Positions 1 to 38,534 of a stretch of 38,534 nucleotides of DNA are shown here, one piece after another. Positions within the stretch are counted from its first letter, which is position 1, and every line of letters begins with the position of its first letter. Location of the stretch: positions 1,352 through 39,885 of the forward strand of contig JAPLWL010000074.1 in the NCBI GenBank assembly GCA_026396635.1. Direction: 5' to 3'. The stretch is from Candidatus Komeilibacteria bacterium. GTDB taxonomy: Bacteria; Patescibacteriota; Patescibacteriia; UBA1558; JAPLWL01. The notes under the pieces were generated by a model. The model saw nothing but the letters and a program-made list of their open reading frames with translations, was not told the origin of the DNA and searched no databases. The position numbers were made by a program, and so were the translations under genes.

Positions 1-2
1 CC

Positions 3-1343
3 AAGACTCACGGTAATGTTTTGGTGGTAGGGGATGATGCTCAGAGTATTTATTCTTTTCGGGCGGCGGATATTTCTCATATTTTAAATTTTCCCCGTGA
101 GCATAGTGGCGCTAAAATTTTTAAAATAGAAACCAATTACCGGTCTACTCAGCCGATTTTAGAACTAGCCAATGAAGTGATTGCTCATAATGTGGAGCAA
201 TTTAAAAAAAAGTTAGTTAGTCCAAAAAAATCGGAAATTTTACCTAAGTTGGTACCGGCCAGAACCGGGCGGCAGGAAGCGCAGTTTATTGTGCAAATGA
301 TTTTGCAGCTAATACAAACCGGCGAGCGGCAATTATCGGAAATGGCGGTGCTGTTTCGGGCGGCCTTTCATTCGCAAATGTTGGAATTGGAATTAGCCAA
401 AGCCAATATTCCCTATGATTACCGCGGCGGTACCCGCTTTTTTGCCCGAGCTCATATTAAAGATGTTTTGGCTTTTTTAAAAATTATTCATAATGTTCAT
501 GATGAAGTAGCCTGGAGCCGGATTTTATCTTTGCAGCCAGGCATTGGCCCGGCTACCATTAAAGATTTGTGGCAAGAGATCCAACGGTCGCCGGATTTGC
601 CAACAGTTTTGGCTAGAAGCTATTCATTGGGTGCCAAGGCCGGAGCTAGCTGGAAAAATTTAGCTAAGTTTTTAAGCCAGTTGGTTGGACTTAATAGTTT
701 GTTGCCGGCTGAGTTGATGAATAAAGTTTTAGCTTCGGATTACCGGGATTATTTAGAAGCCGAATATCCGGATTTTAAAGATCGGCTACAAGATTTGGAA
801 GGCTTGGTGGAATTTGCCGGGACGTATGATACTTTAGAAAAGTTTTTAGCTGAAGTCACCTTGGAAGAAATGTTTTCCATGAAGGCCAATCAGGAGGCGG
901 CTTTAGAAACCGACCGCTTGGTTTTGTCTACCATTCATCAAGCCAAGGGTTTGGAGTGGCCAGTGGTGTTTGTACTGCATTTAACCGAAGCTCATTTTCC
1001 AAATCCCCGGGCACTCAAAGAAGAAAATGGTTTGGAAGAAGAACGTCGTTTATTTTACGTGGCCATTACTCGGGCTGCGGATTTGTTATTTTTAACTTAT
1101 CCGCAAACTTCAGCGGATTTTAATTTATGGTATCAGCCCAGCCCGTTTTTACAGGAAGTTGATTTTGATTTGTTTGAAGAAATTCAGTTAGTGACGGATA
1201 ATCCCGGCTTTAAGCAAAATATTTCAGATAATACTGCCTCTTTTTTACGAGACGATACGGAAAGAGTTATTAGTTTAGATAGCGGGTCAGATTTTAAGCC
1301 AAAACGGCCAAAAAGTTTTTTGCCAGAAATTGACGAATTATAA
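3..1343 (+). CDS. UvrD/PcrA/Rep-family SF1 DNA helicase, C-terminal ~440 aa; 5' end lies outside the window
   Basis: The reading frame is open to the window edge. Helicase motifs are present: GDDAQSIYSFRAA (III), TNYRS (IV), STIHQAKGLEW (V) and RRLFYVAITRA (VI). Confidence 0.85.
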   Translation, partial: KTHGNVLVVGDDAQSIYSFRAADISHILNFPREHSGAKIFKIETNYRSTQPILELANEVIAHNVEQFKKKLVSPKKSEILPKLVPARTGRQEAQFIVQMILQLIQTGERQLSEMAVLFRAAFHSQMLELELAKANIPYDYRGGTRFFARAHIKDVLAFLKIIHNVHDEVAWSRILSLQPGIGPATIKDLWQEIQRSPDLPTVLARSYSLGAKAGASWKNLAKFLSQLVGLNSLLPAELMNKVLASDYRDYLEAEYPDFKDRLQDLEGLVEFAGTYDTLEKFLAEVTLEEMFSMKANQEAALETDRLVLSTIHQAKGLEWPVVFVLHLTEAHFPNPRALKEENGLEEERRLFYVAITRAADLLFLTYPQTSADFNLWYQPSPFLQEVDFDLFEEIQLVTDNPGFKQNISDNTASFLRDDTERVISLDSGSDFKPKRPKSFLPEIDEL

Positions 1344-1349
1344 AATAAT

Positions 1350-1373
1350 GCGCCCCGACTTTCATCGGGGCGC
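1350..1373. terminator. Hairpin between convergent genes (gcgccccga-cttca-tcggggcgc)
   Basis: A 9-bp GC-rich perfect stem sits directly after the helicase stop codon and lies between convergent ORFs. Confidence 0.6.
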
Positions 1374-1417
1374 AATGCAGAATTTTTTGTGATTGATAGG
1401 TGATCACTATTGTGAGT

Positions 1418-1957
1418 TTAAGTTTTTGCCGTGGCTTCGCCGGGAAGGTTTTTTACCCGCCAGAAGGCCAATAGTAAAGCCCAAAGACCCAAAGTGGATA
1501 CGATCAACCAGGAAATGCCTGACATTGGGGCAAAGAATTTTCCCAACCAGAGCCAGGCTACGGTAGTGGCTAATCCCCAGAGAATGTGCTGGAGATGTTT
1601 GGTGGTTCTGTAGAACCATTGGAACAATATGATCACCAAAAAGATTGCTGGCTCCAGAACCTTTAAGAGCGAATGAGTATCGATTTTGCAAATCAAAGTT
1701 GTTCCAAGAGTCAACCAGAATCCCCCAAAGGTGAAGATGATCACGGCAGCCTCGGTTTTGCCACGGTTCATTACGTAAATAAGGCCAGCCACATGGCCAA
1801 GAGCCGGGAAAAACAGAATGGCCAGTCCAGCTGCCACTGGCGGTATGGTTTCGGTGATTAGGCCTGCAAAAATGGCGCAGGCATAGGCAATGGCCACCAA
1901 CACAAGAGCCACAGAATCAAATTGCGGCTGTTTGGGTTCTACTGCATTGTCCGACAC
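1418..1957 (-). CDS. Hypothetical polytopic membrane protein
   Basis: A 179-aa ORF that is hydrophobic throughout. It has a GTG start with AGGAGG 5 nt upstream, and its GC content is higher than that of the surrounding core genes. Confidence 0.6.
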   Translation of the reverse strand: MSDNAVEPKQPQFDSVALVLVAIAYACAIFAGLITETIPPVAAGLAILFFPALGHVAGLIYVMNRGKTEAAVIIFTFGGFWLTLGTTLICKIDTHSLLKVLEPAIFLVIILFQWFYRTTKHLQHILWGLATTVAWLWLGKFFAPMSGISWLIVSTLGLWALLLAFWRVKNLPGEATAKT

Positions 1958-2079
1958 GATTCCTCCTGATGATTTTTGGCCTTGAGGCCAGTGTGCAATT
2001 ATAGAGTTGTTCTGTTTTTTTGTTATCTTACGCTTAATTTAAAAAACGTCAAGATTGATATTGCGTATAAATAAAACGG

Positions 2080-2534
2080 CCGGAGAGGGCGCCCTGGTTC
2101 TGCTTGTGCAGAGTGGGCGCCCTTCCGGACTGGTTCCATGCGGGGCTTAGCTAGATAAACCCCGAGTGCAAGTTGGATCTACTGCTGGCCATCGAATCGG
2201 TGTCGCAACCCATGATCCTGACGAATGGGGGTGCGATGGGCGCCAAGAGTGATCTTCCTTTCTGACCTTTGGGGCCAGGTTTCAAAGTTATGACGGTTTT
2301 GTAATGGATGACCGCCGTCTTGTAATAGTTGGCAAGAGCGAGAACTCTGCCAAGCGGCCCGAACTAGATTTTACATTCGGGCGGACCGGGAATCGACTGA
2401 AGATGTGTTCGTGTTTTTACCGCCTCCTCTTGTTAAACTAACATTAAGCGAGGGGTCACAATGTGATGCGCTCTTTCTGACCCAGAGTGGGTCAAATTGA
2501 GGTTGGTGAGGACGGTTTATTGGCCGTCTTTTTG
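2080..2534 (+). ncRNA. Candidate large structured non-coding RNA of unknown family
   Basis: The region is GC-rich and ORF-free, and it sits between two minus-strand genes. It contains a 14-bp hairpin (2080-2128) and further hairpins at 2357-2382 and 2478-2494. It ends in a stem plus TTTTT on the plus strand (2511-2534). I could not recognise any known RNA family motif. Confidence 0.3.
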
Positions 2535-2629
2535 TTATCCAGACACGCCCTGGACTTATTATTATCCTATCAATAGCCTGATTTAGTGTCAATGAATAAA
2601 GTGGATAAATAATGAGGTTTTAATTGGCT

Positions 2630-2671
2630 AAAATCAAGAAGCGCGTCCAACCCTGGGTAGGTTGAACGCGC
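2630..2671 (-). terminator. Intrinsic terminator of the 2701-3399 gene
   Basis: A 12-bp stem gcgcgtccaacc/ggttgaacgcgc (one mismatch) is followed on the minus strand by ttcttgatttt. Confidence 0.55.
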
Positions 2672-2700
2672 CTTTGATGTTGTCAGAGCTGGGTTTGTTA

Positions 2701-3399
2701 TCAGTTGGAAGCTGGCGAAGTTGTTGGTTCGTTGCTTAGCCAGCGAATGATTACGGGCAATTGCCTCAGACTCCAGCGCAAGGTATAGCCGATCAGTCCG
2801 CCGCTCAATAAGACTAGCGACCAGCCGATAGCCACTGGCAGGAAATAGACCACGCCGAAGGCTAAGGAGTAGCCGATCCAGATGACTGGCATCATACTTA
2901 GGAGGCCAGTCAAGTCTTCCGTAAATCCACTCAGGTCATCATCGTGGTCGCTGTTGAGCAGGCCGATGATGAAGCCGGCGCCAAACATTGTTATCAGCGA
3001 CATCAGGCAGACCTGGGTTGCCGGCGGCAGGTTGAGCCAGAAGTTTGGGGCAGCAATCATGGAAGGCATTAGAATGAACAAGACCATTGCTGTTGCGACA
3101 ATGTAGATTGCCAAACAGATGAGATATATTACCAAGGTGTCTTTCATCTGATTGGAAGAATCGTGCCTTTGTTCAATCTTGGTTGAAGCATACAGGGCCA
3201 GAGCCGCAATTGGTGCCAATAGCAGATCATACCACCGCGATACGGTCAATGGCAGTTGCCAGTTGAAGAGATTGGTGGTAGCCGGCACGTGTCCGGTTAA
3301 AAGCCGGATGGCTGTCCAGATTATGGCGATCAGGAAAGCGAACAAGACAGTTTGCCTTTTGATCATGATAAAATCTGGATGCTTGAAGAAACGAAGCAT
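2701..3399 (-). CDS. Hypothetical polytopic membrane protein
   Basis: A 232-aa ORF with several hydrophobic segments. GAGGT lies upstream of the ATG. Confidence 0.6.
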   Translation of the reverse strand: MLRFFKHPDFIMIKRQTVLFAFLIAIIWTAIRLLTGHVPATTNLFNWQLPLTVSRWYDLLLAPIAALALYASTKIEQRHDSSNQMKDTLVIYLICLAIYIVATAMVLFILMPSMIAAPNFWLNLPPATQVCLMSLITMFGAGFIIGLLNSDHDDDLSGFTEDLTGLLSMMPVIWIGYSLAFGVVYFLPVAIGWSLVLLSGGLIGYTLRWSLRQLPVIIRWLSNEPTTSPASN

Positions 3400-3548
3400 T
3401 GATTACCTCATTGTTTGAGTTGTGGCGTGCAGTTTGAGCAGGACAAATTGCGGAATTAACCTAATTTAATAGGAAGGAATGGTTATTGTCAAGAATGGTT
3501 AGATGGGCTCTGGTTAAGTGAATTTTTTTTTGGTATACTGCTTGCGCT

Positions 3549-4328
3549 ATGAAAGATATTTTAGTTTTTGATTTGGAAACCAAAAAGAGTTTTGATGAGA
3601 TTGGCGGTCAACAGAATTTTGGCTTGCTGGGGGTTTCGGTTTGCGGCGTTTATTCTTATAACCGTCAGGAATATCGGGGTTTTAGAGAAGAAGAATTTGC
3701 CGAAATGAAAACCTGGTTTGATGATTGTCAGTTGCTTATTGGTTTTAATAGCAAACATTTTGACATTCCAGTATTACAGCCGTATTTTCCGGATTTTGAT
3801 TTAACTAAAATTCCGCATTTGGATATTTTGGAAGAAATTCATAAAGCACTTAATCATCGGTTAAAGTTGGACAGCGTGGCCCTGAGTACTTTGGGGGAAG
3901 GCAAATCTGGTACTGGCCTAGACGCGCTCTGGTATTTTAAAAACAATCAGTGGGAGCCACTTATTAAGTATTGCTTGGATGATGTGAGAGTAACCAGGGA
4001 TGTTTATGAATATGGCCAGAATCACGGGGTGTTGTGGTATGAAGGCGGCGGCCGTAAAGATGCCATTAAGATCAGTTGGGGCCAGGGTGAGACCGTGGCT
4101 CAAAAAATCCAAGCCGCTTTTACCGCCGGCCAGCAGGTGGAGATTGATTATCTAAAGACTGATTTTGGCCCGCGCCAAAATTTGGTGATTGATATTAGGT
4201 CTTTAAAAAATGGCCAGGTGCAAGTTTTAATTCCGCCCGAGCCAACAATGCGGGTGTTGAGTATGGATAAAATTATGTCAGTTAAGACCGTAGGTCAGCA
4301 GGCCAATTGGCAAAACAAACTTTTTTAG
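3549..4328 (+). CDS. DEDD-type 3'-5' exonuclease / RNase H-like fold protein
   Basis: Three exonuclease motifs are present: Exo I VFDLET, Exo II FNSKHFDIPVL and Exo III YCLDDV. An extended -10 element (tggtatact) ends only 9 nt before the ATG. Confidence 0.6.
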   Translation: MKDILVFDLETKKSFDEIGGQQNFGLLGVSVCGVYSYNRQEYRGFREEEFAEMKTWFDDCQLLIGFNSKHFDIPVLQPYFPDFDLTKIPHLDILEEIHKALNHRLKLDSVALSTLGEGKSGTGLDALWYFKNNQWEPLIKYCLDDVRVTRDVYEYGQNHGVLWYEGGGRKDAIKISWGQGETVAQKIQAAFTAGQQVEIDYLKTDFGPRQNLVIDIRSLKNGQVQVLIPPEPTMRVLSMDKIMSVKTVGQQANWQNKLF

Positions 4329-4347
4329 TTACAATAAAGAGGTGAGT

Positions 4348-4485
4348 ATGGAAAAACTCTTTTTAATAGTTTTATTAGTGGCCGTTATTGCGGTTGGCTT
4401 TGTTGCTCGGCCGCAAACTTCCGGTTCAATTCAGTTGACCCAGGCTAATTTACATCAAACAGTAGATCGAGACGTTTCTTTTTAA
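4348..4485 (+). CDS. Small hypothetical membrane protein (45 aa)
   Basis: This ORF is below the track cutoff. A strong SD (aagaggtga) lies 6 nt upstream of the ATG, and there is one N-terminal hydrophobic helix ([20 protein letters not shown]). Confidence 0.35.
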
Positions 4486-5798
4486 GAGTTGATTTGAGGG
4501 TAGAGTGGAAATTGTTCTAAGAGACCAGCAATCTCTTTTTTTATTTGGTCGTGTTTGGCGGCGTCAGTAGGATTTTTTAAAATTTGGCAAAACCACTCAC
4601 CAACTAATTTTATCTCAGTCTCTTTAAGGCCGCGGGTAGTTAAAGCCGCCGTGCCCAGGCGAATACCGGAAGGATCCATGGGACTACGCGTATCAAAAGG
4701 AATAGCATTTTTATTAACGTAAATTTCGCAACTGGCCAGCAAGTTTTCCGCTTCTTTGCCGGACAGGTTTACAGCGGTCACGTCAACTAGGAGCAGGTGA
4801 TTATCAGTGCCGCCGGAAATTAAGCGCAAGCCATTTTGTAAAAAGATAGTTTCTAAAATTTTGGCATTGGTAATAATTTGTTGCTGATAGGCGGCAAAGC
4901 TGGGTTGCAGGGCTTCTTGTAAGGCTACGGCTTTGGCTAAAATAATATGTTCTAGGGGCCCGCCTTGAATGCCAGGAAAAACCGCTGAATCAATTTTTTG
5001 GGCTAGATTTTTTTTATCTTCTAGGTGCAAGCGATCTTGGGTTTTGCAAAAGATCATAGCACCGCGCGGTCCGCGTAAAGTTTTATGAGTAGTGGTGGTA
5101 ACAATATCGGCGACCGGAATTGGATCAGGATGAAGTTTGGCAGCGACCAGTCCGGCAATGTGCGCCATGTCTACCATTAAGTAGGCGCCAACTTCGTCAG
5201 AAATGGCTTTAAATTTTACAAAATCAATTTGACGTGGATAAGCCGAAGCGCCGGCTACAATTACTTTAGGTTTGTGTTCCTTGGCCAAAGCTTTAACTTC
5301 ATCAAAATCAATTTGTTCGCTTTCTTTACTGACGCCGTAGTGGATAAAGTGGTAAATTTTTCCGGAAGAACTAATGGGGTGGCCATGAGTTAAGTGGCCG
5401 CCGCAAGCTAGACTCATGCCTAAAACCGTATCACCGGGGTTAAGAGTGGCTAAATAGGCGGCTTGGTTGGCTTGGGAGCCGGAATGGGGCTGAACATTGG
5501 TGTGTTCAGCGCCGAATAATTGAGCAGCTCGGGCAATAGCCAAATTTTCGGCTTGGTCAATAAACTGATTGCCGCCATAATAGCGTTTACCCGGGTAGCC
5601 TTCGGCATATTTATTGGTTAGGACGGTTGAGGCTGCTTCTAAAACCGCCAGGGAAACAAAGTTTTCTGAAGCAATCATTTCCAAGCCGTTTCTTTGCCGG
5701 CTTAGCTCAGCTTGGGCAATTTCCCAGGCCGTCAAATCTTGTTGTTTGAGGGTGTCTAACATACCAATTATGGTACGGGAAAATTGTTTGACTGTCAA
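4482..5798 (-). CDS. glyA: Serine hydroxymethyltransferase
   Basis: Full-length match to SHMT as I recall it, including the PLP-lysine region [13 protein letters not shown] and GSQANQA. The true start may be the internal Met at about 5762. Confidence 0.9.
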
Positions 5799-5850
5799 AG
5801 CTAAAAATTATTTACATTTTTTCATCGGCGAGCTAAAATAATCCAGTCAT

Positions 5851-6192
5851 ATGATCAAAAAGTTTATTAAATCAAAATTGATAAAAAGGGATAAATATAG
5901 AAGTTCCCGCGGCGGCGATGCACGGCGATTAGATATGTTTTGTGTCCAATGCCAAGCTTTTGTTTTGACTTACCAAAAAGACGGTCATGGCAGTTTGCTG
6001 CGGTTATATTTTGACAGGATTTTGGCGCCGACGGCTTTATTAAACTTGGAAAAACAAACAGACTTGACTGGCAAGCCATTGACCTGCTTGCAATGTGGTG
6101 CAATTCTGGCCATGCCTTATATCTATGAAAAAGAACAGCGGCCAGCTTTTCGGATTATTCAAGCCACTATCATTAAAAGGTTGAAAAAGTAG
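5851..6192 (+). CDS. Hypothetical protein with two CxxC pairs (zinc-ribbon-like)
   Basis: A 113-aa ORF carrying CVQC and CLQC pairs. Confidence 0.45.
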   Translation: MIKKFIKSKLIKRDKYRSSRGGDARRLDMFCVQCQAFVLTYQKDGHGSLLRLYFDRILAPTALLNLEKQTDLTGKPLTCLQCGAILAMPYIYEKEQRPAFRIIQATIIKRLKK

Positions 6193-6262
6193 CCTTGTTT
6201 TTTGCTTTTAAAATAAGGTATAGTATATAGGCAAAAGAAAAGCGATTTATAAAATTATTTTA

Positions 6263-6380
6263 TGGTCATTCCTGCGCCGCGCCCGCCAAAGCTACGCTTG
6301 GCGTTGCGGGCGGGAAAGCAGGAATCTAGAAAAATGATTTTATGCACAAGACTGGATTCCCGCCTACGCGGGAATGACCA
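6263..6380. repeat. MITE-like GC-rich palindromic element, copy 1
   Basis: Perfect 10-bp terminal inverted repeats (tggtcattcc ... ggaatgacca) enclose nested hairpins (attcctgc/gcaggaat and cgcccgc/gcgggcg). A second copy lies at 30497-30603. Confidence 0.7.
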
Positions 6381-6426
6381 GAGGTGAGCGTTTATTATTT
6401 TAAGAGTGGTTTAATCCGCGTTATCA

Positions 6427-7812
6427 GTGATTTATATTATGAATGAAGCAATTTTTAAAGCCTATGATATTCGGGGGATTTACCCCACCGACATCAACGA
6501 AGAAGATGTCTATAAAATTGGCCGGGCTTATGCCCAGTTTTTAAGCCAGGAAAACTCTGATAAAGAGCTGACCGTAGTAGTAGCCCAGGATATGCGGCTG
6601 TCCAGCCCGGCTTTGACTAATCAATTAATTAAAGCTTTGACTGACGGTGGTTTAAATATAATTGATATCGGCTTAGCTTCTACGCCAACTTTTTATTTGG
6701 CAGTTGGTTATTTTAAAGTTGATGGCGGCATTCAGGTTTCGGCCTCTCATAATCCAAAAGAATATAATGGGCTAAAAATGGTTAGAGCGCGCGGTGTGCC
6801 GATTAGTGGAGCCACCGGCATTGAGGAAATTAAAAAATTGGCTTTAGCCAACCAATTTACTTTAGCCACAACTAAGGGACGAGTTAGTAAAAAAGAGATG
6901 GTTACGCCAGAATTAATTGCTGAACTAAAAAAAGATTTACCCTTGTCTACTATTAAGCCATTAAAAGTTGTAGTTGATCCGGCTAATGGTATGGGCATTT
7001 TGGATTTGCCAGAAATTTTGGGCCACACTGCGGTGACCATGATCCCGTTGAATTTTACTTTAGATGGCACGTTTCCGGCTCATGAAGCTGATCCGTTAAA
7101 AGAAAAAAATTTGGTTCAATTACAACAAGCGGTCTTGGCCCAGCAAGCGGATTTAGGCATTGCCGTAGATGGTGATGGCGATCGGATTTTTTTTGTAGAC
7201 AATCTTGGTCAGGCCGTGCCCCAGGCCATTATCCGGGGCATTATGGCGCAAATTGCCATTGCCGAACCTCCGGGTGCCACGGTTCGTTATGATATTCGTC
7301 CAGGACGTATTCGTCCAGGACGCATTACCAAAGATATGATTGAAGCCGTGGGTGGCATCGCCCAGGTTACTCGGGTAGGGCACTCATTAATTCAAGAGCA
7401 GATGATTATGTTGGACTCGGTTTTTAGTGGTGAATCTTCCGGCCATTTTTTCTATAAAACTGATTATGGTAGTTTTGAAGTGCCAACTTGGTTGATTTTG
7501 AAATTTTTATTGTGGCTGTCTGAGCAAAATAAAACTTTGGCCACCGCGGTTGAGCCGTATAAAAAGTATTTTAATTCCGGAGAGATTAATTCTTTGGTGA
7601 CTGATGCTAAAGCTAAAATTGCCGAAGTGGCCAAACAATTTTCAGACGGACAAATTTCTTATTTGGATGGTGTGACCGTGGAATACCCGACCTGGTGGTT
7701 TAATCTTAGATCTTCTAATACTGAGCCGGCTCTCCGGTTAACTTTGGAAGCGACTAATGAAGAATTGATGAGAGAAAAGACTGAACAATTATTAAAGATT
7801 ATTAGAAGTTAA
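6427..7812 (+). CDS. Phosphomannomutase/phosphoglucomutase (alpha-D-phosphohexomutase family)
   Basis: Recognised motifs are FKAYDIRG at the N-terminus, the active-site serine loop SASHNPKEYNGLK and the Mg loop DGDGDR. The likely start is the ATG at 6439. Confidence 0.85.
   Translation: MIYIMNEAIFKAYDIRGIYPTDINEEDVYKIGRAYAQFLSQENSDKELTVVVAQDMRLSSPALTNQLIKALTDGGLNIIDIGLASTPTFYLAVGYFKVDGGIQVSASHNPKEYNGLKMVRARGVPISGATGIEEIKKLALANQFTLATTKGRVSKKEMVTPELIAELKKDLPLSTIKPLKVVVDPANGMGILDLPEILGHTAVTMIPLNFTLDGTFPAHEADPLKEKNLVQLQQAVLAQQADLGIAVDGDGDRIFFVDNLGQAVPQAIIRGIMAQIAIAEPPGATVRYDIRPGRIRPGRITKDMIEAVGGIAQVTRVGHSLIQEQMIMLDSVFSGESSGHFFYKTDYGSFEVPTWLILKFLLWLSEQNKTLATAVEPYKKYFNSGEINSLVTDAKAKIAEVAKQFSDGQISYLDGVTVEYPTWWFNLRSSNTEPALRLTLEATNEELMREKTEQLLKIIRS
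7294..7323 (+). repeat. In-frame 15-nt tandem duplication inside the phosphohexomutase gene
   Basis: attcgtccaggacgt is followed directly by attcgtccaggacgc, which gives RPGRIRPGRI in the protein. Confidence 0.9.
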
Positions 7813-7837
7813 TTATTAATTGTCATTCCCGCGCAAT

Positions 7838-8662
7838 ATGATTGGTGTTTTTGACTCAGGTTTTGGAGGGTTGACTGTATTAAAGGAAATTTTAAAAAAA
7901 TTACCTCAGTATTCTTATGTTTATTTAGGTGATAATGCTCGAGCGCCTTATGGTGCCAGAAGCCAAGAAGTTATTTACCGGTATACCAAAGAAGCAGTAG
8001 ACTATTTGTTTAAGAGCGGGTGTCAGTTGGTGATTTTAGCTTGCAATACGGCTTCAGCCGAAAGTCTGCGGCGCTTGCAGCAAGAATATCTGCCCCAGGC
8101 CTATCCAGGTAAATCAGCCACTGATCCGGCCCGGCGGATTTTAGGCGTGGTGATTCCTTTGGCCCAAGAAGCCGCCAAATTAAGCAAAGCTAAAAGAGTC
8201 GGGGTGATTGGCACGGAAGGTACAATAGCTTCTGGTACTTACGTCAGGGAAATTAAAAAAATAGATTCTCAAATTAAAGTTTTTCAACAAGCCTGCTCAT
8301 TACTAGTGCCCTTAATTGAGGCGGGTTGGCAAAAGCGAGTAGAAACTAAAATGATTTTAAAAAAATATTTACGTAATTTAAAAAGCCAACAATTGGATTT
8401 GCTGATTTTGGGTTGTACCCATTACCCGGTTTTATTAAAAGAGGTTCGGCGAATTATGGGCAAAAGAGTCTTAGTGCCTAATCCGGGAGAAGTTGTAGCT
8501 AATCGGTTGGTTGAGTATTTAAAAAATCATTCAGAGATTGAAGGTCAGTTAGAAAAGACTGGCGGGCGTTGCTATTTGACTACAGACCAGACAGAAAAGT
8601 TTTCAATTTTAGGTAGCTTCTTTTTGGGTCATCAGATTCAAGCAGAAAAAATTGTTTTATAA
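7838..8662 (+). CDS. murI: Glutamate racemase
   Basis: Motifs FDSGFGGLTVL, ACNTAS and GCTHYP are present. The track ORF starts at TTG 7820, but the ATG at 7838 fits MurI N-termini better. Confidence 0.88.
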   Translation: MIGVFDSGFGGLTVLKEILKKLPQYSYVYLGDNARAPYGARSQEVIYRYTKEAVDYLFKSGCQLVILACNTASAESLRRLQQEYLPQAYPGKSATDPARRILGVVIPLAQEAAKLSKAKRVGVIGTEGTIASGTYVREIKKIDSQIKVFQQACSLLVPLIEAGWQKRVETKMILKKYLRNLKSQQLDLLILGCTHYPVLLKEVRRIMGKRVLVPNPGEVVANRLVEYLKNHSEIEGQLEKTGGRCYLTTDQTEKFSILGSFFLGHQIQAEKIVL

Positions 8663-8679
8663 TAGGAGCTAGAAACTCG

Positions 8680-8735
8680 AAACCCCGCCTCAAGTGCAGA
8701 TCAGCTAAGCTGGTTGCAGTCGAGAGGCGGGGTTT
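8680..8735. terminator. Long hairpin between convergent murI and the acyltransferase gene
   Basis: A 12-bp perfect stem aaaccccgcctc/gaggcggggttt encloses a 32-nt loop. Confidence 0.5.
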
Positions 8736-9441
8736 ATGATTGAATGTTGGCAATGAGTCTTTCCGCAATTTGGCGGTAGGTATCTGCGGAAGCATCAAGC
8801 GCGTAGAGATCGGACAAGTCAATTGGTTGCCCAATGGTGACTGTAATTTTTTGGCCGAGGCTAGAAAAAATTCGTTGGCAGGAAAGTTTGATTTTTTCTA
8901 ACAGGCCTTTGGTCTGGCTAATTTTCCGGCCATTCCAAACCGGCAAACCAGCTATCAGGACCGGAATGACTGTCGGCTTGGCTTCATAAATCAACTTGCC
9001 GAGCAAGACTGGTGGCCGACGCTTGACTTCGCTATCTACCTGTAGGCCAGACTCTGGAAATATAGACACCCGACCACCTTGCTCTAAGACTGATTTAATT
9101 AGTTGGTGGCCTTCTTTGGGCGCTGTCCGGCGAATGGGCAAACAGTGGGCGTGAAGCGCCAGCCATTTGATGGTCGGGTTTTTCAGCCACTCTTCTGCTG
9201 GGCAATGCCAGATGGCCGAGCTTGGTTGAAAAAGTATTCTCCACCAATGGTCTACGGTGCAGCCGAGCAGAAAGCTGTCGCCGGGACCATGGTGTTTAGA
9301 GATTAGGATCGAGCCTTTTTTAGCTTTAGGTAATTGCCCGATAACCGTCACTCTATGACCGCCCCTCCAATAGAGGGCGCTTTTGAAGCAGGTTGTGTTC
9401 AGAACCGCCCAAGTTAACAGCCTATTAGTAAGGTCTTTCAT
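8734..9441 (-). CDS. Lysophospholipid (PlsC-like) acyltransferase
   Basis: An HX4D motif (HHGPGD) and an FPESG motif are typical of glycerolipid acyltransferases. Confidence 0.55.
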   Translation of the reverse strand: MKDLTNRLLTWAVLNTTCFKSALYWRGGHRVTVIGQLPKAKKGSILISKHHGPGDSFLLGCTVDHWWRILFQPSSAIWHCPAEEWLKNPTIKWLALHAHCLPIRRTAPKEGHQLIKSVLEQGGRVSIFPESGLQVDSEVKRRPPVLLGKLIYEAKPTVIPVLIAGLPVWNGRKISQTKGLLEKIKLSCQRIFSSLGQKITVTIGQPIDLSDLYALDASADTYRQIAERLIANIQS

Positions 9442-9532
9442 CTCAAAATCCTATAGATATGAAAGTTGATGATACGAACAACGAACTAGACAGGTTATTT
9501 AATAATATATTAAAGAAAAAGTCAATAGCTAT

Positions 9533-9562
9533 TAAAAACAACCGAGGAATTTCTCCCCGGTT
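9533..9562 (-). terminator. Intrinsic terminator of trpS
   Basis: Stem caaccgagga/tccccggttg (one mismatch) is followed by a T-run on the minus strand. Confidence 0.55.
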
Positions 9563-9576
9563 GCAATATACCGTTT

Positions 9577-10557
9577 TTATATTAGACCAATTTTCTTTTT
9601 TATTTCAGCTAGGTTTTTATCAGCAATTTTAGCTACTCGTTTACCATTATCAGTTAGAGTTTTTAGAACTGCTTTGGGATTTTTAGAGAGCCTTGTTCGC
9701 GCAGCCCAAAATGGTTTTAAGAAATTTACTACACTATCAGCCACGGCGTTTTTAAGTTCAGAATATTTGATTGTTTTGTCGTTATATTGAGTCAGGAGTT
9801 TAGTCTGAACTTTTTTATCACCCAAAAGTTCTAATAAGAAGAAAAGATTTTTTACGCCTTCAGACATTTGACCATCCATTTGTGGTCCGCTATCAGTGAC
9901 AGCCCGACTCACTTTTTGCCTAATTATTTCTTCGGTATCGTTCAAGTACAAACAGTAGGCGTCGCCCAAAGATTTGCTCATTTTTTTGGTGGGCTCATTA
10001 AGCGCCATAATTTTAGCGGCTTTAGTAACATACGGTTTAACTTCGGCAAAAGTAGTCCCATATTTATTGTTGAATTTTTTAACTAAGATATTGGTTAGTT
10101 CCAAATGTTGGACTTGATCTTGGCCAACTGGCACCACTGTGGCGTGATACAAAAGAATATCAGCCGCCATCAACACCGGATAATCAAATAAGCCCACATT
10201 AACATTGTTGGCATTTTTTTGGGCTTTATCTTTATACTGAGTCATGCGCGCCATCTCACCCATCGGCGTTAGAGTATTAAAATACCAAGCTAGTTCAGCA
10301 TGGGCCGGGACGTGTGATTGAATAAATAGTTTTTTTGGGTTTAAGCCCAGAGCAATAATATCCATGGCCACTTCTAAAATTTGCTGGCCATAAGTTTGTG
10401 GATCTTGGCTGATAGTTAGCGCGTGCAGATCAACCACGCAGTACAAACTGTTGTATTTGTCTTGCAAATCAATCCATTGTTTAATAGCGCCCAAGTAATT
10501 ACCCAGATGGATTTTGCCAGTGGGTTGGATGCCGGAAAATAATATTTCTTGTTTCAT
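9577..10557 (-). CDS. trpS: Tryptophan--tRNA ligase
   Basis: A HIGH-type motif (TGKIHLGNYLG) and KMSKS are present, and the 326-aa length is typical of TrpRS. Confidence 0.9.
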   Translation of the reverse strand: MKQEILFSGIQPTGKIHLGNYLGAIKQWIDLQDKYNSLYCVVDLHALTISQDPQTYGQQILEVAMDIIALGLNPKKLFIQSHVPAHAELAWYFNTLTPMGEMARMTQYKDKAQKNANNVNVGLFDYPVLMAADILLYHATVVPVGQDQVQHLELTNILVKKFNNKYGTTFAEVKPYVTKAAKIMALNEPTKKMSKSLGDAYCLYLNDTEEIIRQKVSRAVTDSGPQMDGQMSEGVKNLFFLLELLGDKKVQTKLLTQYNDKTIKYSELKNAVADSVVNFLKPFWAARTRLSKNPKAVLKTLTDNGKRVAKIADKNLAEIKKKIGLI

Positions 10558-10598
10558 AATGGTGGTATTGTAACAGTAATAAGGGATTATTTATAGAC

Positions 10599-10627
10599 TT
10601 GACAATTACCATTTAGTGTTGTATATT
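10599..10627 (+). promoter_or_regulatory. Sigma-70-like promoter TTGACA-17-TATATT
   Basis: An exact -35 consensus with a 17-nt spacer lies about 110 nt upstream of the 10741 gene. Confidence 0.5.
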
Positions 10628-10665
10628 AATTTATTCAATTGTAGTTCTTTAAATTTTGATAATAG

Positions 10666-10710
10666 TTATAGCCCTAAAGGGGCTTATTTTAGGCAATTTT
10701 AGGGCTATAA
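10666..10710 (+). promoter_or_regulatory. 13-bp perfect hairpin in the leader of the 10741 gene
   Basis: ttatagccctaaa pairs with tttagggctataa around a 19-nt loop. Confidence 0.5.
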
Positions 10711-10740
10711 CTAATTCATCCAAACAAAAAGAGAGATATC

Positions 10741-11256
10741 ATGAAAACAATCATGATCATTTTCGCCGTTGCCTTGTTGTTACCGTTTCAGGCAGAGGCT
10801 CAGTTAGACACGACTACTAGCTATAAAGTAGTTGTTGACTATTCGGAGTCAATGGATCGGATGATAGCAAAGGGTTCTTATGAGGGTGTCCATCCATGGA
10901 TTACTCGGAAACATTTTCCTATCATAGGAAGTGGTCGGGAAGAAGCTGAAGTTTTTTTCTTTGTTCTTGCTGATACTGAAGTCTTTGATTTGAATCAAAT
11001 AAGGCGAGACATTGATTCGGCGGGCTGTTTCCCTGTTAATCTGGCGGTATTGTTGGCTCTCGGAGCAACATATCAGCAACTTCAGAAACAGTTTTACATA
11101 TTCTCAATCGCCCAATCATGGGAGGTTGCGGATGGCATGCAGGCTGTAGTCGCCCTGTCCTTCGGCGAGATCGGCCGCAATCTTGATTGTGACGTTCATG
11201 ATGGTTCTTGGATGGACAATCGGCGCATTGCCGTCATCAGAAAGCCCAAAAAATAG
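10741..11256 (+). CDS. Hypothetical secreted protein
   Basis: The N-terminal signal-peptide-like segment is MKTIMIIFAVALLLPFQAEA. GC content is higher than in the core genes. Confidence 0.6.
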   Translation: MKTIMIIFAVALLLPFQAEAQLDTTTSYKVVVDYSESMDRMIAKGSYEGVHPWITRKHFPIIGSGREEAEVFFFVLADTEVFDLNQIRRDIDSAGCFPVNLAVLLALGATYQQLQKQFYIFSIAQSWEVADGMQAVVALSFGEIGRNLDCDVHDGSWMDNRRIAVIRKPKK

Positions 11257-11273
11257 GTTTTCGCAACAACATT

Positions 11274-11314
11274 ATCACGCATTTGCCATCGGGCCGATGC
11301 GTGATTTTGTTTTA
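11274..11314 (+). terminator. Intrinsic terminator
   Basis: A 9-bp stem atcacgcat/atgcgtgat is followed by tttgtttta. Confidence 0.6.
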
Positions 11315-11346
11315 TCAAAAAATCCCCCTGCAATTTCAGGGGGATT
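11315..11346 (-). terminator. Intrinsic terminator downstream of rnj
   Basis: A 10-bp stem aatccccctg/cagggggatt is followed by a T-run on the minus strand. Confidence 0.6.
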
Positions 11347-11356
11347 TCAGGGGTTT

Positions 11357-13059
11357 TTAAACCTCAATAATTACCGGTAAAACCATAGGTCGGCGTTGGG
11401 TTTTTTGGAACAGGAATTTTCCAACTTCATCCCGGATTTTATTTCTAATGTAGGTATCATTGGCGGATGATTTGGCATCATGATCTTTGAGGATTTTTTT
11501 CACCAAAGATCTGGTTTCTTCCACCAGCTTAATATTTTCCTTCATATAGATAAAGCCACGCGAAATTAAATCCGGATTATGGACCAGTTCGCCGGTTTTG
11601 GCGCGGATCGCTGACGATCCCGCAAAACTACTTCAGAAACATCACCAACGCCCAGGCCGTCCACAAAGACGTAATCGGTTGGGACTCGTTTTTCCGTCAA
11701 AATGCCATTGCCTTGACGGTCAAATTCCATCACCTGGCCGTTATCGGTAATAAAGACGCGCTCTCTGGGAATGCCCACGGCCACCGCGTGTTTGGCATTT
11801 TGGTGCAAGAAAGAATGCTGGCCTTCAATTGGAATAAAGTATTTTGGCCGTACTAAATTTAAGAAGAGTTTGATGTCTTCGGTTTTGGCATGACCGCCGG
11901 CGTGAACGTCCATCATTTGATAATGAATAACTTCGGCGCCTTGGCGGAGCAAATTATCTTTTAAGCGCTGAACGCTTCTTTCGTTACCGGGAATAACTGA
12001 AGAAGAGAAAACAATGGTGTCGCCTTTTTCCACTTGAATATATTTATGTTCATGGGTGGCAATTTTCATCAAAGAAGCATTGTCTTCGCCTTGAGCACCA
12101 GTACAAATAATAATCAGTTTTTCCGGAGGAATGTTGTGAATTTCAGTAATGCCAATCAGCGTACCTTTTTTTATTTTAAGGTAGCCAAGCTGCTGGGCAA
12201 TTTCCACATTAGTTCTCATGGAAAAACCTTGAATAGTCACTTTTTTGTTGAACTTTTCAGCGGCCCAGATAATTTGCTGAATACGGCAAAGCAGGGAACC
12301 AAAGGTACCCATAATTAAGCGGCCAGTAGCGTTTCTAACAATGTCTTCCAAATTATGTTCAATCTCAGACTCTGATAATTGGTGGCCGGTTTGGGAAGCG
12401 TTAGTAGAGTCACACATAACGGCTAAGACACTACCTTCGCCTAAGCGGGCCATTTTGGAAATTTCTACCGGCGTATCGCCACGGGAGTCTAAGTCAATTT
12501 TAAAGTCGCCGGTGTGAACTACAATACCGCAAGGCGTATGGACAATTAAGCCCATGCTGGTGGGGATGTTGTGGCTAACGCCAAAGAATTCCACTTCAAA
12601 AGTGCCTAAACGGATTTTGTCATTTAACCTAACCTGCTTAAGATTTAATTTTAGGCCGCTCTGTTTGTAGTCATCTTGCCGTTTATTAACAATGGCCAAG
12701 GTTAAATCAGAGCTGAAAATTGGCGGATTGCCCAATTTAGCCATTAAGTGGGGGATGCCCCCAATATGGTCTAAGTGACCATGAGTAATGATTACGCCGC
12801 GGATATTTTTTTCTTTACCCTTGAGGTAGTCGGTATTGGGAATGATGTAATCAATCCCGGGCATGTCTTCTTCCGGAAACTGCAAACCCATATCAATAAT
12901 AATGATATCGTTGCCGTATTCCAGCACGGACATGTTGCGGCCAATTTCTTCATTACCGCCTAGGACAATAATTTTTAGTTTGTCCTCGGTAATACGGCCG
13001 CTGGGCGGACGCCGTCGCATAAAGACGGACGGTTTCCGCATTGGTTTTTTGTCGATCAT
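11357..13059 (-). pseudogene. rnj: Ribonuclease J, interrupted by a frameshift and short internal deletion near 11600-11615
   Basis: The 497-aa ORF carries the metallo-beta-lactamase HGHLDHIGG motif and a beta-CASP region. After VVLRDRQ the frame is lost. A different frame then reads [23 protein letters not shown] and continues as the 62-aa ORF that ends RRPMVLPVIIEV, the normal RNase J C-terminus. Confidence 0.8.
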
Positions 13060-13361
13060 AGAGATCCTTTCTTTACCACTGTAACAGACAGTGGTGTCTT
13101 AAATGAATAAAAGAGATAAATTCCGCTTAAAATTAAGCGAAGTAAATTCAATTTTTAATTAGTAACTGAATTCAACCGTCAAGCTAATTTCTGTTAGAGA
13201 AAGTAGATTAACGGTCAAATTCAAAATTTGTTGGTGCCGCCCGCTTCGCCTTGCGGCTAAGCGAGGCGAGGAGACCCCGACGAAATCTCACTGTGTTCGA
13301 TTTGTCGGGGCAGGGAGGACTTGAAGCGATATTTTAAGTCAGCTGAATTATTTAAATTGTT

Positions 13362-13448
13362 TGGTGCCGCGGAAAGGAATTGAACCTTCACGGGGTTGCC
13401 CCCACTAGAACCTGAATCTAGCGCGTCTGCCAGTTTCGCCACCGCGGC
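13362..13448 (-). tRNA. tRNA-Leu (anticodon CAG), class II with long variable arm, CCA encoded
   Basis: The reverse complement folds by hand as GCCGCGG / D arm / CTAGA-TTCAGGT-TCTAG / long variable arm / GAAGG-TTCAATT-CCTTT / CCGCGGC-A-CCA. Confidence 0.85.
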
Positions 13449-13493
13449 CAAAGGTTATGATATCAAAGTATTTATTTTTGTTATTTTAGATTG

Positions 13494-13625
13494 TCTAGCG
13501 CGTCTGCCCCGTAAAGGCGCGAAGCGACTTGTACGGGGTTATGCCCCTGCCTGCCGGCAGGAATTTCACCCCGCCCGCCATCGCAAGACTGAGCTTGCTC
13601 AGGCGTTGCGGGCGGGCACTCCGGC
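13494..13625. repeat. Cluster of GC-rich palindromes starting with a 15-nt duplicate of a tRNA-Leu internal segment
   Basis: tctagcgcgtctgcc (13494-13508) repeats 13417-13431 exactly. It is followed by the hairpins ccccgta/tacgggg, cctgcc/ggcagg and cccgcccgc/gcgggcggg. Confidence 0.6.
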
Positions 13626-13635
13626 TTAAAAGTTT

Positions 13636-15423
13636 TTAGTTTGGTTTGGTCCAGGAAAATTTCCTGGAGGTTTGAATATACCAATCAGTGAGGCGGCTTA
13701 AACGATCTGAATTGGTTAAAATTCTCCTGGTAGTAAAGCCCTGAATCCGTTGGCTTAACGGGTAAAGCTGAATGGGATTATAAAGGAAAATAGCTGGCAT
13801 TTCTTCGGCAATTAGCTCTTGAAAGCGTTGATAGCGTGGACCATTGCCCGGATCATTGGGATTGTCATGGATTTTTTCTAAGAGCCCATCGGCCTCTTTA
13901 TTTTGCCAACTGGTTAAGTTGCGGCCCGGATCTTTGCTGAAAGAAGAATGCCAAAAGGGCATGGGGTCGGATTTAATCATTTCCCCAAAGAGCAGCATTT
14001 CATAATTACGTGGAGAAATAACTGTATTGAAAATCTGGTCTTTAGGAATGATTTGTAAATTAACCTTTAAGCCTAATTTTTGCCAGCTGTCTTTAATAAT
14101 TTCGGCGGTCTGCTTATATTCCGGCTTGTCATTAGTGGTTAAAGTCAGTTCAGCCACAGTTTTATTTTTAGCCAGTAGTCCTTGGTCATTTTTAGTCCAG
14201 CCTAAGGTGGCTAAAGTTTGGGCGGCATTATCAATGGAAAAAGAATAGGTTGATAAATTAGGATTATAACCGCTGTTATTGGGTAGGATGGGGGTGTTAA
14301 TGATTAAGCCTTTGCCGGCTAAGGTTTGGTCAACAATTTGTTGCCGGTCAACGGCCTGAGCCAGAGCTTGGCGGAATTTTTTATCTTGCAAGAGAGCATT
14401 CTTTTTACCATTAAAGAAGATGGCCGTGTATTGGGGTAGAGACAAAGAATACAAGCGAACATTTTTGTTGTTTTCAACTTCTTTTTGCCAGTCAGCCGGA
14501 ACCAAGCTCAAGCCTTCCACATTTTGGTTTTTTAAAGCCGTGACGGCGGTTTCCCAATCTGGATAAAATTTAAAGGTCAGTTCGGTCAGGTAAGCAGGAG
14601 TTAAGTGGTAATTGGGATTTCTGGCTAGGACAATATTACGAATAGCGCCATTTTTATCTTTGGTTAAACTTTTAAATTGAAATGGCCCGGTGCCAATTGG
14701 TTTGCGGTTTAACTCGGTGAGTAGTAAGCTGGCCGGATTAATAGTTAGCCATAAGTGTTGAGGCAAGATGCCAAAGGTCAGATTGTTGGTTAAATTGGCC
14801 TGAGCCTCAGTCAAAGTTATTTTAATGGCGTAATCATTTATTTTTTCAAAGGCCATTCCTTTTAAAAGATTCTTGAGTGGGGTGATCCAATCTGAACCTT
14901 GGATGGCTTCAGTGGTGAAAAGAACATCATCCGCAGTAAATTTTTTGCCATCATGCCACAAAGCATTTTTTCTTAGTTGAATGGTATAGACTTTATTATC
15001 CGGACTAACTTGAAAACTCTCGGCTAAATTTGGATCACTAGCGCCATTGTTATTAGTTTTGAATAAACCGTCAAAGATCAGCGGGGTAAGATCTTGGTCA
15101 ACCTCATTGCCGGCCAGCAGTAGCGGGTTGAGGTATTGAGGACCGCCAATCAAGCCTTCGGTATATTGACCGCCAACTTTAGGTACGAGTAGGGCGTGGC
15201 TGAAGTAGAAAGCTAGAATAAGGCCGGCGATGGCCGCGACGCCGATTAAGCTAAGAATTTTAATGGTTAGCCGTTCAGTGGCGGACAGTAAATTAGGCAA
15301 TGCCCGAACCTGGGCCAGGTTAGGCCATTTTTTATTAGTAAGTTGAGAGAGTAATTTTTGATCAGCGCTAGAACTAGAATCCTCTAAGCTGTCCGGTTGA
15401 GATTTCCGGTTAAAAAATGACAT
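13636..15423 (-). CDS. ABC transporter substrate-binding protein, family 5 (peptide/nickel type), N-terminally membrane anchored
   Basis: A 595-aa ORF with one N-terminal transmembrane helix. Its length and overall pattern match the OppA/DppA family as I recall it. Confidence 0.65.
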   Translation of the reverse strand: MSFFNRKSQPDSLEDSSSSADQKLLSQLTNKKWPNLAQVRALPNLLSATERLTIKILSLIGVAAIAGLILAFYFSHALLVPKVGGQYTEGLIGGPQYLNPLLLAGNEVDQDLTPLIFDGLFKTNNNGASDPNLAESFQVSPDNKVYTIQLRKNALWHDGKKFTADDVLFTTEAIQGSDWITPLKNLLKGMAFEKINDYAIKITLTEAQANLTNNLTFGILPQHLWLTINPASLLLTELNRKPIGTGPFQFKSLTKDKNGAIRNIVLARNPNYHLTPAYLTELTFKFYPDWETAVTALKNQNVEGLSLVPADWQKEVENNKNVRLYSLSLPQYTAIFFNGKKNALLQDKKFRQALAQAVDRQQIVDQTLAGKGLIINTPILPNNSGYNPNLSTYSFSIDNAAQTLATLGWTKNDQGLLAKNKTVAELTLTTNDKPEYKQTAEIIKDSWQKLGLKVNLQIIPKDQIFNTVISPRNYEMLLFGEMIKSDPMPFWHSSFSKDPGRNLTSWQNKEADGLLEKIHDNPNDPGNGPRYQRFQELIAEEMPAIFLYNPIQLYPLSQRIQGFTTRRILTNSDRLSRLTDWYIQTSRKFSWTKPN

Positions 15424-15465
15424 GATAATTACCTAAGAAATTGTAGTAAACCGCAAAACGGTTTT

Positions 15466-15684
15466 TTAAGAGACAAAAATTGAGACAATGGCGCTAACAC
15501 AAAAAATAATTGCCAGAACAATAGTGCTAATAAAAATTACTTGTTCAGCGCCGCGTTTGGTTCGGTAGACATTACCGCTGCCGCCAAAGACGCTGCCTAG
15601 TCCGCTGCCACGATTTTGGAATAAAATAGCCAGAATAAGTAAGATGCTAGCAATAGCTTGCACCCAATAGAGGAGTTGTTTCAT
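15466..15684 (-). CDS. secG: Preprotein translocase subunit SecG
   Basis: A 72-aa protein with two transmembrane helices flanking the Gly-rich loop FQNRGSGLGSVFGGSG. Confidence 0.75.
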   Translation of the reverse strand: MKQLLYWVQAIASILLILAILFQNRGSGLGSVFGGSGNVYRTKRGAEQVIFISTIVLAIIFCVSAIVSIFVS

Positions 15685-15765
15685 AGTAGGATTAGTATAG
15701 CAGGAATTGAAAAAAAGTCAACCCCTTGAAACTTTACTGATGTCAGTAATGAGCGCTCGGCTCAA

Positions 15766-16119
15766 TTATTTCAAGGGGTTACTTTTGATGCGAAGGTTTG
15801 ACCAAACAAAAGCGCCGATGAACATGGCCACGGATAAGTAGGGTTGCCAGGGGCATTGGTCGGTTAAGCTTAGTCGTTGATTAAAAGTAAGGAACATGAT
15901 GGCTAAGATGATGCTGATGACGGCGGCAAAATTTCTACCACCGCTTTGATCAGACTGTTCGCTGCCACTAATAACGAACAGTAGGGCTAGATAGCCAGAG
16001 ATTAGCAGTCCGGCCGCCAAGCCAATTAAGCAATTCACGGCAAATTCCTTTAGTATTTTGTCCGCCTTGACTCGTCCGTCAGGCGAGGGCATCTTATTAA
16101 AGAGCGTTGATTTTGTCAA
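15766..16119 (-). CDS. Hypothetical membrane protein
   Basis: A 117-aa hydrophobic ORF. A long-range stem aaccccttgaaa/tttcaaggggtt plus a T-run follows its stop codon on the minus strand. Confidence 0.5.
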   Translation of the reverse strand: MTKSTLFNKMPSPDGRVKADKILKEFAVNCLIGLAAGLLISGYLALLFVISGSEQSDQSGGRNFAAVISIILAIMFLTFNQRLSLTDQCPWQPYLSVAMFIGAFVWSNLRIKSNPLK

Positions 16120-16162
16120 ATAAGATCTGGCTTTTTTAAAACTAACTTGTTATGCTATTAAT

Positions 16163-16555
16163 ATGAAACGTTGGCTGCGAGATATTATTACTTTGCGCTA
16201 CTTAGCTGGTTTTTGGGGTTGGCTGACAATTTTTTTGTTTGTGGCCGATTTTATTAAAAGTGATCAATATAAAATTATTGTTACCAGTGCGGCGGTTATC
16301 TATGCCACTATCTTAGCCATGTACGCCGGCTCTAAAGAATATCAAAGATGGAGTAGACATCATATTTTTGAATCGCGTTATTTTGGTGAAGTTTATGTGG
16401 TAGCTTGGACTTTGGTGATGGCGGCTTTTGTTTTGATTGCCGCTTTTTCCGGAAATAAATATCGGGTGCCGGGTGAATTTCCGGCTACCTATTTAATGGT
16501 GGTGAGTATTTTTATTTTGTCCCGAGAATCAAAAGTCCTGCAAAAGAGAGGTTAG
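16163..16555 (+). CDS. Hypothetical membrane protein
   Basis: A 130-aa ORF with four hydrophobic segments. Confidence 0.5.
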   Translation: MKRWLRDIITLRYLAGFWGWLTIFLFVADFIKSDQYKIIVTSAAVIYATILAMYAGSKEYQRWSRHHIFESRYFGEVYVVAWTLVMAAFVLIAAFSGNKYRVPGEFPATYLMVVSIFILSRESKVLQKRG

Positions 16556-16556
16556 T

Positions 16557-16871
16557 TTAAAATTTGGGATGCCATTGATATTTTTTTAAATCAATCCAGT
16601 AATTGCCGTCTCGGAAGGTTATAGCAACGCCTTCTTTTTTTAATAAGTTGGCTTGTAAAGATTTGGGGCAGTTTAAATTTTCAATAGAAATCATGCCGTG
16701 GGAGTTGATGACTCGTTGCCAAGGAAGGCCGGGCGGCAGTAATCGTAGAGCAAAGCCAACTACTCGGGCGGCCCGGGGCGTGGAAATGAGCCCGGCAATT
16801 TGGCTATAGGTAGCCACTTTGCCCTTAGGTATTTTTTTCACCATTTGATATACTTGTTGGTAGAAGTTCAT
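16557..16871 (-). CDS. Alkyltransferase-like (ATL) / MGMT-family DNA-binding protein lacking the acceptor cysteine
   Basis: KIPKGKVATYSQIAGL is followed by PWQRV where O6-methylguanine methyltransferases carry PCHRV. Confidence 0.7.
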   Translation of the reverse strand: MNFYQQVYQMVKKIPKGKVATYSQIAGLISTPRAARVVGFALRLLPPGLPWQRVINSHGMISIENLNCPKSLQANLLKKEGVAITFRDGNYWIDLKKYQWHPKF

Positions 16872-16905
16872 ATAATGTCATCACTCATCATTTATTAATT
16901 TTATT

Positions 16906-17430
16906 ATGTTTTTTGAACAGCAATTGGTGATTAATTGGTCGGTCTTGGCGGTGTTGGTAATTGTTGCTTTTTGGGTTCATAGAAAATTAGCTGGTCATCA
17001 GGATCGGTTTAAGTTTTTTGGCCATAAAAGTGAAGCAATGTTTGATCTCTGGTCTGTCCAGCATTTTCTTTCCGGAATTATTGTGGTTTGGTTGATTTTT
17101 CAAAAAGGACCTTGGACTGGATTTATTGATAAATTTGGTTGGCTGTTAGCAGTTTGTTTTATTGCTTATTTGTGGGAGTTTATTGAAATTTTTATGGAAG
17201 CTGGATATTTTGGTAAAACAATAGCCATTTGGAAAGATGGTTTTGAACATTGGTCTAACCGGTTTATTAGCGATCCATTGACTGCGGTTTTGGGAGGAAT
17301 AGTTTATATTGAATTTACCTGGATTATTTGGCCAGCCTTGGTTTTAAATATTCTGTGGTTTATTTTGAATGTACGGCGTAAACATAGCATGGAAATTCAA
17401 GAGAAATTTATTCAATTATTTCAGCGTTAG
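16906..17430 (+). CDS. Hypothetical membrane protein
   Basis: A 174-aa ORF that is Trp-rich and hydrophobic. Confidence 0.5.
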   Translation: MFFEQQLVINWSVLAVLVIVAFWVHRKLAGHQDRFKFFGHKSEAMFDLWSVQHFLSGIIVVWLIFQKGPWTGFIDKFGWLLAVCFIAYLWEFIEIFMEAGYFGKTIAIWKDGFEHWSNRFISDPLTAVLGGIVYIEFTWIIWPALVLNILWFILNVRRKHSMEIQEKFIQLFQR

Positions 17431-17433
17431 TTT

Positions 17434-17838
17434 TTATTTGGCCAAGACGGCCTTGCGCCGTTTTTTTTGGTGAAAGGTAATGCCAAAGCGATGGGCTTCA
17501 TCACGGAGATACTGTAGTAATTGTAAGGCTGGGTCATGGCGGGATAGCCGCAAAGGCGCAGCTTGAAATAAGGTGTAAATTTCTTCTGCTTGTTTGGCTA
17601 AAGAAATTAGTAGGACATTTTTAAAAGCAAAATTTTTTTGTACAGCCTGGGCAGCAGCGTGAAGTTGGGCTGGACCACCATCAATCATGATGATATCTGG
17701 TTTGGCCCAAGCAATATTTCGTAATCGACGTTTAACTATCTCATTAATCATGGCCGGATCATTGGCGCCCGAAACAGTTTTAATAATAAATTTGCGGTAT
17801 TCTTTTTTATCTGGCAAACCTTGAGTAAAAACCGTCAT
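17434..17838 (-). CDS. uvrC: UvrC C-terminal (RNase H-like endonuclease) fragment, no helix-hairpin-helix (HhH)2 tail
   Basis: KKEYRKFIIKT, IIMIDGGPAQL and LRDEAHRFGITFH match the UvrC C-terminal nuclease domain. The start codon overlaps the upstream ORF's stop as ATGA. Confidence 0.75.
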   Translation of the reverse strand: MTVFTQGLPDKKEYRKFIIKTVSGANDPAMINEIVKRRLRNIAWAKPDIIMIDGGPAQLHAAAQAVQKNFAFKNVLLISLAKQAEEIYTLFQAAPLRLSRHDPALQLLQYLRDEAHRFGITFHQKKRRKAVLAK

Positions 17839-18932
17839 AGCACCGACCGCAGTTTTGCCCAGGCTAAGGAGTGGCGTTCAGCCGTGATTAATTGGTTTAA
17901 CTGCCAAGTGGCATTTTTTTGCGCCAGTGCTAAAATGTCTTTTTTCTGGCCGCGGGTTGGAATGATAATTTTTTTGATTTGATCCAAGGGCGGGATGTTT
18001 TGCAAAACAGCCAAGCGATTAGCTGGTAGGGAATTAGGCTCTACTAGGAGTTGTTTTGGTAGATCGGTACTTTTGGTGTAATAAGTAATTAAGAAATTTT
18101 CTATAATTTCTCCGGCGGTTAGATCGGCGGTTTTGGTCAAGTTAAAGTTTTGGGTAAAAAGCATTTTGCCATGACGCAGTTTGATTAAATGGATAATAGC
18201 TTGGTTGTCACTCGTGGCCAAGGCCAAAAAATCCAGGGGCAAGGTGTCTTTAATAATAATTTTTTGATGTTCGGAATAACTTTGAAAAGCTTGCAGACGG
18301 TTGCGCCAAATAGTGGCGGCTTCGTATTTTTTAGCCGCGCTGGCAGTTTTCATTTCTTTAGTTAGCCAGGCTAAAGTGGTTTTATTATCGCCCTGAAAAA
18401 TGTTTTGAACTTTTTTAATCATGGTTTGCCAATCGTTCATAGAAACCAACTCTTTTTTGTAAAAGGGCAGCCGGTTGTCTATTTGTGGAAATAATTTTTT
18501 TAGCAGCCGGGTAATGTAAGGTAAATTTTTGGTTTCAGTAAATGGGCCATAATAAAAATTGCCGTCGTTAATCAGCTTGCGGGTAGTAAAAAGTTTGATC
18601 TTGGGCGGCCGGGTAATTTTTAAATAAGCAAAATTGCTATTATCTTTTAAATCAATATTAAAAGGCGGTTGATTTTGTTTTATTAAGTTAGCCTCTAAAA
18701 TCAGGGCTTCGGTTTCATTATCAACTTGAGTAGTTTCTATTTTAACAACTTGGTTAATCATGATTTGCTTATCCGGCGCCAGACGTTCCAGATTATTCCA
18801 GTAAGAGTGGACTCGCTTAAATAAATCTTTGGCTTTACCAATATATAAAAGCTTGCCGGCATTATTATAAAAGCGGTAAATACCGGGTTGGTGGGGAAGG
18901 ACTGCTAATTGTTTGGAAATATCTTTTATCAT
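17835..18932 (-). CDS. uvrC: UvrC N-terminal part (GIY-YIG nuclease and UvrB-interaction region)
   Basis: PGIYRFYNNAGKLLYIGKAKDLFKRVHSYW is the UvrC GIY-YIG motif. The likely start is the Met at 18932 (MIKDISKQL) rather than the track start at 19085. Confidence 0.8.
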   Translation of the reverse strand: MIKDISKQLAVLPHQPGIYRFYNNAGKLLYIGKAKDLFKRVHSYWNNLERLAPDKQIMINQVVKIETTQVDNETEALILEANLIKQNQPPFNIDLKDNSNFAYLKITRPPKIKLFTTRKLINDGNFYYGPFTETKNLPYITRLLKKLFPQIDNRLPFYKKELVSMNDWQTMIKKVQNIFQGDNKTTLAWLTKEMKTASAAKKYEAATIWRNRLQAFQSYSEHQKIIIKDTLPLDFLALATSDNQAIIHLIKLRHGKMLFTQNFNLTKTADLTAGEIIENFLITYYTKSTDLPKQLLVEPNSLPANRLAVLQNIPPLDQIKKIIIPTRGQKKDILALAQKNATWQLNQLITAERHSLAWAKLRSVL

Positions 18933-18961
18933 AGGGCTATAGTAACATATTGGCTTTTTTA

Positions 18962-18990
18962 TTGACAAATTATATTGATTGGAATAAAGT
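18962..18990 (+). promoter_or_regulatory. Sigma-70-like promoter TTGACA-17-TAAAGT
   Basis: An exact -35 with a 17-nt spacer lies about 95 nt upstream of the 19088 gene. Confidence 0.45.
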
Positions 18991-19087
18991 AAGCCGTTCT
19001 GTCCTTTGTCCATTGGCACTGGAAAATTGAACGCCGGCCTTGATTTCACGAGGCGGTAAAAGTAGACATTTTTGACGAGGTTCATAA

Positions 19088-19750
19088 ATGGCCACGCCAG
19101 CTCAGGCTGATGACCCTAAGCGGACCGAGCGTCTCATGAATCGCTTAACCGGCAAGATGATAACTGATGAGGTCACTGGAGACCATCTCCAGTGGTTTCT
19201 TAGTTTGTCCAAGGCTGAACGCGATCAACTCTCGGCCACTGGTCGAGTCATTGATGATAATCGATTTCGCCAGTTAACTGTTTTTCGTCTGAAAATGAAC
19301 AACACCCAACGCCGGGCTTGTCGCTTGGATCAGTTAAGTTTTGATCGAGACTTGCTGCGTCCGCCCACCGGTTTGACCGATGCTCGGTTTGCTTCGGCCA
19401 ATGAGTTGTCCGCCGGCCAAAGCTATATGGTCAAAATTTTTGAGCTGATGGCCACTGTGTCCTTGGCGGACTGCCGAGCATTTTTAAAAAGCCAACAAGC
19501 GGCTTTGGCCGGACCTCAGGGTCTGGCCCTGGTTTATCGCAATCATCGGGCTCAATTGCAACCAGATCATCTGACTGTTTCTTTAGGAGAAGTCAGCGAT
19601 TCTGCGGCCGACGATCAAGATCAACCAGTAGGTCTGTCCGGGCGGGCGAATAGCAAATGGCAGTTTTCCATTGTTGATAGCAAGGGAAGCCTTCGGTCTG
19701 GAATTCGTCTTCTCTGCTTCTGCAAAAATGGTAATGGCTCAGGTCGCTGA
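19088..19750 (+). CDS. Hypothetical protein (GC-rich insert between uvrC and uvrA)
   Basis: A 220-aa ORF with no motif I recognise. A hand count gives 33/60 G+C at 19081-19140, against 17/60 at 19921-19980 in uvrA. Confidence 0.55.
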   Translation: MATPAQADDPKRTERLMNRLTGKMITDEVTGDHLQWFLSLSKAERDQLSATGRVIDDNRFRQLTVFRLKMNNTQRRACRLDQLSFDRDLLRPPTGLTDARFASANELSAGQSYMVKIFELMATVSLADCRAFLKSQQAALAGPQGLALVYRNHRAQLQPDHLTVSLGEVSDSAADDQDQPVGLSGRANSKWQFSIVDSKGSLRSGIRLLCFCKNGNGSGR

Positions 19751-19785
19751 GTCGGTCATCAACACATCACACATCGCGCTGAAAC

Positions 19786-19833
19786 ATCCCCCGTTTGGGC
19801 TCGCAAGGGTCTAAGCGGGGGATTGTCATTTTT
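19786..19833 (+). terminator. Intrinsic terminator
   Basis: The stem atcccccg/cgggggat is followed by tgtcattttt. Confidence 0.6.
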
Positions 19834-19914
19834 GGGTGAATTATTTAAGAGTTGACCCGCGGTGAATTTTGTGATAGACTGGTCATTAACTTTATCTCTT
19901 TCAATTAACAAAGT

Positions 19915-22761
19915 ATGGCCACTAATAAAATCACTATTCGGGGAGCTCGAGTCCATAATTTAAAAAATATTAATTTGGAAATCCCCCGTGATTCTTTGGT
20001 GGTAATTACCGGCCTTTCCGGTAGCGGCAAATCGTCTTTGGCGTTTGATACGATCTACGCCGAAGCCCAGCGCCGTTATGTGGAATCTTTATCTGCCTAT
20101 GCCAGACAGTTTTTAGGTTTAATGGATAAGCCGGACGTGGATCAGATTGATGGTCTTTCACCGGCTATTTCCATTGACCAGCGGTCAGTTTCGCATAACC
20201 CGCGCTCCACGGTGGGTACGGTTACGGAAATTTATGATTATTTGCGGTTGCTGTTTGCTCGGGTGGGTGAGCCGCATTGTGTTAAATGTGGTCGGCTTAT
20301 TTCCAATCAAACCACTGATCAAATTTTACAAAAAATATTCAAACAACCGGCGGGTAGTAAGGTGAGAATTTTGGCACCAGTAGTTAAAGACCGCAAAGGC
20401 GAATATCGTGCCTTGCTACAAGAATTATTAAAAAATGGTTATGGCCAAGTTCGGCTGGATGGTAATTTTTATAGTTTAGAAGAGGCTATGAATGTGTCTT
20501 TGGATAAACAAAAAAAGCATCAGATTGAAGTAGTAATTGATGCGGCTACTATTAAAACAGAGAATAGGCAGCGCTTAACCGAATCATTGGAAACGGCTTT
20601 GGAGTATGGTAACGGCGTAGTGATGTTAATTAGCGAAGCCGGAGATGAAGCGTTGTATTCGCAAAAATTATATTGTCCTTATTGTGAATTAAGCTTTCCG
20701 GATATTGAGCCGCGTAATTTTTCTTTTAATTCACCGCATGGGGCTTGTCCGGATTGTACGGGTATTGGCAGCAAATTAGAGGTTAGTCCGGAATTGGTGA
20801 TTCCTAATAAAAATTTAACTATTGCTCAGGGTGCTATTAAACCGTGGTCGCGCTTGGCCGCCAATCAGAGCTGGTATTTTAAAATTTTACAGCGGGTGGC
20901 TAAGGCGCATAAATTTTCTTTGGATGTGCCGGTTAAAGATTTAACCAAAAAGCAGCTTGATATTGTTTTGCTGGGCACTGGCGAAGAACGCTATCATTTG
21001 AATTTTGAATCAGACAGTTTTGCCGGTGATTATAAAACTTCTTTTGAAGGGGTAATTCCCAATTTGGAACGGCGCTACAAAGAAACCGAGTCAGATTATA
21101 TTAGAAGCGAAATTGAACACTACATGATTTCTTATCCTTGTCCTAGTTGCGGCGGTAAGCGGTTGCGTCCGGAAGCTTTGGCGGTGACGGTGGCCGGTCA
21201 GACTATTGCCGGAGTTTCAGCTTTTAGCATTACTGAAGCCATTAGTTTTTTTGAAAGTTTGAGTAAGGGAAAAACCGCTCTAACTGACCGGCAGGCTAAA
21301 ATTGCTAGTCAAATTTTAAAAGAAATTAAACTACGGTTAAAATTTTTAGAAAATGTTGGGTTGAGTTACTTGGCTTTGGATCGAGCGGCCACGACTTTAT
21401 CCGGCGGTGAGGCCCAACGGATTCGCTTAGCTACTCAAATTGGTTCATCTTTGGTTGGCGTTATTTATATTTTAGATGAACCGTCTATTGGTTTGCACCA
21501 ACGAGACAATAGTAAGTTAATTGCTACACTTAAGGCTTTGCGCGATTTGGGTAACTCGGTGATTGTGGTGGAACATGACGAAGAAACTATTTTAGAAGCT
21601 GATTGGGTGGCGGATATTGGTCCGGGCGCCGGTGAGCATGGTGGGCAAGTGGTGGCGTTTGGTACGCCAGACCAGATTAAAAAGAATCCTAAGTCATTAA
21701 CCGGTCAATATTTAGTGGGCAAATTAACGATTGCTGCGCCTAAAAAATATCGCAAGGGCAATGGCAAGTTTTTAGAAATTATCGGGGCGGAAGAATTTAA
21801 TTTAAAAAAGATTGACGTTAAAATTCCCTTAGGTACCTTAACCGCCATTACTGGAGTTTCCGGTAGTGGCAAATCAACTTTGATGGTGGAAATTTTAGGT
21901 AAAGCACTTAGTCAGCATTTTTATCGGACTAAAGATTTACCTGGTAAGCATAAAGAAATTAAAGGCTTGGAACACTTGGATAAGGTGATTGATATTGATC
22001 AGTCGCCGATTGGCCGCACACCACGGTCTAACCCGGCCACTTATACTGGCATCTTTACTTATATTAGAGATTTGTTTACGCAGTTGCCTGAATCTAAAAT
22101 GCGCGGTTACAGCGCCGGCCGATTTTCTTTTAATGTTAAGGGTGGTCGCTGCGAAGCTTGCCAAGGCGATGGTTTGGTTAAAATTGAAATGAATTTTTTG
22201 TCCGATGTTTATGTGGAGTGTGAAGAATGTCATGGCAAACGCTATAATCCGGCGACCTTGGAAATTCATTATAAGGGCAAAAATATTGCCGACGTGCTCA
22301 ATATGACTGTGGATGAAGCCGCTGCTTTCTTTATTAAAGTTCCGGCACTGGCTGAAAAATTAAAAACTTTGCAAGAAGTGGGCCTGGGTTATATTCATCT
22401 GGGTCAATCCGCCACCACTTTATCCGGCGGTGAAGCTCAACGGGTTAAATTGGCCACAGAATTATCCCGCCGCGCTACTGGTAAAACTTTGTATATCTTG
22501 GATGAGCCAACCACTGGTTTGCATTTTGCCGATATTCAAAGACTATTAGCAGTTTTACAGCGTTTAGTTGATAAAGGTAATTCAGTATTGGTAATTGAAC
22601 ACCATTTAGACGTGATTAAGTGCGCGGACTGGGTGATTGATTTAGGTCCGGAAGGTGGCTCGGCCGGCGGCCAGCTGGTGGCCATGGGTACACCCGCCGA
22701 GGTAGCCAAAGTTAAAGCCAGCTACACCGGGCAGTATTTAAAGAAGATGTTGAAAGTATAG
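19915..22761 (+). CDS. uvrA: Excinuclease ABC subunit A
   Basis: A 948-aa ORF with two Walker A motifs ([18 protein letters not shown]), two LSGGE signature motifs and zinc modules (CPYC..CPDC, CEAC..CEEC). Confidence 0.95.
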
Positions 22762-22885
22762 GTTGACGGTAAGTTGATTTATTTTATAAAATAAAGATAA
22801 GAGTCTTTTTGTGAAGGCTTTTATTTTTTTATTGTTATTTTAATTTGTCATTTCGACCCCCTCGGCTTCGCTCGGGGCAGGCTCA

Positions 22886-22919
22886 TTGTCACTTCGAGCG
22901 TAGTCGAGAAGTCTAGATT
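22886..22919 (+). repeat. Left 34-nt direct repeat flanking GIY-YIG gene 1
   Basis: ttgtcacttcgagcgtagtcgagaagtctagatt recurs at 23287-23320 with a few mismatches. Confidence 0.7.
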
Positions 22920-22921
22920 AT

Positions 22922-23269
22922 ATGCAAGAAGAACGATATTACTATGTTTACATTATGGCTAGCAAAAGCAGGATTTTGTACGTGGGAATGACTAATAATT
23001 TAGTTCGTCGAGTCATTGAACATAAACAAGGTTTATGTGAAGGATTTACAAAAAAGTATCATTGTTATCAATTGGTTTATTATGAGTCCGGCACTGACGT
23101 TTATGGAGTTATTGAGAGAGAAAAACAAATTAAAAGATGGCGAAGAGAAAACAAAATTTTTTTAATTGAAATGATTAATCCTAATTGGCAAGATTTGAGT
23201 GAAGAAATTGGTATTGATAACGCAGATCTCTCCGCTCGTGCTGACTACGTCATCACTCGGTCGAGATGA
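22922..23269 (+). CDS. Free-standing GIY-YIG nuclease family protein
   Basis: YYVYIMASKSRILYVGMTNNLVRRVIEH matches the GIY-YIG motif, with a conserved Arg and Glu downstream. Confidence 0.8.
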   Translation: MQEERYYYVYIMASKSRILYVGMTNNLVRRVIEHKQGLCEGFTKKYHCYQLVYYESGTDVYGVIEREKQIKRWRRENKIFLIEMINPNWQDLSEEIGIDNADLSARADYVITRSR

Positions 23270-23286
23270 CAAGGCAAGGTGGTAAT

Positions 23287-23320
23287 TTGTCATTTCGAGC
23301 GTAGCCGAGAAATCTGATTT
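23287..23320 (+). repeat. Right direct repeat flanking GIY-YIG gene 1
   Basis: ttgtcatttcgagcgtagccgagaaatctgattt. Confidence 0.7.
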
Positions 23321-23353
23321 GTCCTCCATTAGGTCAATTGCTATAATGCCAAT

Positions 23354-24160
23354 ATGGAACAAAAGTATTTGCCTCATTTATCTGATGCCCTCCGGCGGAA
23401 AATTGCTGTTCAATATCTTCAGCATGAGTTCAGGAAACTGTTTCCGTCTTTGCGCGAGACTTCGGCTTGGCAGACTATTGATAGTGAAGTTGGTAAGTGG
23501 TTTTCTGATAATCCGGAATTGGCGCCAGTGCGGGATTTTTGGAATGGCTTTCATGGAATAACTTGCGGGTTTAAGTTGAAAAATTTATTGCCCTGGTTGA
23601 CTTCTCAAAATATTGACTGGCAAGAGCAAGAAATTAATATTGATCAATTGAATTTTGGTAATGATTTTTTGGCACTTAAATATTTTAAACCAAACCCAAC
23701 GGTAGTTGAGGTAAAAAAGTGGTATCTCGATCCAGTTAATGAGAAGGTTTTTGAAGAAGCTAAAAATATTTTACAGCAATATAGTGAAACATCTTCACCT
23801 CGTGATAATTTTTCTTTATTAGTGGTAGAAGAGAAGGGGGAGCTACGGGTGATTGATGGCAATCGGCGGTTACTTAAAGCGATTTTTGATCAGCAAGAAA
23901 AATTGCCGGCGATAATCGGAAAAATTATTAAAGAACCAAGATTTTTTGAAACTTGGATGCCGACGTCGGTTTTATTAGAACTAACTTGGTTAAATCAACG
24001 GGAATTTGGGTTATTTGGTCTACAAACAAAATCAATTGCTAAAACTATAGTGGCTTTAATTAAGGGTTCTCAAGCCGGCCAATATGAATTTTTTAATAGA
24101 TGTTTGGGTGAGGGTTTGGCAGATAAAAAATTAAGGCAAGTGGTCCAGGGGCTATTATAA
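23354..24160 (+). CDS. Hypothetical protein with a ParB/sulfiredoxin-like (ParB N-terminal nuclease-like) segment
   Basis: LLVVEEKGELRVIDGNRRLLKAI resembles the ParB-like DGxxR core. The rest of the protein is not recognised. Confidence 0.4.
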   Translation: MEQKYLPHLSDALRRKIAVQYLQHEFRKLFPSLRETSAWQTIDSEVGKWFSDNPELAPVRDFWNGFHGITCGFKLKNLLPWLTSQNIDWQEQEINIDQLNFGNDFLALKYFKPNPTVVEVKKWYLDPVNEKVFEEAKNILQQYSETSSPRDNFSLLVVEEKGELRVIDGNRRLLKAIFDQQEKLPAIIGKIIKEPRFFETWMPTSVLLELTWLNQREFGLFGLQTKSIAKTIVALIKGSQAGQYEFFNRCLGEGLADKKLRQVVQGLL

Positions 24161-24189
24161 GGATATATAGTATAGAAAATTCATTTTAG

Positions 24190-24224
24190 CCGCCCGTTTC
24201 AGGTCACTCCTGTACGGGCGGTTT
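24190..24224 (+). terminator. Intrinsic terminator
   Basis: The stem ccgcccgt/acgggcgg is followed by tttgacgttt. Confidence 0.5.
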
Positions 24225-24406
24225 GACGTTTAGGGCGCATTTTACGTTGACAGATTATTGATAGTATAGTAATGTCTAAAGTCGCCAATTTTCGGATTGG
24301 CTGATGTTTAAAAAATAAACCCTGCCTGACCTGACGCTCGCCTCGCTTTCGCTTTGGCGAAGCGGGTGAGTTAAGGTGGGCAAAAACTAGCCATTCTGGC
24401 TAAGGA

Positions 24407-24961
24407 GTGATAGTGATCGTGAACCTTGAAGGTCAAGAAAGTACCTTACCGATTGGCATTTTGCTTGCTATGGCTGATGTGCTTGATAAGTATATTAGTC
24501 TGCCGCCTACAGAGGCCAATGACAATGCGAATCGTTTCGGTGGGTATGTTACGGTAATAGAGTTTGATCCTAATTACCCGCAGGACATAACGCGCTATCG
24601 CTTGATAGTGTCGGCGCGTTGCGGGGCTCCATCACCGGACAAGTCATTGAAATACCGGCAGCTTGCCGATGAAAAAGCCTTCAGGCTACTGGGACATTTG
24701 ATCTTTGGTCATTTGACCAGTCGAGAAAGTTCTGATCCGTCGATCGAAAAATATCCGGGGGCGATTGTCGCTGATGGGTATGTATTTTCGTTCTCGGGTC
24801 TGCCGGCAGACTTTGATGAGGCGGTTTGCGCTGTTGTCGCGGTTTTCTTGGGCTTATTGAATCGCGAGCAGTTGTTGGCCATCGTCGAACGGACCAAGAA
24901 TCCGCACATCTTGGAGTTTGGAAACCTATTCGAAGATTTGCAGAAACTTTTGGCTGAATAA
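24407..24961 (+). CDS. Hypothetical protein (GC-rich)
   Basis: A 184-aa ORF. AAGGAG abuts the first GTG, so GTG 24413 or 24419 is the more likely start. There is a weak resemblance to GlcG/DUF336-type proteins around GAIVADGYVFSFSGLPADFDEAV. Confidence 0.5.
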   Translation: MIVIVNLEGQESTLPIGILLAMADVLDKYISLPPTEANDNANRFGGYVTVIEFDPNYPQDITRYRLIVSARCGAPSPDKSLKYRQLADEKAFRLLGHLIFGHLTSRESSDPSIEKYPGAIVADGYVFSFSGLPADFDEAVCAVVAVFLGLLNREQLLAIVERTKNPHILEFGNLFEDLQKLLAE

Positions 24962-24977
24962 GCCGCGCACACATACT

Positions 24978-25025
24978 CAACGGGGGTCTAACTATCTTAG
25001 TCAGGCTCCCGTTGGATGATTTTTA
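24978..25025 (+). terminator. Intrinsic terminator
   Basis: The stem caacggg/cccgttg is followed by gatgattttt. Confidence 0.5.
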
Positions 25026-25030
25026 AAGCC

Positions 25031-25059
25031 TTGACAGGCTTTTTTTTCTTGTCTAAAAT
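25031..25059 (+). promoter_or_regulatory. groESL promoter TTGACA-17-TAAAAT
   Basis: An exact -35 with a 17-nt spacer sits immediately upstream of the CIRCE element. Confidence 0.6.
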
Positions 25060-25069
25060 GGTACTACGA

Positions 25070-25096
25070 TTAGCACTTAATGCTAAAGAGTGCTAA
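25070..25096 (+). promoter_or_regulatory. CIRCE operator (HrcA binding site)
   Basis: TTAGCACTT-N9-GAGTGCTAA compares with the consensus TTAGCACTC-N9-GAGTGCTAA. It lies between the promoter and groES. Confidence 0.85.
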
Positions 25097-25138
25097 ACTA
25101 TCAATTATTATAAATAGTTAATAAAGAAAGGCTAAAAT

Positions 25139-25426
25139 ATGAAATTAAAACCATTGGGTGACCACATTGTGGTCAAGGCCAAAGCGCCAGAAGATGTAAC
25201 TAAGTCTGGCATTGTTTTGCCAACTTCTGACAAAGAAAAACCAGAACAGGGTGAAGTGGTAGCCGTGGGTACCGGTAAGTTATTAGAAAACGGTAATCGT
25301 TCAGCGATGGAAGTTAAAGTTGGCGACGTCATTATTTTTAAAGGTTGGCCAGAAAAAATTAAGATTGAAGATCAGGAATATCAGTTCATCAGTCAATCTG
25401 ATGTCGTGTGTATTTTAGAAAAATAG
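25139..25426 (+). CDS. groES: Co-chaperonin GroES
   Basis: A 95-aa ORF with MKLKPLGDHIVVK and the mobile-loop region, located upstream of groEL. Confidence 0.95.
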   Translation: MKLKPLGDHIVVKAKAPEDVTKSGIVLPTSDKEKPEQGEVVAVGTGKLLENGNRSAMEVKVGDVIIFKGWPEKIKIEDQEYQFISQSDVVCILEK

Positions 25427-25546
25427 AGATTAATCGCGGATAACGCTGATTAAACGACTGAGGTGCACGGATATTCGCGGATGATGTAATTGAATAATAT
25501 AGTATCTGTGTTGCGCGGTCTAATCAGCGATATAGATAATTATTAA

Positions 25547-27214
<1,668 letters not shown>

Positions 27215-27260
27215 ATAAATAAAATAATTAAGGGCGTAGAGAAATCTATGTCCTTTTTTA

Positions 27261-27400
27261 ATCCGCTGCGCGGGGCGATACTTTTGGAGCCAAAAGTATC
27301 CAAAACCCTTGGGGGTAACAGAACTCGCTCGTCAGTCTAATCAAAGCTAGGTGATTTTGCTTGGGCGCTCAAACAGCTGTTACCCCCAAACCCCCATTTT
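27261..27400 (+). repeat. ~140-nt structured repeat, copy 1 (3' of groEL)
   Basis: About 80 percent identical by eye to 30266-30400. It contains the hairpins gatacttttgg/ccaaaagtatc and gggggtaacag/ctgttaccccc. Confidence 0.8.
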
Positions 27401-27438
27401 TACTGAAAGAGCTTAAATAATTTATTCTTTTCGGCCCT

Positions 27439-27573
27439 CAGAGAAATATCGTCAAAAACCGAAATGAGTAAAGCGTTAAAAACAAGATATTGTTTGACTC
27501 TGAGCGAGCGAAGCGAGTCGAAGGGGAGTTTATCTTGTTTAGCTTTACGAATGAGGTTTTAGATATTTCTCTG
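27439..27573. repeat. 135-nt nested imperfect inverted repeat
   Basis: Three arm pairs are nested: outer 12-bp arms cagagaaatatc/gatatttctctg, middle gtaaagc/gctttac and inner aaacaagata/tatcttgttt. They surround a GC-rich core, gactctgagcgagcgaagcgagtcgaagg. Confidence 0.65.
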
Positions 27574-27695
27574 TCAGGCCTTGAATTTTTCTTTCTCCAT
27601 TTCTTTTGTTTCAAGACAAAAGAAATGGAACCTCCGCGGTAGCGGATCATTTGTTATTTATCTTATTTTCTCGTATAATATAGACAATTTATTGT

Positions 27696-28553
27696 ATGGC
27701 AAAAACTATTAAAATAAAAGTAAAATCAGAAAAAGATCAGCCGTTTAATGAGGCGTCCTTGGAGAAAAAATCACACTTTAGCTATCATTCTGATGATGGC
27801 CATCCTTGGGAAAGTGGCTTATTGCATCAACGGTTAGAACAGCAGCACGAATTGGATTTGGAGCCATGGTTGGATGGAGTAGCCGCGCAAATAGTAGGAA
27901 CTAACCATGGTCATTCAAAAAGACCAGTGGTTGCGGTTGAAATAGAAGAGGTTCCGGTGATCACGGCTGTTGAAATAGAAGAAGTGGCCAGTCAGCCGAC
28001 TGACTCAGGCTTATCTTTGGAAAAACAAAAAGCGGTTGAGGCTATGTTTTTTTCCAAAGAACGGCAAAAATTCTCGCCGTTTGAACACGAAGATCGCGAA
28101 GAGACTGAGGAAATAGCTAACCCGATAATTATGTTGTGGTGTGTAATTAAAGAAAAGATCGGCCGATCTTTTGGCGAACGTCTGTGGGAGTTTTTGGGTA
28201 TGGGCTGGTGGTTGGTTCCGGTGTGGTTTGTGGGCGAGTTATGGTGGTTATCTCGGGAAGGCGTTTGGGCTTGGCCACACGGAGCTTGGATGGCTATTAG
28301 CTGGTTATGGCCCTTAGTTTGCTGGTTGGGCTTGGGCTGGTTACGGAGTAATTATGCCATTACAGTTAAAGATTTTTTATTAAGTTTGTGGCCACTAGCC
28401 GCTGGTACGGCCATTGGCGTGGCGGTGGTGGAGATAGCTTGGTTGGGCAGTTTGTGGTCATGGTTAAATTTAATTCAACTGCCATTGTTTGTTCTAGCAG
28501 TCGTGGCGGCCAGTGCTTGGTTATTAGTTGGGTTGGGTCGGCTCAATAATTAA
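27696..28553 (+). CDS. Hypothetical membrane protein with an acidic N-terminal half and a Trp-rich transmembrane C-terminal half
   Basis: A 285-aa ORF with TTGTTA-17-TATAAT upstream. Confidence 0.55.
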   Translation: MAKTIKIKVKSEKDQPFNEASLEKKSHFSYHSDDGHPWESGLLHQRLEQQHELDLEPWLDGVAAQIVGTNHGHSKRPVVAVEIEEVPVITAVEIEEVASQPTDSGLSLEKQKAVEAMFFSKERQKFSPFEHEDREETEEIANPIIMLWCVIKEKIGRSFGERLWEFLGMGWWLVPVWFVGELWWLSREGVWAWPHGAWMAISWLWPLVCWLGLGWLRSNYAITVKDFLLSLWPLAAGTAIGVAVVEIAWLGSLWSWLNLIQLPLFVLAVVAASAWLLVGLGRLNN

Positions 28554-28579
28554 ATTAGTAAATTAATTTTAGATAAAGT

Positions 28580-28891
28580 ATGAGTCAGGAAAATTCAAAT
28601 CGATTATCAATTAGCGAAGCAGACCTTAGATGGGCAGCAGTGAGTTATGTTTGGATTTTGTGGTTGGGACCGATTCTTTTAAAACGGGACTCGGCTTATA
28701 TTCAATTTCATGCCAAGCAAGGCATGCTGTTGTTTGTGGCTGAAGTGATTGCTGGTTTAATTCCGGTCATTGGCTGGCTGATTGGTTTATTTTTAATTAT
28801 TTTGGCGGTAATGGGAGTATTAGAGGCGCTGGCTGGTCGGTTTTGGGAAATGCCGGTCTTGGGCAAATACGTCAAAAAACTTTCCCTATAA
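28580..28891 (+). CDS. Small membrane protein (DUF4870-like)
   Basis: YIQFHAKQGMLLF lies between hydrophobic helices, a pattern I associate with DUF4870. Confidence 0.45.
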   Translation: MSQENSNRLSISEADLRWAAVSYVWILWLGPILLKRDSAYIQFHAKQGMLLFVAEVIAGLIPVIGWLIGLFLIILAVMGVLEALAGRFWEMPVLGKYVKKLSL

Positions 28892-28894
28892 TTT

Positions 28895-30265
28895 ATGAAT
28901 AAAAGAACAAAAATTGTCGCGACCTTGGGGCCAGCGTCAGATAGTGTTGGGGTTTTACGGAAAATGGTTCAAGCCGGATTAGATGTAGCCCGGCTGAATT
29001 TTTCTCATAATACTCATGAATCGCATCGGTTGTTGGTGGAGCGTTTGCGCCGGGTGGCTAAAGAAACTCATACGACGGTTGGTATTATGCAGGATCTGCA
29101 GGGGCCAAAAGTTAGAGTGGGCGAATTAGCCAAATCAATTAAAGTTGAACCAGGTGATTTATTGCTATTGTATTGGGAACAGGAGGAGCGCTTAACCGAA
29201 GGTCAGAATGGCAAAAAGATTTTAAAAAAATTTCAGGCTAAATATTTTTTGCCCGTTCAATTTCCAGTGACTAAATTTGCCAAAAAAGGCAAGACTATTT
29301 TAATTAATGACGGCGTTATTGAGTTAAAAACCCTGTTGGTGTCCGGACATTTTGTTTTAGCTCAGGCCGACACTTTTGGTTTGATTGAAACTCACAAGGG
29401 CATGAATTTTCCGGGAGCGCATGTTAATTTGCCAAGTCTCACTGAAAAAGATTTGGAAGATTTAAAATTTGGCTTAGGTTTGGGTATTGATTTTGTAGCC
29501 TTGTCTTTTGTTAAGTCGCATCGAGATGTTATTAAATTAAAAAAACAGATTGCCGCTTGGTCTAAAGATCGACCTCAGCCTTGGGTGATTGCCAAAATTG
29601 AAAAACAAGAAGCGGTTAAAGATTTTGATAAAATTTTACGGGTTACTGATGGCATTATGATTGCTCGGGGTGATTTGGGTTTAGAAATGCCCCAAGAAAG
29701 CGTGCCGATTATTCAAAAAGATTTAGTCGCCCGGTGTCTTAGGGCCGGCAAGCCAGTAATTGTGGCTACCCAGATGTTGGAATCTATGGCTTATGGTGCT
29801 TATCCGGTCAAAGTTATTGAAACCATGCGTAAGGTAATTGAAGAAACCGAAGAATCGCCTTTTAATGATTTGCCTGATGATTTTTTTGCTGATGAGCGCT
29901 CTAGTAAGGCCGCGGCGGTAGCTAATGCTGCTCATGAACTAGCCAAAGACACTAAAGCTAAGGCCATTGTGGCTGCTAGTTTTTCCGGCTTTACCGGCCG
30001 GATGATTGCTCGGCATCGGCCGGAGAACGCGCAAATAATTGTAGTGACCAATCAAGCTGACGTGCAAACCAAGTTAAGTTTGGTTTGGGGCACGCACAGT
30101 TTTTTTACCGCTACAGCCAAGACTTTTGAAGAATTAGTTAAACACATGTTGGAGTTGGTTAAAAAACAGAAGATTGCTAAAAAAGGCGAACGGGTAGTAA
30201 TGGTCACGGGTGAACCCTTGGGTCAAAAAGAAAATTTGAATTTGGTGGAAGTTAAAACAGTATAA
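28895..30265 (+). CDS. pyk: Pyruvate kinase with an in-frame ~30-aa deletion in the active-site region
   Basis: RTKIVATLGP, NFSHN, AKIE and MIARGDLG are present. However, ATQMLESM is followed directly by AYGAYPV. Confidence 0.85.
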   Translation: MNKRTKIVATLGPASDSVGVLRKMVQAGLDVARLNFSHNTHESHRLLVERLRRVAKETHTTVGIMQDLQGPKVRVGELAKSIKVEPGDLLLLYWEQEERLTEGQNGKKILKKFQAKYFLPVQFPVTKFAKKGKTILINDGVIELKTLLVSGHFVLAQADTFGLIETHKGMNFPGAHVNLPSLTEKDLEDLKFGLGLGIDFVALSFVKSHRDVIKLKKQIAAWSKDRPQPWVIAKIEKQEAVKDFDKILRVTDGIMIARGDLGLEMPQESVPIIQKDLVARCLRAGKPVIVATQMLESMAYGAYPVKVIETMRKVIEETEESPFNDLPDDFFADERSSKAAAVANAAHELAKDTKAKAIVAASFSGFTGRMIARHRPENAQIIVVTNQADVQTKLSLVWGTHSFFTATAKTFEELVKHMLELVKKQKIAKKGERVVMVTGEPLGQKENLNLVEVKTV

Positions 30266-30400
30266 ATCCCCTGCGGGGAGCGGTACTTTTGGAGCCAAAA
30301 GTACCCAAAACCTTTGGGGGTAAAAGAACTCGCTCGTAGTTCTTTTTAGGTTTGGTGATTTTATCAGGACGCTCAAACAGCTTTTACCCCCAAGCCCCCA
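30266..30400 (+). repeat. ~140-nt structured repeat, copy 2 (immediately 3' of pyk)
   Basis: Starts at the base after the pyk stop codon. See 27261-27400. Confidence 0.8.
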
Positions 30401-30496
30401 TAGTTACTATGTAAAAACATTGTCATCCTGAACCTGCCTACCAGCAGGCGGGCTTGTTTCGGTATCTTTCTGAGGCCGGAAAGTATACAAATTCAC

Positions 30497-30603
30497 TAGT
30501 CATTCCTGCGCCACGCCCGCCAAAGCTACGCTTGGCGTTGCGGGCGGGTAGGCAGGAATCCAGCATTTATTTTTCTAGATTCCCGCTTTCGCGGGAATGA
30601 CCA
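30497..30603. repeat. MITE-like GC-rich palindromic element, copy 2
   Basis: tagtcattcctgcgccacgcccgccaaagctacgcttggcgttgcgggcggg ... gcgggaatgacca is a near-identical core to 6263-6380. Confidence 0.7.
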
Positions 30604-30622
30604 TGTGGTTTATAAAAAGCAG

Positions 30623-30656
30623 AAAGCCTGGCGTGTTGACGTCAGGCTTTTATAGT
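30623..30656 (+). terminator. Intrinsic terminator
   Basis: The stem aaagcctg-gcgt/acgt-caggcttt is followed by tat. Confidence 0.5.
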
Positions 30657-30744
30657 TTATTTAATTTTGGTTTTTCTTAGATCGGACGAAGTTATTTTTT
30701 ATGGCTAATGTTAGCTAAATAATTGATTTTTTGATTAAAATCTA

Positions 30745-30773
30745 TTGACAGTATTTATTAAGTATGATATAAT
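30745..30773 (+). promoter_or_regulatory. Perfect consensus sigma-70 promoter TTGACA-17-TATAAT upstream of the DGR target gene
   Basis: Both hexamers match the consensus exactly and the spacer is 17 nt. The implied leader is about 195 nt. Confidence 0.65.
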
Positions 30774-30812
30774 ATAAAAGTTAATGAGTTCTTTGAAAAT
30801 ACTTGCGAGGAT

Positions 30813-30860
30813 GGTCATAGCCAGAAGCTCTTAAGTTATTAAGGTTTTCTGGCTATGACC
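30813..30860 (+). promoter_or_regulatory. 14-bp perfect hairpin in the DGR target leader
   Basis: ggtcatagccagaa pairs with ttctggctatgacc. The loop contains an inner cttaa/ttaag pairing. Confidence 0.55.
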
Positions 30861-30974
30861 ACAATGTGTTGGTCTTATGGCTCCTGCCTCGGATAGAGGA
30901 AAGTTTGCCGTATCTTGCGGCTACCAGCCTATTAGGTTGGGAAGAATCTCGGCTACCAGCCGAAAGGAAACAAA

Positions 30975-31595
30975 ATGTCCAAGTATGGTCACAGACCTAT
31001 TAACTGGTTTGAAGCAATCGTGAACAAAATCGGCGGCGAAGAAGCTGCCGAGAAGTTCCTTCGTGGTGAGTTGGCGATTGCCGAACCGACTCGCTCGTGG
31101 CGCGAACAAGACGGTATAATCTACTTTACCGTCATATCAGATGGAAAGACGGGTCCTGAGTGGATTACCTACCTTGAAGGTAAGGGTTTCCAGCTCAGCA
31201 AGTATGCCAAAAGCCTGCTGAACTCCCCAGACTTCAAACCGACTAATGGTGTTATCATCGAAGTCGGCGTGCTCAAAGGCATGCTGTTTAATGACAGCGA
31301 CCGGACTACCAAGAACATCCGTTCTGACGCTGAGGCACGGAAATTCATCAAGCCCAACGCTGAGTTGGCCTGTCTGATCCGTGACAAATTCACGGATGAA
31401 GACATTGAAGCCATGGGGCTTACCTGGATCATCACCATGCACGAGCCGATCGTCGATTCTGATGGTGATTTGGGCCTGCTCGGTGTTGACCGTCGTGGCG
31501 GTGGTCGTGGGTTGTTCGCCAGCTACGATAGGCCTGGCTATCAGTGGTACCGTAGCAGCGGGTTTGCGTTCGTTCTCTCGCAAGTATCTCAATAA
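30975..31595 (+). CDS. DGR target (variable) protein, 206 aa, no signal peptide
   Basis: The C-terminal ~43 codons form the VR. AGGAAA lies upstream of the ATG, and a terminator follows at 31659-31697. Confidence 0.85.
   Translation: MSKYGHRPINWFEAIVNKIGGEEAAEKFLRGELAIAEPTRSWREQDGIIYFTVISDGKTGPEWITYLEGKGFQLSKYAKSLLNSPDFKPTNGVIIEVGVLKGMLFNDSDRTTKNIRSDAEARKFIKPNAELACLIRDKFTDEDIEAMGLTWIITMHEPIVDSDGDLGLLGVDRRGGGRGLFASYDRPGYQWYRSSGFAFVLSQVSQ
31453..31583 (+). repeat. DGR variable region (VR)
   Basis: An ungapped 131-nt alignment to 31925-32055 shows 23 mismatches, all at adenines in the TR. Confidence 0.92.
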
Positions 31596-31607
31596 GTTCT
31601 TTGAACT

Positions 31608-31639
31608 TAAGATTTTAGATCTCCTGATCTTGAATCTTA
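31608..31639 (+). promoter_or_regulatory. Hairpin 25 nt downstream of the VR (candidate DGR target-recognition stem-loop)
   Basis: taagatt-tt-agatc / tcct / gatct-tg-aatctta gives 12 bp with a 2x2 internal loop and a 4-nt apical loop. Confidence 0.35.
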
Positions 31640-31658
31640 GTCCTTTGGATTTTCATTC

Positions 31659-31697
31659 AAGAGCCCTGTACGCGTGTATGGGGCTCTTAATTTTTTA
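31659..31697 (+). terminator. Intrinsic terminator of the DGR target gene
   Basis: An 8-bp stem aagagccc/gggctctt is followed by aatttttt. Confidence 0.65.
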
Positions 31698-31924
31698 TGA
31701 TAAAATAGTATTGGTATTAGGCTAATACGCAAACGATTAAGGTTATTTGCCGCCGAATCCAGGATTCATGAATTGAGGGTATCCGCGGCCATGGCTTCGG
31801 ATAGGGTAATTTATGAAAACTAAAAAAAGAAGATACTTGGTGCGGAATGCTAAGGCATTGAGATGCCGGATAAAATTCAACCTAAAGAGTATTCAATAGG
31901 CGGTGGTAAAAGGTGGCATGCCGT

Positions 31925-32055
31925 ACAATTCTGATGGTAATTTGAACCTGCTCAATGTTGACCGTAATGACAATGGTCGTAGGTTGAACGCCAACTACGA
32001 TAAGCCTGACAATCAGTGGAACCGTAACAACGGGTTTGCGTTCGTTCTATCGCAA
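31925..32055 (+). repeat. DGR template repeat (TR)
   Basis: The invariant, A-rich cognate of the VR. It contains 38 adenines, and 23 of them are substituted in the VR. Confidence 0.92.
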
Positions 32056-32105
32056 CTCTCTTCATTTTCTCTCTCGGCTATTTGTCGGGAGAGTTTTGTT
32101 GTGGC

Positions 32106-32531
32106 CTACGAAGCCTTCCCGGCCTTCGTAGCCAAGGCTATTTCGGCGGAGTAGGCGGTGGAATAGGCTTTTATCAGTTGGCCATTCCAACCACCCAGCA
32201 TTTTCCCTATCTCATCTAATTGAACGGATAAAGCCAGGTATTTTTTATCCGGCAAGGATTTAGTTTCCCAAAGAATCATCAGGAATATTTTGGTGGTATC
32301 AATCTTTTGAATAGCCCGCCGGACATAGGGCAGTTTTTCCGCTTTTTGCAAAAAGGCAGCTGTGGCAATTGCTTCAATAGTTTCAGTCAGTAAATTATCA
32401 ATTTTTTGACCCAAGGAATATCGTTGGGTTTTTGATAATATTTGATGATATTCGTGCCACAGCAAGTAAGCGGTTTTTACTTTTTGTAGTACTGGCAGAA
32501 AACCGCGGGGGGGGGGTAGAATTAGACACAT
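32106..32531 (-). CDS. avd: Avd-like four-helix-bundle accessory protein (23S rRNA intervening-sequence protein family)
   Basis: A 141-aa helical protein. The pattern LPVLQKVKTAYLLWHEY...RYSLGQKIDNLLTETIEAIATAAF fits the four-helix-bundle family that accompanies DGR RTs. Confidence 0.7.
   Translation of the reverse strand: MCLILPPPRGFLPVLQKVKTAYLLWHEYHQILSKTQRYSLGQKIDNLLTETIEAIATAAFLQKAEKLPYVRRAIQKIDTTKIFLMILWETKSLPDKKYLALSVQLDEIGKMLGGWNGQLIKAYSTAYSAEIALATKAGKAS
32507..32516. repeat. G10 (C10 on the avd strand) homopolymer
   Basis: Ten consecutive G, counted by hand. The tract covers codons 6-9 of avd and ends 14 nt upstream of the RT ATG. Confidence 0.9.
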
Positions 32532-33519
32532 GAAAAAGATTAGCTTCAGTCATGGTTATGATTATATCATTTCTTTGGAAAATTTACTTCAAGCTTGGCA
32601 AGAATTTATCAAAGGCAAGCGAGGCCGAAAAGATACCCAAGAATTTGAACTGGATTTGATGGCTAATATTATTACTTTAAATGATGAGCTAGTTAATTTT
32701 ATTTATCAACACTCCGGCTACCAAGCTTTTAATATTTCTGATCCCAAGCCCAGAAACATCCACAAAGCCAGTGTACGTGATAGATTACTGCACCATGCCA
32801 TTTACCGGCAATTATATCCGTTTTTTGATAAAACATTCATTGTAGATTCTTTTTCCTGCCGGAATAACAAAGGCACTCATAAAGCCATTAATCGGTTCAG
32901 GAGTATGGCTTATCAAGTAAGTAAGAATAACACCAAGACGGTTTGGGTTTTAAAATGTGACATCAAAAAGTTTTTTGCCAATATAGACCATAATATTTTA
33001 AAAAATATTCTAGTCAGCTATATTCCTGACCAGCAGATTATCTGGCTTTTAAACAGGGTAATAGACAGTTTTGAAACAATGCCCGACAAGGGTTTACCGC
33101 TGGGTAACTTAACTTCTCAATTATTGGTAAATATTTACATGAATGAGTTTGATCAATTTGTAAAACATCAGTTAAAACAAAAATATTATATCAGATACGC
33201 CGATGATTTTGTGTTTTTGTCTGAAAACAAAGAAAGCTTGATAAATATTATCAAGCTAATTAAAGATTTTTTAGGTCAAAAACTTCAATTACAAATCCAT
33301 CCTAATAAAATATCGTTAACTACATTGGCTTCAGGCGTTGATTATTTGGGCTATGTAAATTTTCCGCATCACCGAGTATTAAGAACCAAAACCAAACGTA
33401 GAATGTTAAGGTTGGTTAATAACAAAAATTTACCATCATATCTTGGTGTTTTAAAACACGCTAATTGTTATGGGCTGGAGCAAGAGGCGTTGAATAGAGC
33501 GGGCCTCAGTAATTATTAA
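32530..33519 (+). CDS. DGR-type reverse transcriptase
   Basis: RT motifs present are VLKCDIKKFF, LPLGNLTSQLLVNIYMNEFD (the GxxxSQ signature of DGR RTs), YIRYADDFVFL and GVDYLGY. Confidence 0.9.
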   Translation: MKKISFSHGYDYIISLENLLQAWQEFIKGKRGRKDTQEFELDLMANIITLNDELVNFIYQHSGYQAFNISDPKPRNIHKASVRDRLLHHAIYRQLYPFFDKTFIVDSFSCRNNKGTHKAINRFRSMAYQVSKNNTKTVWVLKCDIKKFFANIDHNILKNILVSYIPDQQIIWLLNRVIDSFETMPDKGLPLGNLTSQLLVNIYMNEFDQFVKHQLKQKYYIRYADDFVFLSENKESLINIIKLIKDFLGQKLQLQIHPNKISLTTLASGVDYLGYVNFPHHRVLRTKTKRRMLRLVNNKNLPSYLGVLKHANCYGLEQEALNRAGLSNY

Positions 33520-33589
33520 TAGTAAGAGATCATTAATTTGTAAATATATTGGCTTAGCGATATAATAGATTTGTCTTTTAAACAAAAAT

Positions 33590-36018
33590 ATGTCAAAAAC
33601 AAAAGCTTTGCTGGCGGTTCAGCAGCCTAAGCAAAAACCAAAATTTAGTTTAAAAAAATTGATTTCTTTTCAAAAAGAAAAAGTTGTTAAGAAAAAAGAT
33701 GACCCGCCTCGCTCGCGCGTAGGCGCGGCGGGAGAGTTTGTTTTGTGGTTTGATGAAGTTGATAAAAACTCCATTCCTTTGGTTGGCGGCAAAAATGCCA
33801 ACTTGGGTGAAATGTATCAAAACTTAACTAAGTTAAAAAAAGGCTCTGATGCTATCCGAGTGCCGTATGGTTTTGCGGTTACAGCTTATGCTTATCGCTA
33901 TTTTTTGACGGCTAATAAACTGGACGCGCAGATTGCTAAAATCTTACAAGGTTTGGATAGCCGCAATATTCCGCAGTTGGAACAAAAAGGGCAGTTGGTC
34001 CGCCAGTTGATTTTGTCAGCACATTTTCCGGATGACTTAGCCGCTGGTATCAAACAAGCTTATAGTGAATTGGCTAAAAAATTAAAATTGGCTAAAACGT
34101 CTTTGGATGTGGCGGTTAGAAGTTCAGCCACAGCCGAAGATTTGCCAAGTGCTTCTTTTGCCGGCCAACAAGAATCATATTTAAATATTAGAGGTGAAGC
34201 TGCGTTACTAGAAGCCATTAAAAATGCTTTTGCCTCTTTGTTTACTAACCGAGCGATTTCTTACCGCATTGATCAACATTTTGATCATTTTAAAATTGCC
34301 TTGTCCGTGGCCGTGCAAAAAATGGTGCGGTCAGACAAAGGTGCGAGCGGCGTAATGTTTACCTTGGACACCGATACGGGTTTTCCTGATATTATTTTAA
34401 TCAATGCGGCTTGGGGCTTGGGAGAGTTTGTGGTTAAGGGCGTGGTTACTCCAGATGAATACATGTTGTTTAAGCCAACTTTGGCCAAGGGTTTTAAGGC
34501 GATTATCAGTAAAAATTTAGGTAGTAAAGAAAAGAAATTAATTTACAGTGCTGAAGGCAATCGACCGACCAAAGAAATTGTGGTAACCGAAGCGGATCGC
34601 AATCGGTTTGTTTTATCCGATGATCAAATTACTCAGTTGGCGACTTGGGGCACTAAAATAGAAGAACATTATAATCGGCCCATGGATATTGAATGGGCGT
34701 TGGATGGCGAAGATCATCAAATGTATATTGTGCAAGCTCGGCCGGAAACCGTACAAACCCAAAAAGATAAGAATGTTTTGGAAGAGTTTGTTTTAAAAGA
34801 AAAGGGCGCTTTATTAACTCAGGGGGCGGCCGTGGGCAGTAAAATTGGCCAGGGCGCAGCTCATATTATTAAAGATGCTACGCAAATTTCCGAATTTAAA
34901 AAAGGCGAAGTCTTGGTGACGGAAATTACTGATCCGGATTGGGAGCCGATTATGAAAATTGCCTCAGCCATTGTGACTAATGCCGGCGGCCGAACTTCTC
35001 ACGCCGCCATTGTTTCCCGCGAACTGGGTATTCCAGCGGTAGTTGGCTGTGGTAATGCCACCAGCAGCATTAAATCCGGTCAATCAATCACCGTAACTTG
35101 CGCGGATGGGGAAGTGGGTAAGGTTTATGCCGGTTTATTGAAATACGTGGTCAATAAGCATAATTTAAAAAATTTCACGCCGCCCAAAGTTCCAGTCAAA
35201 ATGATTGTGGCTGATCCGGAATTGGTTTTTCAATATTCTTTTATTCCAAATAGCGGCGTGGGTTTGGCTAGGGAAGAGTTTATTATTACCAATTACATTA
35301 AGGTCCACCCTAACGCCCTTATTCATTATGATCAATTGCAAGACGAGGCGGTTAAAAAACAAATTGATTTCTTGGTTCGCGGCTACGACAGCCGGGTTGA
35401 TTATTATGTAAAAAAATTGGCTTATGGCATTGGAGTATTGGCGGCCGCTTTTTACCCTAAAGAAGTAATTTTGCGTTTTTCCGATTTTAAAACCAATGAA
35501 TACGCCGGTCTTTTAGGCGGCAAAGACTTTGAACCAAAAGAAGAAAATCCAATGTTGGGCTGGCGCGGCGCTTCCCGTTATTATGATCCTAATTTTTCAG
35601 CGGCCTTTGCTTTGGCCATCGACCTACCAAGCCCGGAACCTTGTCGCCGGATTTGGAAGTTTACGTAATGGCGGAAATTCCTTCCAATATTTTACAGGTG
35701 GATCAGTTTGCTGCCATTTTTGACGGATTTTCCATTGGTTCCAATGATTTAACTCAGTTAACTTTGGGTTTGGATAGAGATTCTAAGTTGGTAGCACCGA
35801 TTGGTAATGAAAAAAATGACTCCGTTAAAAAATTAATTACCATGTTGATTGAGGGTGCTCATAAATATAATAAGCCAGTCGGGATCTGCGGCCAGGGTCC
35901 ATCTGATTTTCCGGAATTGGCTGAGTACTTAGTGGAGCAGGGTATTGATTCTATTTCTCTAAATCCGGACACGGTGCTTAAAACCATGGTGGCGTTGAAG
36001 AAGGCAGAGAAAAAATAA
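33590..36018 (+). pseudogene. ppsA: Phosphoenolpyruvate synthase, interrupted by a ~100-nt internal deletion and frameshift at 35618-35649
   Basis: The N-terminal ATP-grasp region, the phosphohistidine region GGRTSHAAIVSRELGIPAVVG and ENPMLGWRGASRYY lie in one frame. LEVYVMAEIPSN...FSIGSNDLTQL...GICGQGPSD lies in another frame. Confidence 0.85.
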
Positions 36019-36067
36019 ATATTCCATAAATAACAAAAAAGCTCCTTAATTACTTAAGAAGTTTTTT

Positions 36068-36122
36068 TGGTTGCGGGGGCCGGACTTGAACCGGCGATCC
36101 CGACAAGTCGGGATTATGGGCC
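36068..36122 (-). pseudogene. Partial initiator-tRNA copy A (anticodon loop to CCA end)
   Basis: The reverse complement reads GGCCCATAA-TCCCGACTTGTCGGGA-TCGCCGGTTCAAGTCCGGCCCCCGCAACCA. The 5' half is missing, and this copy overlaps the last codons of the GIY-YIG ORF. Confidence 0.7.
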
Positions 36123-36371
36123 AATAACGTTCAAAAGTTTTAAGGTGTATTTTATACTTTTAAAAGATTTTAGATACCTTTCTCTTCTTAGGGCTGAAGT
36201 CAAATTTGGACATAGTTCAGAATAGATAATAAACCAATTGTTATATCTTTTGGTCCATTTTGATTTCCCATTATTATGTTGGTCTAATCTTTTGTTTAAA
36301 TTTTCCGTTATGCCAATATAATAATTTTTATTACTTTTTATAATGTAAAGATAATATTGTTTTTTGTACAT
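36114..36371 (-). CDS. Free-standing GIY-YIG nuclease family protein
   Basis: YYLYIIKSNKNYYIGITENLNKRLDQHNNG matches the GIY-YIG motif. The last codons and stop (ATT GGC CCA TAA) lie in the tRNA anticodon-loop sequence. Confidence 0.75.
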   Translation of the reverse strand: MYKKQYYLYIIKSNKNYYIGITENLNKRLDQHNNGKSKWTKRYNNWFIIYSELCPNLTSALRRERYLKSFKSIKYTLKLLNVIGP

Positions 36372-36430
36372 AAAAATAAAAGAGCTTTATACAAAACTCT
36401 TTTATTCTGCCGATTTAGGCGTTTAATTTC

Positions 36431-36507
36431 TGGTTGCGGGGGTCGGACTTGAACCGACGACCTCCAGGTTATGGGCCTGGCGAGCTGCCAACTGCTCTAC
36501 CCCGCGA
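36431..36507 (-). tRNA. Initiator-like tRNA-fMet (CAT), complete copy B
   Basis: CGCGGGG-TA-GAGC-AGTTGGCA-GCTC-G-CCAGG-CCCATAA-CCTGG-AGGTC-GTCGG-TTCAAGT-CCGAC-CCCCGCA-A-CCA. It has the C1xA72 mismatch typical of bacterial initiators and is close to E. coli tRNA-fMet. Confidence 0.8.
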
Positions 36508-36530
36508 TAAAATATTTGGCGATTTGATTG

Positions 36531-36594
36531 GAACCGACGATCCCGACGAGTCGGGATTATGGGCCTGGCGAGCTGCCAACTGCTCTACCCCGCG
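36531..36594 (-). pseudogene. Partial initiator-tRNA copy C (5' end to T-arm, with hairpin replacement)
   Basis: CGCGGGGTAGAGCAGTTGGCAGCTCGCCAGGCCCATAA-TCCCGACTCGTCGGGA-TCGTCGGTTCC then diverges. The 3' strand of the anticodon stem is replaced by a hairpin with a 7-bp stem. Confidence 0.7.
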
Positions 36595-36671
36595 TTAAAT
36601 TGTTTTCAATATGGCTTATTATAGTTAATTATAGTAATTTGTCAACTCCGCTTTAAGTTTTAAAAATGAAT

Positions 36672-36700
36672 TGAGCCCGCCGAAACTTTCGGCGGGCTCA
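36672..36700 (-). terminator. Hairpin terminator downstream of the 36729-37124 gene
   Basis: tgagcccgccgaaa/tttcggcgggctca is followed by a T-rich run on the minus strand. Confidence 0.55.
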
Positions 36701-36728
36701 TAGTGCCTCTATGTAGTGACTGGACAAA

Positions 36729-37124
36729 TTAGCCAATTTCTTTGAGGGTTGCTTCAATGCTGCTAGCCAATGTTTGTAGGCGCTGTTGAAGCGAACTGAG
36801 TTCGCCAGTCCATTGACTGGTGCTCGGATTGAGGTTGAGTAGGCCCTCAACTTGTTCCAGGGTCATTTGTTTCCCTGATTGAAGTAGGTCCTCCAGGCGT
36901 TGAATAGTGCTGGCGCGCTCGCTTTCCAGCCTGGCCAGCTCGACGATCAGGTGGGCTTGTTGTTCATTGATTTCTTCAAACTCACCATATTCTCCAAATT
37001 CGCCTTGAAGCAAGAGGTTAACTTGGCGTTGGAGCAGTTGGATAAATTTGGTTAGGCCGTTTTTTTCCTGCTCCATGATGGTAGCAAGCTGGCCAACAGC
37101 CTCTTTGACTGGATCATTTTCCAT
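36729..37124 (-). CDS. Hypothetical coiled-coil protein (131 aa)
   Basis: I trimmed the 255-aa track ORF to the Met at 37124 (MENDPVKE), which has AGAGG upstream. The remaining N-terminal part of the track ORF is read through tRNA genes. Confidence 0.5.
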   Translation of the reverse strand: MENDPVKEAVGQLATIMEQEKNGLTKFIQLLQRQVNLLLQGEFGEYGEFEEINEQQAHLIVELARLESERASTIQRLEDLLQSGKQMTLEQVEGLLNLNPSTSQWTGELSSLQQRLQTLASSIEATLKEIG

Positions 37125-37271
37125 GAATACCTCTGGAAGGTGAGGGTGCGGATTTGCTGCCAGACTTGGCAGTAAGTTTATTTTAGAAACAGCCAGCCTT
37201 AGCATATTTTTTGGGCGGACGTCAAGGCCGTTGATAAAACAAAAAACAACCTTTTTAAAGAGATTGTTTTT

Positions 37272-37394
37272 TGGTGCCCAGAGAGGGAATCGAACCTTCA
37301 CGATCTTGCGATCACTGGATTTTGAGTCCAGCGCGCCGCGCCCGCAACGCTTCGCGTATGCGAGGCGGGCGGGTCTGCCTTGTTTATCAAAGCC
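37272..37394 (-). pseudogene. Disrupted tRNA-Leu(CAA) paralogue carrying a 38-nt GC-rich hairpin insertion
   Basis: A 49-nt stretch is identical to the intact copy (T arm, variable arm and anticodon arm). A 38-nt insert follows at 37336-37373, then tctgcc, then divergence. There is no 5' acceptor strand to pair with TCTGGGC. Confidence 0.7.
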
Positions 37395-37481
37395 TGGTGC
37401 CGCGGAAAGGAATCGAACCTTCACGATCTTGCGATCACTGGATTTTGAGTCCAGCGCGTCTGCCAGTTCCGCCACCGCGGC
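37395..37481 (-). tRNA. tRNA-Leu (anticodon CAA), CCA encoded
   Basis: GCCGCGG...CTGGA-CTCAAAA-TCCAG, a long variable arm, GAAGG-TTCGATT-CCTTT, then CCGCGGC-A-CCA. Confidence 0.85.
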
Positions 37482-37508
37482 AGCAGGCTCTAACAAACAG
37501 TAAAGTTA

Positions 37509-37585
37509 TGGTAGCAGGGGTGGGGATCGAACCCACGACCTCGGGCTTATGAGTCCCACGCTCTAACCAACTGAGCTACCCTGCC
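37509..37585 (-). tRNA. tRNA with CAT anticodon (elongator Met, or Ile2 if lysidine-modified)
   Basis: GGCAGGG-TA-GCTC-AGTTGGTTA-GAGC...CTCATAA...GTGGG-TTCGATC-CCCAC-CCCTGCT-A-CCA, with a G1-U72 wobble pair. Confidence 0.8.
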
Positions 37586-37699
37586 AAAATGCTTTCAATG
37601 TTGCTTATTATAATGAAATAAAGAAAAAAGTCAACTTATAAAGTGGGTAATTTAATAACTTTTGTTTTTAGTTCAGTTTTTTAGTATAATATAGAAACT

Positions 37700-38467
37700 A
37701 TGGTGCGAATTATTTCTGTGGTTAATCAAAAAGGTGGCGTAGGCAAAACTACTACGGCGGTTAATTTAGCGGCTTATTTATCGGCTCTGGATCGGCGGGT
37801 TTTGTTGATTGATTTGGACCCTCAAGCCAATGCTTCTTCGGCCTTTGGTATTCCTCATCATGATTTGGAAAAAGGAATTTATGAGGTGATGATTTTAGAT
37901 CCGGTGACTATGGAGGAAATACTTTTAGAAACTAAATTGCCCAATCTTCACGTGGCCCCAGCCACGGCTAATTTGGCCGGCGCTAATATTGATTTGGTTA
38001 ATTTAGAGCGCCGAGAGTTTCGGTTAGCTGACAATTTACGTCGGGTTTTAGCTAATTATGATTATGTGATTATTGATAACCCGCCATCATTGGGTTTATT
38101 AACCCTGAATGGATTAACCGCCGCCACTGATGTATTGATTCCGGTTCAATGTGAATACTATGCCTTGGAAGGTTTGAGTCAATTACTCCACACCATTAAT
38201 TTGGTTCAGAATAATTTACAGCCGCATTTAAATATCTTGGGTGCAGTCTTAACCATGTATGATCCGCGTAATAAATTGGCTGACGCTGTGTTTAAGGAAT
38301 TGTATCAGTATTTTCCTAGAAAAATTTTTCGTTCAGTAATTCCGCGGACCGTGCGGTTGGCCGAAGCGCCGTCTTATGGGCAAACTATTTTAGAATATGA
38401 TCCGGGCGGCAAAGGCGCGCGTGCTTATGAAAAGTTGGCCAGAGAAGTTATTGATTTAGAAGTATAA
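37700..38467 (+). CDS. soj: ParA/Soj chromosome-partitioning ATPase
   Basis: It carries the deviant Walker A motif NQKGGVGKTTT, is 255 aa long, and has the typical ParA pattern throughout. Confidence 0.9.
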   Translation: MVRIISVVNQKGGVGKTTTAVNLAAYLSALDRRVLLIDLDPQANASSAFGIPHHDLEKGIYEVMILDPVTMEEILLETKLPNLHVAPATANLAGANIDLVNLERREFRLADNLRRVLANYDYVIIDNPPSLGLLTLNGLTAATDVLIPVQCEYYALEGLSQLLHTINLVQNNLQPHLNILGAVLTMYDPRNKLADAVFKELYQYFPRKIFRSVIPRTVRLAEAPSYGQTILEYDPGGKGARAYEKLAREVIDLEV

Positions 38468-38470
38468 TTA

Positions 38471-38534
38471 TTAATTCGTCATTGCGAGGATCCCGATGAA
38501 ATCGGGAGACGAAGCAATCCCATGGGATTGCCAC
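38471..38534. repeat. GC-rich hairpin repeat of the gtcattgcgag family, running to the window edge
   Basis: The sequence cgtcattgcgaggatcccgatgaaatcgggagacgaagcaatcccatgggattgc contains the hairpins cccgat/atcggg and caatccc/gggattg. Confidence 0.5.

Follow-up and report, generated by a model that had tools for sequence, protein, structure and literature searches.

Does the locus described here, in which two nearly identical repeats lie beside a reverse transcriptase (RT) gene, form a complete diversity-generating retroelement (DGR), and what would such an element diversify? We analyzed a 38,534-nt stretch of Komeilibacteria DNA as a whole, referred to below as the window. Our preferred reading, to which we give a probability of about 0.93, is an intact chromosomal DGR of the CPR type with architecture B3, that is, a target gene with its VR, a TR, an inverted avd gene, and the RT. 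The first-pass annotation of this DNA had already called a complete DGR, and the adenine-only differences between TR and VR, the RT's likeness to that of the Bordetella DGR (bRT), and the matches of the accessory gene to Avd families all support that call. The principal parts are as follows.

30975 to 31595, + strand: DGR target gene, 206 aa, from a family confined to Patescibacteria and without annotation
31453 to 31583, + strand: VR, codons 160-203 of 206 at the 3' end of the target gene, placed by TR/VR alignment
31608 to 31639, + strand: inverted repeat 3' of the VR, core AGATC-TCCT-GATCT at 31617-31630 with a 4-nt loop
31925 to 32055, + strand: TR, most of whose 38 adenines are in AAY codons
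32106 to 32531, - strand: avd, converging on the TR RNA and diverging from the RT gene, its ATG overlapping the RT ATG by 2 nt
32530 to 33519, + strand: DGR reverse transcriptase, 329 aa, with LGNLTSQ (GxxxSQ) and YADD

Adenine-specific differences between the repeats

When recomputed, the alignment of VR and TR is gapless over 131 nt each, at an offset of 472 nt, and an independent repeat search recovered the same pair. Every one of the 23 mismatches falls on a TR adenine, which the VR replaces by G in 16 cases, by T in 5, and by C in 2. The VR keeps the other 15 of the 38 TR adenines, and the non-A positions are identical at 93 of 93. Homology is bounded on both sides by non-A mismatches, at 31452 and 31584. 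These counts, the gapless alignment, the limits of homology, and the peptides read from TR and VR had all been given in the first-pass annotation and proved exact. Adenines make up 29% of the repeat, and the probability that 23/23 mismatches would land on them by chance is 4.3e-13. A chance repeat as the source of the pair was rejected. By codon position the VR changes number 10 at the first, 12 at the second, and one at the third (22/23 at the first or second), and they alter 18 of the 24 adenine-bearing codons among residues 160-203. Across homologs of the target, entropy is highest at the codons with TR adenines. The bias recurs across 46 independent loci: 739 of 851 TR/VR mismatches lie at adenines and most of the others at alignment ends. 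No second VR was found within the window, and an 83-aa ORF over the TR (31903-32154) was dismissed as a real gene.

That the TR is instead a pseudogene derived from the 3' end of the target, randomly diverged beside an unrelated RT, strikes us as next to impossible: the TR does lie within an ORF, but the mismatch spectrum refutes a duplicated fragment, the adenine bias recurs in the other loci, and the TR flanks are conserved structured RNA rather than coding sequence.

The 3' part of the VR, GGGTTTGCGTTCGTTCTCTCGCAA, is nearly adenine-free, and an adenine-poor 3' segment is common to VR and TR, ending at 31583 and 32055, respectively. Judged by its sequence, this part of the VR appears to play the role of the IMH. 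The hairpin at 31608-31639 has a fold energy of -13.5 kcal/mol and is present after the VR only, being absent after the TR. Related loci keep it in the same position, with stems that differ yet remain complementary. An inverted repeat downstream of the IMH is described for DGRs (PMC5758913), and the hairpin is its counterpart here.

The reverse transcriptase and Avd

The RT carries the motifs reported at first pass, LGNLTSQ and YADD, and the earlier choice of a DGR-type enzyme over group II and retron RTs also holds. Its best relative in the PDB is bRT (8ub7) at E 6e-41, the next best reaching 3e-20 and group II-type RTs scoring about 1e-20. Library searches returned RVT_1 (1e-28) and phrog_1423 (9e-102). 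All credibly named relatives of the RT or the target are Patescibacteria MAGs, and the closest named relative is from Komeilibacteria, at 77%. Some relatives' MAG titles read Gammaproteobacteria, Bdellovibrionales, or Pacearchaeota, and these we regard as mislabelled.

An RT that came from a group II intron, from a retron, or from a defence system (DRT/UG) would fit the top NCBIfam model, group_II_RT_mat at 140 bits, the public records in which relatives are labelled "group II intron RT" or "retron-type RT", and the DRT models that PADLOC lists. Such an origin is nonetheless very improbable. The group II model TIGR04416 gives those 140 bits against a cut-off of 300, the retron model NF038233 gives 63.8 bits against 235, bRT is the best solved relative by 20 orders of magnitude, and the RT has GxxxSQ and adjoins Avd and a TR in 33 loci. 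As candidates in their own right, a group II intron and a retron were both rejected, with no Rfam intron family or retron RNA found and both protein models below cut-off.

The accessory gene between TR and RT had been recognized as Avd-like from its sequence, an identity borne out by three libraries, while its placement on the opposite strand had gone unmentioned. The matches are to NCBIfam DivGenRetAVD NF033474 (1.3e-15), Pfam bAvd PF22296 (5e-9), and phrog_3206, "Avd protein of DGR" (1.8e-11); all are significant yet under the curated cut-offs (57.5 bits against 80 for NF033474 and 37 bits against 40 for PF22296). The orientation of avd is identical in 33/33 complete related loci. No sigma-70-like promoter for the RT was found inside avd, so the RT may depend on read-through of the hairpin that follows the TR. 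If it is expressed in this way, that hairpin would not be a full terminator.

Gene order and relation to known DGRs

The B3-type DGR that we favor has the core order TR (+), avd (-), RT (+), and this order and these orientations are common to 33 related loci. No conserved neighbor genes beyond the DGR parts were found in 81 loci, so the cassette is autonomous. One large "cluster" of neighbors proved spurious, representing the ORF antisense to the target. A CPR DGR set from Paul et al. 2017 reportedly belongs with the B3-type systems that come closest to this one. Several related loci also come from the groundwater MAG sets of earlier DGR surveys (for example, L024, L025, L044, L047, L052, and L067).

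In the account of Wu et al. 2018 (PMC5758913), B3 denotes TR-(avd)-RT with avd inverted and makes up 90% of CPR DGRs, while Roux et al. 2021 (PMC8144416) describe the targets of CPR clade-2 DGRs as lacking TM segments or known domains. We provisionally place the element in this clade 2, which in the DGR RT tree is restricted to Patescibacteria. As far as these two accounts describe CPR B3 DGRs, the window shares with them the gene order with inverted avd, a Patescibacteria host, and a small target with a C-terminal VR and neither TM segment nor known domain, and nothing essential differs. Because its TR-(avd)-RT order has already been published as B3, the element is of a kind already known in CPR. 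The first-pass view that the class is not new therefore stands, while the architecture, which it had singled out for attention, was already in print.

The comparison with Bordetella phage BPP-1 (mtd-avd-TR-brt; RNP 8ub7) is more mixed. Both have adenine-specific TR-to-VR differences, homologous RTs with GxxxSQ, and an Avd. In each, the repeat is poor in adenines at its 3' end, the VR is followed by an inverted repeat, and a stem-loop lies immediately behind the TR. In BPP-1, avd lies on the same strand upstream of the TR, so that avd-TR-brt form one transcription unit, whereas in the window avd is inverted and sits between TR and RT. The targets differ as well, BPP-1 diversifying a phage tail fibre and the window a soluble 206-aa protein.

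Two structured RNAs

The sequence between the target gene and avd holds further features around the TR.

31698 to 31706, + strand: extended -10-like box TGATAAAAT before the TR RNA, read from sequence
31713 to 31924, + strand: structured 5' domain of the TR RNA, about 215 nt with 11 helices, from covariation
31839-31850 with 31915-31926, + strand: 12-bp long-range helix ending exactly at the TR 5' edge
32069 to 32103, + strand: terminator-like hairpin CTCTCTC...GGGAGAG followed by UUUUGUUGUG (U tract), directly 3' of the TR

A TATAAT-like box is kept at the -10-like site in related loci, and the box at 31698-31706 is a putative promoter of the TR RNA. An alignment of the 5' domain across 45 loci contains 69 pairs with 95.6% pairing, of which 45 show compensatory changes; none of 500 shuffles matched the score, and slid controls were at most 48% paired. 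Every TR-RNA helix is intact in the window copy. The hairpin and U tract after the TR are conserved too, with compensatory variants in L036, L046, and L060, and this hairpin may correspond to the stem-loop that Avd binds.

The target gene has regulatory features of its own.

30745 to 30773, + strand: target promoter, TTGACA-17-TATAAT, matching the consensus at 12/12 positions, with a TG extension
30781 to 30974, + strand: structured 5' leader of the target mRNA, about 194 nt, from covariation in a 46-locus alignment
30812-30861, + strand: long hairpin of the leader
30887-30899, + strand: small leader hairpin CCTC/GAGG
30919-30929 and 30951-30961, + strand: two copies of the leader hairpin GGCT-ACC-AGCC, the second directly before the Shine-Dalgarno sequence
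30963-30969, + strand: Shine-Dalgarno sequence of the target
31659 to 31697, + strand: the target gene's intrinsic terminator, with a stem of 13 bp and a T tract behind it, kept in related loci

Both the perfect consensus promoter and a structured leader of about 195 nt had been proposed from the sequence alone, and both claims are confirmed, the leader now with covariation behind it. The promoter, TTGACAAA...TATAAT, is kept at the equivalent place in related loci. The leader alignment contains 34 pairs, 89.7% paired, of which 24 have compensatory changes; here again 0/500 shuffles matched the score and slid controls stayed at or below 48% paired. The 5' end of the leader, GUUCUUUGA, is able to pair with the Shine-Dalgarno sequence. 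The leader is also found in loci without a DGR, and it belongs to the target gene, not to the DGR.

Rfam at the gathering threshold returned four tRNAs from the whole window and nothing else. At E<=10, the region 30600-32600 gave only chance matches of miRNA or snoRNA type, the leader and the TR-RNA domain being absent. The main texts of Wu et al. 2018 and Roux et al. 2021 contain no description that we found of a domain of about 215 nt 5' of the TR, and likewise none of the leader of the target mRNA or of the numerous target copies that lack a DGR.

These features suggest how the element probably works. An RNA of about 390 nt would be transcribed from the -10 box at about 31698 and would comprise the structured 5' domain of 215 nt, the TR of 131 nt, and the 3' hairpin with its U tract; its ends and the roles of its helices are predicted. 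The RT, together with Avd, would bind this RNA, prime at what we take to be the adenine-poor 3' end of the TR, and copy the TR into cDNA with misincorporation opposite adenines, probably halting at the 12-bp helix that abuts the TR 5' edge. The cDNA would then replace the VR, with guidance from the 3' segment that is poor in adenines and from the inverted repeat that closely follows the VR. Within the C-terminal 44 residues of the target, as many as 24 codons could be recoded in this way, and the target would be expressed from its own strong promoter through the conserved structured leader.

The RNA scaffold of BPP-1 consists of the avd 3' end and a spacer of about 140 nt downstream of the TR, whereas in the window a large scaffold lies 5' of the TR and only about 50 nt separate the TR from the convergent avd. 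The BPP-1 stop duplex pairs sequence upstream of the TR with sequence downstream, whereas the helix at the TR 5' edge here is formed entirely from upstream sequence. Because the 5' scaffold includes such a stop helix, the RNP would be organized differently from the Bordetella paradigm. We offer tentatively, and at somewhat less than even odds, a broader proposal: that the TR RNA of this CPR clade is a discrete structured ncRNA of about 390 nt, with the 11-helix domain as its protein-binding scaffold and an RNP unlike that of Bordetella, and that a target leader of about 190 nt is able to sequester the Shine-Dalgarno sequence and survives DGR loss, which would suggest that a cytoplasmic variable receptor is controlled in a riboswitch-like manner or through a protein.

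Diversification and decay in the family

Sequence comparisons within the family indicate that close relatives of the window copy are actively diversifying, since identical N-terminal regions go with many differences in the VR part. In P0068/P0120/P0045 and in P0047/P0092, there are 0 differences in 159-162 N-terminal residues and 13-15 in the 49 residues of the VR part. A metagenome scan for VR or TR variants of the element in the window, made with the TR in which every A was replaced by N, returned 0 matches. About one third of family loci have no DGR, having lost TR, avd, and RT. Fragments of the TR-RNA domain alone are left in L003, L013, L039, L050, L063, and L077, and a TR is kept without avd or RT within 5 kb in L008, L038, and L057. 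Decay is thus common in the family.

A fossil element, in which the VR was diversified in the past and is now frozen beside a dead DGR, would be in keeping with this frequent decay and with a metagenome scan that gave no VR variant of the window copy. Against it, none of the three ORFs is broken, the catalytic motifs are in place, the RNA helices have been preserved in full, and the lack of any non-adenine TR/VR difference (0/93) argues against drift after the most recent homing event. We consider a fossil improbable and hold to an intact DGR.

The target protein

Homologs of the target number more than 1,100, and the family extends to 2,508 clusters at 50% identity and 259 species genomes. 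The target sequence has no match in Pfam, NCBIfam, PADLOC, or PHROG, and a profile of the family has none among PDB sequences. The first-pass annotation had raised a C-type-lectin-like fold. AF2 predicts a fold with confidence (pLDDT 90.4), while the C-type-lectin resemblance of the model amounts to a weak hint: when the full model was compared with PDB and BFVD by Foldseek, the top lists were made up mostly of C-type lectin-like proteins, none significant (best E 0.04-0.08, TM <= 0.3). Residues 85-206 folded alone gave no fold (pLDDT about 45), which suggests that the N-terminal 85 residues form one fold together with the rest.

Like the DGR variable proteins with a C-type-lectin fold (Mtd, TvpA, and the nanoarchaeal protein of PMC5758913, as presented there), the target has its variable residues at the C-terminus. 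As in the Mtd and TvpA type, they are interleaved with an invariant scaffold (L168, R173, W191, and G196-F197-x-F199). From residue 91, the model runs beta, alpha, alpha, and then four strands, an order compatible with CLec topology. Unlike that type, it has no significant structural match and no sequence match to solved structures. The target is predicted to be a cytoplasmic protein, and it most likely binds a changing ligand through its variable face.

CPR bacteria are thought to live on host cells. As an alternative that concerns function only, the variable protein might be displayed or released without a signal peptide and mediate adhesion of the CPR cell, an episymbiont, to its host. According to Roux et al. 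(PMC8144416), the majority of cellular DGR targets function at the surface of the cell, and a role in host-cell interaction has been suggested for CPR/DPANN DGRs of clade 5F (PMC10907252), a clade that differs from the CPR clade 2 provisionally assigned here. However, neither a signal peptide, a lipobox, nor a TM segment was found in the target (maximum KD(19) of 0.97), in agreement with the first-pass annotation on signal peptide and TM segment, and no secretion or pilus gene is linked to it in 80 loci. Attachment to a host is therefore rather unlikely in our view, and we favor a cytoplasmic variable protein as the product of this DGR.

Biological significance

As a DGR, the element is nothing new in kind, its gene order and the small domain-less targets of CPR having been surveyed between 2017 and 2021. 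Less ordinary are the two conserved structured RNAs absent from Rfam, the target leader and the 5' domain of the TR RNA. The window provides a clean and complete reference copy of what is apparently a very large CPR target family, with about 2,500 clusters. The RNA structure boundaries set concrete limits for in vitro reconstitution of a CPR DGR, and the leader gives a handle on the timing of variable protein production. With the DGR-less copies, diversifying forms of one protein can be set against frozen ones in a natural comparison. Together, the RNA boundaries, the leader, and the DGR-less copies would be useful for understanding DGR function in reduced symbionts.

A DGR of the CPR type

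We identified a diversity-generating retroelement (DGR) in the window, in which a reverse transcriptase (RT) and an accessory protein (Avd) accompany a template region (TR) and a target gene carrying the variable region (VR).

Features of the DGR locus (coordinates in the window, strand, description)
30812-30861, plus: interrupted 20-bp hairpin of the target leader, which also has two small hairpins
30975-31595, plus: target gene, 206-aa ORF
31453-31583, plus: VR, ungapped repeat, residues 160-203 of the target
31608-31639, plus: hairpin with a 4-nt loop, -13.5 kcal/mol, 13-25 nt after the VR
31659-31688, plus: terminator at the end of the target gene, before the TR RNA domain
31698-31706, plus: conserved TATAAT-like box, TGATAAAAT, preceding the TR RNA domain
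31839-31850 with 31915-31926, plus: 12-bp long-range helix, ending exactly at the start of TR/VR homology
31925-32055, plus: TR, ungapped match to the VR at an offset of 472 nt
32069-32103, plus: conserved hairpin and U tract 3' of the TR, with compensatory stem variants in three related loci (L036, L046, L060)
32106-32531, minus: avd, 141-aa ORF
32530-33519, plus: RT, 329-aa ORF

The first-pass annotation had described a 131-nt TR/VR pair with 23 adenine-only substitutions, and recomputing the alignment reproduced every number. All 23 mismatches fall on TR adenines (16 A>G, 5 A>T and 2 A>C), 15 of the 38 TR adenines are unchanged in the VR, the 93 non-adenine positions are all identical, and the homology is bounded at each end by a non-adenine mismatch. 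With adenine making up 29% of the TR, the probability of all 23 differences landing on adenines is 4.3e-13. The changes alter 18 of the 24 adenine-bearing codons in residues 160-203, at codon position 1 or 2 in 22 of 23 cases. Adenine-specific information transfer from TR to VR is evident from this alignment. No second copy of the TR was found within the window.

The RT matches RVT_1 (1e-28) and carries the motifs LGNLTSQ and YADD. Its closest solved structure is the Bordetella phage DGR RT (8ub7, E 6e-41), whereas group II-type and other RTs of solved structure reach 3e-20 at best. Group II, retron and DRT identities were rejected, the NCBIfam models all scoring far under their cut-offs, and the earlier assignment to the DGR type stands. 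No intron or retron RNA family was detected with Rfam. Public records call relatives of this RT "group II intron reverse transcriptase", "retron-type reverse transcriptase" or "reverse transcriptase/maturase".

An Avd-like gene had also been proposed between TR and RT, and the ORF found there, on the minus strand, matches DivGenRetAVD (1.3e-15), Pfam bAvd (5e-9) and the PHROG "Avd protein of DGR" (1.8e-11). These matches are significant yet under the curated bit cut-offs, and on them we consider the Avd real. The gene runs opposite to TR and RT, toward the TR, and its ATG shares bases with that of the RT in a head-to-head overlap. The NCBIfam Avd model covers the ORF only from its residue 12 onward, leaving the true avd start uncertain. 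A G9 run at 32508-32516, at a distance of 14 nt before the RT start codon, reads as C9 on the avd strand, where it specifies a PPP stretch close to the Avd N-terminus; it could allow avd frameshifting or phase variation, or could be an assembly weak point. No sigma-70-like promoter was found on the plus strand within avd, and candidate minus-strand avd promoters fall within the 5' portion of the RT coding sequence. Transcription starting at the TR RNA promoter may read through antisense avd and so express the RT; or each of the two overlapping divergent 5' ends may be served by a promoter situated within the coding region of the other gene. A GC-rich, hairpin-forming insert of ~55 nt separates the TR 3' hairpin from the conserved end of avd (32107-32170). 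It extends the avd ORF C-terminus relative to most relatives and has a counterpart at the same spot in one related locus (L014). It differs from a ~62-nt GC-rich palindromic element upstream of the DGR (30499-30560), whose 95% identical copy at 6265-6326 marks it as a short dispersed REP- or MITE-like repeat.

The gene order is that of architecture B3 of Wu et al. 2018, TR-(avd)-RT with avd inverted, which accounted for 90% of CPR DGRs in that survey and was nearly absent elsewhere (PMC5758913). CPR DGRs fall in clade 2 of Roux et al. 2021, whose targets typically have no transmembrane or other known domains, a point reported earlier still (PMC8144416). Because both order and target traits match these surveys, the element is a CPR DGR of architecture B3, in a class already known and surveyed, and the architecture is not new. 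The DGR interpretation of the first-pass annotation is supported.

Structured RNAs around the repeats

Conservation is strong across the 215 nt that separate the target terminator from the TR, and RNAalifold predicts a multi-helix structure there. Across 45 sequences, this TR RNA domain has 69 pairs, of which 95.6% are paired and 45 show compensatory changes; no shuffle out of 500 attained the observed value on any of five measures, and pairing was at most 48% when the partners were shifted by 1-3 columns. Lineage-specific hairpin insertions sit in its predicted loops, GC-rich ones occurring in L009, L020, L008, L014, L041 and L042. The domain has no match in Rfam 15, even at E<=10.

Immediately 3' of the TR, a conserved CTCTCTTCATTT precedes the hairpin and U tract, which together look like an intrinsic terminator. 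The hairpin also fits the Avd-binding stem-loop just downstream of the TR, reported for 207 of 278 Avd-containing DGRs, with CPR among the taxa (Handa et al., bioRxiv 10.1101/2023.10.23.563531). The hairpin after the VR is conserved in position, and its stems differ yet stay complementary across related loci. It has no counterpart behind the TR, in line with the target-recognition repeat described for DGRs (PMC5758913).

The target was also thought to have a structured leader, which proved to be real and conserved, with covariation across 46 loci (34 pairs, 89.7% paired, 24 compensatory; 0 of 500 shuffles reached the observed values, and slid partners gave at most 48%). Its 5' end (UUCUUU) may pair with the Shine-Dalgarno sequence, with little covariation there. 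The leader also precedes family members without a DGR and so belongs to the target gene. The leader start, AATGAGTTCTTTGAA (30783-30797), for which pairing with the Shine-Dalgarno sequence is predicted, recurs with 14 of 15 bases identical at 31591-31605 as AATAAGTTCTTTGAA, spanning the target stop codon and the bases just beyond. Related loci have a weaker version (GTTCT) at both places.

The target protein and its family

The target had no match in Pfam, NCBIfam, PADLOC, PHROGs or PDB sequences, and no hydrophobic segment (maximum Kyte-Doolittle 19-residue mean 0.97). Its G+C content (51.5%; VR 58%) contrasts sharply with that of the RT gene (33%) in the same cassette; the window averages 42%. 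An AlphaFold2 model built with 64 homologs is a confident single domain (pLDDT 90.4, pTM 0.78). From residue 91 the predicted elements run strand, helix, helix and four strands, the last three within the VR. Structure prediction had been suggested as a check for a C-type-lectin-like fold: this order is compatible with the topology, but Foldseek against PDB and BFVD gave no significant match (best E 0.04-0.08, TM <= 0.3), although the top lists were mostly C-type lectin-like proteins. The C-terminal 122 residues alone are predicted not to fold (pLDDT 45.5). On both counts, we regard the assignment as a hint, not a result.

Residues E44, E130, C133 and H156 (MHEP motif), all outside the VR, are invariant in 64 diverse members, and this Glu/Cys/His set could form a metal or catalytic site. 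The likeliest function of the target is binding, as a soluble protein that presents a variable face. We give a cytoplasmic location a probability of about 0.5; display on the cell seems less probable, and is ranked lower solely because export signals and linked secretion genes are lacking.

A word-indexed search put the family at more than 1,100 clusters (90% identity); at 50% identity it has 2,508 representatives, nearly all stand-alone proteins of 170-260 aa. It occurs in 259 species-representative genomes. All hosts with a credible name are Patescibacteria. Some cassette-bearing MAGs are titled Gammaproteobacteria, Bdellovibrionales or Pacearchaeota; in these, cassette and neighbours look patescibacterial.

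We fetched 80 family loci for comparison. Roughly 46 of them carry a TR, ~330 nt beyond the target on its downstream side, and 33 of these possess every element, arranged and oriented as in the window. TR/VR mismatches in the TR-bearing loci fall on TR adenines in 739 of 851 cases, and most of the others occur where alignments were extended too far at their ends. The layout recurs for two additional RT relatives, L081 and L082, which share a 119-kb contig; one of these cassettes has inserted between the S10 and L3 ribosomal protein genes. Some genomes hold two complete cassettes; others have leader-target-TR modules in tandem, or beside the first target a diverged paralogue of it at 40-44% identity. 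These multi-copy cases include L022, L047, L062 and L080. No conserved neighbour gene was found beside the cassette in 81 loci, so the element is autonomous and offers no hint of a partner.

At family level, the evidence for diversification is direct in the sequences: within P0068/P0120/P0045 and within P0047/P0092, sets of family proteins, there are 0 differences in 159-162 N-terminal residues and 13-15 in the 49 C-terminal ones. Compared with the window protein, its two nearest relatives show differences at 8-9% of N-terminal and ~40% of VR positions. Column entropy in 120 homologs is highest at adenine-bearing codons, with invariant scaffold residues between the peaks (L168, R173, W191, G196, F197, F199). 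A metagenome scan with the window TR pattern, adenines replaced by N, returned no VR/TR variants. Recent or current activity of the window copy is favoured by the lack of any non-adenine TR/VR difference and by its intact ORFs and RNA helices.

Proposed mechanism and significance

The locus holds an RT and an Avd, structured RNA on both flanks of the TR and a hairpin after the VR. Following the Bordetella system (PMC6182149; Handa preprint), the TR RNA would be bound by RT-Avd, primed near the adenine-poor 3' end of the TR and copied toward its 5' end with misincorporation opposite adenines. We infer that reverse transcription would halt at the helix abutting the TR, before the cDNA replaces the VR. 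The Bordetella stop duplex joins sequence upstream and downstream of the TR, whereas the helix here uses upstream sequence only.

No TR is present in 24 of the 80 loci despite at least 2.5 kb downstream of the target; three loci (L008, L038, L057) keep the TR and are missing avd and RT; and fragments of the TR RNA domain persist in six loci that lack the DGR, a part of them with shorter flanks (L003, L013, L039, L050, L063, L077). The protein is thus retained after its diversifier decays. In the literature searched, we found no description of three features: the covarying domain at the 5' side of the TR RNA, the target leader with its conservation, and the frequent DGR-less copies of the family. 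They add some interest to the element and leave its class unchanged.
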